Assembly (NCBI GenBank): GCA_019694465.1
Contig: JAIBBV010000005.1
Location: 13,767 to 77,766 of the forward strand
Source: Oligoflexia bacterium
Lineage (GTDB): Bacteria; Bdellovibrionota_C; UBA2361; JAFLCA01
Length of the DNA: 64,000 nt
Reading direction: 5' to 3'
In this document: in pieces, positions 1-64,000 of the stretch
How the letters are laid out: each line of letters begins with the position of its first letter
Position numbering within the stretch: the stretch's first letter is position 1
Position numbers and translations under genes: made by a program
The notes under the pieces: model-generated
Seen by the model: the letters and a program-made list of their open reading frames with translations, nothing else
The model's database searches: none
Told to the model about the DNA's origin: nothing

Positions 1-1464
1 ACCGTTCACAACACAGAAAGAACCTGGTTTAAAGCTATCGTTTCTTAACGCCGCAAGCAGCTGCTGCATCTCACTGATATCATCACGAAAGGTGCCAGCA
101 AAATGCGGCACTGGTTTATCCATGAATTTCATCGATTCATGTAACCCCTCGCACCAAGCTTTTAGTTTGGATCCGAGCTGAACTAAGGCAGCGCGATCAC
201 GATGTATTAGAGGCCATTTTAGCAGAACTTCGCGTGCGGCTTGGAAAGGATCTGAGGGCGCGACCACGGTGAAAACTATCAGAGCTCCTGGTTGTGCGTG
301 ATAAAGATTGGCAGCTAAGAGCAGCCGTGTCGCCTCGTCGTCCAAATAATCCACTAGACCTGCGCATTCTCGGAAAGTTCCAAGTATCGAACCACGCGCT
401 GGCAGGCTGTCTGCACCTCTTCTAGTTCCACCTTCTTTGTAGTGCTTTATGACGTGAGCATCCACGTCAATTATGCGCTGATCGACGCTGGCCCCAGAGT
501 CAGGGCCAGATCTACGAGCATCCAAGGCTCGCCCGATTCTATTCTGAGCAAGTGCAAGCGCTCCTAAATCACGATCTACTAAATGAATATCCAGGCGATC
601 AACCGCCCCGGGAACACTCCATGTATCCTCGCAGGGCCGTAAGTTCAACCGTTCGGCCTCCGCTTTTGAACCAATCCAGGTTACGATCTCCTTGGCCGGT
701 CCACAGCCAACGCTTACCAAGGTAAACGGCTGATCGGATGGCGTACGCTTAAACCAAAGATCCAACATTTCCCGCAGGTCTACTATGCGCTCCTGATGAG
801 CCCTGGCAGCCGGAGCGCCCAGAAAAGCTTCATCCAAGAGGCAACCCAACAAAGTAGGGCCACTTGGGCGGTTGGTAAGGATTTTATCAATTATATCGTA
901 TCCCCCTCTTCCGCTACTGTGCTCGCGAGCCAAGCGTGCGAAATCGGATGTCTCAAGAAAGGCTCCAATTTCAGAGTCAACAAAAGCCTCCAATTCTCGT
1001 CTATGACGTAGGGCCTGCAGCTCTGCTCTACGCTGTTCTTTGGGTTCCCTTCCAGTGGCGCTTGTTCTAATCGTGGATGCAACTACAAGCCCTGCCCGAC
1101 ATCCCATTTCAAGATTAAGAATAGCCTCACCGATAAGAGACTTTACTGGATTAGTGCCTGCTGACATCACCTCAGCCTGCCTTTGGTTAAATTGGCCCCC
1201 CCTATCTACGCCCAAGATACCCACAGACGAGAACTCTCTGGTTAAAGCCTCAAACAGGAATCTAGCCCGCATCACCGATCTAGAAAAATCCGTTCCATGC
1301 CCGAGAGTTGTCTCAGCCGATTGAACTCTGCCCTCAACCTCGGCTCGCACTAGGCCTGCTAGGGCCTGCAACCTCTCAGCGGCGGTATCACACTGTGACC
1401 ATGTTCTTGGAGCTGCGCGGCCATCGGTAAGGCCCGGTTGCGCGCTCTCGCTTGGGGAAACCAT
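1..1464 (-). CDS. Class I SAM-dependent methyltransferase, PhcB-like (3-hydroxy fatty acid methyl ester synthase-like); 3'-partial, runs off the left edge
   Basis: Not in the ORF track. I translated it by hand: ATG at 1464 and no stop codon in 488 codons down to position 1. Contains GYDIIDKI, LLDEAFLGAPAARAHQERI, SAM motif I VSVGCGPAKE, HLVDRD, GLVDYLDD and LLKWPLIHR. The MTase fold is well supported; the PhcB-like family is from memory. Confidence 0.8.
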   Translation of the reverse strand, partial: MVSPSESAQPGLTDGRAAPRTWSQCDTAAERLQALAGLVRAEVEGRVQSAETTLGHGTDFSRSVMRARFLFEALTREFSSVGILGVDRGGQFNQRQAEVMSAGTNPVKSLIGEAILNLEMGCRAGLVVASTIRTSATGREPKEQRRAELQALRHRRELEAFVDSEIGAFLETSDFARLAREHSSGRGGYDIIDKILTNRPSGPTLLGCLLDEAFLGAPAARAHQERIVDLREMLDLWFKRTPSDQPFTLVSVGCGPAKEIVTWIGSKAEAERLNLRPCEDTWSVPGAVDRLDIHLVDRDLGALALAQNRIGRALDARRSGPDSGASVDQRIIDVDAHVIKHYKEGGTRRGADSLPARGSILGTFRECAGLVDYLDDEATRLLLAANLYHAQPGALIVFTVVAPSDPFQAAREVLLKWPLIHRDRAALVQLGSKLKAWCEGLHESMKFMDKPVPHFAGTFRDDISEMQQLLAALRNDSFKPGSFCVVNG

Positions 1465-1647
1465 AAATTTAGCTCGTAATAAACGACTAGGAGCTTTCTA
1501 TAGCCAGGACTCAAATATACGCATAAAGGCTAGCAAGAACCTGCACCCTACTCAAATTTATGCCATCAGATTGAATCTAGCAGGTTGACTAAGACCGCCC
1601 TGATGGTTACCTTATAGTTGTTATAAGAGCGTTTTAGGAAACTCGAT

Positions 1648-1851
1648 ATGTCACCCTCGACAGCGCCAGTAGCAGCGGCAGAACCTGATTTTGATATGTT
1701 AGTAGTAGATCTTGCAACAAGGTTGATTGAGGACGGCGTAGAGCCTGAACAGGCCTATGTTACTGCGGAGTCTCAACTTCGGGCCAGTGCTGGAAGCGAT
1801 CTTGCTTGGGCAGCTGAGCTAGAGAACCCCGGGATGAAGCCGGCCGCGTAA
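1648..1851 (+). CDS. Small acidic hypothetical protein (67 aa)
   Basis: ORF track. AGGA about 8 nt upstream of the ATG. Sits in an otherwise empty gap between the divergent MTase and the TBDR. No family recognised. Confidence 0.5.
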   Translation: MSPSTAPVAAAEPDFDMLVVDLATRLIEDGVEPEQAYVTAESQLRASAGSDLAWAAELENPGMKPAA

Positions 1852-2032
1852 GCGCCGAATTCCCAAAGAGCGACTCGGCATCCGCTTGCGCCTATCATAA
1901 TTCACTCTTTATTTAGTTTGCATTCAACAAACGGTTGAGTTTTTCTGCTCAGACCGCTAGAACTCAGAACACATATTACTTAGAAGAGCGGCTGCGTTAG
2001 CTTTGTCCGTTCTTTAGCGGAGATCCCATATC

Positions 2033-4057
2033 ATGTTGTCACGATACCTTGCGGTCCTCACGATTTCCCCAATTCTCTTTGCTTCTTTTGCATGGTCTGA
2101 AAATGAGACTGCCAATGGCAAGACATGGGAAGATGCGTACTCGCAGATGTCGATTCAAGAGCTTGTCAACGTTGAGGTAACAACCGCGTCAAAAAAGGCT
2201 GAGAAGTTATCAGACGTTGCTTCGGCCGCCTACGTACTAACCGATGAGGACATTCGCCGATCGGGGGTAACAACTATTCCAGACGCTCTACGCCTTGTGC
2301 CAGGGGTCAATGTGGCCCAGATCGATCGCAGCCAATGGGCTGTTTCAATCCGTGGCTTTGACGGACTTTTTAGCGACAAGTTGTTGGTCCTAATTGATGG
2401 GCGCTCTGTTTATACGCCGCTCTTTTCAGGCGTATTTTGGAACGAAAACGATCTAATGCTTGAAGATATCGAGCGCATTGAGGTTATTCGTGGCCCTGGC
2501 GCTACCCTGTGGGGATCCAACGCAGTAAACGGCGTAATTAATATCATCACTAAGTCGTCCAGCAAGACGCACGGACTACTTGCTAGCGCTGGCGGCGGCA
2601 AGGAAGAGAACGCTTTTGGCGCCCTGCGCTACGGCGATAGTGTTGGGAACAGCGATTATCGCGTATACGCCAAAGCTTCAACGCGCGATGATTACCGCTT
2701 AGAGGACGACGCTGGCGCGGCACATGACGACTGGGATTCTTATAGACTTGGATTTCGCACCGACACAAAGCTGGGAGATCGTGACAACCTTACTGTGCAG
2801 GGAGACTCCTACTATGGAGAAGCTGGCTGGAATCTTGTTGCGCCAGACCTTGCAAACTTTGCAGTTCCTCGCATAGCCACCCGTTACTACAACGGCCAAA
2901 ACATTTTGGCGCGCTGGACCAAGAACATTTCGGCCAGCTCGGACTTTACACTTCAAGCTTACTGGGATCGCATTGATAGAAACGACATCGTTATTAAGCA
3001 GCGCAGAAACACATACGACGTCGACGGCCAATTGAGATTTTCCCCCCTCGAGAGGCACGATGTGCTAGTTGGAGCAGGCTACCGTGTTTACCACGACGAT
3101 CACGATGACACTTTCGTGGCCAGCGTAGACCCTTCGGCTAGGACACTTGGGCTTACAACTGCATTCGTGCAGGATGAAGTCACGATTGTTCCAACAAAGC
3201 TAAAATTGGTTTTAGGTACTAAACTTGAAGCAAATCAGCTCACAGGTGCGCAGGTGCTTCCAAATATACGCCTTGTGTCTACCCCCAATGAGCGTAACTC
3301 GATCTGGGCAAGCATTTCGCGCGCAGTGCGGAATCCAGGACGATTCAATAAGGATGGTCGTCTAGTTAGCACTGTATTGCCTGGCCAGGCCCTGCCGACC
3401 GTTGTTAGCGTAAATGGGAATCCTAACTTTGACTCAGAGGAACTAGTGGCCTACGAGGCTGGCTATAGGACTCAAATTCTAGATAAGGCATCTCTAGATA
3501 TAGCAACGTTCTTTAACCACTACGACAAGCTCGCTAGCCTGGAGCCGCTAAGCTCTCCCTTCGTATCTCAAACCCAGGATGGCATTCCCTACATCGATGT
3601 CCCATTCAGCGTACAAAACAAACTTAATGGACGCATCTATGGCGGTGAAGTGGCGCTTGATGTGCGTCCGTTTGACTGGTGGAGATTGGTGGGAAGCTAT
3701 TCTCATTTCAATATTCAGATTTATCGGGACACAGACAGCCAAGATGCTGGATTTGAGGCAGTTGAAAGCCAAACTTCCCGCAATCAGATGGCTCTGCGTT
3801 CACAGATCAACCTGCCACACAATGTTGAGCTGGATGCAGCGCTCCGTTACGCCAGCGATGTGGAGGCATTTAACATAGACTCCTACGTGGCAGTTGACGC
3901 ACGACTTGGCTGGCACGCTTCGCAGAACCTTGAGCTAGCCATCGTTGGGCAGAACCTATTCAACGCCGGGCATCTCGAGTATACCTCAAATTTGGTAAAC
4001 ACCGCCCGCACCGAGGTAGAGCGCGCCTTCTTTGGCAAGCTAACCTATCGGTTTTAG
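2033..4057 (+). CDS. TonB-dependent receptor (plug + beta-barrel)
   Basis: Signal peptide; plug motifs IPDALRLVPGV, SIRGF, LLVLIDGR, IERIEVIRGPGATLWGSNAVNGVINIIT; C-terminal outer-membrane signature LTYRF. Confidence 0.95.
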   Translation: MLSRYLAVLTISPILFASFAWSENETANGKTWEDAYSQMSIQELVNVEVTTASKKAEKLSDVASAAYVLTDEDIRRSGVTTIPDALRLVPGVNVAQIDRSQWAVSIRGFDGLFSDKLLVLIDGRSVYTPLFSGVFWNENDLMLEDIERIEVIRGPGATLWGSNAVNGVINIITKSSSKTHGLLASAGGGKEENAFGALRYGDSVGNSDYRVYAKASTRDDYRLEDDAGAAHDDWDSYRLGFRTDTKLGDRDNLTVQGDSYYGEAGWNLVAPDLANFAVPRIATRYYNGQNILARWTKNISASSDFTLQAYWDRIDRNDIVIKQRRNTYDVDGQLRFSPLERHDVLVGAGYRVYHDDHDDTFVASVDPSARTLGLTTAFVQDEVTIVPTKLKLVLGTKLEANQLTGAQVLPNIRLVSTPNERNSIWASISRAVRNPGRFNKDGRLVSTVLPGQALPTVVSVNGNPNFDSEELVAYEAGYRTQILDKASLDIATFFNHYDKLASLEPLSSPFVSQTQDGIPYIDVPFSVQNKLNGRIYGGEVALDVRPFDWWRLVGSYSHFNIQIYRDTDSQDAGFEAVESQTSRNQMALRSQINLPHNVELDAALRYASDVEAFNIDSYVAVDARLGWHASQNLELAIVGQNLFNAGHLEYTSNLVNTARTEVERAFFGKLTYRF

Positions 4058-4299
4058 TGCGAGTTTGAAATTTGATCTTAATATCGCATCCCTTGCGAGC
4101 TATGTGACTAAGCGCCGCTTTGCTGTCATAATTCAATTAGGAGCGGTGTAGTAACTTTGTTCTTATACCGCCTTCTATGCTTAGGGAAGACAGCGTCCCC
4201 TCCTTAATACAGAGAGTCATCAGAATTAAGGCTGGTAGTCGACAAGCAGCTCCCTAGCACGCATAGACCCCACCAAAGGTAGTCTGTGGTGTTTGAGGT

Positions 4300-5586
4300 A
4301 TGACACAAGAATTTCACAAAGCCCATATTGCCATGGTTTCACCAAATGGAACTTCGGGTGATGTTAGGCCAATGTTGGCGGTAGCAGAAGATCTCACATC
4401 TCGAGGGCATCGCGTCTCGTTTCTTGCCAACCCGCAATTCCAGGAATTAGTGGGCTCAGCTGGGGCTAATTTTGTGCCGGTCGGCACCATCGAGGCTCAG
4501 CGCAACTTACTAGAACATCCCAACGTCTATGCCGGACCGCGAGCGCTGAGCACTTTTGTGAATGAAATGGTGCTTCCAAACGTGCCAGCTATTGCAAGGC
4601 AACTGCGTGATCTGGCGCGCAAAGATCCACCTGATGTTATTTTCTCACATGGAGTGGCGCTTGGGTCTCAGGCCACCGCGAGGAGCCTAGACATTCCAGC
4701 CATTAGTGCTGCTTATTCCCCAATGGTATGGCCTGGGGAACCAGCTGTTCAGCCGCATCTGCCTGGTCTTCGAATTCCTCATTGGGCTGCTCCATTTATG
4801 TATAGAGTGGCTTCACTTGCGGCATCAGCCCTATTCGATTTTAAAACCCGCACTGCTTACCGCGAAGCAAACCTGGAATTCAAGATCGGCGAAGTAACTC
4901 GAGAGCTAACTGGTGGACAACGCCACCTAGGCATGTGGTCTCCCCACTTTAGGGCGCCGTCAAAGCGCGACCCAGCACACTTCCAGACTACTGGCTTCGC
5001 TCATTTTGACCGCGATTTCTCTGGAAATAGAGAAATATCTGACGGCACTAGACAGTTCCTGTTAGATCACCAGAATGTGGTCGTGTTTACGCTAGGCACA
5101 GGGGTTGTCCACGGTGCCGACAAACGCGCATTCTATCAGCAAGCCTGCGAGGCCTGTCGCCTCTCAAACGTTGCAGGTCTCTTGCTAATTGGAAAAGAAG
5201 AGAATCGCCCGGCAGCAGGAGATTTAGGTCCAGGACTGCATGTTAGCCTGTACGAGCCACTTTCTATGGTATTTGAGTCGGCTAGCTTGGTTGTGCACCA
5301 GGGTGGAATTGGCACCACAGCAGAGGTTTTGCGAGCAGGCGTGCCTCATATAATTATTCCTTCGGCCTACGATCAGCACGATACTGCCGATAGGATTGCA
5401 AATCGGCTCCTCATTGGTGGCAAATTAACATGGGCTCAGCTCTGCCCGGAGACCTTATCATTAGAGATGGACCGGATACGCAGAGATTTTGCGCTAGTTT
5501 TACGCGCATCGGGCCTGGGCGCTCAAATTAGGAATGAGCAAGGTGACACTACAGCGGCGAATGCAATATTGAGAGTCGCTAGGTAA
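4300..5586 (+). CDS. GT1 family glycosyltransferase (RhlB/sterol glucosyltransferase/MGT-like)
   Basis: N-terminal GTSGDVRPMLAVAEDLTSRGHRV; C-terminal nucleotide-sugar binding motif HQGGIGTTAEVLRAGVP...AYDQ. Confidence 0.9.
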   Translation: MTQEFHKAHIAMVSPNGTSGDVRPMLAVAEDLTSRGHRVSFLANPQFQELVGSAGANFVPVGTIEAQRNLLEHPNVYAGPRALSTFVNEMVLPNVPAIARQLRDLARKDPPDVIFSHGVALGSQATARSLDIPAISAAYSPMVWPGEPAVQPHLPGLRIPHWAAPFMYRVASLAASALFDFKTRTAYREANLEFKIGEVTRELTGGQRHLGMWSPHFRAPSKRDPAHFQTTGFAHFDRDFSGNREISDGTRQFLLDHQNVVVFTLGTGVVHGADKRAFYQQACEACRLSNVAGLLLIGKEENRPAAGDLGPGLHVSLYEPLSMVFESASLVVHQGGIGTTAEVLRAGVPHIIIPSAYDQHDTADRIANRLLIGGKLTWAQLCPETLSLEMDRIRRDFALVLRASGLGAQIRNEQGDTTAANAILRVAR

Positions 5587-5638
5587 ACGCTCCGCCTCTA
5601 AAGCAACCAAATATCCGTCAGGCAACTCGTTACGAATC

Positions 5639-6613
5639 CTAGGTCCTGGCCGCTACGCCTTGAGTCAACTTCTCTCGAGCTTCAATCGCAGCATAATTCT
5701 GCTTGAACCAATCATAGGTGAGCTGTAACCCCATAGGGAATGTCATATTGGCACTAAAGCCGAACTCCTCGCGAGCACGTGAAACATCCAGACAGCGGCG
5801 TGGCTGACCATTTGGCTTAGAAGTATCCCAAACAATTTCCCCCTCGAAGGCGACCACACGCTTAATCTGATTTGCCAATTGGCGCATGGTGATTTCCATT
5901 CCCGAGCCAACATTCACTGGCGCAGGCTTGTTGTAGCGCTGTGTTGCCAAGCGAATAGCTCGCGCTGCGTCATCAACATACAAAAACTCTCGACTTGGAC
6001 TGCCATCTCCCCAAAGAGTTACAACATCCTGCCCAGCCTCTTTAGCCTCATGGAATTTGCGCAACATGGCTGGTATGACATGCGAACTATTCAAATCAAA
6101 GTTATCTCCCGGCCCATACAGATTAACCATTAGAAGTCTAATTCCGTTGAAGTTATATTGCCGACGATAGGCATCCAGCTGCACCATTAACATCTTCTTC
6201 GCCAGTCCATAAGGAGCATTGGTTTCCTCAGGGTAACCATTCCAAATCTCGTCCTCTTTGAATGGTACCGGCGTAAATTTCGGATAGGAGCAGATGGTTC
6301 CAATCACAACGCACTTTTTAACCCCAAACAAGCGCGCCTGCTCAACTAGGTGCACTCCCATCACTAAGTTGTCGTAGAAGAATTCTCCGGGGCGCTGCAT
6401 GTTCGCGCCGATCCCGCCAACCACAGCGGCCAGGTGCACTAGTGTATCAGCTGGCTTATCCTGAAAGAGCTGCTTCACCGCATCAAGTTGGCGTAAGTCG
6501 TACTCACTGGAACGGAAAGTGTGAACTGCCTCAAAGGAGCCACAAGATTTTAGCTCCTCAACGACTCGTGAACCTAGAAATCCGCTTCCGCCAGTAACAA
6601 GCACTTTCGACAT
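5639..6613 (-). CDS. fcl: GDP-L-fucose synthase
   Basis: VLVTGGSGFLG, HLAAVVGGIGAN, GTICSYPK, YGLAKK, NLYGPGDNF, SHVIPA, WGDGSPSREFLYVDD. Start moved to MSKVL (6613). Confidence 0.95.
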   Translation of the reverse strand: MSKVLVTGGSGFLGSRVVEELKSCGSFEAVHTFRSSEYDLRQLDAVKQLFQDKPADTLVHLAAVVGGIGANMQRPGEFFYDNLVMGVHLVEQARLFGVKKCVVIGTICSYPKFTPVPFKEDEIWNGYPEETNAPYGLAKKMLMVQLDAYRRQYNFNGIRLLMVNLYGPGDNFDLNSSHVIPAMLRKFHEAKEAGQDVVTLWGDGSPSREFLYVDDAARAIRLATQRYNKPAPVNVGSGMEITMRQLANQIKRVVAFEGEIVWDTSKPNGQPRRCLDVSRAREEFGFSANMTFPMGLQLTYDWFKQNYAAIEAREKLTQGVAART

Positions 6614-6835
6614 GAAACCCCTTGGGTGAACGTTCAATCCCTGGACACCGTAGATGGCGCCCCCGCATTACATTTGATGAAGGGTAGAAGGTCTGCGCTT
6701 CGCTTTTTGAAAAGCCATTCAGCGGAGCTAAGCACTTAAATTCACTGGATGTTCAGGCTATGCTCAGGCCACACACGCGGAGTCCTGGTAGGCCAAGCCA
6801 AGCTTTAGTACTTACCTAAGCCGTCACTGTCTATT

Positions 6836-9172
6836 CTAGCTTCTAGCGCCTGAGGCTCGACTGTGTGATTTTTTATCCTCGTCGCGGTAGTATGAGTGAT
6901 AGTAACGGTTATAGTAATAGTAATCGCCGCCAGTCACATCGACATCATTCAGCACCACCCCAAGCAGATTTGCGCCAACTGCCTTTAAACGGGCACGAGC
7001 ATCTGAAATAACGCGACGCGGGGTGGATGCCCCCTTTACCACCAAGACTACACCCTCAACGTAGCGTGAGAGAATCACTGAGTCCGTCACCGGCAAGATC
7101 GGTGGGGAGTCAATTACAACATAATCGAAACTAGCTGAAAGTTGGTCAATCAGTGTGGCCATCTCGAGCGAACCTAGCAACTCGGCGGGATTGGGTGGAA
7201 TTTGTCCACTAGGAATAACTGTAACCCTTGGCACAATATCCTTTAGGGCCACTTCTTCCCAACTCATTTGCCCAGTAATTACGTCGACTAAACCCGGCAA
7301 GTGGGAGTCGAGCTGAAAATGGCGGTACATACTAGGGCGGCGGAGATCGGCGTCTACTAGGATCACCCGACCGCCAGCGCTAGCCAAACTTACAGCTAGA
7401 TTTATTGAAGATGTCGTTTTCCCTTCCGACGACTGCGCTGAAGTTACAAGTAAAGTGCGCGGAGGTTCACCAGCGCGCGATAGCAACAATCCAGTGCGGA
7501 TTGTTCTATATGCCTCAGCCGCTAAAGACTTGGGGGCCTGAACGAATACAATCGGATAAGCCGATTGGGCTGGGTCATACGGAATAATCTCACGCGACCC
7601 ACTGGACTTTTTAGTGCCCTCCCGGTCCAAACTCTCAGAATTTTCTATGGTAAAGGATGGAACTACGCCAAGATTTGGCAGACGTAAAAGCGACTTTACC
7701 TCCTCCGGTGTCTTGACCGTATTGTCCAGGTAGTTCAAAACAAAGGCCGCTAAAACGCCCGCACAAAGACCTGCGATTAGCCCCAAGACCAGTATGATAA
7801 ACTTCTTGGGATGACTAGGTGCTGTTGGAACGCTGGCATAGTCCACTACTGAGACGTTAGAGGCATTGCTCTCAACCGCTAAAGAGGTCTCTTTAATTTG
7901 CTTTAAGACATTGTCAAGCAACTCGCGCGTTGTAGTCAGCTCGCGATTAAGAATATTGTACTGCACTTCCTTTTTCGATAATTCGAAAGCACGGCTCTTC
8001 TGCTGCTCAAGTTCCTCCTTAAGATTCTTCTCTTCCTCTGCTGCCGCTAGCGCCTTGGCCTTTAGTCCAGATACTATTTGCTTACGTTGGCCATCAATCG
8101 ACTGCTTAATAGAATCAATCTGTGACTTGAGCTGCTGGATTCGCGGGTAGTTTGGTGTAAACTTAGCGGAAAGCTGTTGGTACTCGCCTTCAAGCTTAGC
8201 TAACTCAGCTCGCATTACCTGCAGTGACTGGTCGTCATAGCCAGCCGAGCGAGTGCCTAGTGAACTCTGAGCTTCCTTGAAAACATTCTCAGCTTCAATG
8301 CGTTTAGCAGTGGAGTCGGTTAGCAGCTTATTCAGCTGAGACATCTTCTGCGCCGTAATATTTTCGTCCTTATTAAGGGCAACGATACTGTTAGCCTCGG
8401 CGTAATCCGCCATCTCTCGCTCTAAGTCTGCTACTTTTTCGCGGAGCTCATCAGCCTGACCACGCAAGAACTGAAGACCCCGCGACTGCTGCTCAATACG
8501 ATTGGAGCGTACCCAATCGATATAGGTAAGCGCATGCTTGTTGGCGATAAGAGCAGCAAGCTGAGGAGATCCTGTCACTGCCTTAATCAATACAAGCGAA
8601 GTCCGGCGAACTGGTGCAACTTCAACTGCATCTAAGTAGGCCTTGATAGTCCCAATTGGGGCCTTATATCCTGCAAGAGAGTCTAACTCAGGCGCAGCGT
8701 CCGCTGAACTAATATCGTCGGAATGCCTACCAAAAAGTCGCTTAAACAAACTTTCGCGCTTCTTGCCCTCAACTCCACTTCGGATAGCGCTATCTTCGAG
8801 CACCTTGTCAGCTAACGAATAGCTGCGAATTTCCTCCACTTGAGTTTCTAGATAGTTTGACTCCTTGCTCTTCTGCTGTAGCAAATCTTCAATCTTAGTA
8901 GCAGTGAGCACCGGCTCATAAGTGCTAATCCGGATCTTACTCTGCGCCGTATACATTGGTGTGGCTGTGAAAGCATACATTGCAGCTAGCGCCGCGCCGA
9001 CCAAGGTGAGCCCAACAATAATAGAGCGGTACTTAAACACCAATCGCCAGTACTCACGCAACTGCACTTCGTTATGAGGACTATCGATTCCTGAGTCGTG
9101 CAGGGCCACGTTTGTAGAAGGCAAATTGCCTGGCAGGCGTCGAACTTCTGTGCTGGGAGTAAAATCGCTCAT
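6836..9172 (-). CDS. wzc: Polysaccharide co-polymerase / tyrosine autokinase (Wzc/GumC family)
   Basis: Two TM segments flanking a coiled-coil; Walker A SAQSSEGKTT, DADLRRP, VIDSPP; C-terminal tyrosine cluster YYYYNRYYHSYY. Start may be 9196. Confidence 0.95.
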   Translation of the reverse strand: MSDFTPSTEVRRLPGNLPSTNVALHDSGIDSPHNEVQLREYWRLVFKYRSIIVGLTLVGAALAAMYAFTATPMYTAQSKIRISTYEPVLTATKIEDLLQQKSKESNYLETQVEEIRSYSLADKVLEDSAIRSGVEGKKRESLFKRLFGRHSDDISSADAAPELDSLAGYKAPIGTIKAYLDAVEVAPVRRTSLVLIKAVTGSPQLAALIANKHALTYIDWVRSNRIEQQSRGLQFLRGQADELREKVADLEREMADYAEANSIVALNKDENITAQKMSQLNKLLTDSTAKRIEAENVFKEAQSSLGTRSAGYDDQSLQVMRAELAKLEGEYQQLSAKFTPNYPRIQQLKSQIDSIKQSIDGQRKQIVSGLKAKALAAAEEEKNLKEELEQQKSRAFELSKKEVQYNILNRELTTTRELLDNVLKQIKETSLAVESNASNVSVVDYASVPTAPSHPKKFIILVLGLIAGLCAGVLAAFVLNYLDNTVKTPEEVKSLLRLPNLGVVPSFTIENSESLDREGTKKSSGSREIIPYDPAQSAYPIVFVQAPKSLAAEAYRTIRTGLLLSRAGEPPRTLLVTSAQSSEGKTTSSINLAVSLASAGGRVILVDADLRRPSMYRHFQLDSHLPGLVDVITGQMSWEEVALKDIVPRVTVIPSGQIPPNPAELLGSLEMATLIDQLSASFDYVVIDSPPILPVTDSVILSRYVEGVVLVVKGASTPRRVISDARARLKAVGANLLGVVLNDVDVTGGDYYYYNRYYHSYYRDEDKKSHSRASGARS

Positions 9173-9200
9173 GTAAAAGTCAGCCTTAACAAACAAGTCC

Positions 9201-10361
9201 TTATGGGTTAGCCAAGTTCACACTGCCGCCAATTCCAAAATTGAATACCTTTGAAATACCCTCAAATGTATCTTGGGTCAGACGTCGCCCAGAGTCCGAT
9301 GGAACTACAACAATATCGCCATTACGGAGACGCACATCGCGATCCTCTCCTCGCGCCAGCCTACTCAAATCAACCACCAAGTGCGCTTTGTCGTCCAGCC
9401 CAACCTCGCGGATCACCTCTACCTCATCAACCTTAGCGCCATAAGTAATACCTCCCGCCGCTGCAAGAGCTCCCAATAGCGTCATGCGCTGGCCAAGCTC
9501 GTAGGCACCAGGCTTTTGCACCTCACCATCTACATTAATCTTTCCTGCCTCCGGTACGACGATCATATCACCACCCCGCACAGGGATCTCTAACGGTATT
9601 AACCCGTTGGTACCAAGCACCTGATCTAGATAAAGTTGGATTCCGCTATTTCTAACATCCAAACCTCCCTGGGAGTTTAAGGCCAGCCGAGCGCGGGCCT
9701 CGACGTCATTGCTAGAACCAAGCCCGGTCCGTTCGGCTGGAACAAAGGTAACAAGCCCACCAGCGCGATCGTTAACACCACCGGCCTCACTCAATAGCTC
9801 CAGAATACTATTCGAGCCCTTCTTAAGAGGATATGAGCCTGGCTTGGCAACCGCACCCAAGACAGCAACCTTTTGGCTGCCATACAAAGAAACGAAAACC
9901 GTTAGCTCTGGGTTTTTGACGTAACTAGCTAAACGTTTACGCAGCTCTTCATGGAACTCTTGCTCAGTTAGCCCTCCCGCCTTTACCGCGCCGACTAGTG
10001 GTAGAGATACATAGCCAGATTCGCGCACCCGCGCTGTGACGTTCATTTCCGGCACGTCAAAAACATTAATTTCAATCTCGTCACTTGGTCCTAGCCGATA
10101 ATTAGGGTCACGCACACTAGCGTCCGTTCGACGACGAATAAGTTCGACAATCTCGTCTTGCTGTTTTCTTTCGAGCTCATAGAAAGTATCTCGCTCCTGA
10201 TCCGGGCTCTTAACCTCCAATCCCTGATTTTGGGCTTCCGAGACAACCTCTGATCTGGGCTTGGTCATGGCGCGATTGGTGCAGCCGAGAAATGCGCAAA
10301 CTACCAATAATGCGAGCGTAGCACACCAGAATTGCCTGTTATTAGCCAACATATTGAACAT
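9201..10361 (-). CDS. wza: Polysaccharide export lipoprotein (Wza/OPX family, SLBB domains)
   Basis: Lipobox FLGC; YRLGPSDEIEINVF; G.VSLPLVG; two SLBB repeats (VLGAVAKPGSY, VDGEVQKPGAY); directly upstream of wzc. Confidence 0.9.
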   Translation of the reverse strand: MFNMLANNRQFWCATLALLVVCAFLGCTNRAMTKPRSEVVSEAQNQGLEVKSPDQERDTFYELERKQQDEIVELIRRRTDASVRDPNYRLGPSDEIEINVFDVPEMNVTARVRESGYVSLPLVGAVKAGGLTEQEFHEELRKRLASYVKNPELTVFVSLYGSQKVAVLGAVAKPGSYPLKKGSNSILELLSEAGGVNDRAGGLVTFVPAERTGLGSSNDVEARARLALNSQGGLDVRNSGIQLYLDQVLGTNGLIPLEIPVRGGDMIVVPEAGKINVDGEVQKPGAYELGQRMTLLGALAAAGGITYGAKVDEVEVIREVGLDDKAHLVVDLSRLARGEDRDVRLRNGDIVVVPSDSGRRLTQDTFEGISKVFNFGIGGSVNLANP

Positions 10362-11211
10362 CCGCTGCGATAAATTGTTCTGGGCAATTAATACTTAAGC
10401 CCCGCCTAAGTACTTGAGTATACTGGGAGCACTTGCGAATCGACAAGGTTTCATCTTTCTCAGCTTTACTTATGATGCCCTCTTGAACAGAAAGAAACGC
10501 ATCAATAGTGCCCACCCTGAGAGCTGTAAGCGCTGACTCTTCGTCCCTAAACCCCCTAAACACTAGGTTAAGCGGAGCGCTGCGAAGGCGCTTGCTCCGC
10601 AAAGACGAGTCCAGAGGCGATCTCTGAAGCGTATATTCGTGCCCCACACGAAAGTCGACGATCGAATAATCCCCAACCGCCACATAGTTAGAGCCAAACC
10701 CTAGCTGCGCACCAAAAAGGCTTGAACTGGCTCTTTCTACAATCGGGCATTTGGCTAATCTATCAGGAAATATGTGCGGGTCGGCGTTACTGCCTAGCGA
10801 CACGACTACCCACTGTTCACTTCCAAGACTGCGCGACTTGCGACTCTCGCTGCGTGTAGAACTAACTTCACCCAACAATCCGTTTTGCTGACAGCGCCGC
10901 AGCGAGAACTCGACATCGGCAGGAAGAACAGTTCGGCCATTGTAAAACTTGGCACTTGGCGCAATGTGGAATGCCCACTCTTTATAGTCAGAGCTTACTG
11001 ACATGCCATCAGCGAGTTCAAACTTTACTGGCTGTCCCGCCTGAACTAGGGCGGAAGTTGTTGCGGCTCTTACATACTCGGCAATTGCAGATCGTGACTC
11101 TAAAATACTAAGTCGCTCTGGGAACTCAGGCACCCCAAGCGTGACCGAGTCAAGTGCAATCGCTGGAGCAGCCCAGAATACACTCGCTGCAATCAACAAC
11201 CTTGTAATCAT
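10342..11211 (-). CDS. Short ABC-type solute-binding family 5-like protein
   Basis: Signal peptide; ADGMSVSSDYKEWAFHI...AKFYNGRTVLPADVEFSL matches the SBP5 N-terminal pattern; VAVGDYSI; only 289 aa. Confidence 0.65.
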   Translation of the reverse strand: MITRLLIAASVFWAAPAIALDSVTLGVPEFPERLSILESRSAIAEYVRAATTSALVQAGQPVKFELADGMSVSSDYKEWAFHIAPSAKFYNGRTVLPADVEFSLRRCQQNGLLGEVSSTRSESRKSRSLGSEQWVVVSLGSNADPHIFPDRLAKCPIVERASSSLFGAQLGFGSNYVAVGDYSIVDFRVGHEYTLQRSPLDSSLRSKRLRSAPLNLVFRGFRDEESALTALRVGTIDAFLSVQEGIISKAEKDETLSIRKCSQYTQVLRRGLSINCPEQFIAADVQYVG

Positions 11212-12557
11212 TGCGCGCCCTCCCCCTTAGAATACACTTTTACGAGGCTCGCCAACTCATTTCCAAATGTTCGAGCTCGAGATGAGCTTGCGAAGTTAAC
11301 CTTCCAATAGCGAAAAGTGTCAGGCGGTGGATGGATGGCGACAATGTAGCGTCGTCCAATTCGATACGACTCAAGTCGCGATTCATTTTCGAGCTCCACC
11401 CACTGTTGGTTATCATTGCTAGCAAAAAGCTTCACCAACGACATGGACAGGTTTGAAGTCTCGTTGCGCCCCTGCAACTCGACCAAGATAACTCTATGGT
11501 TATCTGGAACAAAAAAGCCGATCGAAGAGTAGAAATCGTCGAAATTACGCTCGCCGATTCGATTCCAGCCAACCAATGGTGATTTATGGGGACGCGTATC
11601 TGACTCAGCAAATGTACGAATCACTGGCACCTCAGAGAGGCTCTTCCTCTCAGTTAGATAGGTGGCGATCGGTTTATTCCCCACCTCAGCGAAAAGACTA
11701 GCTAACAATGAATCAATCTTTTGTCTCACGGGAGAGGAGACACCCGCGTTAAGCAGTCCAAATAAGCGCTGTTGGTGCATTTCTTGGGGAATCGCTCCAG
11801 AGGTATGTCCATCCTCAGCTTCGGACAGGGCCTCCATTTGCATACGCTCAAGGGTCCTAGTAAAAAGTTCCTCTGACTGAGGATGTTGGCGTTTTATCCG
11901 TTGCGTCCATTCAACAATTTGAGGGAATCGTGCGGGCACGACTGCCGCCAAATCCTCACCGCTTTCGATCTGCCGACCTATGTACTCGCGCTGCGAAGGC
12001 GTGGTGACTTCACCTAGCGTCAACGCCTTACGATACAATGCGAAGGCCTGGGCGCGATCACCAGCCCACTGCGAAATCAGGCCAGCTGAAAAAAGCACCC
12101 CCACGTTGCTGGGCTCAAAAGCTACTGCAGAGTTCATGGCAGCCCTAAAATTACCTTGGGTCAATGGGCGCCCACACTCAAGGCTTTCACCTAGGGTCTG
12201 ACGAACGTTGGCCCAGTTCATCAAGAGCGCACCATTGCGAGGCGCCCGACGTAAGGCCTCACCACCATGCTGCAGGGCCTCACATAACAAAGCGATACGG
12301 GTATCGGCGTCTTTTTCGCTTTCTGCCTGGAGGCGCAGTGCATCAAACAGGCGCGCCTCTCCATCGGCAGTTTTAACTGAATAGGAATTGGCCCGGCGCA
12401 AGCCTTCCACGCTTCGGGCGAGCGCGCTCTTCCCTAGCTTCATCCCACGCAAATCATCGATGTCGGAAATTGAGCGGGCGTGCTGCCATTCCAATAGCGA
12501 AAGGCAGGCCAACGCGGCGCTAAGCAAGGCTATTAAAGGGTAAGCAATTGACTTCAC
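11208..12557 (-). CDS. Hypothetical membrane-anchored/secreted protein: TPR-like helical region plus C-terminal discoidin (F5/8C)-like domain
   Basis: Hydrophobic N-terminus; Ala-rich helical repeats (ALRRAPRNG, AQAFALYRKAL); C-terminal LFASNDNQQWVEL...FRYWKVNF. ATGA overlap with the downstream gene. Confidence 0.7.
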   Translation of the reverse strand: MKSIAYPLIALLSAALACLSLLEWQHARSISDIDDLRGMKLGKSALARSVEGLRRANSYSVKTADGEARLFDALRLQAESEKDADTRIALLCEALQHGGEALRRAPRNGALLMNWANVRQTLGESLECGRPLTQGNFRAAMNSAVAFEPSNVGVLFSAGLISQWAGDRAQAFALYRKALTLGEVTTPSQREYIGRQIESGEDLAAVVPARFPQIVEWTQRIKRQHPQSEELFTRTLERMQMEALSEAEDGHTSGAIPQEMHQQRLFGLLNAGVSSPVRQKIDSLLASLFAEVGNKPIATYLTERKSLSEVPVIRTFAESDTRPHKSPLVGWNRIGERNFDDFYSSIGFFVPDNHRVILVELQGRNETSNLSMSLVKLFASNDNQQWVELENESRLESYRIGRRYIVAIHPPPDTFRYWKVNFASSSRARTFGNELASLVKVYSKGEGAQ

Positions 12558-12675
12558 AGCATATCCGAGGCTAGGCGCCCCATTAATAGCACGTCACGGG
12601 CGCAGTGATAAACAATATATTTATGAAGCGGGCTTTGTCTTCAGCATTTCTGAGACCGCCCCTACTCTTCGGAGC

Positions 12676-13533
12676 TTATTTGTTTGGTGCTATTCTATCC
12701 TTAAGAGCTATCACAGTGGCCACTACTTCCACAGCAATTCCCGCCCTATCAGCCTCAATAGCGACCGCCTGAGGGTCTAAAATTATACAGCGCTCTGCCT
12801 GCAGAACTAAGGCGCTTGCTCCCGCCTCTTTCATAGTCTGTATTGTGCCAACTCCGATAGTTGGAAGATCTAGTCGCGTATCTTGCTGAGGCTTACAAAG
12901 CTTGACCACCACACCGCCAGGTCCAGAGAGTTGCCCGGCACGCTTTATAGCGGCATCTGTCCCCTCTACGGCTTCTACGGCGACAACCAGGCCCTTATTA
13001 GCAACGACAGTCTGTCCAATATCCAGCCTACCAATCGCTTCAGCAGCCTCCCAGCCGACTATCGCATCCAGTAAACTCTGAGTGTCCAGCCCAAGCCGGG
13101 TAAGTCGCCCCGCTGAGGGAACGCTCTTATCTAGCAACAATGTTGCTGATATTACTTGTATCCCTTCCTTTTCAATTTCTGCTGCGATTCCACGCAGGAC
13201 CACATCATCCTTTACACTGCCAAGTTTGGCTAGCAAAGCTGCGCCACGCCAATCCAGGCGCACATCCTTAAATAAACGAACCCGTGAAATGCCCCCGGCG
13301 AATGCCACCTGCTTTACATGGGCCCGCTTCAAGGCTGAAATCAATTTACCAAGTTGACCGACTCTTATCCACGTGCAGCTTGAGGCATACTTCTCAAGCT
13401 CACTCAGCGCCTCGCCACGATGCGCTACTAGGGCCAATTCAAGTCCCTTGGCCCGTGCACTCTTAGCGAACTCAATTGGAAGAATTCCGCTGCCAGCAAC
13501 AAGTCCGATTGGAGATGTAAGATCGTCTACCAT
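12676..13533 (-). CDS. lpxI: UDP-2,3-diacylglucosamine diphosphatase LpxI
   Basis: IGLVAGSGILP, DIGQTVV, AVEAVEGTDAAIKR, KPQQDTRLDLPTIG; immediately after lpxA. Confidence 0.93.
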   Translation of the reverse strand: MVDDLTSPIGLVAGSGILPIEFAKSARAKGLELALVAHRGEALSELEKYASSCTWIRVGQLGKLISALKRAHVKQVAFAGGISRVRLFKDVRLDWRGAALLAKLGSVKDDVVLRGIAAEIEKEGIQVISATLLLDKSVPSAGRLTRLGLDTQSLLDAIVGWEAAEAIGRLDIGQTVVANKGLVVAVEAVEGTDAAIKRAGQLSGPGGVVVKLCKPQQDTRLDLPTIGVGTIQTMKEAGASALVLQAERCIILDPQAVAIEADRAGIAVEVVATVIALKDRIAPNK

Positions 13534-13542
13534 ATCGGCACA

Positions 13543-14352
13543 CTAGGCTTCGTCTGATCTGGATCCGCCCTTACGCGGCGAACATACCCCACGCTGTGAT
13601 TGCTTAACAAACTCAATTAGGTCACGCACACGCCCAGTCTTTGGTGTCGAAGCATCCAGTATGTGCAAACGCTCCTTTAGAGTGCCTGAGCCAAGGAACA
13701 AGTCACGATAGGCCGCTCTAATAAGGCGAATTTCTTCGGCTCCAAAACCCCGCCGCTCCAGCGCAACAACATTTAAGCCCGCCAAGCCAGCACGATTACC
13801 TTCTACTATACAATATGGAGGTACATCCTTGTTCACCATCGCACCCGCACCAAGCAAGCAATAGTTACCAAGATGGACGAACTGATGTACCCCTGATAGC
13901 CCACCCACCACGACGCAATCACCCACAGTGACATGTCCAGCTAAGGCTGCCGAATTGGCAAAGACATTTGAGCTTCCAATATGACAATCATGTCCGACGT
14001 GCGTGCTAGCCATGAACAAATTACCGTTACCGACGCTAGTGCTCATTCCACCTCCCTGCGTGCCAGGCTGCAGGGTGACATATTCGCGAATGATATTCTT
14101 GTCGCCGATCGACAACGTACTTGGCTCGCCCCGATATTTCAAATCCTGAGGCGCCGAGCCGACTGAGGCAAACTGAAAAACTGTATTGTAGTCCCCCAGG
14201 GTAGTGTGGCCCTCAATTACCACATGCGGCCCAATTTTGTTGCCCTTTCCAAGTACTACATGTGGACCAATTACTGAGTATGGGCCAATGCTTGTGCCTT
14301 CACCAATAGAAGCACCGGAATGAACGATTGCTGTGGCGTGTATCTCGCTCAT
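13543..14352 (-). CDS. lpxA: UDP-N-acetylglucosamine acyltransferase LpxA
   Basis: IHATAIV start, hexapeptide repeats, PQDLKY, IREYVT, HVGHDC, VHQF, DVPPY. Confidence 0.97.
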   Translation of the reverse strand: MSEIHATAIVHSGASIGEGTSIGPYSVIGPHVVLGKGNKIGPHVVIEGHTTLGDYNTVFQFASVGSAPQDLKYRGEPSTLSIGDKNIIREYVTLQPGTQGGGMSTSVGNGNLFMASTHVGHDCHIGSSNVFANSAALAGHVTVGDCVVVGGLSGVHQFVHLGNYCLLGAGAMVNKDVPPYCIVEGNRAGLAGLNVVALERRGFGAEEIRLIRAAYRDLFLGSGTLKERLHILDASTPKTGRVRDLIEFVKQSQRGVCSPRKGGSRSDEA

Positions 14353-14366
14353 TCGCAACTACTCTC

Positions 14367-14852
14367 TTATTCTTCCGAGGCTACTTCCATCGCAGAGATG
14401 CTTCCGGTGGCGACCAACTTGCCATCGACGAAAACTTCTCCATCCATGATCCAGAGTGGACGACGCTTGCGAGCTGATTTAACAACAATTCGCAGTGTGT
14501 CCCCAGGAACGATGCGCTTTTTGAACTTCACATCGTTCGCGCCGACTAGCAGAACTTGCATGTTTTTCCCTACGCCATCCTTCGATGTTTTAGCTAGGAT
14601 TGCCCCGGTCTGTGCAATTGCCTCAACAATCAGCACTCCTGGCATTACTGGATTGCCAGGGAAATGTCCGTTAAAAAAAGGTTCATTTGCCGTTACGTTT
14701 TTGATGGCGACCACGCGTTCATTGTCGACCAGCTCGACTACCCGATCTATCAACAAGAATGGGTAACGATGCGGCAGAATTTTCTGTATCTGCGCAATAC
14801 CAAAAACAACTCCAGATGACTCTGTTTGCTCTTCTTTTTTCTGATCCTGCAT
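14367..14852 (-). CDS. fabZ: 3-hydroxyacyl-ACP dehydratase FabZ
   Basis: LPHRYPFLLIDR, KNVTANEPFFNGHFPGNPVMPGVLIVEA. Confidence 0.97.
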   Translation of the reverse strand: MQDQKKEEQTESSGVVFGIAQIQKILPHRYPFLLIDRVVELVDNERVVAIKNVTANEPFFNGHFPGNPVMPGVLIVEAIAQTGAILAKTSKDGVGKNMQVLLVGANDVKFKKRIVPGDTLRIVVKSARKRRPLWIMDGEVFVDGKLVATGSISAMEVASEE

Positions 14853-14855
14853 GAC

Positions 14856-15425
14856 CTATCCCAATGTCTTGGCATCCAAGGCCTTAAGAACGTCGTCGGT
14901 TATGTCATACTTGTGATCGACAAAAACGACGAAACTCTCGTCCTTGCTAATTACAAATTGATATCCATTCTTGTCCGAGAGCTTCTTAATGACCGCCTCG
15001 GTTTCAGCGATTACCTTTCTAATTTGCTGATCGTTAAGGCGTGTAAGCTCCTCCCGCATATCAGCCATTTCCCGCTCAGCCTCACGACCGCGTTGAGTTA
15101 AGCGCTCCTTCTTCTCCTGCAACGCCTGCGATGATAATAGAGCCGATTGGCCCTGTATCTCCTGTTGCAGCTTAGCTAATTCCTGCTGCGCCTGTTCCAT
15201 CTTGAGCTGGCGCTTTTGCACCTCGGCCTTGAAGTTATTCTGGGCGGCCTTGCCAGTTATCGACTCAGACAACACCCTCTGCATATCGACTACGTAGACT
15301 GCTGTCGCCGCAGGCATCTCGGCTGCAGTAAAAGCTGGCGAGTAGGCCAAGCAAGCACAGAAGATCCGTTTGGCTATCGACCATACAGGCAAGTTGCGCC
15401 GCTGTTCCAACCTACTAGAAATCAT
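14856..15425 (-). CDS. skp: OmpH/Skp periplasmic chaperone
   Basis: VVDMQRVL, long coiled coil, DITDDVLKAL; between bamA and fabZ. Start uncertain. Confidence 0.9.
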   Translation of the reverse strand: MISSRLEQRRNLPVWSIAKRIFCACLAYSPAFTAAEMPAATAVYVVDMQRVLSESITGKAAQNNFKAEVQKRQLKMEQAQQELAKLQQEIQGQSALLSSQALQEKKERLTQRGREAEREMADMREELTRLNDQQIRKVIAETEAVIKKLSDKNGYQFVISKDESFVVFVDHKYDITDDVLKALDAKTLG

Positions 15426-15519
15426 GCTTATGGCTCCTGAGCGCCGATATGGGCCCGATTATGCGGCGGGCAGTATAAGAAAAGCCCGGAAAATAATCAA
15501 ATCACTAAGTTAGAGCAAT

Positions 15520-17835
15520 TTATAGCGGTGCCCCAAAGGAAAACAGCGTGACCATTGAGCTTTCTCCATCACGGCGGTCAATCGGAAAGCCAAACTCGAC
15601 CCTAATTGGCCCCAATGGCGATGTCCAACGGATTCCGTAGCCGTAGGCCTTTCTCAAATCCCCAAAATCAACTCGCTCATGGTCATCAAAGGCTTGACCC
15701 AGATCATAGAATGCCACTCCCTTTAGTCCAGCGGAGTTGATAAGTGGGAAGATTAGTTCGAAGTTATTCACAAACTCCTTACTGCCGCCGTATTCATTAC
15801 CACGCGCATCCTTAGGTCCAAGCGTGCGGTTCTTAAAGCCACGCACCGAATTGATTCCCCCCGGAAAGTAGCGTTTGAAAAGCGGGAACGGATCGTCGTT
15901 CTGGCTCTCTCCATAACCGAAGGTAGTACGCCAGGAAAACACAAAATCGCCGAAACCAGTCTTGAGTAGCGGCTGATACCACTGGTTGCGGGCCTCAAAT
16001 AGATAATACTCCTCGTTTCCACCGGGGCCAGCATACTCAAACGAAACCACCTGTCGTGAGCCCTTCGATGGATTCAGCGGGTTGTTGATTGTGTTTCGAA
16101 TTATCTTGGGGGTAACAGAGGATGACGTAGATGTGCCAGCCGAATCTATTACCAATTGCGCGGCATTTTCGAGATCGACATTACTAATATCGATCCCCAA
16201 ATACTGATACTGCATGGATGCTGACAAGTCCTCGGCCCATTCTCCAAACACTTTATCTAATGGATAGCCCAATTCTAAAGAGCCCCCAGTTAGACGACGG
16301 TCGAAGTCGCTGTACTCTCGATCGCTACGTAATAGATCAATCCCGCCCGAGACAAAGGAGTCATTAATTCGGTTATCATTGAGCGAAAGCACAAGATTGT
16401 CACGTCGTGTCCCCAAGTCAGCATTAATAGAAGCGCTGCGACCGGACCCTAGTATGTTATTCTCACTAAGGCGAGCATTAAATAAAGGACCATCTGAGCT
16501 AGAGAAACCAGCCCCCACCGAGAAGGAACCGGTCGATGCCTCGCGCACATTCACGTTTAGATCTACGCGATCTTTTTCCTTAGAAGGTTCAGATGTAATA
16601 TTAACTTCTTCGAAGAATCCCAAGCGCTCAAGCAGTTCCTGACTGCGTTTTACCTTAGAACTTGAGAAAGTCTCCTCCTCCTGCACGCGCAGCTCACGCC
16701 TAATAACGTTGTCGTATGTTTTTTGGTTGCCATGAATGTTTATACGCCCAACGGTAACCGGTCCACCCTTACTGACCGCAAAGTCTAGTCCTACAGTCGC
16801 AGACTCGCGGTTTACTTGAGTGTTTGGCACAACGTTAGCGAAGGCATAACCTGTGTCGGTGTACTTTTCGCTAACTTTAAACGAATCCTCTCTGATCTGA
16901 GAGGCGCTAAAAACATCTCCGACCTTACTCTCTACTCCATCCAAGGTCTTTTCGACTGATCCATCAACTAGATCGCCGGAAGCATTTATGCTGTCAATCT
17001 TGTACTGCCGCCCCTCGTTGATATCCCAGACCAGTTCGATTGCGCCGTCCTTCTTTTCTATGCGCGGCTCCGAGATAGAAACATCAAGATATCCATGATC
17101 AAAAAAGAACTGCCGCACTAAGCCACGATCGTTCTCCAGCATGTCTGGGTTAAGGCGACCTGTACCAAGTAGCCAGGAGCTCCACCATTTGTAGCGCTTG
17201 GTCTGCATCACCGAGAGAACATCAGAGTCATCGACTTCCTTTAGTCCGTTTACAACGATGTGCCTAATTTTATACTTTTGACCTTCCGCAACAGTAAAAG
17301 TTAGGTCCACTTGATTGTCCGCCACCGGCACTGCCGAGTAGTCAAACGTTGCGTCATAAAAACCTTGCGTCTGATAATACAAGACCGAGGAACGCATGAT
17401 CGCGTCGATCTTGGCACGATCGAGAAAGCGGTCGCCGCCCAGTTTAATGACTTCCCGCAGTTCGCTTTCCTTGATCTCCTTGTTGCCTTGAATGAAAATC
17501 TTCCTTACCAAAGGCTTCTCTACTACTTCATAGCGCAGTTGAACGCCTTTAGGCCCAGCAGTAGTTGATACCGTTACCTGGTCAAAGAAGCCGGTCCTGT
17601 AAATTGCCTTGAGATCTTGATCGATAGCATCCTGAGTCACGCTCCCCGAGGTAGCCTTTAGCTGCGCAACGATTGCCGCCTGGTCAACTCGGTGATTTCC
17701 ACTGATCGCTACCGACTGAACTTGTAGCGTACCTGTATCTGCCAAAGCCAAATTAGCGCAGCACAAAAGGATAGCGAGATTTACAAACGAGCAAGCTTTA
17801 ACAAACTTCACTGCCACCTCAACACAACTATACAA
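15520..17835 (-). CDS. bamA: Outer membrane protein assembly factor BamA
   Basis: POTRA repeats (ISGNHRV, TYDNVIRREL, LERLGFF), VRGF, WTSPLGPIRVEFGFP. Start may be the GTG about 8 codons downstream. Confidence 0.97.
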   Translation of the reverse strand: MYSCVEVAVKFVKACSFVNLAILLCCANLALADTGTLQVQSVAISGNHRVDQAAIVAQLKATSGSVTQDAIDQDLKAIYRTGFFDQVTVSTTAGPKGVQLRYEVVEKPLVRKIFIQGNKEIKESELREVIKLGGDRFLDRAKIDAIMRSSVLYYQTQGFYDATFDYSAVPVADNQVDLTFTVAEGQKYKIRHIVVNGLKEVDDSDVLSVMQTKRYKWWSSWLLGTGRLNPDMLENDRGLVRQFFFDHGYLDVSISEPRIEKKDGAIELVWDINEGRQYKIDSINASGDLVDGSVEKTLDGVESKVGDVFSASQIREDSFKVSEKYTDTGYAFANVVPNTQVNRESATVGLDFAVSKGGPVTVGRINIHGNQKTYDNVIRRELRVQEEETFSSSKVKRSQELLERLGFFEEVNITSEPSKEKDRVDLNVNVREASTGSFSVGAGFSSSDGPLFNARLSENNILGSGRSASINADLGTRRDNLVLSLNDNRINDSFVSGGIDLLRSDREYSDFDRRLTGGSLELGYPLDKVFGEWAEDLSASMQYQYLGIDISNVDLENAAQLVIDSAGTSTSSSVTPKIIRNTINNPLNPSKGSRQVVSFEYAGPGGNEEYYLFEARNQWYQPLLKTGFGDFVFSWRTTFGYGESQNDDPFPLFKRYFPGGINSVRGFKNRTLGPKDARGNEYGGSKEFVNNFELIFPLINSAGLKGVAFYDLGQAFDDHERVDFGDLRKAYGYGIRWTSPLGPIRVEFGFPIDRRDGESSMVTLFSFGAPL

Positions 17836-18202
17836 ACCGCGCAGCCTTCTCTAATGGTGAAGAGACGCTATGCGGATTTTCAAATAGAGACTGTATGCAG
17901 AGGCGAGCACGTGAGCCAAAGCTTTCCCCGACTCGCCCTTCCACAACGGGCTGCCCTACCTTACGAAATGCGGAGGCAAGTAACAATCGAGACAAGAGTA
18001 TGAGTAGGGTTGCAAGCCAACTTGTCAACAAAGCTGCTCGCTAAGGCGCGCCTAAATTAGAAGCGACAATTGAATATATAAAACAGCGTTGCTAGTGCTG
18101 CCCTGGCCCCCGTCAGTGCCTAACAAAAAGAGGTGAATTCTAAATTTTTCTTGAGATGCGAGCACGTTAAGTTAGCCTAGGACATTCTGGATGCGAGCTC
18201 TA

Positions 18203-18889
18203 TCATGTGGTCGAGTATGCAACAAGCTGACCGCCTGGCTTCATTTCAAGGCGTAAGTCCATAGCTGCTGATAACTCAGCGCTATGTGTAACCACAATAA
18301 GTAGACTTTGCATCTCTCGCTGCACCTCGAATAGCAGCGCCTGTACCGCTTTGGAGGTCTCAGCATCAAGGTTCCCAGTCGGCTCATCAGCTAAGATCAG
18401 CGCGGGCCGCGCAACTATGGCGCGGGCTATTGCTACTCGCTGTTGCTCACCACCAGACAACTCACCGGGGCGATGGCAGAGACGTGAAGCAAGCCCTACG
18501 CGCTTAAGAGTCTGGACAGCCTGCTCGGAGGCTGTGGTCTCTGGAACTCCAGATATCACTAGCGGCATGGCCACGTTCTCAACGGCGTCGAATTCTGGCA
18601 GCAGGTGATGAAACTGGAAGATGAAGCCCACTTTCCTACTACGCAATAAGGAAAGTTGATCGGAATTCAATTTTTCGAGTTGAGTACCATCTAAAACCAC
18701 GCTCCCACTACTCGGTTTATCAAGGCCGCCCATTATATGAAGAAGAGTTGATTTGCCGACTCCAGAGCGCCCCATAATTGACACTGAGCCAGAAGCCGGA
18801 AACTCAAAGTCGACTTGATCCAGCACCCTAAGCGCACGCTCGGCATCTCGATATTCCTTGGTCACCGCTCTAAGGCTTAGTCCAGACAT
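18203..18889 (-). CDS. lolD: Lipoprotein-releasing ABC transporter ATP-binding protein LolD
   Basis: [46 protein letters not shown]. Confidence 0.95.
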
Positions 18890-18891
18890 GA

Positions 18892-20172
18892 CTACTCGTA
18901 CCTCAGAACGTCACTAGGCTGAAGACTAGCTGCTCGCCTAGCCGGATAAATCGTGGCGGCAAAGCAAATAATGAAAGCCGCCAAGCCTACAAGCGCAAAA
19001 TTAAGCGGCTCGATTTGAACCGGCACGGTCGACATTTGGAAGATCCTTTCGTCAAGCGGGAATCCATATTCGCGTAGAGCTAAACAACCCAAGTACCCCG
19101 CCGCTAGTCCTAGCAATGTCCCGATTCCTCCAATTATTGCCCCCTGCAGTCTAAAAATTCTACCAATACTGCGACTGCTGGCGCCAAGGGTCATCATTAC
19201 CGCTATATCCTTGCGCTTCTCGAGCACAATCATCACCAGGGTGCTAATTATTGAAAAACTTGCCATTACGATGATTAGAAGTAGCACTATAAAGTACACC
19301 TTTTTTTCAAGGCGCATGGCATCCCAAAGAGCTTTATTAGATTCAGTCCAGTCCTGCACTAGGAAACCACTTGCAAGGCCTCCAAGCTTATCCAAAATAA
19401 GCTTGGCTATGCGAGGCGCTTGGTCAATATCCTTCACTCGCACTTCAATACCGGAAATCGAACTACCAAAGGCAAAGAACTGCTGCGCAGCCGGCATTGC
19501 TACGTAAGCTAGCTCTGCCTCATAGCCAACAAGACCTGAGGAGTAGGTTCCCACAACAACGAAGCGTCTGAACTTCGGCACCAAACCAAATGGAGTTGAG
19601 GTCAACGTTGGCGCGAGTACTGACACTGGCGAGCCAGGCAGCAGACCCAGATTCCTGCTCAGTTCCCGCCCTACTAAGATGCCAGGTAACTGAGCCGTAT
19701 CAAGCTGTCCTTCCTCAGTTTGAACCTCTATTGCTGTTGGGGAGAAAAGCGCCTCAAACTCCTTTTTGTCGCCTACGTACTGCGCTAACTGCTGCCCTGC
19801 TGCTGTATCTTTTAGGATCCCGCGTACCAATACTCCAGTTGCCCCAGTTTGAGTGCGCAGCAACCCCTGGCTATATGTGAATGGAGATACAGAGTCCACT
19901 CCTGGTACTGCTTCAATCGCTGACGCCGCCCCTTCCCAAGCATCGATTCGCCCGCTAATTCGGCGAACCACCACGTGCGAATTGGCTCCAACAATCTTTT
20001 CGCGTAGCTCATGTTCAAAGCCTGTCATGACCGAAAGGACGATATTTAGAACCATTACTCCAATGGCAACGCCCAGTACTGAAATGAGGGTAATGATCGA
20101 AATGAAGGCCTCGCCTCGGCGAGACCAGAGGTAGCGAAAAGCTACTTTTCTAGAAAATGCATTCGAACTCAC
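18892..20172 (-). CDS. lolC: Lipoprotein-releasing ABC transporter permease LolC/E
   Basis: AFRYLWSRRGEAFISII, VLSVMTGFEHEL, EKRKDIAVMMTLGA, ATIYPARRAASLQP. Start taken at GTG 20172; the track gives 20205. Confidence 0.93.
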   Translation of the reverse strand: MSSNAFSRKVAFRYLWSRRGEAFISIITLISVLGVAIGVMVLNIVLSVMTGFEHELREKIVGANSHVVVRRISGRIDAWEGAASAIEAVPGVDSVSPFTYSQGLLRTQTGATGVLVRGILKDTAAGQQLAQYVGDKKEFEALFSPTAIEVQTEEGQLDTAQLPGILVGRELSRNLGLLPGSPVSVLAPTLTSTPFGLVPKFRRFVVVGTYSSGLVGYEAELAYVAMPAAQQFFAFGSSISGIEVRVKDIDQAPRIAKLILDKLGGLASGFLVQDWTESNKALWDAMRLEKKVYFIVLLLIIVMASFSIISTLVMIVLEKRKDIAVMMTLGASSRSIGRIFRLQGAIIGGIGTLLGLAAGYLGCLALREYGFPLDERIFQMSTVPVQIEPLNFALVGLAAFIICFAATIYPARRAASLQPSDVLRYE

Positions 20173-20267
20173 CAGGAGCCACCCAGAAAAAAGTGCGCAG
20201 GACAAAATATACTACGTCTCAAAAGCCCCGACACAGATAGGAAATAGTAGCCTATGCGGCTGGACGA

Positions 20268-21425
20268 TCAAGGGGTCTTGAGGAGACCAAGGTCCTTAAA
20301 GAAGGAGATAACTTCTTCGAATGTGCGTGAACGCTTAAATTGCGGCACATGTCCACCCTGGAACCAAACTATGCGCGGACGCTTCCAGTGGTCCCAGAGT
20401 AGCTTCGGCTGCCGAGACGGAACAATCTGGTCCCCAATTCCAGCGACTATCAGCATGCGGCTTTTGTCGGTGGCGGGTGTGAGATTGAGTGGCGAGTGTA
20501 CTTTATAGGCGGCATTAAGCGCCTCAACTGTAAGCCCCTGCTCTCGCAGCGAACGGAAGGCCTCATGGCGAGTAATAATCTCCCACGCCAACTCGGCCAT
20601 ATCCACCATCGGAACAATCGGCACACAAAAGCTTAGCGCATCCAGAGAGGCCCACAGTACACCCAGGTAAGCCCCCAAACTCATACCCATACACCCAACT
20701 GCTCCGGCGCCGTCGCTCTCCAAATAAATTTTCAGTGAACGCATATCACTGATAACCTGAGCCATGGCCTCATTGGTCAATACAATATCCATGCTAGGGA
20801 ACATGAATGACTGCTTTCCAGCACTTGTGGTGGGTTTACGACGTCCATGGAACGGCAATTCGATAAGCGCTACGTCAAACCCTAACTGGTAGAATAGTCC
20901 CGGCAGAAAGGCCAAGGAATTAATACGCTGATCTCCCATCGCCCAGCCATGAACTGCGATAATCGCTGGACAACCACGCACACGATGGCGCCAGTAGCGT
21001 ACATGCACCTGTTTATTTTCAGTATGCATGCCAAACTTGGACGAGAACTCGGGGGTCTGCACTCTGTAGGCACTAGGAAAATTCAGATCAAGCACATCTC
21101 CGTCGCTAAATCCGTGGAAGACGCGTTCGCAAACAATAGGGGTGGAGGTAGGCGCGACAAAAAAATTGCGTGGATCGCTAATCCAAGCTGAATTCCATTC
21201 ACTAGGCTGGCTAAAAAGTTTTACCTGTTCAAGTATCTCAGCGGCATTGCGTGTTTGAATCTGTTTGGAGAAATCAAAGCTCTCGAGTTGGCGACTCGCC
21301 CAGTTCAGAGCGCGCTCCAAATCCTCGCCGCCAGTAAGCGTTGAGCGCTCAAACTGACTAAGCCGACTTTCAGGCGGCGCGTCAACGACACAAAAATCAG
21401 CCTGTGAAGACTTATCCTTATACAC
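20268..21425 (-). CDS. Alpha/beta hydrolase (ABHD18/DUF2048-like)
   Basis: HGW oxyanion segment, LPFHGRRKP, nucleophile elbow GMSLG, then D (GIGDQIVP) and H (GGHV). Confidence 0.85.
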   Translation of the reverse strand: MYKDKSSQADFCVVDAPPESRLSQFERSTLTGGEDLERALNWASRQLESFDFSKQIQTRNAAEILEQVKLFSQPSEWNSAWISDPRNFFVAPTSTPIVCERVFHGFSDGDVLDLNFPSAYRVQTPEFSSKFGMHTENKQVHVRYWRHRVRGCPAIIAVHGWAMGDQRINSLAFLPGLFYQLGFDVALIELPFHGRRKPTTSAGKQSFMFPSMDIVLTNEAMAQVISDMRSLKIYLESDGAGAVGCMGMSLGAYLGVLWASLDALSFCVPIVPMVDMAELAWEIITRHEAFRSLREQGLTVEALNAAYKVHSPLNLTPATDKSRMLIVAGIGDQIVPSRQPKLLWDHWKRPRIVWFQGGHVPQFKRSRTFEEVISFFKDLGLLKTP

Positions 21426-21572
21426 AGAAAAACCTTACCTTCTATCTATTATGACGCTAAAACTTGCCTTGCGGAATGCCTCGAAATTGGCAATTTCAAT
21501 CCAGTCAGATCGCTAGGCATTAATAGTACTCCTAAAAAACCCTATAATCTCTATTAGCTAGCAATCCGCGTA

Positions 21573-22061
21573 TTAGCCTACCCTTGCTCTAGACCTTCGA
21601 TTTTTGGCTCGGTGAGAACGAACAGCTGCCGCCCAACCTCCACTTTTCATCCAAACCCGTAGCTCCCCAGAATCCGGATGCCGCGCCTCTAGCGCCTTAA
21701 AGCTTGGGCCATGCCAGCAGCGCCTACCTTTGCGCCTTTCTACCCCCTCCTCAAGCACTGCATGGCACATTTCATGAAATATCACGGCCTCTAACCAGCG
21801 CCTATGCTCCGTCGGTTCTAACTCTTGGGCTAGGGTTACCTGTCGTTTTCTAACACAACAGGCGCCCAGAACTCGCTTCTGGCGCCTTCTACTCCATAGG
21901 ACAGTATATTCTGTGAGGTGCTTAACTTCAGGGAAATAGCTTTGAGCCAAACCGCTCCAAATCTCTATTAGTACTTGCTCTCCTGTTGCCCTGAGCGCCA
22001 TGGGCCTAGGGCGGGACTTAGGCCGAAAAATTTGGAAAAAAGATAGCTGAAATGGCGACAT
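21573..22061 (-). CDS. SprT-like/YgjP-like zinc metallopeptidase domain protein
   Basis: VIFHEMCHAV (HExxH) followed by WHGPSFKALEA. Confidence 0.8.
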   Translation of the reverse strand: MSPFQLSFFQIFRPKSRPRPMALRATGEQVLIEIWSGLAQSYFPEVKHLTEYTVLWSRRRQKRVLGACCVRKRQVTLAQELEPTEHRRWLEAVIFHEMCHAVLEEGVERRKGRRCWHGPSFKALEARHPDSGELRVWMKSGGWAAAVRSHRAKNRRSRARVG

Positions 22062-22172
22062 ACTTTGATTTTAGACTTAGGCCGCTTACAGCAAAAGTAG
22101 CAAAATCCGGTAGCTTTAATTTGACTACCGTCAGAGCTGGCGATATTTTGAAGGCCCCAAGTTGTGCTGTAG

Positions 22173-24551
22173 TTGTCTCCCATGGATTCACAGATAAATC
22201 TTAAACGTACCACCGATTTTTGGCCTCTAGACCAAGGCGTCGAGCGTGAATTAAGACCGACGCATCAACTTGTTTTTAGCACCAGCAACCCAGATAAATT
22301 AAGAGAGATAGCTGCCGCTCTTGGCCTGCCAGAAGAGGAGGTGCGCGGTCAAAAGTTAAGAGAACTCCTTGAGCCTCAGCCAGACGATTCAGTGCGGAGC
22401 CTTATTGAATCGGGTAGATACGAGCAAGCCTCAGCTGCAATTTGTGGGCAGAAGGCTGTTCAAGCGTGGAAGATCAGCGGAACCGGAGTCTGTGTTGAAG
22501 ATACCGGGCTATACACAGAAGCCTTACGTGGATATCCAGGGCCAGAAATTAAAAGCTGGAACCACCCGGACAACCTTGCAACTCTTTGTGATCTGGCCAG
22601 CAATAGTGGAAGACGAGGCGCTACCATGATTGTAGCCTTTGGTTTCTATCCAGGATTTGGCGAGCCGCAAGTTAGGTCCGCTGTTTTACGTGGAGAAATT
22701 GCAGCACAGCCTCGCGGCACCAATGGCTTTGGCTTCGACTGCATCTTCGTACCCGACCCAACCCTGCAGGCGAAACTGTTCCCCGGCAAGCCAGCTAGGA
22801 CCATTGCTGAAATGGAGCCTGGCGAGAAGGCACAACTAAACCCACGCACCAAAGCACTCACTTCTATTGCACAACAGCCTTTTGAGTTCGCCTCTAATCC
22901 GCCTAGAATATTGTTACCTACCGCAGCGGCTAAAGTTGCGATTAGAGATTTAAAAACTAAAGTTCCGTCGGAGCATCGAGAGAAAGTACTCGCGGCATCC
23001 ATTACATCTGTCGAACAGCGCCGCCAGCGCATCTTCGCTGATATGCGTAGCGAGACGGGAAGAAAGACCCTTGTGCGAACCGGAGAGGTCTCTGAACGAG
23101 TAATGGACGATGACATTACGGATGTTCGTGAAAGGATACTCCCGTTCGACATGGGGCGCTTGCGAATCATTTCAAGGGATTCTGGAGCCCGCGCTATCGC
23201 GCACTCAGTTCACAGGCTAGAACTCTTAAATCACCCGTTCGCCCTAGAGGCCATGCTGCGGCAGGAGCGGCTGGGCTACGTAGCTGTTGGTGGCAAGAGT
23301 GTTCCGCCTTTAGATGCAATGAAAGAACGCCGTCAAGCCGCAACCTACGACGACTTTAAATTAGGCTTCGAAGGAGCGACAGAGGGCTCCAAAAACCAAG
23401 AGCGCGTTATTGCCATTTTGGCGGGCGGTATGGGTTCTTGGACAAGCACGCGTTGCATCACCTACCCGATTTTAGGGGCCTCAGTTCCGTCAATGATATC
23501 GGCCTGGTCGCTTGCAGAGGGCGCACTTTGCGGCATACCAGGATTTACCCCCTGCGACAGCTACTGGTCCGATCATACAGCCCAAATTGAAATGTCGCGT
23601 GCTGCTTTGGCTTATATCGACAGCCACCCTTTCATTAGCACAGGTCGCTGGAACGATGTTGTTCTAAGTAACGGAGAAACAGTAAAGGACTTTGTTCTTA
23701 GGCGTGCCCATAAAATGATCGGGGCTACTCTTAAAGCACGCCCAGAAACTATCGCTGACATTGCCGACCAGTTCAGGGCCATTGGTGTCTCAACTTTCCG
23801 TGTTTACGAGGCTGGCGCGACTCGCCCGTTGCAAGCGGCAGTAAGAGTGCTGGCCGAGCATTATCGGGGTGATTCTAACTACATTATGTGGGCCGGTCAG
23901 GTAGGTGGAGTGGCCCAGGCAAGAGAATGCGTCGACGCGGGAGCGCATGGTTTAATAGTGGGAGTTGGAGACGGCGCTCTTTGTAGCACAGCTGACGTAG
24001 CTGCTCTGGCTGGTAACAACCCGCTTAAGATTTATGAAATTGTCGCAGCTCGCTTGGGCATCCCTGTCATTGCTGATGGGGGCGTCGGCAGCAGGGCTCC
24101 AGTAGCGCATGCGCTTGGCGCAGCTGGTCGTATGATGGCCGGAAGCTTGAGTGGTGGAACAGTTTCCCTACGCCTTGTTAAATTTGCCAACGGCGATGGC
24201 GAAGTTTATGACCCGGAGTATGGGGAGGCTAGCGCACCAACCAAGCATCGTGGTGGCCAAGTCGATGCCCTTGGTGAGGCCATGGGAGTGGAAGGCATAG
24301 CTGCTAGGAGACCAGTAGACTTTCTTCGCCCTACGCTTGCCGATAGAGTTTTTGCATCGCTTCTCGGAGTTGCCAAGTCGCTACGTTTTGATGGCTTAAG
24401 CAGCCTAGCTGAGCTTGTGCACCAGGCCCAGCCGAATCTATGGGTACCCACTGGAGCTGCACTTCGCGCCGGATCTCCACATCACGATCATCCGGAGACA
24501 AAGGATGTGCCACGTCCATTTCAGCTCAACTTTGAGCCCCTCTCTTTGTAG
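22173..24551 (+). CDS. Fusion: N-terminal HAM1/RdgB (ITPase-like) pyrophosphatase + ~150-aa linker + C-terminal IMPDH/GMP-reductase-like TIM barrel (no CBS pair)
   Basis: HAM1 motifs FSTSNPDKLREI, VEDTGLYTEALRGYPGP, GFGFDCIFVP, TIAEM...EK. IMPDH-like motifs ATYDDFKL, YPILGAS, AGQVG, VDAGAHGLIVGVGDGALCST (Cys604), IPVIADGGV, MAGSL, VEG. Confidence 0.85.
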   Translation: MSPMDSQINLKRTTDFWPLDQGVERELRPTHQLVFSTSNPDKLREIAAALGLPEEEVRGQKLRELLEPQPDDSVRSLIESGRYEQASAAICGQKAVQAWKISGTGVCVEDTGLYTEALRGYPGPEIKSWNHPDNLATLCDLASNSGRRGATMIVAFGFYPGFGEPQVRSAVLRGEIAAQPRGTNGFGFDCIFVPDPTLQAKLFPGKPARTIAEMEPGEKAQLNPRTKALTSIAQQPFEFASNPPRILLPTAAAKVAIRDLKTKVPSEHREKVLAASITSVEQRRQRIFADMRSETGRKTLVRTGEVSERVMDDDITDVRERILPFDMGRLRIISRDSGARAIAHSVHRLELLNHPFALEAMLRQERLGYVAVGGKSVPPLDAMKERRQAATYDDFKLGFEGATEGSKNQERVIAILAGGMGSWTSTRCITYPILGASVPSMISAWSLAEGALCGIPGFTPCDSYWSDHTAQIEMSRAALAYIDSHPFISTGRWNDVVLSNGETVKDFVLRRAHKMIGATLKARPETIADIADQFRAIGVSTFRVYEAGATRPLQAAVRVLAEHYRGDSNYIMWAGQVGGVAQARECVDAGAHGLIVGVGDGALCSTADVAALAGNNPLKIYEIVAARLGIPVIADGGVGSRAPVAHALGAAGRMMAGSLSGGTVSLRLVKFANGDGEVYDPEYGEASAPTKHRGGQVDALGEAMGVEGIAARRPVDFLRPTLADRVFASLLGVAKSLRFDGLSSLAELVHQAQPNLWVPTGAALRAGSPHHDHPETKDVPRPFQLNFEPLSL

Positions 24552-24585
24552 TCTGGCCATATAGCCGCCCAGCGCAGGGCTATGA

Positions 24586-25290
24586 CTAATCCATTGAGTA
24601 CTCAGCCCTGGTGACTACACGCACCAACTTATTTAAGCTTGAGTTCGAGTCATAGTCATTGTCGTTAAAAGGTGAGTTTATTGTAAACAGTCCCTGCGAA
24701 ACTTGCTTTATTCTGCCTAACTTTACACCGGTGTCACGCGCCAGAGATTGAGCAGCAGCAGTGGCAGACTGCGAAGCTGCCTTTAGCATATCAGGCTTAA
24801 TTGCATTGAGGCCTGTGAAAAAATAGTTTAACTCAGCACCCTCCAGCACAACACCACTTGCTACAAGCGCATCAGTTGCTTCGCTGGCAGCCACCACCTG
24901 GTCAACCTTTTTTGTCGATAAAAGAATCGAACCGCGCCCCGTAAAGCGGGGGCCCTGTTTATTGCTGTTGTAACTTTCAGCATTCCGGTCCGTTATTGAG
25001 AGTGGGGTTTTTTGAATCTCTTCTCTTGCAAATCCCTTTGAGCTAAGAAAATCCACGACTGCGGAACTCATACTGGAAGCAGCTGAATATAAATCGGCCA
25101 CACTCGCCCCAGTCACAACGTACTTAATCTGCCAATTAGCCTGGTCTGACTTCACAACTCGTTCATCGAGACCGCGTACTTCAATAGTATTCCCAAGACG
25201 CCTGAAGGACAGGACGGCGTCACGGACTACAAAAGATGAGAGAACCAGGGCTGCTGAGATAGTTAAAGAGCCAATTCGCTGACGACGCAT
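24586..25290 (-). CDS. SIMPL domain (DUF541) protein
   Basis: IEVRGLDERVVKSDQANW, IKPDMLKAASQSA, GRIKQVSQGLFTI, KLVRVVTRAEY. Confidence 0.88.
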   Translation of the reverse strand: MRRQRIGSLTISAALVLSSFVVRDAVLSFRRLGNTIEVRGLDERVVKSDQANWQIKYVVTGASVADLYSAASSMSSAVVDFLSSKGFAREEIQKTPLSITDRNAESYNSNKQGPRFTGRGSILLSTKKVDQVVAASEATDALVASGVVLEGAELNYFFTGLNAIKPDMLKAASQSATAAAQSLARDTGVKLGRIKQVSQGLFTINSPFNDNDYDSNSSLNKLVRVVTRAEYSMD

Positions 25291-25385
25291 ACTTAGGACG
25301 AACCTCTTTCATGAAAATCACTGAAATGCTCGAGTTGGGTAGTTCCGACTTTGACGTCTAGATCTACAGGTTATTCACAAATAAA

Positions 25386-25684
25386 CCCTGCGCGAGTGAG
25401 TTTTGACAAAAACTCACTCGCAATAGCAGGGCCATCTTGGCGAAGCCAAGTGGACCAGTAGAGAACACAAACAACGGACAAGTGGCGACACTACTTAGCG
25501 TGCGTAACAAAATGTAAGCCTATTTTGATGGCCCTACAGAAGGGATAGCGGTGATCTTGAGGCAATTCCGCATTTGCCCCCTCGGGGCTTGGGGTTTACT
25601 CGTCGTCTGCGGCTCGACTTGGCTACGCCAAGATCTCGCTCGCCCAGCCTCATCCATTTTTTGTCAAAAATGAATGAGGCTGGG
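25386..25684. repeat. REP/MITE-like element bounded by inverted hairpin pairs
   Basis: Left end: perfect 13-bp hairpin gcgagtgagtttt-gaca-aaaactcactcgc (25392-25421) and cttggc-gaa-gccaag. Right end, inverted: cttggc-tac-gccaag and cccagcctcat.cattttt-tgtc-aaaaatg.atgaggctggg (25643-25684). Confidence 0.65.
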
Positions 25685-25766
25685 TTCATATGGAAGGGTC
25701 ATCGGAACTCGCGTTGTAGCTTGTGCCCTTAGTCAGTGATTTCTTGAATAATTGTAGCACTGGACA

Positions 25767-27173
25767 CTAGCGCCCTGACTTTTTAGCCCTTTCGAAAGCC
25801 TCAATCGCAATATCACGTTCATGCGAGTGTTCGACTATTGGGAGCGGATATTCTCCAAAACGTGTCGCATCTGGCTCAGCCAATGAGTGAATCTGCTTGG
25901 CACTGGCTGATGCGAGTTCTGGAATCCAGCGCTTAATGTAGGTACACTGTGGGTCAAACTTGCCTTGCTGCAACCAAGGGTTGAAAACCCTGAAATAGGG
26001 CTGCGCGTCACAGCCAGTGGAAGCAGCCCACTGCCAGTTTCCATTATTTACGCTCGGGTCATAGTCAGTAAGGTGACGCGCGAAGAAAGCTTCGCCCTTT
26101 CGCCAATCTATATGCAGGTCCTTCACCAGGAAGGAGGCTACAATCATACGAACCCGATTGTGCATAAAGCCTGTAGCAAGTAACTCACGTATGCCGGCAT
26201 CCACGATTGGGAAACCAGTGCGGCCTTCACACCATGCCGAGAAGTGATCCTGATTATCACTCCACTCAACTGCACTAAAAGCGGGATTAAAAGAGGACTG
26301 AAAAACATGCGGAAAATGCCAAGCGATATGGGTGAAGAAATCTCTCCAGTAGAGTTCCCTTACCAATGTGGAGTCCCTGCCCAGCGTAGCTACTAAACTC
26401 CAGTAAACCTCGCGAATAGACAGGGTTCCAAACTTATGATGGGCGCTAAGCAGACTAGTAGCAGAAAGCGCCGGAAAATCACGCTCTTGGTTGTAGTTAT
26501 TCAGGCCCGCGGCACGCTCTAGGAGTTTCAGACCTTGGCTGCGCCCGCCAAGTTGCAGCCTATGCGGCGCAGCTTGTTTAGGGAGGTAAGATTTAGCCAG
26601 CTTTCGCTTAATACCCTTTGGCGCATTCGCCAATTTAAACGTTTTGGGCAAGGTTAAGCAGCGCGCGACGGCTTCTTCGCTAGCGCGCTTATAGAATGGA
26701 GTAAAAACTGTGTAAGGCCTACCATCTTGCTTCGAGAATTTACTTGGCTCTAAAAGCAACGCATCAGAGTAGCTGTGTAGAGTAGCGCCTACTTTTTGCA
26801 GTTCCGCACTCAAATTGCGATCACGCTCACGCGCGAAGGGAGTATAGTCCTTGTTTACGAAAACATCTTTGCAGTCCCATGACAGAGCAAGCTGCGCGGC
26901 AACAATCTCGCTAGAACCTTCCATGACTAGCAGCTCTGAACCTAAGGCTTTAAGTTCTGCGCTCAATTCTTCCAAGCTCTCGACTAAAAAGGCTAAGCCG
27001 TTGACTGATCGATAGGGATGATCTGAGATCTGACGTGGGTCGAATATAAACACCGGCGACACCTGGTCGCACTGCGTAAGGGCAGCATGTAAGGCGGTGT
27101 TATCATGCACGCGCAAATCTCGTCGAAAAATTACAATCCCTCGCTGGATATTCTTCATCTTGCTATTCAACAT
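25767..27173 (-). CDS. phrB: Deoxyribodipyrimidine photolyase (class I CPD)
   Basis: IFRRDLRVHDNTAL, YTVFTPFY, SLLSAHHKFGTLSIR, ELYWRDF, WCEGRTGFPIVDAG, GFMHNRVRM, NNGNWQW. Confidence 0.96.
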   Translation of the reverse strand: MLNSKMKNIQRGIVIFRRDLRVHDNTALHAALTQCDQVSPVFIFDPRQISDHPYRSVNGLAFLVESLEELSAELKALGSELLVMEGSSEIVAAQLALSWDCKDVFVNKDYTPFARERDRNLSAELQKVGATLHSYSDALLLEPSKFSKQDGRPYTVFTPFYKRASEEAVARCLTLPKTFKLANAPKGIKRKLAKSYLPKQAAPHRLQLGGRSQGLKLLERAAGLNNYNQERDFPALSATSLLSAHHKFGTLSIREVYWSLVATLGRDSTLVRELYWRDFFTHIAWHFPHVFQSSFNPAFSAVEWSDNQDHFSAWCEGRTGFPIVDAGIRELLATGFMHNRVRMIVASFLVKDLHIDWRKGEAFFARHLTDYDPSVNNGNWQWAASTGCDAQPYFRVFNPWLQQGKFDPQCTYIKRWIPELASASAKQIHSLAEPDATRFGEYPLPIVEHSHERDIAIEAFERAKKSGR

Positions 27174-27235
27174 TAAAGCATATCTCTACGCCACTTGAGT
27201 TTTTGCACTCTAAAGATTAGTTTTTGTGCATGGGG

Positions 27236-27556
27236 ATGCGCAAACTTCACAGGCCAGTACAGTACTTAAGCGCATTATTCGTACTATCTTTCGTTTGCTT
27301 ATCTCTACTGGCCAAGATTCCAAACTCACATTGCCACTGTCACGATAGCAAAAGACCGGCACAACCCACAAAGTCAGAGCCCTGCCCTTTTGGCCAAATT
27401 CGCGCTCTAGGCTCGCTACTGAATAGCGTGGAGCGTCCCAGTCCAAGGCTGCAGCCTGTTATCGCTATAGTTTCACCCATTCCCATTGGATTTGAGCGCG
27501 TAGCTTTGCGCGATCATACAGGTTCTGCTAGGGCGCGCGCACCTCCTGCCATCTAG
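27236..27556 (+). CDS. DUF2946-like leader protein with HCHCH...CP metal motif and C-terminal RAPP arrest motif
   Basis: Hydrophobic N-terminus, SHCHCHD...EPCPF, Pro-rich linker, ends ARARAPPAI-stop; 180 bp upstream of an OM transporter gene. Start could be 27224, 27230 or 27236. Confidence 0.7.
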   Translation: MRKLHRPVQYLSALFVLSFVCLSLLAKIPNSHCHCHDSKRPAQPTKSEPCPFGQIRALGSLLNSVERPSPRLQPVIAIVSPIPIGFERVALRDHTGSARARAPPAI

Positions 27557-27736
27557 TACGAATCTTACACGAGACCCTTTGAACTACAGGGACAGAGCGC
27601 ATCCGGGAATTAAACATAGAATGTGGCTCACATTATGAGACTAACGGCATTCGGCTACATTCTTTGATGCTCTCTAGTGCAGTCGTGTGAATAGCCGAGT
27701 GTAGTTAACTAGCTAACCAATCTTTTGGAATTTGTT

Positions 27737-38199: not shown

Positions 38200-38874
38200 C
38201 TATGCTCCCAAGAAGATACTGGCTAAGCGTGCGAACATGCTCTGGTTAAGCACGAAGGCCGAAAGGATATCCAGGCCAACTGCACACAAAATTGCGAACA
38301 GCCCCATTGTAGCTGCGGCTAAGCGACGCTGCCCTTCTGCTGTGCGCACCAAGCCCCAAGTGATGGAGAAGCTCCACAGTCCGTTACTAAAGTGGTATGT
38401 CACAGCGATAATACCAAGAACGTACAAGCTCAACACCGCAGGACGATTTAGCATCGACTGCATATCTGCGAAGGTAATCGCAGATCCTTTAATGAACAAG
38501 GCCCAAGCTCTGGTAGTAAGCACGTGCACGGCGATATAAGCAAAAGCAATTATACCGCTCACGCGCTGAAAAAAATAAGCCCAATTTCTTGCGTAACCGT
38601 AGTTCGCGACATTAGGTCGCGAAGAGGCTGTTATAAACAGTCCAAACACGGCATGAAAAAGGATTGGCAACAGAAGTACCGCAACTTCCATCACGTAAAT
38701 GTAAGGCATCTCCGAGATCTTCAGTACCGTCTGATTAAATGCTTCAGCACCGTGCCGAGCTGACGCGTTCTCAAAAAAATGAAACAACAAGAACCCGCCG
38801 ATCGGAACTATCCCTGTTAGGGAGTGCAACCTACGCAACAGGAAATACCAACCTGTTTCAACCTTCTCCGTCAC
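38200..38874 (-). CDS. sdhC: Succinate dehydrogenase cytochrome b558 subunit (single-subunit, type B anchor)
   Basis: RRLHSLTGIVPIG, FHAVFG, FQRVSG, AVHV, YHFSNGLWSFSITWG. Confidence 0.93.
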   Translation of the reverse strand: MTEKVETGWYFLLRRLHSLTGIVPIGGFLLFHFFENASARHGAEAFNQTVLKISEMPYIYVMEVAVLLLPILFHAVFGLFITASSRPNVANYGYARNWAYFFQRVSGIIAFAYIAVHVLTTRAWALFIKGSAITFADMQSMLNRPAVLSLYVLGIIAVTYHFSNGLWSFSITWGLVRTAEGQRRLAAATMGLFAILCAVGLDILSAFVLNQSMFARLASIFLGA

Positions 38875-38882
38875 GCCGCCTC

Positions 38883-39809
38883 CTACAAGATAGATATTAC
38901 TGAACGCACGCTGCTCACGCTCTTTTCAAGCTGTCCCTTCTCCTGAGCAGATAGTTCAATCTCAATGACTTTCTCTACGCCGCCGGCGCCAAGTATTACT
39001 GGAACGCCTAAATAGATGCCCTTAACTCCATATTCACCGTTACAGTACGCAGCAACTGGCATCAACTTCTTTTTGTCGTGCAGGTAGGCCTCAGCCATTA
39101 GGATTGCCGACGCGGCAGGCGAGTAAAATGCCGAGCCAGTCTTAAGCAGCGCCACCACTTCTCCGCCTGAGCCTCGCACGCGCTTCTCAATTGCGTCGAG
39201 CTTCTCTTTGGCCATCATGCGCTCAATTGGAATACCACCACAGGATGTATATGAACGCACTGGCACCATGTCATCGCCATGGCCGCCCAAAACGAATGCC
39301 GATACAGAAGTAGTAGAGACCCTTAAGTCTTCGGCTAAATGTGCCTGGTAGCGCGCAGTGTCAAGCACACCGGCCATTCCGCATACGCGAGCAGCTGGGA
39401 AGCCAGTCACTTGTTGCATCAAGTAAGTCATCACATCAAGCGGATTGGTAATCACGATAACGAAAGCTTTAGGGGCATTCTTCTTGATTCCCTCGCCTAC
39501 CTTGCGCACGATGTCGGCGTTAGTCTTAACCAAGTCATCACGGCTCATGCCTGGTTTACGTGGTATGCCGGAGGTAACGATACAAACGTCGGCTCCCGCG
39601 ATATCTTCGATAGCGTTAGTGCCCTTAATATTGAAGTCGAGACCAAACACTGGACCAACATGGGTTAGATCGAGCGCCTTACCCTGCGGCATTCCTTCGA
39701 CCACGTCATACAGGACTACATCTCCAAGCCCTCGCAAGCCCGCCAGCAAAGCTAGGGTTCCACCAATTTGACCTGCACCGATAAGGGCAATCTTCTTTCG
39801 ACTACTCAT
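38883..39809 (-). CDS. mdh: Malate dehydrogenase (LDH-like)
   Basis: [30 protein letters not shown]; precedes sdhC. Confidence 0.97.
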
Positions 39810-40942
39810 GGTTTTTTATCTCCATCAACACCTGAAACTTTATCTGTACCTGTTTTTACCGCTGAACTAAGGTTCGGGCTAGCCTTAACCTGGTTCGCCT
39901 CAATAAGGCCAAGTTGGGCAATTAGGTCATTATAATCAGTGCGCTTAACGTCTATGGCGCCATTTCCAGAGTGTTCACCAACTACAAAATAACGCGGTCC
40001 AGCGCTCATAAGCTGCTTGGACAACTCAAGCCGGAGCAAAGCCTCACCGCCTGGCCCTGCAAGCGCGTTAACCTGCTCAAGCAATCCTTCCACTTCAGCC
40101 TTACCCTGTGCGGCGATAGAAAGTGCCTCATTAACCTTAGCCTGATAATAGCCATCCCCACGCAGCGTGGCCTGCTTCTTAAAGCCCTGCGCCTCTGCTA
40201 CTTGACGATTCACGACCGCTACGGCGTTATTAAGCTCTTGCAGCTTTTTAGCCTTAATAGTCGCAATGCGCGACTTCTCTCTTCCGGTATCCTCTCGAAG
40301 CTTCTGAATTTCAGTTAGTTTATCCTGGTAGCTGCTATCGATGGTTCCGTCAGGCAGCACACGCTCAAAGCGATATCCGTCCAGGGCAACACCCACAATC
40401 TCAATTCCGTAACGTTGCAAGCGCGAGCGCATGGAGTCACGCGCACGATCGATGGCTTCATAGCGCGACTTGTCATTTAGAAACTTTGAGGTCTCGAGTT
40501 CGTTCATTGAGGTCCTGATATCGGCGCGACCTATCGCTACTATCAAGGCGCGAACCGCAGCGTCATCAACAGCTCCTTCGCTAATTAATTTGGCTAACTT
40601 ATCCGCTTCGGGCAACACTCGATAACGGATAGTAACTCCCAGAGCAACCTCATTCCCATCTAGCGCTCTGGTGTAAACAAAATCGCTAGCGACCTTGCCA
40701 CCTGAATCAACGCTGTGTGCGCCCCAAGAGATATCTTTCACCGACACATCGAATCTATAGATTGAGTCCCACGGCATCACCAATGTAGTCTCGCCTGGAG
40801 AAACCACATGACTTGAAATTCCACCCAGAGCAAACGGAGGTAGACGCCGAAAACGTACCCCCACTTCAGTTGGCTTCATGGTTTGGCATCCACAAAGCGC
40901 CAAAAGAGAAATAGCTGCTAGCGCCGTTCTAAGTGCCTTCAT
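39806..40942 (-). CDS. SPFH/band-7 domain protein with lipobox
   Basis: [19 protein letters not shown] signal II; SPFH-like core ([19 protein letters not shown]), coiled coil with AQG/AAQGKAE; ATGA overlaps on both sides. Confidence 0.8.
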
Positions 40943-42111
40943 TTGCGATCGACCCCCAGTCTTTTGATCCAACGCTGCATGTCAAAGGGGTCTGGGTCGC
41001 TCACAATTCCACCTTTTAGAGTGGAAAGCAGCGGCGCCATCTCGCGTGCAACAAATATCTGAGCACCGGCCGCTTGGGCCAGTGCACCTGCGCGCTGCCG
41101 ATCGACCTCCGCTTTAGCTTTCGCGACTAGCAAATCAGCTTCAGCTTTTTTCTTTGCCTCATACAATTCACCCTCAGAGCGAATAACTTTTGCCTGGTTT
41201 TCGCCTTCCACCAGCTTAGTTTGGATCTGGGCGTCCGCTTCGGCAGCAGCCTGCTCCAAGTCTGCTTGGGCCTTGGCCAAATCGCTAGCAGCCTCATTGA
41301 GCCGCTCTTCCTGCACCTGCAAGTTTTTCTGGAAAATCGCATTGTCTATGCGTTCAGCTTGATATGTGAAGCGTCTAAGCAAAATAGCCTCAAGCAATAT
41401 ACCATCTCTGGTAAGTATCTTGTTGGCGTGGTCAAGCGCTTCTTTAACCTGCTCTTCTCGTTTGTCAGGATCATAGAAATCAGATGTGCTAAGTCGCCCC
41501 AGCGTGCGCTTCAACTGATCGTCCACCGTTCTGCGAATATGGTTATTCCAACGATCTGCGCTTAGCCCAATATTAGTTAGTAGCTCGGCTGGACCACCAT
41601 GCGCTTCACCCACTTCGGCGGGCTGATCAAAAAAGCGACTAACGACCGAGAGGTCAACGTCAATAATCGCGCGGTCGGCGGTTTGAATTTCGAGAGGGCC
41701 CACTCCTTCGAGCCCTTCTTCGCTGCGTCTTTGCATATTAAAAAGCTGCAAAGTAACGGGAACCAGGTGAATCGTGGAGTAAGAAGGAATTACAATATGG
41801 TAACCAGGCTTTAGGCCACGATCTCCAAACCCCTGTGCCGGTCCAACCATTACCTGTCGCACCCCCATCATTCCCGGCGGAACAACAGCGCCGAAAAAGT
41901 ACAAGCCAACCCCAATCAACAAAGCCAACGAGAGCAGTGGCAGGAATCCGCTCAGAATACCGCCAGACTCAGAAATGAGCCTCAAGGCAAAAATAGGCCC
42001 GCGAGGAGCTTGCGCTGAAGAGCGGCCAAATTCCGGAACAGCAACTCTTAGATTGCGATAACAAACTTGAGAAACCATATGCTGCGGCAATGTATCACGA
42101 AAATGCCGCAA
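40939..42111 (-). CDS. SPFH/band-7 domain membrane protein (HflK/C-like)
   Basis: N-terminal TM, VVPPGMMGVRQ, LKPGYH, IQTADRAIIDVDLSV, Ala/Glu-rich coiled coil. Start uncertain. Confidence 0.82.
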   Translation of the reverse strand: MRHFRDTLPQHMVSQVCYRNLRVAVPEFGRSSAQAPRGPIFALRLISESGGILSGFLPLLSLALLIGVGLYFFGAVVPPGMMGVRQVMVGPAQGFGDRGLKPGYHIVIPSYSTIHLVPVTLQLFNMQRRSEEGLEGVGPLEIQTADRAIIDVDLSVVSRFFDQPAEVGEAHGGPAELLTNIGLSADRWNNHIRRTVDDQLKRTLGRLSTSDFYDPDKREEQVKEALDHANKILTRDGILLEAILLRRFTYQAERIDNAIFQKNLQVQEERLNEAASDLAKAQADLEQAAAEADAQIQTKLVEGENQAKVIRSEGELYEAKKKAEADLLVAKAKAEVDRQRAGALAQAAGAQIFVAREMAPLLSTLKGGIVSDPDPFDMQRWIKRLGVDRK

Positions 42112-42147
42112 GAGAGAAAGGGAGATGGCAACTAAAATTGCAATCTC

Positions 42148-43128
42148 TTAGAGCGCAGTATCTAGCTTTTTGGCCAGCTCTAGGAACCGAGCCGGGTTTT
42201 TAGGCTGACGATCAACAAGCACCTCAAAATGCAGATGGGGCCCAGTGGAACGCCCTGTGGAGCCAGCCAAGCCAATGACATCGCCTCGGGCGATCTTCTG
42301 ACCTGGTCTAACCAGCGCCTTCGACAAATGAGCGTAGCGAGTGATAATGCGGTTATTGTGGCGGACATCAACCCTTAGCCCATATGTCGAATTCCAGCCG
42401 ACCTCAGCGACCTCTCCAAAGGCTGAGGAAAAAACCTTGGCGCCGTAAGGAAGTGAAAAATCAATTCCCTCGTGCATACGCAGGCTATGCTCAAAGGGAG
42501 AAACACGAACACCAAAAAACGAGCTAACATCGCCCACAGCGGGCAGCCCAAAAGGGATGACTTTAATCGCCTCTATTAGCTTATCCAATAGGGCCACTAG
42601 CTCAGGATCATTAGCTGGTGTCTGACCAGACCACGACGCCATCGGACTATCGTCACCGGAATCTGCACTTGGAAGCCCATCACAGGAACTGCCTTTGCAA
42701 TCAATTTCAGCTCCCCCGACCCCTTCTTTCTTATCTGGCTTAACAGCCCCACGTTTATCAAATACGCCCAAGGATGTCGCTGATTCTACGAGGCCAGCCA
42801 ACTGCTCAAGTCGCAGCTTTATGTCTGCCTCGTAATTAGCTGCCTTGTTAGTTGTATGCTGCAGGTCTTGTACCTGGGCCCTAAGCGACTGGGTGCGCTC
42901 TAAAAGGTTATTCCTTTCAGAGGTTAACTTACGAAGAGAGAAGTAGGTTTCGACACGGGATATCTGCAGTCTGGCATAGTCGCCCAGCATGTATACAAAT
43001 ACACCCCCGAGCATCATTGCGGCAACAAAAGCTGCAATGACGCGGCGCAATGTGAGACGGTACTTACGGACCTTGCCCTCATTAGGGGGCACGATCCACA
43101 AGCAGTAATCCTTATTGAGGAGCTTCAT
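42148..43128 (-). CDS. M23 family metallopeptidase
   Basis: N-terminal TM plus coiled coil; HEGIDF, YAHL, GRSTGPHLHFEV. Start moved to MKLLNK (43128). Confidence 0.93.
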   Translation of the reverse strand: MKLLNKDYCLWIVPPNEGKVRKYRLTLRRVIAAFVAAMMLGGVFVYMLGDYARLQISRVETYFSLRKLTSERNNLLERTQSLRAQVQDLQHTTNKAANYEADIKLRLEQLAGLVESATSLGVFDKRGAVKPDKKEGVGGAEIDCKGSSCDGLPSADSGDDSPMASWSGQTPANDPELVALLDKLIEAIKVIPFGLPAVGDVSSFFGVRVSPFEHSLRMHEGIDFSLPYGAKVFSSAFGEVAEVGWNSTYGLRVDVRHNNRIITRYAHLSKALVRPGQKIARGDVIGLAGSTGRSTGPHLHFEVLVDRQPKNPARFLELAKKLDTAL

Positions 43129-43316
43129 ACACTTTAAACTTCTTAAACCAACCTCGACATGCCTGACAACAGTACTGCGAGCCTCCGAATGTGCACCATC
43201 TGGAGCACAGGCGGAAACCACGACAAGCCCCCCTCGTTTTACCCTGACAACAAACACAAAGGCTACGAGATCTGCCCGTCAGAATCAAATGCCAACGACT
43301 ATAGCCAAAAAGCGTT

Positions 43317-44981
43317 CTACTTTCCGCCGCTTAGGCCTGAAGATTTAGATGATAAAAGCTCCCTAGCGGACTCTCTAGAAGCGGCAGTCACCTGATAACC
43401 AGCTAACATTCTTGCAATTTCCTCTATTTTCTCCTCTCCGCTAAGCTCACGAATTACGCTCACAGTGCGCTTGCCGGCCCTTTTGCCCACAAGAAAATGG
43501 TGCTGTGCAAGGCTTGCTACCTGCGGCAAATGGGTAATGCAAATAACCTGCGAAAGCTTGGCTAAGTCCTTGAGCTTTTCGCCCACCGCCCTAGCCACCC
43601 CGCCCGAGATACCTGAATCGACCTCATCAAAAACCAGCACATTAACGCCGGACTTTTCGCGAAGCAGCTTCTTTAGTACTAGCGTAATGCGAGCCAACTC
43701 CCCACCGGAGGCAATCTCGCGCAACGGCAACGCGGGGGTACCTGGGTTAGGGGCAATGAGCATCTCGACTCGATCGCACCCAAATGTACTCAAATCATCT
43801 GGCTCTAAGGAGACCCTAAACTTTGTCTGCATCGCGAGCTCAGCCAGCTCCCCCTCCACTGCCTTCTCCAACTTACGCGCTCCACGCTCACGAATTTTGG
43901 TTATTTCTCGCGCCAACTCCTGACACGCGAACTCAAGTTGGCTCAGCTTTGCCCTTAGCTCACTAACATCCGACTCTTCTCCGACCCCCGAAAGCTCTGC
44001 TCGCGCGCTTTGGAGCAGCGCGCACAAGGCCTCGTCATTTAGACGATACTTACGCTCCAATCTAGCAATTTCAGCCAGCTCTTCACGGCGTTGGTCTAAC
44101 AATTCAGGATTAAGCTCCACAGACTGCGCGGCTTTATCTATTTTTCGAAGCAGGTCCTCAGCTGCAGCTGAAATATCTCTGGCCTCTCTCAGCAATGGAG
44201 AGACAGAGTCAAATTTTACGGCCACATCGGCAAGTAAGGCTTCCAATCGCCCTAACTGCTCATTTATGCCACCTTCGCTACCTATAAAATCTCTAGCACT
44301 GGCCAAACCCTGCACTATATCGCCGGCCCGCGACAGCAGCTTGACCTCAGCCTCTAGGCGTGCGCGAGTCCCTGGCTCGAGTTCGACCTTGGAGAGCTCT
44401 TCCACTATAAATTCCAATTCGGCTCTTCTGCGCGCTGCGCGCTGACTGCCTTCCTCAAGATCGCGAAGTCGACGCGCAGTCTCTTTCATCTCCCGGTACA
44501 AACGACTCAATTTTTCTACTTGCTGTTCAGCACCAGCAAACCCATCCAAAAACTCACGGTGCGAGGCTGGCTCCAGTAGGCGCACATGCTGATGCTGTCC
44601 ACAAATATTTACTACCTTTGAGGCTAGCTCACTTAAAGTGGCGAGTGTGCCCATTTTGCCATTTATATACACGCGACTACGGCCAGCAGAGTTTAGACTT
44701 CTGCAAAGCGTAAACTCATCGCCTCCTACCAGCTCTTGAACTGCTCGACGCGCTTCAGGTGTGGCGTCGCTCATTTCAAAAAGTGCCTGAACTTCTGCCT
44801 CCTCGGTTCCAGCATGAATAAAGTGCGGACGCGGCCGGGCGCCTAGCAAGAACTCTATCGCGTGCAGAACGATCGACTTACCGCTGCCAGTCTCCCCACT
44901 TAAAACATTGAGGCCCGGACCAAAGCAGATGGTTTGCTGTTCAATGATGGCGACGTTAGAAATCTGAAGCTCACGTAACAT
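43317..44981 (-). CDS. recN: DNA repair protein RecN
   Basis: LSGETGSGKS, GQHQH, ASGGELARI, FDEVDSGISG, ITHLPQVA. Confidence 0.96.
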   Translation of the reverse strand: MLRELQISNVAIIEQQTICFGPGLNVLSGETGSGKSIVLHAIEFLLGARPRPHFIHAGTEEAEVQALFEMSDATPEARRAVQELVGGDEFTLCRSLNSAGRSRVYINGKMGTLATLSELASKVVNICGQHQHVRLLEPASHREFLDGFAGAEQQVEKLSRLYREMKETARRLRDLEEGSQRAARRRAELEFIVEELSKVELEPGTRARLEAEVKLLSRAGDIVQGLASARDFIGSEGGINEQLGRLEALLADVAVKFDSVSPLLREARDISAAAEDLLRKIDKAAQSVELNPELLDQRREELAEIARLERKYRLNDEALCALLQSARAELSGVGEESDVSELRAKLSQLEFACQELAREITKIRERGARKLEKAVEGELAELAMQTKFRVSLEPDDLSTFGCDRVEMLIAPNPGTPALPLREIASGGELARITLVLKKLLREKSGVNVLVFDEVDSGISGGVARAVGEKLKDLAKLSQVICITHLPQVASLAQHHFLVGKRAGKRTVSVIRELSGEEKIEEIARMLAGYQVTAASRESARELLSSKSSGLSGGK

Positions 44982-44984
44982 TAC

Positions 44985-45866
44985 TCACTCCGAGCGATTG
45001 GCGATCCCCCAATTAAGCTTGCCACGCAAAATTCCAAAATAAGATTTATGCGGCGAATTCACAAAGCGCACCTTGAACTTAGACTTTGTTACATGCACCC
45101 GATCGCCCGGATGAAGATCAACGCGCACCTGCCCATCTGCCACCGCTACTACATGCCCATCGTACTGAGGCACTCTAACCTCGATCACATTGGATAATCC
45201 CAGAACCAGTGGCCGCAGCGTCAAAGAGTGGGCGCAAATCGGCGTAACCAAGCAAACGTCCAATTCAGGGTGAACAATTGACCCTCCAGCGGCCAATGAA
45301 TAAGCAGTTGAGCCGGTCGGAGTGGCAATTATTAGCCCGTCACTGCGCACGCGCACGACATCCTCGCCATTAACAGCCACATCCAGATCCAGTAGACGGT
45401 TGTGTGCAGCCTTCTGAATAACCACATCATTGACCGCTTGAGACGAGAACACGCAGCGCTCTTTACGTTTTTCGTCGCGCAAAACTTCACAGCGCAGGAG
45501 GGATCGCTCAGCTATTTCAATTTTTTTATCTCCAGATACAAGCCGCTCAATAACAGGCAACAAATCCTGTGGCGATAGTTCGGTCAAAAAACCCAGCGTC
45601 CCAAAATTTACGCCTACCAATAAAGGCGAGGACTGTCCCACATAGCGCGCCACTCCAATCATCGTACCGTCACCACCCAAAATAGCGATGGGATCAGCTT
45701 TTCTTACCAACTCCTCGACCACGAGACCTTCAGCCCCGTACATCTCAGCAGACTTTTGCTCGAATAAAACTCGATGATTATGCTTAGCGGACCAACGCAG
45801 CAATTCCTTGCCAAGCTCTAGCGCTTGCTCATTTCCTGGCCTAACTACTAACCCTATATTTGTCAT
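44985..45866 (-). CDS. nadK: NAD(+) kinase
   Basis: LGGDGT, GVNFGTLGFL, AVND, DGLIIATPTGSTAYSLAAGG. Confidence 0.96.
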   Translation of the reverse strand: MTNIGLVVRPGNEQALELGKELLRWSAKHNHRVLFEQKSAEMYGAEGLVVEELVRKADPIAILGGDGTMIGVARYVGQSSPLLVGVNFGTLGFLTELSPQDLLPVIERLVSGDKKIEIAERSLLRCEVLRDEKRKERCVFSSQAVNDVVIQKAAHNRLLDLDVAVNGEDVVRVRSDGLIIATPTGSTAYSLAAGGSIVHPELDVCLVTPICAHSLTLRPLVLGLSNVIEVRVPQYDGHVVAVADGQVRVDLHPGDRVHVTKSKFKVRFVNSPHKSYFGILRGKLNWGIANRSE

Positions 45867-45874
45867 GATCTTTC

Positions 45875-46369
45875 CTACTTCTTCTGCTTCTCTACGCTTG
45901 TCCCAGCGGGTGGAGTCTGAAGCACTTCTCCTATCCGGGCGCGAGCCCTTTCGCGTGTAATAAACTCCCTTCCGGACACAGCCGCATTCAAACGTCCCGG
46001 ACCAGAGGTTACTTCATCGTAAACACTCAGCCAATTCTTACGCTCCTCTTCCGGGAGAGCATTAGATAGCCGGACCTGCTCGTAGCCACCAAGACTAAGA
46101 GCTGCATTACCTAAAACATATAGCGCATACGGCGGGAACACAAAGATTGAGCCGGCTGTTAGTGCAGTTTCACCAATGCCATTTCCATAGAGCCAGTTTT
46201 GACCAACTCGGTCTAGTAACTCTTGAGACTCCTGCGGGGACAGTTGGCGATTAGCCAGCTGCCCAATTGAGGGGGTCTCACGGGCGCTGTCCTGGGCTGG
46301 AGTGCAAGCCACCAACTGTACGAATAGGCCAAATATAAGACCTGCCCTATAGCATGCGCTCTGAATCAT
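45875..46369 (-). CDS. Hypothetical lipoprotein
   Basis: Lipobox LVAC after a hydrophobic stretch; 8 nt upstream of nadK. Confidence 0.7.
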   Translation of the reverse strand: MIQSACYRAGLIFGLFVQLVACTPAQDSARETPSIGQLANRQLSPQESQELLDRVGQNWLYGNGIGETALTAGSIFVFPPYALYVLGNAALSLGGYEQVRLSNALPEEERKNWLSVYDEVTSGPGRLNAAVSGREFITRERARARIGEVLQTPPAGTSVEKQKK

Positions 46370-46642
46370 ATCGGCTATATTTCGCCCGTGTTGCGGAATA
46401 ACTCCTTATATTGTGCTTTGGCTGCTTGCACTTGGAAAGATAGATAAAACACAGATTGATCCTGACCATTGAAACAACAAAAGCTTCTACCGCTTTTGAC
46501 CTAGCTCTGGCATCCTAGTTAAAGCTCGTGGCTTCGAAGGAGATGTCCGTTAGGGTCGCGAGCGCTTGTTCTTCACGGCATGCTTGTTAGAGCAGCCAGT
46601 TGCCATTGCGGTAATGCTTTAGGTTTATACTCGGAGCCTTTT

Positions 46643-47425
46643 ATGAGTCGGATTAAGCTAGGATTATTTTCTGCAGTAGCACTTTCCTTCGTAAATCTAG
46701 CGCATGCGCAGACTGCTACACCCACGGCTGCTCCTAGTAATATCCTCATTACGGAAGGTATTGGCGATGACGTCGATCGTGGCCACCGCAATCCTACCTT
46801 ATCGGTAGAAGTCAAACATGTGGGGCAAGGCATTAAGATCTTGGCTGACGCTACAGTCTCGAACGAAGGCTACGCACACTTCCCAATTAAATTTGAATTC
46901 TTTGTTAATCGTAAATTATTCGCTACTCAGATTCGCACCACAGCCCTGCCCGGCCCAGTTGGAGTGGATATAGGGCGTGATGTGGCAGAGCCTCCTTTCA
47001 ACTACACTGCTGTGGCAACATTGCTGCACCCCAATCGCCAGTTCACCACCATCATTGAGGGGTCTGTCTATGCGGTCGACTTGGCAACGAACTTTGACTG
47101 TTCCATCACTCGTCCTGCCGACAGCGAAGACAGCGTAAAGCTTTTCACGGAAAACGGTGTCAACACCATTCAGAGCGGAAACGACACCTTGTCGCTTGCC
47201 GTCAACAATGCCAAGAGCACAGGCGGCGGGCTTACAGCTACCCTTAATGGTTCAGTAGTTATTAAGCTAAGTGACTACAGCGCTACCGCCACACTGAGCT
47301 ACATTGAGGGATCAGCTGAAGCCGTAAGCCTCGAGTTATCCGGCTCAGTTACGGTACAAGATGGAAAACTTAGCTCTTTAAGCCTGTCCTCTGCGGACGG
47401 AGAAACAACTGTTCGCTGCTCCTAG
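46643..47425 (+). CDS. Hypothetical secreted beta-rich protein
   Basis: GGAG SD before ATG 46643; signal peptide ending AHA-Q; Thr/Ser-rich with alternating beta-strand pattern. Confidence 0.75.
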   Translation: MSRIKLGLFSAVALSFVNLAHAQTATPTAAPSNILITEGIGDDVDRGHRNPTLSVEVKHVGQGIKILADATVSNEGYAHFPIKFEFFVNRKLFATQIRTTALPGPVGVDIGRDVAEPPFNYTAVATLLHPNRQFTTIIEGSVYAVDLATNFDCSITRPADSEDSVKLFTENGVNTIQSGNDTLSLAVNNAKSTGGGLTATLNGSVVIKLSDYSATATLSYIEGSAEAVSLELSGSVTVQDGKLSSLSLSSADGETTVRCS

Positions 47426-47529
47426 TAAGTGATTAATCGCATTTCCGTTAAACACTGCCCCCTAAGCGCATCTGGGCCCCTAGAAGATTACTAGGCAAGA
47501 TACAGCGCGCCGGCCTCCCTTTCTACAAG

Positions 47530-47681
47530 TCATTTCAAAAATGGGCTCCTGCCTATCTTTGAATCGCTCCGAGCTCGGCATGGGGCCAAAAGTGCTCATA
47601 CCGAGCCTGGCTACAAACGCCTTCGGCCTTAGCCGCGCCATCCTTGGCGCGACTAGAAGCCATTTTTGAGATAGCTTCTAG
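47530..47681. repeat. Short palindromic MITE/REP-like element
   Basis: Terminal inverted tcaaaaatgg / ccatttttga; internal hairpins gctcggcatgg..tcataccgagc and cgcgcca-tcct-tggcgcg; closing ctagaagc..gcttctag. Confidence 0.5.
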
Positions 47682-48221
47682 TAATACTAGGCCAGATAGT
47701 ATGCCCAGGAGCTTGTTAACTTTTTTGCGCACAAATTTTGATTAAGCCCACACGGGATGATAAATAGAACAAACGGGTGATTTATGATCATCTGGCTGCC
47801 TATAGCTGCTGCGCTCACTGCGGCGAGGCTGGCATTATTAGTACCCCTCAAAATGGTTAAGCGATGTTAACAGTACCTACCACAGCACGCGACGTTGGCA
47901 TGTCAACCTCGACGAACGAGCCACTTTTTGTTGGTGGAATGGATCTAGTACCCGGACGCAGTTTTGCTGCGGAGGAAAGACAGAGACAAGCAACGCCACT
48001 GGAGCCACCTAGCAATTCCAATATTACTGTTGATTCAGACCAAGGCGGCGCCCCTGAGGGTGCGCTGGTTTTAGCTGACCTTCGATGCTATTCACGCACT
48101 AGCGCCTAAAAATTGACCCTTGATACTGCTAGCTTGACGGGGGCAGTTATAAGCTGTTCCAAAAAATAATTTCCGCGAGAAGACAGCATTGATCAGGATC
48201 GCAAAATGATTTTCTGGGTAG

Positions 48222-48773
48222 CTACTTCTTCAGCAACTTCTCAAATCGCACTTGGCTGTTGGGGCTATCCCAACGCCGTGGTCCTGTAATCCGAACGACC
48301 AGTTCTCCATCCTCGGGATCAGGCAGTAGAACTAAGCGACCATCTCGCCCTATAATGAAGGTCTCCGGCACTCCACTAATCTGATAATCAGCCTTAATTT
48401 GCCCGTCATCATCCAAGGCGATTGGAAAGCTAAGTCCATATTGTCGACGAAACTGCTCCACGCTCTCTTGGCTGTCATCTACAGCCACAGCCAGTACCAC
48501 CAAGCCCTTGTCCTTATATTTTGCGTACAGACGCTCTAGTCCCGGCATTTCTTGAACGCACGGCCCACACCAAGTAGCCCAGATATTCAAAAGCACAACT
48601 TTCCCCTGGAAGTCGCTAAGACTAATAAGCTTTCCGCCATCCAAAGACGGATATGATGTGGTGGGAGGAAAATTTCCAGGCGCAAGACCGGTCTCGCTCG
48701 AGCGAGTGCAGCCAAAGGGCATGCTTAGCCCAAGCACGGCAACTAATATTACCCGTTGGATAACAGATCTCAC
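48222..48773 (-). CDS. TlpA/ResA family thiol-disulfide oxidoreductase
   Basis: GKVVLLNIWATWCGPCVQEMP, GVPETFII; N-terminal signal with possible lipobox (FGC). Confidence 0.93.
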   Translation of the reverse strand: MRSVIQRVILVAVLGLSMPFGCTRSSETGLAPGNFPPTTSYPSLDGGKLISLSDFQGKVVLLNIWATWCGPCVQEMPGLERLYAKYKDKGLVVLAVAVDDSQESVEQFRRQYGLSFPIALDDDGQIKADYQISGVPETFIIGRDGRLVLLPDPEDGELVVRITGPRRWDSPNSQVRFEKLLKK

Positions 48774-48782
48774 CGCCAGTTG

Positions 48783-49004
48783 CTACTTTGCAGCAGACTT
48801 GGCTGACTTAGAATACTTCTTCATGAAGCGATCAACGCGTCCTTCGACGTCGATAATCTTTTGCTTGCCAGTATAGAAAGGATGACAAGCAGAGCAGATC
48901 GCAATTCTCAATTCTGGCCGAGTTGAGCCAGTGCTAAATGTGCTACCGCAACCAGCGCAGAAAACTTTTGCGTCATGGTAAGGAGGATGAATACCGTCTT
49001 TCAT
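48783..49004 (-). CDS. rpmE: 50S ribosomal protein L31 (Zn-binding type)
   Basis: [38 protein letters not shown]. Start moved to 49004. Confidence 0.96.
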
Positions 49005-49206
49005 ACTTTGCCTCAAACGAAATCGAGGCCGTAACATACAGAAAAGACTAGAGACTGTCAAACAAGCAACTTAGCAAGAACGAACAGTTTCTTTAGCACA
49101 CGGAAAACGACTCAACTTCCTAGATCTCTGAAGCTATTGGATATTTTACCTATTAAGCAGGCTCACAGTGTGCTTAATTAGCGAAAGCTTAATATGACTT
49201 CTACCA

Positions 49207-50499
49207 ATGAGCCTTAAGCATATGAACGTAAATTACCTCAGCAGAATCCGCCGCGTCATTTCCAAGCTAAAAACGCTGCCGCACTCTAGCGTAATGGTGT
49301 TGAGCTCTGCCCCTCAGACTATTCGCAGTCGAGACACCTACTATCACTACCGAGCGAACAGCGATTTTTACTATCTTACTGGCAGCGAAATACAGGACTG
49401 CTCCTTGTTGCTTAGCTCTGAGCACAAGCGCCCTATTCTGATCGCTCCGCCGCACAGCCCGATCAAGCAACTGTGGGAAGGAAAACAACCAAGCCCAAAA
49501 GAGCTGGCCGCAAATTTGGGGGCAGAGCTGATTGTAGCCAAGGACATGCAAACTGAGTTGCGGGTTAAGGTCAAGAACCATGAACATTTGATCTATCAAA
49601 ACACAGCAGGCACACAAGCCCGGCGCCTGGCACAGTATCTATTTGAGCTACCCTCGCATGAACGCGGAGCGCTCCCCTTGCACTTCTCTCATAGCGACAG
49701 CGTGCTGGAACCACTGCGACTAATTAAAGAACCTGCTGAAGTTGCCTTGATTCGACGGGCCAATGCGATTACCAATCAAGCCTTAGGCTTCGTTGCTGAG
49801 CAAGTTGCTGCGGGCATGTACGAGTATGAAGTAGCGAGAACCATTGAGTATGTGTTCGGCATGAACGGAGCGACCTGTGGATTCGGTACAATAGTAGCAA
49901 GTGGCCCGTCGGCCGCGACGTTGCACTATGAGAGCATGAGACGCAAGCTTAAAAAGGATGAGTTGCTCCTAATTGACTGCGGTGCTGAATATGAAATGTA
50001 CAGCGGAGACATAACAAGAGTTATCCCAGTCAGCGGACTATGGAGCCCAATTCAGCGCGACTTATATAGCTGTGTTCTTGCTGCGCAGAAGGCCGCACTT
50101 CGAGAGGTCCGTCATGGAGTAAAGATTCTCAAAGTATATAACGCTGCGGCTAGAGTCCTGACTGAGGGACTAAAGGGTCTAAAGGTACTGCGGGGCAAAA
50201 CCTCAGATCTACTTAGCAAGAAGGCTTTCCGGCCCTATTTTCCGCATGGCATAGGCCATTCGCTTGGCTTGGATGTACATGACCTTAGTCACCACAGAGG
50301 AAATAACGAGGCAACATTGACCGAGGGGATGGTATTCACCATAGAGCCAGGTTTGTACTTCTCTAAGGCAGTTGGAAGAGTGCCAGCTTGCGGTATACGC
50401 ATAGAAGATAACGTGCTTGTCACCAAACGTGGCTGTGAAATACTCAGCCCTGGCTTCCCTAAGGAAATATCAGACATTTCTAGCTTAATGCAGGCTTAG
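49207..50499 (+). CDS. pepP: Xaa-Pro aminopeptidase (M24B)
   Basis: DFYYLTG, LIDCGAEY..YSGDITR, HGIGHSLGLDVHD, TIEPGLY, GIRIEDNV. Confidence 0.94.
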   Translation: MSLKHMNVNYLSRIRRVISKLKTLPHSSVMVLSSAPQTIRSRDTYYHYRANSDFYYLTGSEIQDCSLLLSSEHKRPILIAPPHSPIKQLWEGKQPSPKELAANLGAELIVAKDMQTELRVKVKNHEHLIYQNTAGTQARRLAQYLFELPSHERGALPLHFSHSDSVLEPLRLIKEPAEVALIRRANAITNQALGFVAEQVAAGMYEYEVARTIEYVFGMNGATCGFGTIVASGPSAATLHYESMRRKLKKDELLLIDCGAEYEMYSGDITRVIPVSGLWSPIQRDLYSCVLAAQKAALREVRHGVKILKVYNAAARVLTEGLKGLKVLRGKTSDLLSKKAFRPYFPHGIGHSLGLDVHDLSHHRGNNEATLTEGMVFTIEPGLYFSKAVGRVPACGIRIEDNVLVTKRGCEILSPGFPKEISDISSLMQA

Positions 50500-50543
50500 C
50501 CGCTGGGAACAGGCCTGTTCGTGATAACTTCTGCCTATGCAGG

Positions 50544-52223
50544 CTAGAGCGATGCCGTGCGATTATCAACTGGCGCAGCTAAGCCTGCCAGCATGCGGCG
50601 TCTCAACTCATCAAAGCCATCCCGCGTGCGCGCTGATATGGCGACAGCCCCAAGGCGCTCAGCTAGCGACTGCCATTCGCTAGCCGGCACTGCATCGATT
50701 TTATTTAGAACTACGATCAGATTGCGATCTCCCAAATTCATCTCTTGAAGAGTCGCATCAACTGATGACTTCTTGGTCAGTACATCTGGATCTGAGGCAT
50801 CCAAAACATGCACAAGCACACTGGCCTCATAGAGCTCCTCAAGCGTGGCGCGGAAAGCGCTACGCAGTTCCTGAGGTAAGTCTCGAATAAATCCCACCGT
50901 GTCACTCAATATAGCTGGGACCATATCTGGCGCACGGTCGCTATAGCAGCGTTGCAGCATTATGCGGCGTTGCGCCGGATCAAGCGTTGCGAAGAGCTTA
51001 TCTTCAGCTAACACGTTGCTTTGCGTGAGCGCATTGAACAAAGTACTTTTCCCGACGTTAGTGTAGCCAAGTATTGAAATCTGTGGAATTCCCTGGGCCT
51101 GTCGCTTTTGGCGCCTAAGTCCGCGCTGACCACTAAGTGCATCGATTCGCTTTTCCAAATCAACGATTCGATCGCGAATGCGTCTGCGGCCAATCTCTAA
51201 CTTTGTCTCGCCCGGCCCACGGCCACCAATACCACCGGTTAATCGTGATAGCCCTGTATCTTTCTCAACCAAGCGCGGGAGATTATATTTTAGTTGCGCC
51301 AGTTCTACCTGCAATCTTCCCTCACTACTACTAGCGCGCTGCGCGAATATATCCAAAATTAACATACTGCGGTCTATAACTTTGAGCTCGGTAAGATTAG
51401 TAATAACTCTCCACTGTCCGGGTTTTAGCTCAGCATCAAAAATTAGGAGATCCGCGCCCAGCGCGAGGCAACGCAGAACAACCTGCTCAAGCTTCCCCTT
51501 TCCTAGCAAAGTGCGCGGGTCAGGAGTTCTGCGCTGGATAATTGTTTCAACCACGCTAACTCCAGCTGTGCGTGCTAGCTCTTTAAGTTCAGTCATTGAA
51601 CTCTGCGCGTCGCGCGTATTGCGATCGTATACTCCGATTAGAACCGCGCTGGTGCCATCCACCTTGACGCTGGATTCCTGCGCAGCCTGCAGTTCATCCT
51701 CCAGCTCGGACATAAAAGTGGAATAGTCTAGATCTAGTCTACCCAGATCTTGCACAACTTCAGTTCGTGTCATTGGCGCCACATCGAGACCTGGAGGCAC
51801 AATGTAAGCGTAGGCTATTTGTGTGGCATTGCCGAGTACCCGCACAGCGACTACTGAATCCAACCTCAATTTCTGAAGATCCGTATATATATCGGCTGGA
51901 ATATGCGGCTCGTCATAGGCCGTAGATAAATCGCTAAAAATGAGTCGCAAACGTCGCAAGCGCCCGCGCCCGTAGCGGTATCGACCAAGGTCTGGAAGGT
52001 AAAGAATCTCTCGTGAGCCGACGAAGACTTCTTCAACTCGCCCTTCACGAGACACCAATACTCCTATTCGGCGCTTGATGGCCTGAGCAACTTTAAAAAC
52101 CTCGCGCGCTACGTCCAGAGGCACAATTTCCTCAGCTCCGAAACGGCGCACAAATAGCTTTTCTACGCTGCGCAGCTGCGATGGTGCCAGACCCTTAGTA
52201 TTGCCCCTAACAACCTGAGACAT
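50544..52223 (-). CDS. hflX: GTPase HflX (long form)
   Basis: LILDIFAQRA, GGIGGRGPGETKLE, GYTNVGKST, LFATLDP, DTVGFI, NKID; N-terminal extension of about 190 aa. Confidence 0.96.
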   Translation of the reverse strand: MSQVVRGNTKGLAPSQLRSVEKLFVRRFGAEEIVPLDVAREVFKVAQAIKRRIGVLVSREGRVEEVFVGSREILYLPDLGRYRYGRGRLRRLRLIFSDLSTAYDEPHIPADIYTDLQKLRLDSVVAVRVLGNATQIAYAYIVPPGLDVAPMTRTEVVQDLGRLDLDYSTFMSELEDELQAAQESSVKVDGTSAVLIGVYDRNTRDAQSSMTELKELARTAGVSVVETIIQRRTPDPRTLLGKGKLEQVVLRCLALGADLLIFDAELKPGQWRVITNLTELKVIDRSMLILDIFAQRASSSEGRLQVELAQLKYNLPRLVEKDTGLSRLTGGIGGRGPGETKLEIGRRRIRDRIVDLEKRIDALSGQRGLRRQKRQAQGIPQISILGYTNVGKSTLFNALTQSNVLAEDKLFATLDPAQRRIMLQRCYSDRAPDMVPAILSDTVGFIRDLPQELRSAFRATLEELYEASVLVHVLDASDPDVLTKKSSVDATLQEMNLGDRNLIVVLNKIDAVPASEWQSLAERLGAVAISARTRDGFDELRRRMLAGLAAPVDNRTASL

Positions 52224-52405
52224 AGACCTCTTGAACGATCATTCTAATATTAGCAATAAAAACACTCGCCAACTACCTGAACCTCTTCAACGTGTTAGCG
52301 CATTGCGCTGCTCTGCTGCAGACAGTGACGCACTGCCCAGCTTTCTTTGATTTCCAGAGGCATTTACTATATCACGCGCAGGGTAAATTAACAGGAGACT
52401 GGCAA

Positions 52406-53386
52406 ATGGGGTTACGTATAAAGGCTTTGAATGTCGATAACGCTCTGGAAGTACGAGCGTTGATTGGCTTATTTGATAGGGCTGCTGCATGCGGCACTAA
52501 TGCATACCCTGCTGTATTGAATGAGGAGTTCTGGCAAACGCGCGTCCCACGTCAGTTAACTAGCATTGTTGCGCTTGAAAAGAATGTGGTACGGGCGCAT
52601 CTAGCGCTTAGCGTAGAAGAGTTGGATGGGCATGTGCTTTTTGCTGTCAGTGACCCGCAAGTCGAGAATGGTGCGGACCTGTTGGCGCAGATGTGGCAAG
52701 TTCTAAGAAACAGCCCACGCATGACTAACCTGCGTAGCCTTACAATCACCATTCCTCAAGGCAGCCCAGCAGTTGAGGAATTTGCAAAGCTGACATTAGG
52801 AGCACGCCTATCCTGTCTGTTACCCTCTCACACGCCAGGGGCGGCTGACAGCGGTGCAACTATTCTGGGAACCTGCAGTCAACATGAAAGACTACCGGAC
52901 ACGCTTAAGCTTAGAATTCCAACGCGCTATAGACCATTTGCAACGCAACTTTTTGCTGAATTTGGAATTTTAGCGACTTTCCTTGATATAGCCGGGGCAC
53001 CACGTGCAGTGTCGGCAGATGCCCAGAGTGTGGTGCGTTATGCCTATCGAGATATTGGCGCCGAACATCTTTTCATTGAGCCTTCCCTGCTTAACGGTTG
53101 GCGCGAGCTCAAATTAGATCCTGATTTGCGCAGCTATCTCTTTATAGATGCACGCGACCCAAAATGCGCAGACATGTGTGATGCGGCAGAAGAGCATGGC
53201 TATGTATTTTCAGGCTTCTTACCACTTGTGTTTGGAAGAACCTCTATAGTTTTTAGCCCCGCGCCGCTCGTGCCAGTATCGGCGATTGCCTTTGATGACG
53301 ATCGAATTCAGGAGTTAGCTGAGAACATGTCTGGAGAACAACTGCGTCCGGCACGTCAGGCTGTTGCTAACGCTGGTCGAAGGTAG
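52406..53386 (+). CDS. Hypothetical protein, divergent GNAT-fold-like
   Basis: AGGAG SD before ATG 52406; YPAVLNEEF...TSIVALEKNVVRAHLAL and C-terminal LFIDARDP...AEEHGYVFSGFLP resemble tandem GNAT-like proteins (from memory). Confidence 0.55.
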   Translation: MGLRIKALNVDNALEVRALIGLFDRAAACGTNAYPAVLNEEFWQTRVPRQLTSIVALEKNVVRAHLALSVEELDGHVLFAVSDPQVENGADLLAQMWQVLRNSPRMTNLRSLTITIPQGSPAVEEFAKLTLGARLSCLLPSHTPGAADSGATILGTCSQHERLPDTLKLRIPTRYRPFATQLFAEFGILATFLDIAGAPRAVSADAQSVVRYAYRDIGAEHLFIEPSLLNGWRELKLDPDLRSYLFIDARDPKCADMCDAAEEHGYVFSGFLPLVFGRTSIVFSPAPLVPVSAIAFDDDRIQELAENMSGEQLRPARQAVANAGRR

Positions 53387-53746
53387 TACTCGCGATCACC
53401 AGAACTACTGCCCCAGTAAACAACCTAAAGTGGCTGCACTTAGAGTTTAAGCCCGCAACACAATTGCTCTACTTAAACTTATCTGGCTGGTATTGCGAGT
53501 GAAGCGACGTAATTCGCTTCAGTTGGTTGTGTGCTCTTAAATACCTGTGAGAGTTTGCCCTTGCCCGAGGTTAATTTCGCGTGCACTCTTGGGTCAGTTG
53601 ATATGCCATTGAGGAGCACCCAGCTATTTTAATTCTATGCCGATTGCCCAAATGAAATAAAAGGCACGCGAACTAGGCTAAGAGGCCACGAGAGATGAGA
53701 GAGGAACGAGGTAGTCTTCCAGGAGTAGTCATAGCTTTGGGGCTAC

Positions 53747-55468
53747 ATGTCTAATAGCGCCAAGACCATCTTAGGTTTTTTGTTGTTGCTGACACTGGTT
53801 GGGTTTTCCTACCGCGACCACTTCGCAAATGGTTTTTATTTTGACGATACACATACTATCCAAAACAACCTAGCCATCCGTTCACTAGACAATGTAGCCA
53901 GTTTTTTCACCGATCCGCGCACATCTAGCGCGCTTCCACCCAATCAAAGCTTTCGGCCCTTAGTGACACTTTCACTAGCACTCGACTACGCAGCGACCGG
54001 TGGGCTGAATCCACAAGCGTTTCACGCTTCAACTTTCATAGTTTACCTGCTACTTCTCGCATTTTTTTACCTACTAGCTCGTAGAATAATTGAGCACAGC
54101 GCAAGCGAATTACCATCCCATGAGATAGCTCTAGCAGCCTCAGCGTTATACGGACTACACACAGCCAACGCTGAGACGATTAACTATATCATCGCACGCT
54201 CGGATGTTTTATCTACATTTTTTGTCGTGATTGCTGTTTATGCCTTCACAAGTCCTAGCCTTAGACGCTGGCAAATTTATCTAATTCCAGCTGTACTGGG
54301 CATGCTAAGCAAGGAGGCGGCGCTAGTTTGTGGGGGACTGCTAGCAGCCTATACATACTTGATCGAGCCTCCGTTCTCGTCGGCTTTAATTGACACTCGT
54401 GGGATCCTGCGCGCTTCACTCAGAGCCATGCCAGCACTGCTTTGTGCCGTAGTGATCTTCTCTATCAATAAGCACCTAGCCACATCTTGGGTTCCAGGAG
54501 GAAATTCCAGCTTGCTGTATTTGGCCACGCAGCCCTGGGTCATCTGCCACTATCTGCTTAGCTTTTTCGCACCACTGTGGCTTAACGCTGATACTGATTG
54601 GACGGTGGTCAGCTATGTGATGAACTGGCGCACCCTACTAGGCTCAGTTGTGCTGATTACATTAATTCTTGCAGGGCTAAAGTGCCGCCTATCCCCAAAA
54701 TGGCGCCCAGTCGGCTTTGGGTTGGCTTGGTTCTTGATTGCCCTAGTGCCTAGCTCCAGCGTTGTTCCACTTTCGGAGGTTTTGAACGACCATCGCACAT
54801 TTTTCCCCTACCTCGGCCTGTCACTCGCCATATGCTGTGCGTGCGTGAACTTAGCCACACCAATCAAGTTACGGAACAAACCTTTTATCGTACTGGCGCT
54901 GGCCGGTATTTTTTTGGGACACAGCTTAGGAGTTCAAGCACGGACTAAAGTTTGGTCATCCGACTACTCACTGTGGCTAGATGTCACACAAAAAAGCCCC
55001 AACAACGGACGCGGGCTAATGAACTTTGGACTAACCCTGATGTCACAGGGGGATCTCGTTGGGGCAAAGAAATATTTCGAACGCACCGCACAGTTACTGC
55101 CTAATTACCCTTACGTATATATCAACTTAGCAGTGCTTAATGGAAACTCCGGTAACGATCGTGAAGCTGAGTCGCAATTCCTGCATGCTAAAGCTTTGGC
55201 ACCTGGCCTACCCGAGGCCTATTTTTACTATGCGCGCTTTCTTTTTTTGCGTTCTAGATTGCAGGAGTCAGAGACACTTCTGCGCCAATGCATAGATCTT
55301 AGCCCTTCCTATCTCTACCCGCGACAGCTTCTATTGGCGCTCTTAGAGAAACAATCGCGCTGGGAAGAATTAAAGCGATCGGCACAGGAAATTCTACTTT
55401 TGGATTCGCAGGACAGCACTGCCCTGTGGTATCTTAAGCTGGCTACCCAGCGCACAGCATCCAGTTAA
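53747..55468 (+). CDS. TMTC-like GT-C membrane glycosyltransferase with C-terminal TPRs
   Basis: FYFDDTHTIQNN, FRPLVTLSLALD, HTANAETINYIIARSDVL, SKEAA, about 11 TM segments, NDHRTFFP, then TPR repeats. Confidence 0.82.
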   Translation: MSNSAKTILGFLLLLTLVGFSYRDHFANGFYFDDTHTIQNNLAIRSLDNVASFFTDPRTSSALPPNQSFRPLVTLSLALDYAATGGLNPQAFHASTFIVYLLLLAFFYLLARRIIEHSASELPSHEIALAASALYGLHTANAETINYIIARSDVLSTFFVVIAVYAFTSPSLRRWQIYLIPAVLGMLSKEAALVCGGLLAAYTYLIEPPFSSALIDTRGILRASLRAMPALLCAVVIFSINKHLATSWVPGGNSSLLYLATQPWVICHYLLSFFAPLWLNADTDWTVVSYVMNWRTLLGSVVLITLILAGLKCRLSPKWRPVGFGLAWFLIALVPSSSVVPLSEVLNDHRTFFPYLGLSLAICCACVNLATPIKLRNKPFIVLALAGIFLGHSLGVQARTKVWSSDYSLWLDVTQKSPNNGRGLMNFGLTLMSQGDLVGAKKYFERTAQLLPNYPYVYINLAVLNGNSGNDREAESQFLHAKALAPGLPEAYFYYARFLFLRSRLQESETLLRQCIDLSPSYLYPRQLLLALLEKQSRWEELKRSAQEILLLDSQDSTALWYLKLATQRTASS

Positions 55469-55492
55469 TCTCGGCGCAACAGTGACCGGGCT

Positions 55493-56884
55493 CTATAACT
55501 TATGCGCGACCTCTGCCGCATCTACGATATTCTTGGCAATTTCGGGGTTTGATCCAAAATGCAAGAAGGAGAATGTGTTAACAACCTGCGGCTCCGGACT
55601 ATACCCCTCATGCACTCCCGCGCTGGTAGAGCCAGAAAATCGCAAGGCCCGCACCATACGTTCCTCAGAACCGAGCTTCCATTCATGCGTATTAATGCCT
55701 TTTACGATTAGACCAGCACGCCCTAAGATCGACTCTTCCACGGTGACGGCATCTGCGTAGGCCCATGGACTTCGACTTGCAGTGGCAGGACTAGGGATAA
55801 CTCCAACACCTTCATAGGTGTCACCAGCTTGTGTCCTAAATGTTCGGGCGACGTAGGCACTACCAGCCCCCTCCGTGTAGAGAACTCCGCCAGCGGCCAC
55901 AAAGTCACTGATCGAATTCTTCATGGAACTATTTTGGGCCAAGGCCGAGCCATATTCTTCCAAGTAACAGCCTCCGATATAAACAGCTCCCACTTTCTGC
56001 GGCAGTCGATCATCGGCCAACGGAGAAAACGGCACCACTTCAGCCCCATAGTAACGCAGCCAATCGAGGTTGTCCTGGAACATTAGGCCAAAGCAACTAT
56101 CATCGGCGACCGCAATCCTGGTGCGACGCCCCTGTGGTCGATGTTCATAGTCGGTAATGCGAATACCTAAGGCTTGGCGTCCACGGTCGATTAAGCTCTC
56201 AACATCGACATGCTGCTGCACCAGGCCTCCCAGCTCAATGAGGAACTGACGCCCTAATGAAGAGCGGCTCTCTGCTTGCAGTGCATAAATCTCGGGTAGA
56301 GCCGTTACTGTCGTAAGCGGTGGAACCGCGCCCAAGATTGCCGGAAGCGCTGCAGCTTGAAAGGCAGCTTCGAAAAACTCCCGACTGGCTGTACCATCCA
56401 ATCCCTCGCTAAACCTAGATAATAGAACTGAGCTGACCTCAAAGTCGCTTGCAAAGTCACGGTATCCACGCACTAGGGCGGCTAAGCTAGCTCCAAAGCC
56501 CTTGGGGTCGACCACCAATACTACCGGAGTATGGATATTAGCAGCCAATTCTGCAGCGGAGCCGCGCTGCGAGCTTGCAGTGTATCCGTCGTATAGTCCA
56601 CCTGCACTACCGTCGATAAGGATAAAATCGGCACCGACACTGCTTTGATAGGCGGTAATCAGTGTCTGGCCCGGGGCTAGAAGACGATCATCGAAACAGC
56701 GCGCCGTTCTTCCTACGAGCCGCTTATAAATCAGCGCCTGCCCCAAATTTGGCCCGACAACCGCACATGAGACACCTAGCCCGCGTCGCCTTAGCTCAGC
56801 GGCCAAACCTATGCCCAATAAGCTGGCCCCAACCCCACGATGGGTACCTGAAACTATTAAACGAGCTGCGGTCAAATTTTCCAT
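55493..56884 (-). CDS. Cobyrinate a,c-diamide synthase (CbiA/CobB)-like protein with degenerate catalytic motifs
   Basis: Full-length CbiA layout (GLAAELRRRGL, VGP, GLYDG, GSAAELA, PVVLVVD, RIAVADD, FQDNLDWL, FSPLADDRLP, LHF), but Walker A GKT is GAS and the glutaminase ECGG is EGAG. Confidence 0.8.
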   Translation of the reverse strand: MENLTAARLIVSGTHRGVGASLLGIGLAAELRRRGLGVSCAVVGPNLGQALIYKRLVGRTARCFDDRLLAPGQTLITAYQSSVGADFILIDGSAGGLYDGYTASSQRGSAAELAANIHTPVVLVVDPKGFGASLAALVRGYRDFASDFEVSSVLLSRFSEGLDGTASREFFEAAFQAAALPAILGAVPPLTTVTALPEIYALQAESRSSLGRQFLIELGGLVQQHVDVESLIDRGRQALGIRITDYEHRPQGRRTRIAVADDSCFGLMFQDNLDWLRYYGAEVVPFSPLADDRLPQKVGAVYIGGCYLEEYGSALAQNSSMKNSISDFVAAGGVLYTEGAGSAYVARTFRTQAGDTYEGVGVIPSPATASRSPWAYADAVTVEESILGRAGLIVKGINTHEWKLGSEERMVRALRFSGSTSAGVHEGYSPEPQVVNTFSFLHFGSNPEIAKNIVDAAEVAHKL

Positions 56885-57117
56885 GCTCGCACTGATAGCA
56901 CGCCCAAGTGCTCGGCGCTAGTTATAGCAATCCCCACCAGAACTATTAGAATCTACCTACTTAGCTCGGTCTTCCATCTGCGTCCTCGCAGCTAGAGGGA
57001 AAGTAACGCGCTAGGAAAATATTTCGATTAAGTTAGCCTTATATAACTTAGCAAGGCGCGCCCAGCACTCGCTAAATGAAAGAATACGCTTCTTTTTTTA
57101 TGCACTCTTAGTAGGTA

Positions 57118-58284
57118 TTACTTGCGTCGAAGCACTAGTACGCGGTTGCGTTGGCGCAATTTTTTCGGGTCACGCTCGCCCAGACACTCCTTAAGCTGGG
57201 CGCTCTTCTCCTGCGCGACGAATGAACCCTCAGCCTCCCAGAACTGCCTCAAATTTTCTTCAACGTAATCTTTCAGCAGCTGATCCAGATCAACATCCTG
57301 CGCACCAACCTTAACTGAACGCAAAATTAATGCTACCCGTCCCCCTCGCGCAACAACACGCGCCCACTCACACAAAGCCTCGTTCATGAAATCCAGCCAT
57401 GACTCGACTGTAGCGTGCGCCGGACCACGCGCGGGAACGACTCCTTGAATCCCGGAGAACCACATTCTCAGCCACAGGTCCTCAACGTGATTTGGCTCAG
57501 CGGGCAACGGGGGAGCGGTCAGAACGAGCCCTACCCCGGGACGTCCAATATATGACAGGTTACGAGAATCGCTAACCGCAAAACGGCCGCGCTCGACGTT
57601 ACTGCGCATAACTGACGGAAGGCCGTCTCTCAGAACAGATGCGGTACGCCGCAATATGCGTGGAACAATAGCGCGGTAATCAGGCACTTGATTGCGCTTA
57701 CGATTCAGCTCCTTCTGCAGCTCAGGTCGCAACGAAATTTGAGGAAAACTATACGCAGAAAAGAATCCAGCACTAGGACCATGCAAAAGTCCTGAAGCTG
57801 TTAATTCAATGAAGCGCGTAACTGGCGAAGGCTGGGTGTGCAAAAACTCCCGCAGGTTAACCAACTCACGAAAGGTGTTGATATCATAGAATGGACTGAA
57901 GAAATTTGAAAAAACTTTTATATCAATTGGCTTACGCACATTAAGTGACTGCAGAGTCAGTGTTACTTCCGTCAAATCTGATGGAGCACACTTGGCCTCG
58001 GCTACACGAACGAAGTAAGGGTTAGTATCACTCGCGTAGGGCACGCGACCGCGCAAAGCAGCCTCTAGTGGAGTGGCACCAGCCCCACAGAAAGGATCAA
58101 GCACAACTTCTCCCTTCTTAGAAAACCGCTCGATGCAGTATTGAGCAATCTTGGCCGGGCAACCTTCCATCAGGGCGATCGAATAGTGTAGCGAATGATC
58201 ATCGCCCTCGGACAATTCCGAATCAGTTAATTCGCGCCGGTAAAACGGCACAGTCTCAACTAGTTGAAGAGCGCTTCGACTCAC
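57118..58284 (-). CDS. Orphan N4/N6 DNA-methylase-like protein with degenerate motif IV
   Basis: Motif I VLDPFCGAGATPLEA, SDTNP; motif IV position reads LVLTAPPL rather than TSPPY/F; WLRMWFSG; RVVARGG. Confidence 0.72.
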   Translation of the reverse strand: MSRSALQLVETVPFYRRELTDSELSEGDDHSLHYSIALMEGCPAKIAQYCIERFSKKGEVVLDPFCGAGATPLEAALRGRVPYASDTNPYFVRVAEAKCAPSDLTEVTLTLQSLNVRKPIDIKVFSNFFSPFYDINTFRELVNLREFLHTQPSPVTRFIELTASGLLHGPSAGFFSAYSFPQISLRPELQKELNRKRNQVPDYRAIVPRILRRTASVLRDGLPSVMRSNVERGRFAVSDSRNLSYIGRPGVGLVLTAPPLPAEPNHVEDLWLRMWFSGIQGVVPARGPAHATVESWLDFMNEALCEWARVVARGGRVALILRSVKVGAQDVDLDQLLKDYVEENLRQFWEAEGSFVAQEKSAQLKECLGERDPKKLRQRNRVLVLRRK

Positions 58285-58574
58285 GACAATTCCAAGAAAA
58301 CAATCTAATTGCTATAAATATAGGGTCAGGATCGCGTTCACGCTATCCATTATCTGACAGGGCGGCAAATTTTTCGCCAAAACAGCGATCGACTAACACA
58401 AACAAGCGACATAACCCCGCGCCGCACAAGGAAATACTGGCAGTTAAATGCCCGCACTCCGGACTTGAAAAGCTATTTCAAAATGAGCACTCGGCTAGTG
58501 AACTATCCGTTCGCGTGTTAATGCGCAGGCCATTTACAGCTAATTAAGATGACTACACCCAAAGCGTTCAAAGC

Positions 58575-59714
58575 TTAGCGCGAGAACTCATTAACGTTTT
58601 TCTGAGCAACTTCAAGTGAAGGATCAAGACGGGCGGCTGATTTAAACTCGCGTGCCGCATCCTCTGTTCTTCCTAGGCGCTGATACAGCACTCCTAGGTT
58701 ATTATGAGCGGAGGCGTTGGTTGCATCTAGCTCAAGTGACTGCTGCAACGATGACTCACATTCTTTGTACTTTCCCAGCTCAAGTTGAGCCCAACCTAAA
58801 ACGCTATAAGCCCAGGCGTTCTTCGAATCGAGAGCGACAGCCTTCTTCAATACCTCTTCAGCCAAACTCTCCTGCTTCTTTGAGATCAAGACGACCCCTA
58901 GATTTACGTGCGTTACGGCGCTGTTGGGATCAAGCTGCAAGGCCTTGCGCAAAGCAACTTCAGCCTTATCAAGATCTCCTAGCTTTTGATAAACTACGCC
59001 AATTGCTTGCTGCGCCTCAGAATGATCCGGCTTAATCTGTAAAAGCTTTGCGAGCGTACGTGCCGACTCTTCGAAGCGCCCAGCCCTTTGGTAGCCAAGT
59101 CCTGCAAAGAACAAGGCCTCCGCATTACCTGGTTCCAGCTGAATGGCTCTCTCGTATGAGCGCAGTCCAAGTTCTAGCTGGCCTTGACGCTCATACATCA
59201 CGCCCATGTTGTAGTGCGTCATGGCGTTGGCATCGTCTATCGCGCGAGCCTTCACCAGGGTGGCCAAAGCTTCCGCCACATCGCCCTTACGCTCTTGCAC
59301 CAAACTAAGCCCCTGCAGCGCCAATACAGAACGGGCGTCAAGCTCTAATGCCTTAAGAAACGCAGCTTTCGAATCATCAAGTTTGCCAAGTTCCAATTGA
59401 GTCCTGCCAATCGCCACAAAAAAGGCTGGATCTTGCTTGAGCGCCCCAGCCTTCTGAAACAGCCCCAAGGCCTCTTCTGCCTTGCCCCTCTTACTAAGGA
59501 CAACCCCAAGATTGTGGTATGCCTCGGCCATGGAAGGGCAAGCTTCAATTGCTTGACGATAAAGCGACTCCTCCTCACCAGAGCCATTGCCTAGTGCTAC
59601 GCCTTGCTTAACTAGCTTTCCTGCACCGACACAGTCCTGCTCAGCTAGCGCCGGCATAGTAAGCAACACCAAGCAACTTGTTACCAGCAAACTTAGCCAA
59701 ACTAATTTGTTCAT
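58575..59714 (-). CDS. Secreted tetratricopeptide repeat protein
   Basis: GAGG SD, signal peptide ALA-E, about 9 canonical TPRs (AYHNLG, THYNMG, AHNNLG). Confidence 0.9.
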   Translation of the reverse strand: MNKLVWLSLLVTSCLVLLTMPALAEQDCVGAGKLVKQGVALGNGSGEEESLYRQAIEACPSMAEAYHNLGVVLSKRGKAEEALGLFQKAGALKQDPAFFVAIGRTQLELGKLDDSKAAFLKALELDARSVLALQGLSLVQERKGDVAEALATLVKARAIDDANAMTHYNMGVMYERQGQLELGLRSYERAIQLEPGNAEALFFAGLGYQRAGRFEESARTLAKLLQIKPDHSEAQQAIGVVYQKLGDLDKAEVALRKALQLDPNSAVTHVNLGVVLISKKQESLAEEVLKKAVALDSKNAWAYSVLGWAQLELGKYKECESSLQQSLELDATNASAHNNLGVLYQRLGRTEDAAREFKSAARLDPSLEVAQKNVNEFSR

Positions 59715-59742
59715 AACTAACCTCTCAGTCGAGACTCTACGC

Positions 59743-60945
59743 CTATGGCACACCCTTCGACCATTCTTCTATGGCTTGAACGACCTCTCGCAGCTCGGGC
59801 TCCGGCGCGACCATGGCCAAACGTACGTGGCGCTCAAAGCCAGACCCAAAAATTTGTCCAGGCATCATCAATACTCCCTTGCGCTGCATGAGAGACGAGC
59901 AAAATTCACTGGCACAGCATTTGTGTTGCCTGGGCAATTCAGCCCAAACGCTACAACCTGCCTCTGGCATACGTACCGTGAAGCCAAGAGACTTAAGACC
60001 TCGCGTTACTAAGGCAGCACGATGATTGTATTGCTCGCGAGCAGACTTGACCAGATCCTCCTGACAATCTAACGCATAGCTCGCTGCAATCTGCAGTGGC
60101 AAAAATGTACCATAGTCCATGTGGCTCTTAATTCTAGCAATGCGCCCTACTATTTCTGCGCTGCCTAGAACTGCTCCGATCCTCCAGCCCGGGACTGAAT
60201 AGGCTTTCGAAAGTGAATATATCTCTAGGCCTCGCTCCCGCAAGACTGGCTCACTTAGCATGCTTACGGCTGAAGTACCCGTAAAACTTAACTCACCATA
60301 GACAAAATCGTTTAGCACCAGAGCATCGTACTGCGCAGCAAGCTCCCCCACGCTACGCCAGAAGTTTCGACCAACACACAGGCCCGTTGGATTATTGGGA
60401 AAGTTAAGTACTACGACCTTAGCACGCTCGGAATCCATACGGTCGTTCAAAGCAGCAAGGGTGTCACCCTCACTATCACCGATACGGAAGGTGCTTACAT
60501 TCAACCCGCAAAGCCTGGCAGCCGCACGATGTGCGGAATAGAGCGGTTCAGGCATAAGAACTGTCGCACCCGGCTCAGCACAGGCCGAGAGCGCCAAAAT
60601 CAGTCCATCTTTCGCGCCTAAAGTGGCACATATGCGCGTCTCAGGATCAACTTCCACACCGAACTTGGCGCGATACTTTTCCGCAAACGCTTCACGCAAG
60701 CGCCTTACACCACGCGCTACGGAGTAGCGATGGTTACGCGGCTTCAAGGAAGCTTCCACGAGGCGATCGAGCAGTGCTCGCGCTGGGCTTATGTCGGGAT
60801 TTATCATTGATAGGTCGACTATACGCTGTCCAGCCAGCTCGGCTCTGCGACGTGCCGCGTGCAAGTCAGCCAAGGCTTCCTCATCAACCCAAGCATGCTG
60901 TCCATTCAACCTGTTCCCTATATCCGTCACGGATACTTCCCTCAT
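59743..60945 (-). CDS. Class I/II PLP aminotransferase, AlaC-like
   Basis: DLSMINPD, LNFPNNPTG, DFVY, PLP lysine SLSKAYSVPGWRIG, MDYGTFLPLQIA. Confidence 0.88.
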   Translation of the reverse strand: MREVSVTDIGNRLNGQHAWVDEEALADLHAARRRAELAGQRIVDLSMINPDISPARALLDRLVEASLKPRNHRYSVARGVRRLREAFAEKYRAKFGVEVDPETRICATLGAKDGLILALSACAEPGATVLMPEPLYSAHRAAARLCGLNVSTFRIGDSEGDTLAALNDRMDSERAKVVVLNFPNNPTGLCVGRNFWRSVGELAAQYDALVLNDFVYGELSFTGTSAVSMLSEPVLRERGLEIYSLSKAYSVPGWRIGAVLGSAEIVGRIARIKSHMDYGTFLPLQIAASYALDCQEDLVKSAREQYNHRAALVTRGLKSLGFTVRMPEAGCSVWAELPRQHKCCASEFCSSLMQRKGVLMMPGQIFGSGFERHVRLAMVAPEPELREVVQAIEEWSKGVP

Positions 60946-61039
60946 TAAATGACAATGAGCTTTGGCTAATTAGCTAGAAGAGGGCTGTCCCACTTCTTTT
61001 CGCGAGCCCGGCTTTCTGGCCAGGCGACTCTGAAGCTCA

Positions 61040-61059
61040 CTCATAATGTATATTATGAG
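61040..61059. promoter_or_regulatory. Perfect 8-bp inverted repeat, possible operator
   Basis: ctcataat-gtat-attatgag in the AT-rich divergent gap between the aminotransferase and the histidine kinase. Confidence 0.4.
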
Positions 61060-61296
61060 ATAATTTTTAGTAGTAACACATCCGAGAAGTATTTTCACAA
61101 TGCCCCCTGGTCAGTGAGGTATGCGAAATATAATGACCCTATACCGAACAAGTCGTCGTTCAATCGTCTTGGGCAAGCCTACTTTATTGGAGACTACCCA
61201 CTCAATTTAACTGCGAGTTGCGATAAGCTCTGGCAAAAGCTAGCTTATACATCGAAGCCCTCTTAGTAGATATCGACTCCGAACTGCGGATAGCAC

Positions 61297-62286
61297 ATGC
61301 GCTGGCAAGATGATTTACTCAATGCAAATACCGCTGTGGTAATTTGTAATGAGGCGGGGAAAATTACATGGCGCAACAATAGTGCCGCAGCATGGCTGGG
61401 CGCTCGCGCGAACTTAGCCGAGGCCATCGATGACGCTTCAGCTAGAAAGCTACTTACCCCGTTGTCATACACAGCCATACAAGCGCATGCGCGCGAGGCA
61501 GGCGGTACCGCACGTCCCTTTTTGAGCGTGGACATTAGTGGAGCGGACCCAAGCGAGATACGCTTTTTGATCCTACGCCTAAATGCAGAAATCCCCGAAC
61601 ATTCCGTAGAAGAACGCGAGCTCGCTCTGGCGACCGTGGCTCACGACTTAAAGAATCCCCTGGCAGCAATTTTTGGCTACGCAGACGCGTTACTCGAAAC
61701 GGGAGAACGCAGCGGAATCCCAGCTGGCCCACTCGGTGTAATTGGAAAAATGCGGCGCACCTCTGCTCGCGCCATAGAGCTAGTTAAAAACTATCAGGCT
61801 TTAGCACTCTTGCAGTACTCACGCGTCAACACTAAGTCAGGAAATGCTGAGCTCAACGATGTAACCCGAACCGCGATCGACTCGTTGTGGCGTAGTGAAG
61901 TTACTGCCCCCACAATCACGCAAGACTTAGCAAAAGAACCAATTGTAATTGCCACATCGCGTTCATTTCTGGAGCGAGTTGTGGCCAATCTTTTGAGCAA
62001 TGCATTAAATTACGCCACGCCTGGTAGTGCCGTCACAGTTCGAACGGCGGCTCAAGGCAAGTTCGGAATTTTTGAAGTTCACAACCTAGGCACTCCAATT
62101 TCGCCGCAAGAGTTGCCAAGGATTTTCGACGCCTATGTGCGGGCCAAGAGCGGAACCAATACCGCCGGCTCCGGCCTCGGTTTACACATTGTCAAATCAA
62201 TTGTCGATTCAATTGGCGGAACTGTGCAGGTGGCTAGCGATGTCTCAACAGGAACAACCTTTACTGTTAGATTGCCTATCGCTTAA
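61297..62286 (+). CDS. Sensor histidine kinase (PAS-like + HisKA + HATPase)
   Basis: H box VAHDLKNPL, N box NLLSNALNY, F/G2 boxes IFDAYVR...GSGLGL; no TM segment. Confidence 0.92.
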   Translation: MRWQDDLLNANTAVVICNEAGKITWRNNSAAAWLGARANLAEAIDDASARKLLTPLSYTAIQAHAREAGGTARPFLSVDISGADPSEIRFLILRLNAEIPEHSVEERELALATVAHDLKNPLAAIFGYADALLETGERSGIPAGPLGVIGKMRRTSARAIELVKNYQALALLQYSRVNTKSGNAELNDVTRTAIDSLWRSEVTAPTITQDLAKEPIVIATSRSFLERVVANLLSNALNYATPGSAVTVRTAAQGKFGIFEVHNLGTPISPQELPRIFDAYVRAKSGTNTAGSGLGLHIVKSIVDSIGGTVQVASDVSTGTTFTVRLPIA

Positions 62287-62378
62287 CCCGCTGCTTCGTC
62301 GATTGAGTCGAGAATCAAGCAGTGGGTAAAGGCAACAACTACCTGCAAACCTCTGCGCCTATCAGATACCAACTCAAA

Positions 62379-62870
62379 CTAGTGTGGCTGAGGGGCAACC
62401 AGATTAAAGAAGTAGATCGCCAACCCCAAACGCCCCTGTACAAAAATCTTTTCCGACAGCATTGCGATTTGCGGGTTTAGCTCACCTGATAAAATCTTAA
62501 GGAAGTTAACTTCCGCGAGTTCAATAACGCAGTCGCCACGGGCATCGGAGACTTCTTCTACTTTGGCCCCCTGCGCACCCCAATCAAGAAAGTAAATCTC
62601 CTCCTTGTCTCGAATTCGAATACAAATTGAACCATTGAGGCATTCCTTCAATTTGGGACCACACTCGTCACACCGCAACTTAAGTTCTTCAAGCATGAAA
62701 TCTCTGGCACTACGAAAATTTCGATTTCGATAACGCTTCGAGGCACCCCGCTCAGTCTCGGCAGCATCCACCTCGGGCGGGGTCGGGCGCGACTCGGCAG
62801 CGCGCGCTCCTTCAGCCGCCTGCCCCGTGCTATCGTTCTTCTGTTCATTTGAATCGTTCGTCATAACCAT
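62379..62870 (-). CDS. SCP2 sterol/lipid-binding domain protein
   Basis: GDCVIELAEVNFLKILSGELNPQIAML..KIFVQG.L.LA is the SCP2 C-terminal pattern. Confidence 0.8.
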   Translation of the reverse strand: MVMTNDSNEQKNDSTGQAAEGARAAESRPTPPEVDAAETERGASKRYRNRNFRSARDFMLEELKLRCDECGPKLKECLNGSICIRIRDKEEIYFLDWGAQGAKVEEVSDARGDCVIELAEVNFLKILSGELNPQIAMLSEKIFVQGRLGLAIYFFNLVAPQPH

Positions 62871-63073
62871 ACTTCCTAAGGCCCAATAATCTGGGCACGC
62901 AATGACCTACCCTAAACTTGCTCAAGACGCTATACTAAAGTGCAGTCGTTAGATTAATAATACTCAGGGGCGAATTTTTCTGGCCTTAAATGCGCGCAAA
63001 TGGGGCCCCGGCCCATGGCGTTGCACTTTTGACCTTCCCATTAAGCCCCAAAGGGCTGCGCTCCGCAACTGAC

Positions 63074-63685
63074 ATGACAATCACCATTGCCCTGACAGGC
63101 TCAATCGGCTCCGGCAAATCAGAAGTGGCTTCACTGTTCCAGCGCTGGGGGGCAGCTATAGTAGACTCTGACGTTCTAGCACGCGAAGTCGTGAAACCCG
63201 GCAGCCTGGGACTTAGACGAGTAATACAGCACTTTGGTGATAAATTCCTACTAGCTGACGGGACGCTTGACCGTAAGCGACTAGGAAATCATATCTTTAA
63301 CAACCCCAGCCAGCGCCTAACCCTAGAAGGGATACTACATCCTTTGATTCAAGAGCGCTCTCAGCAGGAAATATCCCAGGCCTGTAAGGCTGGGGTTAAA
63401 TTAGTAGTTTGTGTAATACCCCTGCTATTTGAATCTGGGCGAGACCTGAGTCAATTTTCAGCCATCGTGCTAGTGCGTGCGCCAGAGGAACTTTTAATTC
63501 AGAGGGTAATGGCACGAGACGGAATTAGCAAAGAACTAGCTCTCGCCAAGCTAAGCGCTCAGATGCCACAGGAGCAGAAGGCTACGCGCGCAACACACAT
63601 TATTGACAACGCTGGTAGTCCAGCCGATCTTGAGCGTGCCAGTAGGCCAATCTTCGATAGCCTTGTCGCACAAGCCGCGAGGTAA
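63074..63685 (+). CDS. coaE: Dephospho-CoA kinase
   Basis: IALTGSIGSGKS, DSDVLAREVV, LDRKRLG, LHPLI, IPLLFE, AQMP, IIDN. Start moved to 63074. Confidence 0.96.
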   Translation: MTITIALTGSIGSGKSEVASLFQRWGAAIVDSDVLAREVVKPGSLGLRRVIQHFGDKFLLADGTLDRKRLGNHIFNNPSQRLTLEGILHPLIQERSQQEISQACKAGVKLVVCVIPLLFESGRDLSQFSAIVLVRAPEELLIQRVMARDGISKELALAKLSAQMPQEQKATRATHIIDNAGSPADLERASRPIFDSLVAQAAR

Positions 63686-63812
63686 CACCTAGGCTGCAAG
63701 GTATTGGGGTTTCTTGCTTTTTGGCATAGGAGCGTACTGCCCGCTGCTAGCTACCTAGCTACATCTGATTTGTCTTTACTGACCCCACCTTGATGATCTT
63801 CAATACTCAAAT

Positions 63813-64000
63813 ATGGAAACACCAACAGTATCTCAATCTCAGATAGTCGAAGTTAGTGAGATCGTCGAATTCGCGCAGCCGGCGAATGCCGGCCTTTCTT
63901 CTCATACTCTAGTACCAGCGACTCTGCGCAAGATTACTCGCACCTCATTTTACCTGTTGCTGGCCCTTAGCCCACTGCTGTTTGGTTCGGTGCATGAAAC
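63813..64000 (+). CDS. Partial membrane protein, possibly O-antigen ligase family
   Basis: Not in the track because it runs off the right edge. Hand translation METPTVSQ...FYLLLALSPLLFGSVHE; the PLLFGSVH N-terminus resembles O-antigen-ligase/TPR proteins. Confidence 0.55.
   Translation, partial: METPTVSQSQIVEVSEIVEFAQPANAGLSSHTLVPATLRKITRTSFYLLLALSPLLFGSVHE

Follow-up and report, generated by a model that had tools for sequence, protein, structure and literature searches.

We identified an open reading frame (ORF) that joins a Ham1/ITPase domain to an IMPDH/GMPR-like barrel within a 64,000-nucleotide stretch of DNA from an Oligoflexia bacterium (hereafter the window). Our best reading is that Ham1 and this barrel, which appears to represent a third lineage of its superfamily, form a previously undescribed conserved module, uncharacterised to date, that serves purine-nucleotide salvage or interconversion. 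We lean somewhat towards a catalytic module that would act in two steps, from purine NTP to NMP and then by C2 chemistry on the NMP, and that would not be an IMPDH. No such fusion was known to the initial annotation, and we likewise found no description of one in the literature or in source annotations; family members are automatically annotated as 'non-canonical purine NTP pyrophosphatase', 'IMP dehydrogenase' or 'hypothetical'. The features considered below, in window positions, are:

21573..22061, minus strand: SprT-like gene, a conserved divergent neighbour in the closest clade only; given as context
22062..22172, no strand: 111-bp divergent intergenic region common to the SprT-like gene and the ORF, with a weak sigma-70-like match at 22121-22149 (plus strand)
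22173..24551, plus strand: whole ORF, stop included, encoding Ham1 domain, helical linker and IMPDH/GMPR-like barrel
22269..22874, plus strand: Ham1/ITPase domain (aa 33-234), from Pfam match, motifs and clade membership
22587-22589, plus strand: module-specific Cys139 of the Ham1 domain, from motif comparison with housekeeping copies
22875..23333, plus strand: helical linker (aa 235-387) without a Pfam match, from the AF2 model
23334..24521, plus strand: IMPDH/GMPR-type (beta/alpha)8 barrel (aa 388-783) without CBS domains, from MAFFT, AF2, Foldseek and the tree
23799..23807, plus strand: Arg543-Val-Tyr545 (family motif F-R-x-Y), where IMPDH/GMPR have the dinucleotide-site motif 'I-D-S-S-H-G'
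23982..23990, plus strand: catalytic-loop Cys604-Ser605-Thr606, aligned with E. coli GuaC Cys186/Thr188
24072..24092, plus strand: A-D-G-G-V-G-S ribose/phosphate-binding motif with Asp635, a position that is D/E in all family members
24291..24296, plus strand: Glu707-Gly708, the counterpart of GuaC Glu289-Gly290; Glu is present in 50/51 members and Gly in 51/51

The ORF is uninterrupted on the plus strand and encodes 792 aa from a TTG start at 22173, as initially annotated, or 789 aa if translation begins at the ATG at 22182, the start in the public gene call. Both domains are complete, and the fusion is real. The window derives from a MAG of 93 contigs, and a mis-assembly, against which the initial annotation had cautioned, or a frameshift merging two genes would produce such an ORF. 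However, the same architecture recurs at 34-57% identity in many independent assemblies of differing samples and sources, and the inter-domain linker is conserved and confidently folded. These independent occurrences effectively refute an artefact, and we give it a negligible probability. No riboswitch or leader was found upstream of the ORF, as judged by Rfam matches in 22062..22172.

An exhaustive search of representative sequences uncovered about 25 clusters (50% identity) with the fused architecture and about 40 of stand-alone barrels. The fusion was confirmed in 23 of 25 long relatives, and 35 of 39 stand-alone barrels match Pfam IMPDH. At eight of nine independent stand-alone loci a Ham1 gene adjoins the barrel gene, with further housekeeping Ham1 copies elsewhere in the same genomes. 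Scanning genome contigs with Ham1-derived patterns returned mostly generic Ham1 loci, a single one of which (L009) was a true fusion, and pattern scans of metagenomes and viral sequences added four further full-length loci. The hosts are Bdellovibrionota and small-genome salvagers. The gene is dispensable and its distribution patchy, with presence in 12 of the 124 genomes of a phylum survey, which agrees in part with the accessory origin first proposed for it. A recent mobile acquisition does not fit: a sister species (G061) carries a deletion relic of the gene at the syntenic SprT-adjacent site, indicating that the gene is ancestral to the genus. Nor does the gene lie directly beside a REP-like element, as had been suggested, since the hairpin element in question is at 25386-25684, past a SIMPL gene.

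The Ham1 domain matches Pfam Ham1p_like (PF01725) over essentially the full profile (aa 33-234, profile positions 1-185 of 186, E 2e-28, 100 bits against a cut-off of 22.5), bearing out the complete motif set placed earlier at about aa 31-235. The window protein has the T/S-x-N-x-x-K, E-x-Q metal-ligand, K, (E/D)-D-T-G/S-L, F-G-[FWY]-D and S-x-R elements, with the catalytic motifs TSNPDK (37-42), LLEPQ (65-69), VEDTGL (108-113) and GFGFD (185-189) intact, as they are in 23 of 25 fusions. In its full-length Pfam match and all catalytic motifs the domain resembles the RdgB/ITPA/Ham1 pyrophosphatases, and its structural relatives in the PDB (6wwd, 1v7r, 2mjp) belong to that family. It differs from them in scoring 71.4 bits against the RdgB equivalog TIGR00042, under the cut-off of 145.35, in carrying the conserved module-specific Cys139, and in belonging to a clade composed solely of barrel-fused or barrel-adjacent copies. 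In the Ham1 tree, this clade (98/96 support) holds 18 of 18 fused and eight of nine barrel-adjacent copies and none of the housekeeping copies. Judged by sequence, the module Ham1 is thus a clade apart from the housekeeping Ham1 copies of the same genomes.

The position of the S-H-R motif reads N-P-R in the window protein (aa 223-225) and N/S-[PAM]-R in the module more generally. We considered this as a module-specific specificity switch and rejected it: the housekeeping Ham1 of the same genome has S-M-R and also lacks the His, and the clades are not told apart by that position. Apart from the one Cys, the catalytic and base-pocket motifs of module and housekeeping copies are the same. One genome (G044) yielded no Ham1 other than the fused one, which is consistent with an ordinary ITPase-type specificity.

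For the barrel, the Pfam IMPDH match is confined to aa 548-770 and profile positions 127-345 (E 4e-17; 62.7 bits, cut-off 25.6). Aligned with E. coli GuaB and GuaC in MAFFT, the barrel is nonetheless colinear with them between T[YF]DDF and the C-terminal His, and the start first assigned at about aa 385 ('ATYDDF') proved right. The motifs quoted at that time are all present (TYDDF 391-395, AGQVGG 574-579, GVGDGALCST 597-606, ADGGVGS 634-640), and CBS domains are indeed absent, with a short insertion, about 50 aa long, where the CBS pair would be. An AF2 model built from 87 sequences reached a pLDDT of 95.6 and a pTM of 0.91, and Foldseek aligned some 400 columns of it with CBS-deleted IMPDH catalytic domains at a target-normalised TM of about 0.85. 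Stand-alone relatives align to query positions ~335-770. The last ~50 aa of the linker (from about aa 338, with a conserved 'LLNHP' at 351-355) thus occur in stand-alone barrels too, and we therefore assigned them to the barrel family.

Separate phylogenies of the two domains, as had been proposed, gave each its own clade. In the barrel tree the module forms one split with 100/99 support, outside both IMPDH and GMPR. The barrel also falls far short of the curated NCBIfam cut-offs for IMPDH, GMPR and GuaB1 without exception, scoring 42.9 bits against the IMPDH equivalog TIGR01302 (cut-off 481.5) and 21-48 bits against the best GMPR models (cut-offs 344-675). Phylogenetically, then, the barrel family is a third, previously undescribed lineage of the IMPDH/GMPR superfamily.

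A residue census over 51 barrel-family members revealed which parts of the active site are kept. The position of Cys604, in a loop that fits the IMPDH pattern G-x-G-x-G-x-x-C-[ST]-T, is Cys in 51/51 and that of Thr606 is Thr or Ser in 51/51, and the Cys/Thr/Glu set is essentially invariant even though overall identity is only 20-30%. The dinucleotide site is rebuilt: the Asp found there in both E. coli GuaB (Asp248) and GuaC is Tyr or Phe in 49/51, with Arg at -2 in 49/51. Base-proximal residues change as well, from G-M-G-S to G-E-A-S and from G-V-G-x-P-Q to A-x-N-N. The flap before Glu707 has 23 residues, compared with 21 in GuaC and 28 in GuaB. No Arg-Tyr dyad was found in the flap of any of the 51 members; the clade-A, stand-alone and fusX sequences, 37 in total, all have gaps at its two positions, and clade B has non-R/Y residues there, in a longer flap (32 residues).

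This pattern recalls GMP reductase (GuaC, EC 1.7.1.7), which requires Cys186, Thr188 and Glu289 and whose truncated flap does without the Arg-Tyr dyad (PMC2525682). The module barrel shares with GuaC the (beta/alpha)8 fold, the three residues (as Cys604, Thr606 and Glu707), the short dyad-less flap, the absence of a CBS domain and an association with purine-interconversion genes. It differs from GuaC in lying on a long branch outside the GMPR clade and far under the NCBIfam GMPR cut-offs, in having Tyr where GuaC has the dinucleotide-site Asp, an invariant Arg two positions earlier and 'AxNNP' for 'GVGxPQ', and in possessing an extra N-terminal helical extension (conserved H-P), an IMPDH-like C-terminal His segment and an obligate-looking Ham1 partner. 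With the Asp replaced, use of NAD(P)H is not assured, and an NADPH-dependent reductive deamination of GMP to IMP by the barrel is accordingly uncertain. As the specific reaction of the barrel, GMP to IMP seems to us possible but doubtful.

The initial annotation also proposed channelled sanitising plus recycling of deaminated purines, one reading of which is that ITP would pass through IMP to XMP, with Ham1 converting (d)ITP to IMP and the barrel acting as a true NAD+-dependent IMP dehydrogenase, so that sanitation would be channelled into guanylate synthesis. The best Foldseek and sequence matches of the barrel are IMPDHs, and it is colinear with GuaB (EC 1.1.1.205) through the T-[FY]-D-D, catalytic Cys loop, D-G-G, E-G and C-terminal His segments, with the catalytic Cys and Thr kept. 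It departs from GuaB in lacking the CBS pair, the NAD-ribose Asp (Tyr/Phe in 49/51) and the Arg-Tyr dyad, and it falls under all equivalog cut-offs. In IMPDH this dyad activates the water that hydrolyses E-XMP*, although a Thr-Glu relay can sustain slow hydrolysis in enzyme without Arg418 (PMC2525682). The dyad is missing from all 51 members, the flap is short in the clade of the window protein, and the family lies outside the IMPDH clade. A second IMPDH would moreover be redundant, because a canonical one is present in the same operon at four loci (L090, L095, L097, L112) and elsewhere in the window's genome. We therefore regard an IMPDH function as improbable.

Besides the fusion, the window's genome retains a separate rdgB-like gene for Ham1 and a genuine IMPDH, which scores 795 bits on NF005493 (cut-off 585). 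This answers a question raised by the initial annotation; no third IMPDH/GMPR-family gene was found in the genome. A census of neighbours at 20 loci counted Ham1 (8), PRTase (5), IMPDH (4), A_deaminase (4), GuaA (4) and PNP (3), and in several lineages the module lies in A_deaminase-IMPDH-GuaA-PRTase/PNP clusters. The window gene and its closest relatives lie outside purine operons; their divergent pairing with the SprT-like gene recurs at one other locus (L005) and, as the relic, in the sister species. The neighbour census, the locus maps and the Ham1 tree support a functional link between the two halves, the link being purine salvage, although the setting of the window gene itself counts against it.

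Patchy distribution in the phylum, together with a weak sequence similarity between the Ham1 domain and the Kongming protein KomB (8zsg, E 2.7e-8), could instead point to an anti-phage or nucleotide-depletion effector, for example one related to KomB or to purine-depleting systems. The KomB match is, however, weaker than those to ordinary ITPases. Neither the protein nor its neighbours match a PADLOC model, the viral scan found no family members on viral contigs, and the neighbours are housekeeping and purine-salvage genes rather than defence islands. A role in defence is extremely unlikely on this evidence.

One half might alternatively be regulatory, with Ham1 a nucleotide-sensing allosteric stand-in for the CBS/Bateman domain or the barrel a sensor for the pyrophosphatase. 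CBS domains are absent family-wide, the pTM of the model indicates a fixed arrangement of the two domains, and in two proteins (P0023/P0029) a degenerate, presumably inactive Ham1 domain is joined to a barrel with its Cys intact. These two proteins indicate that sequential catalysis is not obligatory in all members. Against a regulatory role, all metal- and phosphate-binding residues of Ham1 are retained by 23/25 fusions and by the split genes that adjoin a barrel gene, and the barrel Cys/Thr/Glu are near-invariant; such conservation in both halves is not expected of pure sensors, and we consider this alternative very improbable.

In the two-step catalytic module that we favour, the Ham1 domain would hydrolyse an ITP/XTP-type, possibly GTP-type, purine (d)NTP to NMP and PPi. 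The barrel would hold a purine NMP through its retained ribose/phosphate motifs, and Cys604 would attack C2 to give a covalent E-XMP*-like thioimidate, with Thr606 and Glu707 assisting under the short GMPR-like flap. This intermediate would be resolved without the Arg-Tyr-promoted hydrolysis of IMPDH, most likely by a GMPR-like reductive or other C2 substitution that would return the nucleotide to IMP or the canonical pool. Because the dinucleotide site is remodelled (Asp to Tyr, with the invariant Arg), the cofactor, and even the need for one, is uncertain.

To our knowledge, the IMPDH/GMPR superfamily comprises just two reactions that proceed through one covalent intermediate. We tentatively suggest, as a possibility of modest likelihood, that the module barrel performs a third type, in which Cys-mediated C2 chemistry would act on a purine NMP delivered by the dedicated Ham1, with another cofactor or none; examples would be chemistry that removes or swaps the C2 substituent of a non-standard purine, or a cofactor-independent interconversion of GMP and XMP. 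The MazZ-PurZ phage 2-aminoadenine pathways follow a like logic, in which an NTP pyrophosphatase supplies NMP to a purine-modifying enzyme encoded next to it. Those pathways pair MazG with PurA-like families, as opposed to Ham1 with an IMPDH/GMPR-like barrel, and the context here is cellular rather than viral.

A more specific form of this idea is that Ham1 clears the triphosphate of a non-standard purine (2-aminoadenine, isoguanine/2-oxo-adenine or 2-aminopurine nucleotides, or their deoxy forms) and the barrel strips or exchanges its C2 substituent to yield a canonical NMP. Ham1 enzymes act on non-canonical purine NTPs (PMC9016069). The C2-attacking Cys is kept while the cofactor site and base-proximal residues are remodelled, the module Ham1 is its own lineage and coexists with a housekeeping Ham1, and the hosts live on foreign nucleotides. 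One genome of about 1.4 Mb (G124) has a stand-alone barrel in a purine cluster and no PurA hit, which would make a plain GMP to IMP to AMP role metabolically pointless there; its only Ham1 is of the housekeeping type, indicating that partnership with a module Ham1 is not universal. Divergent PurA-like paralogues of ~585 aa occur in five of 12 module-bearing and nine of 112 other genomes (Fisher p=0.004, uncorrected for phylogeny). Yet the PurA-like gene lies apart from the module, 28 kb off on the window's contig, and the base-pocket motifs of the module Ham1 match those of the housekeeping copies, Cys139 excepted. Processing of such nucleotides strikes us as rather unlikely. Two further gene classes, short CBS-less IMPDH/GMPR-type genes (~340 aa) and a ~505-aa class (c160), never co-occur with the module, but the expected overlap is only about one and this complementarity with GMPR-like genes is not significant; both classes are under curated GMPR cut-offs.

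If the barrel does catalyse a third reaction, it would define an unrecognised route of purine sanitation and recycling in predatory and salvage-dependent bacteria, possibly in concert with the divergent PurA-like paralogues in which module-bearing genomes are enriched. If the reaction is plain GMP reduction, the barrel would still be a non-orthologous GMPR with a new partner for regulation or channelling. Recognition of the family would correct its current automatic annotations. With its nucleophile kept, its cofactor site rebuilt and its repeated fusion to and fission from a dedicated NTP pyrophosphatase, the module is a well-defined target for enzyme discovery, and it could show how bacteria that use foreign nucleotides, such as Bdellovibrionota and small-genome salvagers, return triphosphate-level or aberrant purines to usable pools.

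ORF, Pfam and AF2/Foldseek evidence confirmed that a single reading frame joins a Ham1/ITPase domain to an IMPDH/GMPR-like barrel, as the initial annotation had proposed:

22173-24551, + strand: fusion ORF, 792 codons from a TTG start
aa 33-234: Ham1p_like domain, full-length Pfam match (100 bits, cut-off 22.5)
22587-22589: codon of Cys139 (ORF numbering; Ham1-domain helix 129-142)
aa 548-770: IMPDH/GMPR domain, Pfam profile positions 127-345 only (62.7 bits, cut-off 25.6)

The public gene call starts at ATG 22182 (product 789 aa), and neither this codon nor TTG 22173 has an obvious Shine-Dalgarno sequence. The NCBIfam equivalogs RdgB, IMPDH, GMPR and GuaB1 all matched, every one scoring far under its own cut-off. 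A PDB sequence search matched IMPDHs and ITPases and, more weakly, Kongming KomB. An AF2 model from only four sequences gave a poor barrel; one from an 87-sequence alignment reached pLDDT 95.6 and pTM 0.91. Foldseek aligned ~400 columns of the latter model with CBS-deleted IMPDH catalytic domains (target-normalised TM-score ~0.85), placing the barrel at ~aa 388-783. This bore out the extent originally proposed; the barrel motif matches listed with it were all present, and the ORF lacks a CBS pair, also as stated.

Three more full-length proteins, 47-57% identical to the fusion and encoded on independent contigs from different samples, came up in a word-indexed search. One of them comes from G060, a Bdellovibrionota MAG of the same family as the window's genome, which assigns the window to Bdellovibrionota. 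Exhaustive profile searching across 1.84 billion representative proteins returned additional close fusions, ~14 further proteins of 758-811 aa with an identical two-domain layout, and ~40 stand-alone barrels of 500-600 aa covering query positions ~335-770 only; none of these relatives had an informative name. Pfam Ham1 matched 23 of the 25 long proteins aligned and Pfam IMPDH 35 of the 39 stand-alone barrel proteins. Mis-assembly, the artefact raised at the outset, is untenable given the same architecture in many independent assemblies. The Ham1-barrel pair, fused or as separate genes (hereafter the module), is rare, comprising a few dozen 50%-identity clusters in that search. Two metagenomic proteins, P0023 (805 aa) and P0029 (808 aa), and ORFs of 825-833 aa in genomes G092 and G088 (loci L139, L140) keep the barrel Cys but have an N-terminal Ham1-like domain without catalytic motifs; in G092 and G088 an intact module-type Ham1 gene adjoins the degenerate ORF.

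Elsewhere in module-bearing genomes there are usually one or two more Ham1 genes; in G044 no Ham1 was detected apart from the fused domain. In a maximum-likelihood Ham1 tree, all 18 fused domains and 8 of 9 module-adjacent genes formed one clade (UFBoot 98 / SH-aLRT 96) containing no housekeeping copies. Fused and split forms interleave in this tree and in the barrel tree alike, so fusion or fission happened repeatedly, a classical signature of functional partnership. The phosphate-, metal- and base-pocket motifs are all conserved and common to housekeeping copies. The sole module-specific conserved residue is Cys139 (90% of module copies, 4% of housekeeping), for which an interface, redox or regulatory role may be considered. 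The fusion has N-P-R where S-H-R is expected; we rejected this as a fusion-specific trait, since the window genome's own housekeeping Ham1 has S-M-R.

In the barrel tree, all 31 module barrels fell in one split (100/99) on a long branch, separate from the E. coli and phylum IMPDHs, E. coli GuaC and two other uncharacterised IMPDH-like classes of the phylum. In terms of membership, the barrel fits neither IMPDH nor GMPR. The window's genome has one other member of the IMPDH/GMPR family, a bona fide IMPDH (NF005493, 795 bits, cut-off 585), and no third. We compared 51 family members with the GuaB and GuaC sequences annotated in the E. coli MG1655 record.

Residues of the module barrel family at reference positions
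GuaC Cys186: Cys, 51/51
GuaC Thr188: Thr/Ser, 51/51
GuaC Glu289-Gly290: Glu, 50/51; Gly, 51/51
Ribose-binding Asp: always Asp or Glu
Flap: 23 residues for the window's clade, vs 21 (GuaC) and 28 (GuaB)
IMPDH flap Arg-Tyr dyad: missing from all 51
Dinucleotide-site Asp (shared by GuaB and GuaC): Tyr/Phe, 49/51; Arg at -2, 49/51

GMPR activity needs Cys186, Thr188 and Glu289, and GMPR has a truncated flap without the Arg-Tyr dyad; replacing Arg418 of IMPDH lowers hydrolysis ~1000-fold (PMC2525682). The retained triad and short, dyad-less flap therefore indicate the catalytic logic of GMPR, not IMPDH, but the cofactor site has been rebuilt.

The two other classes, 'c160' (~505 aa) and 'x' (~560-590 aa), lie at G061:C37:40185-41201, G059:C260, G086:C6 and G115:C4 (L175-L178) and at G073:C82 and G098:C56 (L183, L184). 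Both are extended by helices at the N terminus and have a short flap and a Y-x-G-E-A-S motif resembling the module's, and neither reached the cut-off of any curated family. Among genomes of the window's family, c160 (G061, G059) never occurs together with the fusion (the window's genome, G060).

A pooled Pfam search of 125 neighbouring proteins at 20 non-redundant loci most often matched Ham1p_like (8 neighbours), Pribosyltran (5), IMPDH, A_deaminase and GMP synthase (4 each) and PNP (3). A Ham1 gene directly adjoins the stand-alone barrel, mostly divergently, in G104 (L092), G096, G093, G083, G114 and G092/G088, and lies two genes away at L112. At four loci the module sits within a purine cluster:

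L095: A_deaminase-IMPDH-GuaA-FUSION-PRTase-Ham1, all in the same direction
L090: Ham1 / FUSION / GuaA-x-IMPDH-A_deaminase
L112: A_deaminase-IMPDH-x-GuaA-barrel…Ham1
L097: GuaA-IMPDH-A_deaminase-PNP / barrel / PRTase

These data show that the module is linked to purine salvage. In the window's clade no purine operon is associated with the fusion, and its neighbours are housekeeping genes (BamA, LolCDE-like, alpha/beta-hydrolase, SprT-like, SIMPL, photolyase). Searches of the window fusion found no riboswitch and no defence-model match, and a viral scan found no viral copies of the family. Genes for DNA photolyase lie two genes downstream of the module in the window (25767-27173, - strand) and at the locus of relative P0011 (L092 11723-12556, - strand), and other members (L009, L005) have MPG glycosylase and SprT-like genes nearby; this proximity could be coincidental or reflect a weak link to DNA damage.

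The barrel family occurs in 12 of 124 phylum genomes and 7 of 64 genera, fused in the window's genome, G060, G053, G044 and the contig-truncated G120 and split in the rest. The fusion gene is absent from G061, a sister species in the window's genus, where ~39 codons from its 3' end survive (64% identity with residues 756-794 of fusion relative P0002, E = 2e-10):

L185 (G061:C69:56000-74000) 8685-8801, + strand: fusion relic, adjoining the SprT-like gene at 7887-8552 (- strand)

The site is syntenic, directly beside the divergent SprT-like gene in a block inverted relative to the window, so the ancestor of the genus had the gene and G061 lost it through an internal deletion. The fusion gene is dispensable and is not a recent mobile insertion. 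An accessory origin near a REP-like element, as first suggested, thus fits the patchy distribution and dispensability but not this ancestry. A hairpin-rich intergenic element of ~300 bp (25386-25684) lies on the far side of the SIMPL gene from the fusion; Rfam gave only a sub-threshold miRNA-like match (E 0.048, 25643-25691).

The alignments show a conserved two-part module whose catalytic residues are intact. The Ham1 half would convert ITP/XTP-type purine NTPs to NMPs, on which the barrel would perform Cys-mediated C2 chemistry, a general scheme that we lean towards. The initial annotation's Ham1-barrel partnership and purine salvage context hold up, but its IMP-to-XMP step is disfavoured by canonical IMPDH in the same operons and the missing Arg-Tyr dyad. 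GMP reduction specifically is possible but rather doubtful: triad and flap fit GMPR-like reductive deamination, which would supply the 'missing enzyme' of the A_deaminase-IMPDH-GuaA-PRTase clusters, but the dinucleotide-site Asp has given way to Tyr/Phe. G124 (~1.4 Mb, the genome of L097) also counts against it. With a PNP-A_deaminase-IMPDH-GuaA / barrel / PRTase cluster, a single, housekeeping-type Ham1 and no PurA match, it looks like a salvage-dependent organism running from adenine to guanine nucleotides only, where GMP-to-IMP would lead nowhere.

A novel reaction at C2 of a different or non-standard purine nucleotide, which we consider unlikely, is hinted at by a divergent adenylosuccinate-synthetase-like paralogue:

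G000:C56:6623-8380 (L187), - strand: 585-aa PurA-like paralogue, scoring 208 Pfam bits over two stretches

It lies next to an AAA ATPase gene and ABC-transporter genes on the window's contig, ~5.4 kb before the window begins and 28 kb upstream of the module, not adjacent to it; the canonical PurA is separate, on contig C67. Module-bearing genomes are enriched in such ~585-aa paralogues (5/12 vs 9/112, Fisher p = 0.004), and genomes with any non-canonical IMPDH-like gene more strongly so (9/20 vs 5/104, p = 1.5e-5), both uncorrected for phylogeny. The module represents a new, uncharacterised IMPDH/GMPR-superfamily lineage that has its own dedicated Ham1 partner and is well suited to direct biochemistry.

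Follow-up and report, generated by a model that had tools for sequence, protein, structure and literature searches.

The closest described relatives of the protein pair considered here are HflK and HflC (SPFH3a and SPFH3b), which form the FtsH-modulating cage of E. coli (PDB 7vhp, 7wi3, and 9cz2). An SPFH domain set against the membrane, a long wall helix, and a C-terminal cap are the parts from which the HflK/C, prohibitin, stomatin, and erlin cages are all built. To our knowledge, little has been established about what bacterial SPFH cages do in cell physiology. That such cages are tuned to respiratory load has already been suggested for E. coli HflKC and the mitochondrial prohibitins. In E. 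coli, aerobic respiration depends on HflKC by way of IspG stability (PMC12005517), which provides a precedent for an SPFH system that is tied to respiration without physically binding the enzymes of the TCA cycle.

The window, that is, the whole stretch of 64,000 nucleotides analyzed here from an Oligoflexia bacterium, contains two adjoining SPFH genes (SPFH1 and SPFH2) directly followed by genes of the TCA cycle. This arrangement makes an SPFH scaffold for succinate dehydrogenase (SDH) a tempting reading, which is corrected by the results described below.

Gene order around the SPFH pair

The pair and its neighbors are encoded on the minus strand, and are given here in the direction of transcription:

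42148..43257, minus strand: membrane-anchored M23 (LytM, MepM/ShyA-like) peptidoglycan endopeptidase (Pfam Peptidase_M23, 2e-30)
40939..42111, minus strand: SPFH1, SPFH/Band_7 protein with a single N-terminal TM helix
40939..40942, minus strand: ATGA overlap of SPFH1 and SPFH2, read directly in the sequence
39806..40942, minus strand: SPFH2, SPFH/Band_7 protein of 378 aa, predicted lipoprotein
39806..39809, minus strand: ATGA overlap of SPFH2 and mdh, read directly in the sequence
38883..39809, minus strand: mdh, NAD-dependent malate dehydrogenase of 308 aa (TIGR01763, 397 bits; PRK06223, 425 bits)
35589..38874, minus strand: sdhCAB block as a whole, a variable member of the cluster
38200-38874, minus strand: sdhC, b558-type cytochrome b (match to the b558 family)
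36420-38198, minus strand: sdhA, identity confirmed by profile search
35589-36398, minus strand: sdhB, identity confirmed by profile search
33511..35560, minus strand: sucCD block as a whole, a constant member of the cluster
34397-35560, minus strand: sucC, succinyl-CoA synthetase (translation; synteny by tblastn)
33511-34389, minus strand: sucD, succinyl-CoA synthetase (translation; synteny by tblastn)

Both ATGA overlaps that the sequence-only reading had reported were found at these positions. On the minus strand, the SPFH1 stop codon TGA (40941-40939) overlaps the SPFH2 ATG (40942-40940) in GATCGCAAATGAAGGCA, and the SPFH2 stop codon TGA (39808-39806) overlaps the mdh ATG (39809-39807) in AAAAAACCATGAGTAGT, with a GGAG Shine-Dalgarno-like motif located inside SPFH2 approximately 10 nt 5' of the mdh start. 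The -4 overlap between SPFH2 and mdh was also present in loci L037, L043, and L050. By a crude count, ATGA overlaps occurred in about 12% of the co-directional long-ORF pairs here, and the SPFH pair belongs to a block of 12 co-directional, very closely spaced genes, among them the unrelated genes for NadK, RecN, and the M23 peptidase. Because such overlaps are frequent and the block holds unrelated genes, the overlaps by themselves are weak evidence. Conserved adjacency can outlast a functional link, and nadK and recN, which are separated by 3 nt in the same block, serve as an example. A promoter and terminator scan returned fewer sites than were obtained in shuffles, and operon boundaries could therefore not be drawn from it.

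As the sequence-only reading had stated, no ftsH or nfeD stands beside the pair, and a search of 72 homologous loci found neither gene within a distance of 8 kb. In the genome of the window, ftsH occurs once, on another contig, and two NfeD genes each adjoin another stomatin-like SPFH gene (C70, C5). Assignment of the pair to a stomatin-NfeD module was rejected on the absence of NfeD from these 72 neighborhoods.

The M23 gene lies 36-69 nt 5' of SPFH1 on the same strand in the window, and its product scored below the cut-off of the NCBIfam MepM-like model. One survey of 51 loci placed an M23 gene 5' of SPFH1 in 17 of them, and the very divergent locus L106 also has one there; it is thus a frequent upstream neighbor, less constant than mdh downstream. 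This position, together with products whose site of action would in both cases be the periplasm or the inner membrane, is consistent with the endopeptidase being the functional partner of the pair, a hydrolase corralled or regulated by a periplasmic cage in the way that HflK/C acts on FtsH. However, no M23 gene takes this position in g11, the largest genus, or in many further loci; a divergent gene precedes SPFH1 there, and M23 moves with recN and nadK as a block. We know of no precedent for an SPFH cage partnered with an M23 endopeptidase, and we regard such a partnership as highly improbable.

Anchors, folds, and family of SPFH1 and SPFH2

Both proteins matched Pfam Band_7 (PF01145) above the cut-off of 23.6 bits (SPFH1, 62.6 bits, 6e-17; SPFH2, 54.6 bits, 1.8e-14), and the pair looks heteromeric, in agreement with its earlier identification as an SPFH pair. 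The start of SPFH1 is uncertain, and may be the TTG at 42111 (longest ORF), the ATG at 42078 (gene caller, 379 aa), or a later codon. The 379-aa form contains a short basic N-terminal tail, a TM segment at residues ~41-62, and the SPFH domain, followed by a single helix of ~90 residues (242-334) and a low-confidence C-terminal tail. A single N-terminal TM segment was found in 102 of 104 SPFH1 homologues, with 232 K/R residues before the helix vs. 126 after it, and the helix is predicted to be oriented N-in.

SPFH2 begins with a signal peptide and a lipobox Cys at residue 19, and its SPFH domain starts approximately 7 residues past this Cys. After this domain come one helix of ~90 residues (204-295) and a disordered tail that carries a conserved D-x-N-x-L motif. 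Cys19 is invariant or nearly so across the family, and a lipobox was detected in essentially all 116 SPFH2 homologues, with D (39) or Q (38) at position +2. SPFH2 is thus a predicted lipoprotein family-wide, and the members without Asp at +2 may be located in the outer membrane. The SPFH2 lipobox and the N-in helix of SPFH1 suggest that the SPFH domains of both proteins should be periplasmic, as in HflK/C.

The AF2 models of SPFH1 and SPFH2 (pLDDT 83.6 each) both consist of an SPFH domain and a ~90-residue helix, and the pair matched HflK/C, prohibitin, stomatin, erlin, and flotillin with a Foldseek probability of 1.00. The top match of SPFH1 was HflC (7vhq_G, 4e-15), and SPFH2 matched prohibitin, HflK/C, stomatin, and erlin at ~1e-12. 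At the level of sequence, PDB searches with the single proteins and with the SPFH2 profile yielded no useful match; the SPFH1 family profile alone reached E. coli HflC, over its full length (E=8e-6). Profile-profile comparison by hhalign related the SPFH2 family to HflK (98%, E=3e-13), the SPFH1 family to HflC (96%, E=2e-9), and SPFH1 to SPFH2 (99.6%, E=1.5e-24).

The possibility that the pair represents the divergent HflK/C orthologue of this lineage was considered and rejected. Neither SPFH1 nor SPFH2 matched the equivalog models TIGR01933 (HflK) and TIGR01932 (HflC) at E<=0.01; true HflK and HflC of the same phylum scored 284-285 and 255-278 bits on them, respectively. Two genomes (G008 and G081) carry bona fide hflK-hflC in addition to the SPFH1-SPFH2-mdh locus, and the pair is not an HflK/C orthologue because the genuine genes are found alongside it. 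Only 141 clusters were recovered at E<=1e-30 among 1.84 billion representatives. The pair is a separate, rare, lineage-specific paralogous SPFH subfamily. From the adjacency of the genes, their paralogy, and the analogy with known systems, we infer that the two proteins assemble as a hetero-oligomeric cage.

Conservation of the cluster and separate occurrence of its parts

The survey covered an uncultured Bdellovibrionota-like phylum of 124 species, in which 104 genomes contained the pair. SPFH1 and SPFH2 were adjoining in almost all loci, and SPFH1-SPFH2-mdh adjacency was found in 70 of these 104 genomes, distributed over many families and more than one order. The concern that the linkage might be unique to one genome, with the homologues located beside ftsH or nfeD elsewhere, was thus not borne out. 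In most relatives, the spacing between SPFH2 and mdh was -17 to +85 nt. No other gene was linked to the pair as constantly as mdh, and tblastn synteny identified mdh and sucCD as the constant partners in the cluster, whereas only a minority of the loci had sdhCAB between mdh and sucC or adjoining the cluster. The gene 5' of SPFH1 is divergent in several loci, which places SPFH1 first in a unit SPFH1-SPFH2-mdh-sucCD. The loci without a downstream mdh had unrelated housekeeping genes as neighbors (a SpoU/TrmL-like methyltransferase, Lon, L20, aro genes, and RlmN), and no other constant neighbor was found among them.

The pair and the TCA genes also occur separately. Family f8 (G011, G074, G029, and G040) and genome G032 retained the pair and contained no mdh, sdhA, or sucC. 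Conversely, an mdh-sdh-suc cluster without the pair was found in f21, G117, f22, f23, and f34.

The sequence-only reading had proposed that the pair serves SDH or a TCA metabolon as a dedicated scaffold or chaperone, in a bacterial analogue of the prohibitin/SLP2 roles. The survey upheld the link to the TCA cycle, which is conserved phylum-wide as mdh-sucCD, and limited the link to sdh to a subset of loci. Operon linkage to TCA genes throughout the phylum, the presence of sdhCAB inside or adjoining the cluster in the family of the window and in several others, and the location of sdhB directly upstream of SPFH1 in locus L041 would all fit such a scaffold; SdhC, an integral membrane protein, could be accommodated inside a cage, and SPFH proteins influence respiration in mitochondria and in E. 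coli (PMC12005517). However, most loci have no sdh in the cluster, the pair and the TCA genes dissociate in both directions, and the SPFH domains are predicted to face the periplasm whereas MDH, SucCD, and SdhAB are cytoplasmic. Since the pair survives where mdh, sdhA, and sucC have been lost, it is probably co-expressed with these genes and not a dedicated SDH scaffold. A dedicated scaffold for SDH or a TCA metabolon is unlikely, and we give it little credence.

The same dissociations would also be expected if the pair had come to lie by chance between mdh and a promoter in an ancestor, as a general second HflK/C-like device or with an unrelated role, and had stayed there because mdh-sucCD need the promoter. 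Such neutral hitch-hiking is consistent with the equally tight spacing of unrelated genes in the block, such as nadK and recN, with the abundance of ATGA overlaps in the genome, and with the unrelated housekeeping genes that flank the pair in the mdh-less loci. On the other hand, the adjacency was kept in 70 genomes despite reshuffled flanks (M23, trmL, or other genes on the 5' side, and sdh or suc on the 3' side), and the junction of the pair with mdh is steadier than that of M23 with SPFH1. Gene order kept in this way is usually a sign of selection for co-expression, and we consider a purely neutral association unlikely.

Proposed role and comparison with known SPFH systems

The pair is probably a lineage-specific HflK/C-like SPFH cage that is co-transcribed with TCA genes and serves as a general, rather than a dedicated, membrane-domain or quality-control device. 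SPFH1 and SPFH2, as its two protomers, would build a cage at the periplasmic surface of the inner membrane, anchored by the N-in TM helix of SPFH1 and by an N-terminal lipid on the lipobox Cys of SPFH2, often with Asp at +2. Each protomer would contribute a membrane-apposed SPFH domain, a wall helix of ~90 residues, and a C-terminal cap segment. In the ancestor of the phylum, the pair would have become the promoter-proximal part of an operon SPFH1-SPFH2-mdh-(sdhCAB)-sucCD, and this position would tie its synthesis to TCA and respiratory expression in most descendants, through co-transcription and often also through overlapping or near-overlapping reading frames. The cage would most likely act as other SPFH cages do, fencing a patch of membrane and controlling how stable inner-membrane proteins are or how they are turned over. 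Its clients may include respiratory complexes, possibly by a route through FtsH, and the demand for the cage would track respiratory activity. None of SDH, MDH, and SucCD would have the pair as an obligate or dedicated partner.

A bolder proposal is that the pair is a periplasm-facing bacterial counterpart of prohibitin/SLP2, a mixed TM- and lipid-anchored cage hard-wired into the TCA operon that would enclose and stabilize respiratory complexes, including SDH, phylum-wide, and would be kept for other membrane clients in reduced lineages without a TCA cycle. We consider this proposal doubtful.

A narrow literature search found neither an SPFH-mdh/sdh operon nor a description of a lipoprotein as one protomer of an SPFH hetero-pair. 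The subfamily combines a lipoprotein-containing hetero-pair, a place at the head of a central-metabolism operon phylum-wide, and a natural separation of the pair from the TCA genes, and thus provides a definite system in which to ask whether respiratory load tunes SPFH cages.

Among the known systems, the stomatin/QmcA-NfeD module (YbbK-YbbJ) shares the SPFH fold with the pair, and QmcA was among the fold matches. In contrast, the NfeD partner is missing near the pair, and the two canonical NfeD-stomatin modules of the same genome are located elsewhere. QmcA faces the cytoplasm (PMC2636767).

The mitochondrial prohibitins PHB1/PHB2 and SLP2 resemble the pair in their heteromeric SPFH cage fold (Foldseek 7e-13), in the predicted location of the cage on the side of an energy-transducing membrane opposite the matrix or cytoplasm, and in a genetic association with respiratory metabolism, which for the pair consists of gene order only. 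However, no specific sequence relationship was detected (the SPFH1 profile reached E=0.06, and the SPFH2 profile gave no match), and the pair is retained in lineages that have no SDH or TCA genes.

HflK/HflC provide the best sequence-profile and fold match of the pair. Both systems consist of two adjoining paralogous SPFH genes, whose products have an N-terminal membrane anchor and a periplasmic SPFH domain, both of them predicted in the case of the pair, and also a long wall helix and a C-terminal cap. In contrast to HflK/HflC, SPFH1 and SPFH2 are nearer to each other than to HflK or HflC, one protomer is a predicted lipoprotein with no TM anchor, and the operon context is mdh-sucCD instead of hfq-hflX.

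Gene order around the SPFH pair

The two adjacent SPFH genes, SPFH1 and SPFH2, lie within a block of 12 co-directional genes on the minus strand (46369 to 33511), in which intergenic gaps range from -4 to 59 nt, or up to 69 nt when ATG 42078 is taken as the SPFH1 start.

45875-46369, minus: putative lipoprotein, 164 aa, first gene of the block
between this ORF and SPFH1, minus: nadK, then recN, then an M23 peptidase gene
42111/42078-40939, minus: SPFH1 (Pfam Band_7 above cut-off)
40942-39806, minus: SPFH2 (Pfam Band_7 above cut-off)
39809-38883, minus: mdh (Pfam and NCBIfam)
38874-35589, minus: sdhC (b558 type), sdhA and sdhB (Pfam and NCBIfam)
35560-33511, minus: sucC and sucD

Direct reading of the sequence confirmed that SPFH1/SPFH2 and SPFH2/mdh both meet in ATGA overlaps, at exactly the positions given in the sequence-only reading (40939-40942 and 39806-39809). 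These overlaps alone are weak evidence, because -4 overlaps occur in ~12% of co-directional long-ORF pairs of the same genome (a crude count) and unrelated genes of the block are packed equally tightly. The 164-aa ORF that heads the nadK-recN-M23 part matched nothing in Pfam or NCBIfam; its N-terminus resembles a lipobox (…FVQLVAC), and tblastn placed the ORF at the same position in ~11 of 51 loci with 8-kb flanks. The M23 gene was found upstream in 17 of these 51 loci and usually travels with recN-nadK. A 628-aa ORF that converges on the operon end (31568-33454, plus strand) resembles, from its sequence, a K+ transporter of the Kup/HAK type.

The order SPFH1-SPFH2-mdh was recovered in 25/29 relatives' loci with 1.5-kb flanks, in ~41/51 with 8-kb flanks, and in ~10/18 loci from other orders in the class. 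Genome-wide coordinates of SPFH2 and mdh were also paired by hand from two tables; the resulting counts are sensitive to how complete the MAGs are and to where contigs break, and the smaller classes are approximate.

Position of mdh relative to SPFH2 (number of genomes)
Immediately downstream, same strand: 70
1-5.4 kb away: 7
Unlinked: ~13
No mdh in a genome with SPFH2: ~7
Masked by contig ends: ~7

The distance from the SPFH2 stop to the mdh start was mostly -17 to +85 nt, with overlaps in several families. In several loci, a divergently oriented gene precedes SPFH1, which therefore heads the unit SPFH1-SPFH2-mdh-sucC-sucD. Past mdh, sucCD usually follows directly. Only a minority of loci include sdhCAB, which can separate mdh from sucC, come after sucD or, in one case, precede SPFH1. 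In that third arrangement (one relative, L041:242-1018), sdhB is the gene immediately before SPFH1, and the order reads sdh…-SPFH1-SPFH2-mdh-sucCD. A small ORF of 136-143 aa is conserved after sucD in six loci (L077, L062, L096, L099, L103, and L089). The survey, a check proposed in the sequence-only reading, showed that the linkage is not unique to this genome and so did not refute that reading; the association with the TCA cluster is conserved, but the partners are mdh-sucCD rather than SDH specifically. The linkage of the pair with TCA genes is real and ancient, and is probably operonic.

Membrane anchors, fold and distribution

SPFH2 begins with a signal peptide ending in a lipobox, which was present in essentially all 116 full-length homologues with an invariant or nearly invariant Cys, and its SPFH domain starts ~7 residues past this Cys. 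The +2 residue was Asp in 39 of these homologues and Gln in 38; Asp at +2 is an inner-membrane retention signal in E. coli. One N-terminal hydrophobic helix, leading directly into the first SPFH strand, was found in 102/104 SPFH1 family members, with 232 K/R residues ahead of it vs. 126 behind. Given the SPFH2 lipobox and this K/R bias, both SPFH domains are predicted to lie at the inner membrane on its periplasmic side, which is also the orientation of HflK/C (PMC2636767).

No close solved relative was found by sequence for either protein, and the SPFH1 profile (59 sequences) aligned with the whole length of E. coli HflC, including the TM (E=8e-6). Both AlphaFold2 models (mean pLDDT 83.6 each) consist of a membrane-proximal SPFH domain, a single ~90-residue helix and a low-confidence C-tail. 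Foldseek grouped both with the cage-forming SPFH proteins HflK/C, prohibitin, stomatin, erlin, flotillin, and MVP; the best match of SPFH1 was HflC (4e-15), and those of SPFH2 reached ~1e-12. Profile-profile comparisons used genuine HflK and HflC of the same phylum. The SPFH2 family matched HflK (98%, E=3e-13) and HflC (94%, E=1.4e-7), and the SPFH1 family matched HflC (96%, E=2e-9) and HflK (95%, E=3.5e-8). The best score was between SPFH1 and SPFH2 (99.6%, E=1.5e-24), and they are therefore each other's closest relatives; judged from these profiles, they are a separate HflK/C-like paralogous pair.

Members of the family are rare and narrowly distributed: when 1.84 billion representatives were searched exhaustively with HMMER, only 141 clusters passed E<=1e-30 and 536 passed E<=1e-10. 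All homologues belong to MAGs of uncultured bacteria that carry the labels Bdellovibrionota, Bdellovibrionales, Oligoflexia, or "Deltaproteobacteria". The GTDB phylum comprises just 124 species genomes in one class, and 104 of them contained an SPFH2 homologue (E<=1e-10). A distant second clade (~26-30% identity), also a TM-plus-lipoprotein SPFH pair, was seen at L102 (G070:C266), L105 (G049:C35), and L108 (a JGI metagenome contig); it stands alone, unlinked to mdh, and coexists with a main-type pair in G070.

Dissociation of the pair from TCA genes

The sequence-only reading had proposed a dedicated scaffold for SDH or a TCA metabolon. With absence called at E<=1e-60 for mdh, E<=1e-30 for sdhA, and E<=1e-40 for sucC, the pair was kept without all three in family f8 (G011, G074, G029, and G040; the first three 91-93% complete) and in G032. 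These genomes are small (1.5-2.5 Mb), and the absence of the three genes suggests that the TCA cycle was lost in a sub-lineage of the phylum. Conversely, f21 (94-97% complete), G117, f22, f23, and f34 lack the pair yet keep mdh and sdhA, and sucC was also present in f21, G117, G042, and G045. In loci where mdh does not follow SPFH2, the pair is flanked by housekeeping genes of unrelated function. Furthermore, MDH, SucCD, and SdhAB are cytoplasmic, whereas the predicted location of the SPFH domains is the periplasm. This two-way dissociation, the housekeeping neighbours and the opposite compartments speak against an obligate scaffold for SDH or a TCA metabolon; a looser link, via co-expression or shared membrane clients, would be compatible with them. 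The sequence observation is confirmed and its interpretation is supported in part: the conserved linkage to a TCA operon stands, but a dedicated scaffold is unlikely.

Proposed cage and comparison with HflK/C and stomatin-NfeD

SPFH1 and SPFH2 most likely assemble into a hetero-oligomeric, periplasm-facing cage. We infer that such a cage would delimit a patch of inner membrane and may affect how stable its client membrane proteins are or how they are turned over. Because the pair is the promoter-proximal part of the operon, its synthesis would be coupled by co-transcription to TCA and respiratory gene expression. There is a precedent in E. coli, which needs HflKC for aerobic respiration; the effect is indirect, via protein stability (IspG), and that paper makes no mention of SDH, MDH, or the TCA cycle (PMC12005517).

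Neither protein matched the NCBIfam HflK and HflC models (TIGR01933 and TIGR01932). Canonical HflK scored above cut-off in only 23/124 phylum genomes and was absent from the genome studied here, and bona fide hflK-hflC (284-285 and 255-278 bits) occurs alongside the SPFH1-SPFH2-mdh locus in G008 and G081; an HflK/C identity was thus rejected. A stomatin-NfeD identity was also rejected. As the first reading had noted for this locus, neither ftsH nor nfeD adjoins the pair, and no homologue of either was found within 8 kb in 72 loci (910 kb). In this genome the single ftsH is on a different contig, and the two NfeD genes each flank another stomatin-like gene.

One stomatin-like gene is split between the end of C70, with the NfeD gene upstream, and the start of C65; the two ends overlap with near-identical sequence, which probably means that the contigs adjoin or that they reflect a collapsed duplicate. 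Another contig (C41:16655-17419 region) encodes a large SPFH protein of 686 aa, in whose N-terminal half a ~70-aa unit (…GPQI..LPGTYRINP…) is repeated about four times in tandem, ahead of Band_7; its architecture is unusual and flotillin/YqiK-like.

A narrow literature search found no description of an SPFH pair with a lipoprotein protomer. The pair studied here is an HflK/C-like SPFH pair, but it differs from HflK/C in that one protomer is a lipoprotein and the genetic context is a TCA operon.

What the first reader, a model, noticed from the sequence alone, without database searches (positions are those of the whole stretch)
55493..56884. Intact CbiA/CobB homologue with both active sites apparently lost
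Seen versus canonical motifs: P-loop SGTHRGVGASL (canonical SGxGKTT); VVGPNLGQ (KxGPDYID); LPEIYAL (LPERHLGL); YTEGAG (YAECGG, catalytic Cys missing); no HEFH. The ORF is full length, and no other cob/cbi gene or B12 riboswitch was recognised in the window. Knowledge: CbiA needs ATP and a Cys-dependent glutaminase; CfbB is the F430 paralogue. Inference: a pseudoenzyme kept for tetrapyrrole binding or sensing, or another non-catalytic role.
Basis: partly seen in the sequence, partly recalled or inferred. Interest (0 to 1): 0.6.

Follow-up and report, generated by a model that had tools for sequence, protein, structure and literature searches.

The report
Dead CbiA-like protein, conserved clade
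This intact gene encodes a relative of the vitamin-B12 amidating enzyme CbiA/CobB that has lost its catalytic and substrate-binding residues; it belongs to a selected but dispensable family confined to an uncultured Bdellovibrio-like phylum that makes no B12, so it is a repurposed dead enzyme of unknown role.

Summary
The ORF lies on the minus strand (55493-56884, 463 aa) and every quoted motif is there.

- **Homology:** it is a true CbiA/CobB homologue but scores below all curated cut-offs. It folds confidently (pLDDT 95) into the expected two domains, dethiobiotin-synthetase-like and glutamine amidotransferase.
- **Not decaying:** it belongs to a monophyletic clade (support 1.0) with about 95 representative clusters in public data. 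In a 103-member sample, none keeps the glutaminase Cys or the first His of GHEFH.
- **Erosion of other sites:** thirty-five positions that are near-invariant in working CbiA are erased. The Walker-A lysine survives in 78 of 103 sampled members but was lost at least seven times, including in this protein's own clade.
- **Selection:** purifying (omega 0.06-0.10 in close pairs).
- **No corrin pathway:** none in this genome. Across the phylum's 124 species, CobQ is found in none, while the dead copy is found in 72.
- **Context:** the gene sits in an ancient string, methyltransferase-like gene, dead CbiA, then HflX. It has also been cleanly deleted many times.

It is therefore a non-catalytic, accessory protein. 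The suggested tetrapyrrole-binding role is not supported. This scan had already found the family in another genome.

The parts
55493..56884 (-). CbiA/CobB-like pseudoenzyme (CbiAL), 463 aa, protein P0001
   Evidence: ORF and translation. NCBIfam CobB 221.9 bits against a cut-off of 254. Pfam GATase_3 52.8 bits against 27. AF2 pLDDT 95.1. Fold matches: dethiobiotin synthetase Z 16.7, GatD Z 17.0, PurQ Z 17.7.
56816..56851 (-). Degenerate Walker A loop, SGTHRGVGASLL (Lys replaced by Ala20)
   Evidence: Canonical sequences read GxGKT(T/S) in 78 of 79. Lys is kept in 78 of 103 dead-clade members and is lost in the query's clade.
56738..56761 (-). Former substrate/Mg motif, VVGPNLGQ in place of K-x-G-P-D-[YF]-[IL]-D
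   Evidence: The Lys and both Asp are 100% conserved in canonical sequences and occur in 10% or fewer of the dead clade.
56279..56299 (-). Former P-E-R-H-L-G-L motif, now LPEIYAL
   Evidence: Arg, Leu and Gly are 100% and His 96% conserved in canonical sequences; the positions are unconserved in the dead clade.
55862..55879 (-). Former nucleophile elbow, YTEGAG (Cys replaced by Gly339)
   Evidence: Cys occurs in 78 of 79 canonical sequences and 0 of 103 dead ones (98 Gly, 5 Ala).
55679..55699 (-). Former G-H-E-F-H site, now GINTHEW; Trp402 is a dead-clade-specific conserved residue
   Evidence: The first His occurs in 78 of 79 canonical and 0 of 103 dead sequences. Trp402 occurs in 92% of dead and 0% of canonical sequences.
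57118..58284 (-). Upstream co-directional methyltransferase-like gene (MTL), 388 aa, conserved partner by position
   Evidence: Pfam and NCBIfam match only motif I. AF2 pLDDT 88.7; best folds are Trm11 and Dam. Motif IV is degenerate (APPLP, SPPIP, CPEQP). MTL lies directly upstream of CbiAL in 19 of the 20 other fetched loci of the order and at 9 of the 12 CbiAL loci fetched from the most divergent genomes. Present in 115 of 124 genomes.
50544..52223 (-). HflX GTPase with a ~190-aa N-terminal extension; usually the gene directly downstream of CbiAL, here separated by two inserted opposite-strand genes
   Evidence: TIGR03156 418 bits. HflX lies directly after CbiAL, co-directional, in 10 of the 20 other order loci and downstream on the same strand in 18 of 20; it also follows CbiAL at 7 of the 9 distant MTL-CbiAL loci.
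58575..60945 (-). TPR protein and class I/II aminotransferase, upstream members of the order-wide syntenic block

Best explanation
P0001 is a catalytically dead paralogue of cobyrinate/hydrogenobyrinate a,c-diamide synthase. An ancestor of this Bdellovibrio-like phylum inactivated a CbiA-type gene: the Cys became Gly, the first His became hydrophobic, and the substrate-binding Lys, Asp-x-x-Asp and Arg-His motifs were lost. The two-domain fold was kept under purifying selection while the corrin pathway is absent. The ATP site has since eroded piecemeal, and in the query's own clade the Walker lysine is gone too. This protein therefore cannot hydrolyse glutamine and very probably cannot use ATP. 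What is shown: it is not a B12 enzyme, not a pseudogene, and it is dispensable. What is inferred: it acts non-catalytically as an accessory binding or scaffold protein. The likeliest partners are the products of the gene string it has occupied since the deepest splits sampled in the phylum, namely the degenerate Trm11/Dam-like methyltransferase upstream and the ribosome GTPase HflX downstream. My estimates: about 0.95 that it is dead for CbiA chemistry, about 0.6 for the whole statement, and only about 0.25 that the partner is MTL or HflX.
For: Homology is real but sub-threshold. The fold is confident and has the expected two domains. The dead clade is monophyletic with support 1.0, on a long stem, and evolves about three times faster than its canonical sister sequence. 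Cys and the first His are absent in 103 of 103 members. Thirty-five canonical near-invariant positions are erased and only seven clade-specific conserved positions are gained. The Walker Lys changed at least seven times by parsimony, and the Mg-binding Glu position is variable even where Lys is kept. An exhaustive profile search finds about 95 dead representative clusters, roughly half without Lys. Omega is 0.10 and 0.056 in two close pairs. The query's dN against its same-genus relative (0.45) is similar to that of CoaE (0.52) and the aminotransferase (0.56) next door. The dead copy is present in 72 of 124 species, while CobQ is in 0 of 124 and SUMT passes its cut-off in 6 of 124. The own genome has no CobQ, CbiB, SUMT, PF00590 or ALAD hit, but does have a B12 riboswitch before a TonB receptor and five B12-binding domains. 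The order MTL, CbiAL, HflX is kept even where CbiAL identity to the query is only 27-36%.
Against: No direct evidence of any interaction. MTL is present in 115 of 124 genomes and HflX is retained at all four deletion loci examined, so neither needs CbiAL. One family (f19) has CbiAL in one genome and no MTL in any of its three. CbiAL was cleanly deleted many times, including in 13 of 36 species of one genus. The whole surrounding block is syntenic, so adjacency may be inertia. Intergenic gaps upstream of CbiAL vary from 5 to 240 nt (233 nt here, with no clear promoter or terminator). No fused form was found. Most family members keep GxGKS, so nucleotide binding may matter for the family even though it is lost here.
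Confidence: 0.6

Rival explanations
1. Tetrapyrrole or corrinoid binder, sensor or chaperone: the dead enzyme keeps the substrate pocket to hold imported B12 or haem.
For: The organism uses and imports B12: a riboswitch before a TonB-dependent receptor and five B12-binding domains. Some scaffold residues near the old pocket are shared with canonical CbiA (Asp65, Gly92, Asp99).
Against: All canonical substrate-contact motifs are lost and the replacing residues are not conserved within the clade. The gene is not linked to the riboswitch or to any B12 gene. It has been lost repeatedly within one genus; whether those species still use B12 was not tested.
Confidence: 0.1
2. Still an enzyme with different chemistry: an ATP-dependent, ammonia-using or otherwise re-specified ligase in the lysine-bearing majority. 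Alternatively, a relocated nucleophile: Cys264 of the DDSCF motif is conserved in 83% of the clade, and this protein also has His400.
For: 78 of 103 members keep GxGK[ST] and Asp99. Cys264 replaces an Ala that is invariant in canonical sequences, at the edge of the first strand of the amidotransferase domain. Omega is low.
Against: The lysine was lost at least seven times without gene loss. The acidic Mg ligand is replaced by hydrophobic residues in several lysine-bearing members. The distant orders lack both the lysine and Cys264. His400 occurs in only two sequences. The query has neither the lysine nor the substrate motifs.
Confidence: 0.12
3. A non-catalytic protein whose function has nothing to do with its neighbours; the MTL-CbiAL-HflX order is only inherited synteny.
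For: The whole block (SCP2, aminotransferase, TPR, MTL, CbiAL, HflX, CoaE) is syntenic across the order. MTL and HflX persist without CbiAL. Two copies (L149, L150) sit away from MTL.
Against: The three-gene order survives across the deepest splits sampled, where the other neighbours have changed.
Confidence: 0.3
4. A decaying pseudogene or an annotation artefact.
For: The catalytic motifs are lost, the clade evolves about three times faster than its canonical sister sequence, and the gene is dispensable in many lineages.
Against: The frame is full-length and open here and in over 70 genomes, with no internal stops. Omega is 0.06-0.10. The AF2 model is very confident. Where the gene is lost it is deleted cleanly and does not linger as a wreck.
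Confidence: 0.02

Closest known systems
CbiA/CobB, cobyrinate or hydrogenobyrinate a,c-diamide synthase (NCBIfam NF002204, TIGR00379)
   Same: Full-length homology (E 1e-65, residues 8-442). Same two-domain architecture: a dethiobiotin-synthetase-like N-domain and a GATase_3 C-domain. About 48 structural-core positions are shared.
   Different: Scores below the curated cut-offs. It has no Walker Lys, no PDxxD, no PERHLGL, no Cys and no first His. There is no corrin pathway in the genome or the phylum. It sits in a separate clade on a long branch.
CfbB, Ni-sirohydrochlorin a,c-diamide synthase of coenzyme F430 synthesis (NF033195)
   Same: Same family and fold. According to PMC7242693, CfbB uses glutamine and ATP like CobB.
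   Different: 169 bits against a cut-off of 560. The host is a bacterium with no SUMT hit. The catalytic residues are absent.
N-terminal dethiobiotin-synthetase-like domain of phosphate acetyltransferase Pta (PDB 7t85)
   Same: It is the best sequence-profile match in the PDB to the dead clade. It is also a DTBS-type P-loop domain whose loop lacks the lysine (GTSVGLTS). From my own knowledge, this Pta domain is regulatory and structural, not catalytic, which gives a precedent for the reading offered here.
   Different: The match is weak (E 0.004) and covers only the N-domain. Pta has no amidotransferase domain, and its regulatory role was not tested here.
GatD of the MurT/GatD lipid II amidotransferase (PDB 6gs2, 5n9m)
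   Same: The closest solved GATase_3-type domain (Z 17.0, 200 residues aligned). GatD works only in complex with a partner protein.
   Different: From my own knowledge, GatD keeps a catalytic Cys and His. Here both are gone, and no MurT-like partner is nearby.
Other dead CbiA-like families noted earlier in this scan (Planctomycetes, Thermoleophilia, Synergistota) and the same family in another genome
   Same: The same kind of event: full-length CbiA/CobB homologues that have lost their catalytic motifs and are kept under selection (unchecked notes). Note e1-945623 shares sequence words with this protein.
   Different: I could not compare the sequences of the other phyla's families. Whether they share one origin with this clade or arose independently is open.

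Membership tests
CbiA/CobB a,c-diamide synthase (NF002204 / TIGR00379) | Score above the curated whole-protein cut-off | tested here: not met
   221.9 against 254 bits; 200.9 against 261.4 bits.
CbiA/CobB a,c-diamide synthase (NF002204 / TIGR00379) | Walker A GxGK[TS] of the ATP-dependent synthetase domain | tested here: not met
   The query reads GVGASL. Lys occurs in 78 of 79 canonical sequences.
CbiA/CobB a,c-diamide synthase (NF002204 / TIGR00379) | Synthetase-site motifs K-x-G-P-D-x-x-D and P-E-R-H-L-G-L | tested here: not met
   The query reads VVGPNLGQ and LPEIYAL. The canonical residues are 96-100% conserved.
CbiA/CobB a,c-diamide synthase (NF002204 / TIGR00379) | Glutaminase nucleophile Cys in A-E-C-G-G | tested here: not met
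   The query reads TEGAG. Cys occurs in 0 of 103 clade members and 78 of 79 canonical sequences.
CbiA/CobB a,c-diamide synthase (NF002204 / TIGR00379) | Glutaminase His in G-H-E-F-H | tested here: not met
   The query reads GINTHEW. The first His occurs in 0 of 103 clade members and 78 of 79 canonical sequences.
CbiA/CobB a,c-diamide synthase (NF002204 / TIGR00379) | Two-domain fold: dethiobiotin-synthetase-like domain plus class I amidotransferase domain | tested here: met
   pLDDT 95.1. Residues 6-231 match 1a82 with Z 16.7; residues 252-463 match 6gs2 with Z 17.0.
CbiA/CobB a,c-diamide synthase (NF002204 / TIGR00379) | Occurs alongside the corrin pathway (CobQ, CbiB, precorrin methylases) | tested here: not met
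   None in the own genome, which is 86% complete. CobQ is in 0 of 124 genomes of the phylum.
CfbB (NF033195) | Score above cut-off and a methanogen F430 context | tested here: not met
   169.3 against 560 bits. The context is bacterial housekeeping genes.
Pfam GATase_3 (PF07685) domain family | Score above the gathering threshold | tested here: met
   52.8 against 27 bits, residues 256-444.
Phylum-restricted dead CbiA-like clade (unnamed) | Falls inside the monophyletic clade that lacks Cys and the first His and carries Gly339, Ala343 and Trp402 | tested here: met
   Clade support 1.0 with the query nested inside it. The query has Gly339, Ala343 and Trp402.
Phylum-restricted dead CbiA-like clade (unnamed) | Position directly downstream of the MTL gene | tested here: met
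   Window order is MTL 57118-58284(-) then CbiAL 55493-56884(-). The same adjacency holds in 19 of the 20 other order loci and at 9 of the 12 CbiAL loci fetched from the most divergent genomes.

The most novel reading that the evidence does not exclude
The degenerate Trm11/Dam-like methyltransferase, the dead CbiA and the extended HflX form one ancient ribosome-associated module. In it, the dead amidotransferase serves as an adaptor or regulatory subunit, for example using its reshaped former glutamine pocket (Gly339, Ala343, Trp402) to dock a partner or sense a metabolite. That would make it the first assigned function for a pseudo-CbiA.
Probability: 0.12. Interest if true: 0.7.

Novelty: new variant of a known kind. 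Interest (0 to 1): 0.42.

Why it matters
**Annotation.** Several sources name members of this family 'cobyrinic acid a,c-diamide synthase'. Metabolic reconstructions could therefore wrongly credit these uncultured bacteria with a B12-pathway step. CobQ is absent from the whole phylum, and SUMT from nearly all of it.

**Evolution.** The family is a clear case of stepwise enzyme death. The glutaminase site and the substrate pocket were lost once, at the root of the clade. The ATP site is still being lost independently in many branches. Throughout, the fold stays under selection. That makes the lysine-bearing and lysine-less orthologues a natural paired experiment for asking what a pseudo-CbiA does.

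**Wider pattern.** Earlier notes of this scan report dead CbiA-like families in three other phyla. If those notes hold, the CbiA scaffold is exapted recurrently.

Tried and rejected
- **Searches that added nothing.** Sequence search of the PDB with the single protein gave no hit. The ESM Atlas only returned CbiA-type clusters. The 'longer' search found only canonical CbiA fusions and no fusion of the dead family. Literature searches for a pseudo-CbiA found nothing.
- **Local signals.** The promoter and terminator scan around the gene was uninformative.
- **dN/dS.** For the query against its nearest genomic relatives, dS was saturated. I used closer pairs within the family and compared dN with neighbouring genes.
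- **Pseudogene reading.** Rejected: the frame is open, omega is low and the model is confident.
- **DsrN- or CfbB-type alternative amidase.** Considered from memory and rejected, because the catalytic residues needed for any glutamine- and ATP-dependent amidation are absent and SUMT was not found.
- **HflX extension.** I checked whether the N-terminal extension of HflX tracks the presence of CbiAL. It does not.
- **Not possible.** Residue distances could not be measured because model coordinates are not exposed.

Full report
**1. The observation.** The interval 55493-56884 holds one uninterrupted ORF on the minus strand (463 aa, ATG start). All quoted motifs are present:
- SGTHRGVGASL at residues 13-23
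- VVGPNLGQ at 42-49
- LPEIYAL at 196-202
- YTEGAG at 336-341
- GINTHEW at 396-402, where canonical enzymes read GHEFH[YW]S

Profile searches confirm full-length homology to CobB/CbiA, but below every curated threshold:
- NF002204: 221.9 bits against a cut-off of 254
- TIGR00379: 200.9 against 261.4
- CfbB: 169.3 against 560

Only the Pfam GATase_3 domain passes its threshold; the two P-loop families do not.

**2. Fold.** An AlphaFold2 model built on 90 family sequences is very confident (mean pLDDT 95.1, pTM 0.93). Residues 3-239 superpose on dethiobiotin synthetase (1a82, Z 16.7, 193 residues, rmsd 3.2). Residues 252-463 superpose on class I glutamine amidotransferases (PurQ 3d54 Z 17.7, GatD 6gs2 Z 17.0). 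Foldseek also ranks CTP synthase, GatD and dethiobiotin synthetase highest. No solved CbiA or CobB appeared among the matches listed. The scaffold is intact; only the chemistry is missing.

**3. It is a family, not a private decay.**
- The protein database returns about 110 clusters at 35-76% identity before the first canonical CbiA appears.
- I built a maximum-likelihood tree (FastTree, LG+gamma) of 182 sequences: 90 family members, 12 distant members taken from genomes of the same phylum, one unclassified MAG, and 79 canonical CbiA from many phyla. The dead sequences form one clade of 103 tips with support 1.0.
- The clade sits on a stem of 0.58 substitutions per site. Its tips lie about three times further from the shared node than its one canonical sister sequence (2.30 against 0.73).
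- Within the clade, the Cys position is Gly in 98 and Ala in 5. The first His of GHEFH is always hydrophobic or Thr. In canonical sequences each of these residues occurs in 78 of 79.
- Thirty-five positions that are at least 85% conserved in canonical CbiA are held by under 20% of the dead clade, and mostly by nothing in particular. Fifteen of these are invariant in canonical sequences, including Lys42, Asp46, Asp49, Met95, Arg199, Leu201 and Gly202.
- Only seven positions are newly conserved: Gly299, Gly333, Gly339, Ala343, Gly359, Trp402 and Ser429. Several cluster in the former glutaminase motifs.
- An exhaustive HMM search of 1.84 billion cluster representatives finds about 95 dead representatives before canonical sequences take over.

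**4. The ATP site is dying piecemeal.**
- The Walker lysine survives in 78 of 103 members (typically GVGKSL). By parsimony it changed at least seven times.
- It is absent from all 13 members of the basal sub-clade from other orders (GVGVST, GVGTST and similar).
- It is absent from the query's own clade of seven (P0001-P0005, P0007 and relatives) and from several scattered singletons.
- Among 50%-identity representatives, about half lack it.
- The acidic residue equivalent to the Mg-binding Glu of the 'EG' strand is replaced by Val, Phe, His, Ala or Thr in several members that still have the lysine.

So ATP chemistry is not what selection maintains, and the query is among the most eroded members. 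The query's His400 aligns with the second His of GHEFH, which is less conserved (Arg in 4 of 79 canonical sequences). Only its closest relative shares this His.

**5. Selection.** Nei-Gojobori estimates on two close pairs give omega 0.10 (dS 0.84) and 0.056 (dS 1.87). These fall within the range of the flanking genes, 0.015-0.15. For the query against its same-genus relative, dS is saturated. Its dN of 0.45 is no higher than that of neighbouring housekeeping genes (TPR 0.41, CoaE 0.52, aminotransferase 0.56). None of the more than 70 genomic matches has an internal stop.

**6. No corrin pathway.**

| Search | Own genome (3.39 Mb, 86% complete) | Phylum (124 species genomes) |
|---|---|---|
| Second CbiA-like locus | none | single dead copy per genome in those examined |
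| CobQ | none | 0 of 124 |
| SUMT | none | 6 of 124 above cut-off |
| CbiB | none | not searched |
| PF00590 tetrapyrrole-type methylase | none | not searched |
| Porphobilinogen synthase | none | not searched |
| Dead CbiA | present | 72 of 124 |

- The own genome does have a cobalamin riboswitch directly upstream of a TonB-dependent receptor gene, and five B12-binding domains. It therefore imports and uses B12.
- Every phylum copy whose motifs I examined is dead.
- The family therefore works independently of corrin synthesis.
- NCBI record titles for member genomes read 'Bdellovibrionota', 'Deltaproteobacteria' or 'Bdellovibrionales' bacterium MAGs.

**7. Gene context.**
- Of the 20 other loci fetched from the query's order, most show the order SCP2-like, aminotransferase, TPR, methyltransferase-like (MTL), CbiAL, HflX. 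MTL lies directly upstream of CbiAL in 19 of 20. HflX lies directly after CbiAL in 10 and downstream on the same strand in 18.
- In the window, two opposite-strand genes are inserted between CbiAL and HflX.
- The core order MTL, CbiAL, HflX also holds in the most divergent genomes of the phylum, where CbiAL is only 27-36% identical to the query and the other neighbours differ. Of the 12 CbiAL loci fetched there, 9 have MTL directly upstream, and 7 of those 9 also have HflX downstream.
- MTL has a Rossmann methyltransferase fold with a helical insertion. Its best structural matches are Trm11 and Dam (TM 0.34-0.41). It keeps a DPFCGxG-type motif I, but its motif IV is degenerate (APPLP here; SPPIP or CPEQP elsewhere). 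It may itself be catalytically compromised.
- MTL occurs in 115 of 124 genomes, so it does not need CbiAL.
- In four genomes that lack CbiAL, MTL abuts HflX with only 11-197 nt between them and no tblastn remnant of CbiAL.
- CbiAL is missing from whole families, and from 13 of 36 species of one genus. It is therefore accessory and repeatedly deleted.
- No fusion of the dead family to any other domain was found.
- The N-terminal extension of HflX is present whether or not CbiAL is.

**8. Mechanism.**

What is shown:
- The protein cannot perform the glutamine- and ATP-dependent amidation that defines CbiA, CobB and CfbB (requirement for both substrates: PMC7242693).
- It is not a pseudogene.
- It is not tied to corrin synthesis.
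- It is dispensable.

What is inferred:
- It acts without catalysis, through binding.
- The old substrate pocket is not conserved, which argues against a retained tetrapyrrole ligand.
- The few clade-specific conserved residues lie in the former glutaminase motifs, so any conserved binding surface is more likely there.
- The only positional clue to a partner is the ancient MTL-CbiAL-HflX string. I give that link about one chance in four.

One structural precedent exists for a lysine-less dethiobiotin-synthetase-type domain. The N-terminal domain of phosphate acetyltransferase is the best PDB profile match to this clade (7t85, E 0.004). That this Pta domain is regulatory is my own recollection and was not tested here.

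**9. Novelty and prior notes.** I found no paper describing a catalytically dead CbiA. This scan has already reported the same family from another genome (e1-945623). It has also reported dead CbiA-like families in Planctomycetes, Thermoleophilia and Synergistota. Those notes are unchecked, except that I re-derived the claims of e1-945623 independently on this genome.

This report adds:
- The finding that the ATP site is not uniformly dead across the family
- The tree showing one origin with at least seven lysine losses
- The deeply conserved MTL-CbiAL-HflX order
- The clean recurrent deletions
- Absence of CobQ from all 124 genomes of the phylum, with SUMT above cut-off in only 6

**10. Verdict.** The pseudoenzyme reading is supported and the tetrapyrrole-binding reading is not. 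This is a new variant of a known kind, a pseudoenzyme branch of the CbiA family. Interest is moderate, because its function remains unknown and the scan already knew the family.

Noticed in passing
window 57118-58284 (-): The methyltransferase-like neighbour (MTL) is near-universal in the phylum (115 of 124 genomes). It has a Trm11/Dam-like fold with a helical insertion. It keeps motif I, but motif IV is degenerate (APPLP, SPPIP or CPEQP in place of [DNS]PP[YFW]), so it may be a second eroded enzyme next to the dead CbiA.
   Followed up: partly
window 50544-52223 (-): HflX carries a ~190-aa N-terminal extension with no Pfam match. The extension is conserved across the phylum (proteins of 545-610 aa) and is present whether or not the dead CbiA is.
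   Followed up: partly
own genome G000 (whole): There are no PF00590 hits at all, not even the usually universal RsmI-type methylase, and no porphobilinogen synthase, in an 86%-complete MAG. This suggests the organism makes no tetrapyrroles and may be a haem as well as a B12 auxotroph.
   Followed up: no
L053 (G000 contig C32:2295-2509, minus strand): The genome's single cobalamin riboswitch (67 bits) sits directly upstream of a TonB-dependent receptor gene (Plug plus beta-barrel domains), presumably a BtuB-type B12 importer.
   Followed up: partly
window 52292-55468 (+): Two opposite-strand genes are inserted between the dead CbiA and HflX: a 364-aa ORF with no family match and a 573-aa TPR protein. 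Both are shared only with the closest relative G060; the 364-aa ORF family also lies in this gap in some other genomes.
   Followed up: no
L137 (Methanomassiliicoccales MAG); proteins P0215, P0231, P0228, P0244: These are other CbiA-family variants outside this clade. L137 and P0231 lack only the Cys (SEGGG, AEGAG) but keep GxGK, PDxxD and GHE[FY]H. P0215 has Asp in place of Cys. P0228 and P0244 lack all motifs and look like a separate dead lineage.
   Followed up: no
L066 (MAG 'bacterium isolate Co_bin.267'): This unclassified MAG carries a dead-clade member (NAGTST, AEGNA) that groups with the basal sub-clade.
   Followed up: no
window 30211-30284 (-): A tRNA gene is the only Rfam match in the window at gathering threshold.
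   Followed up: no
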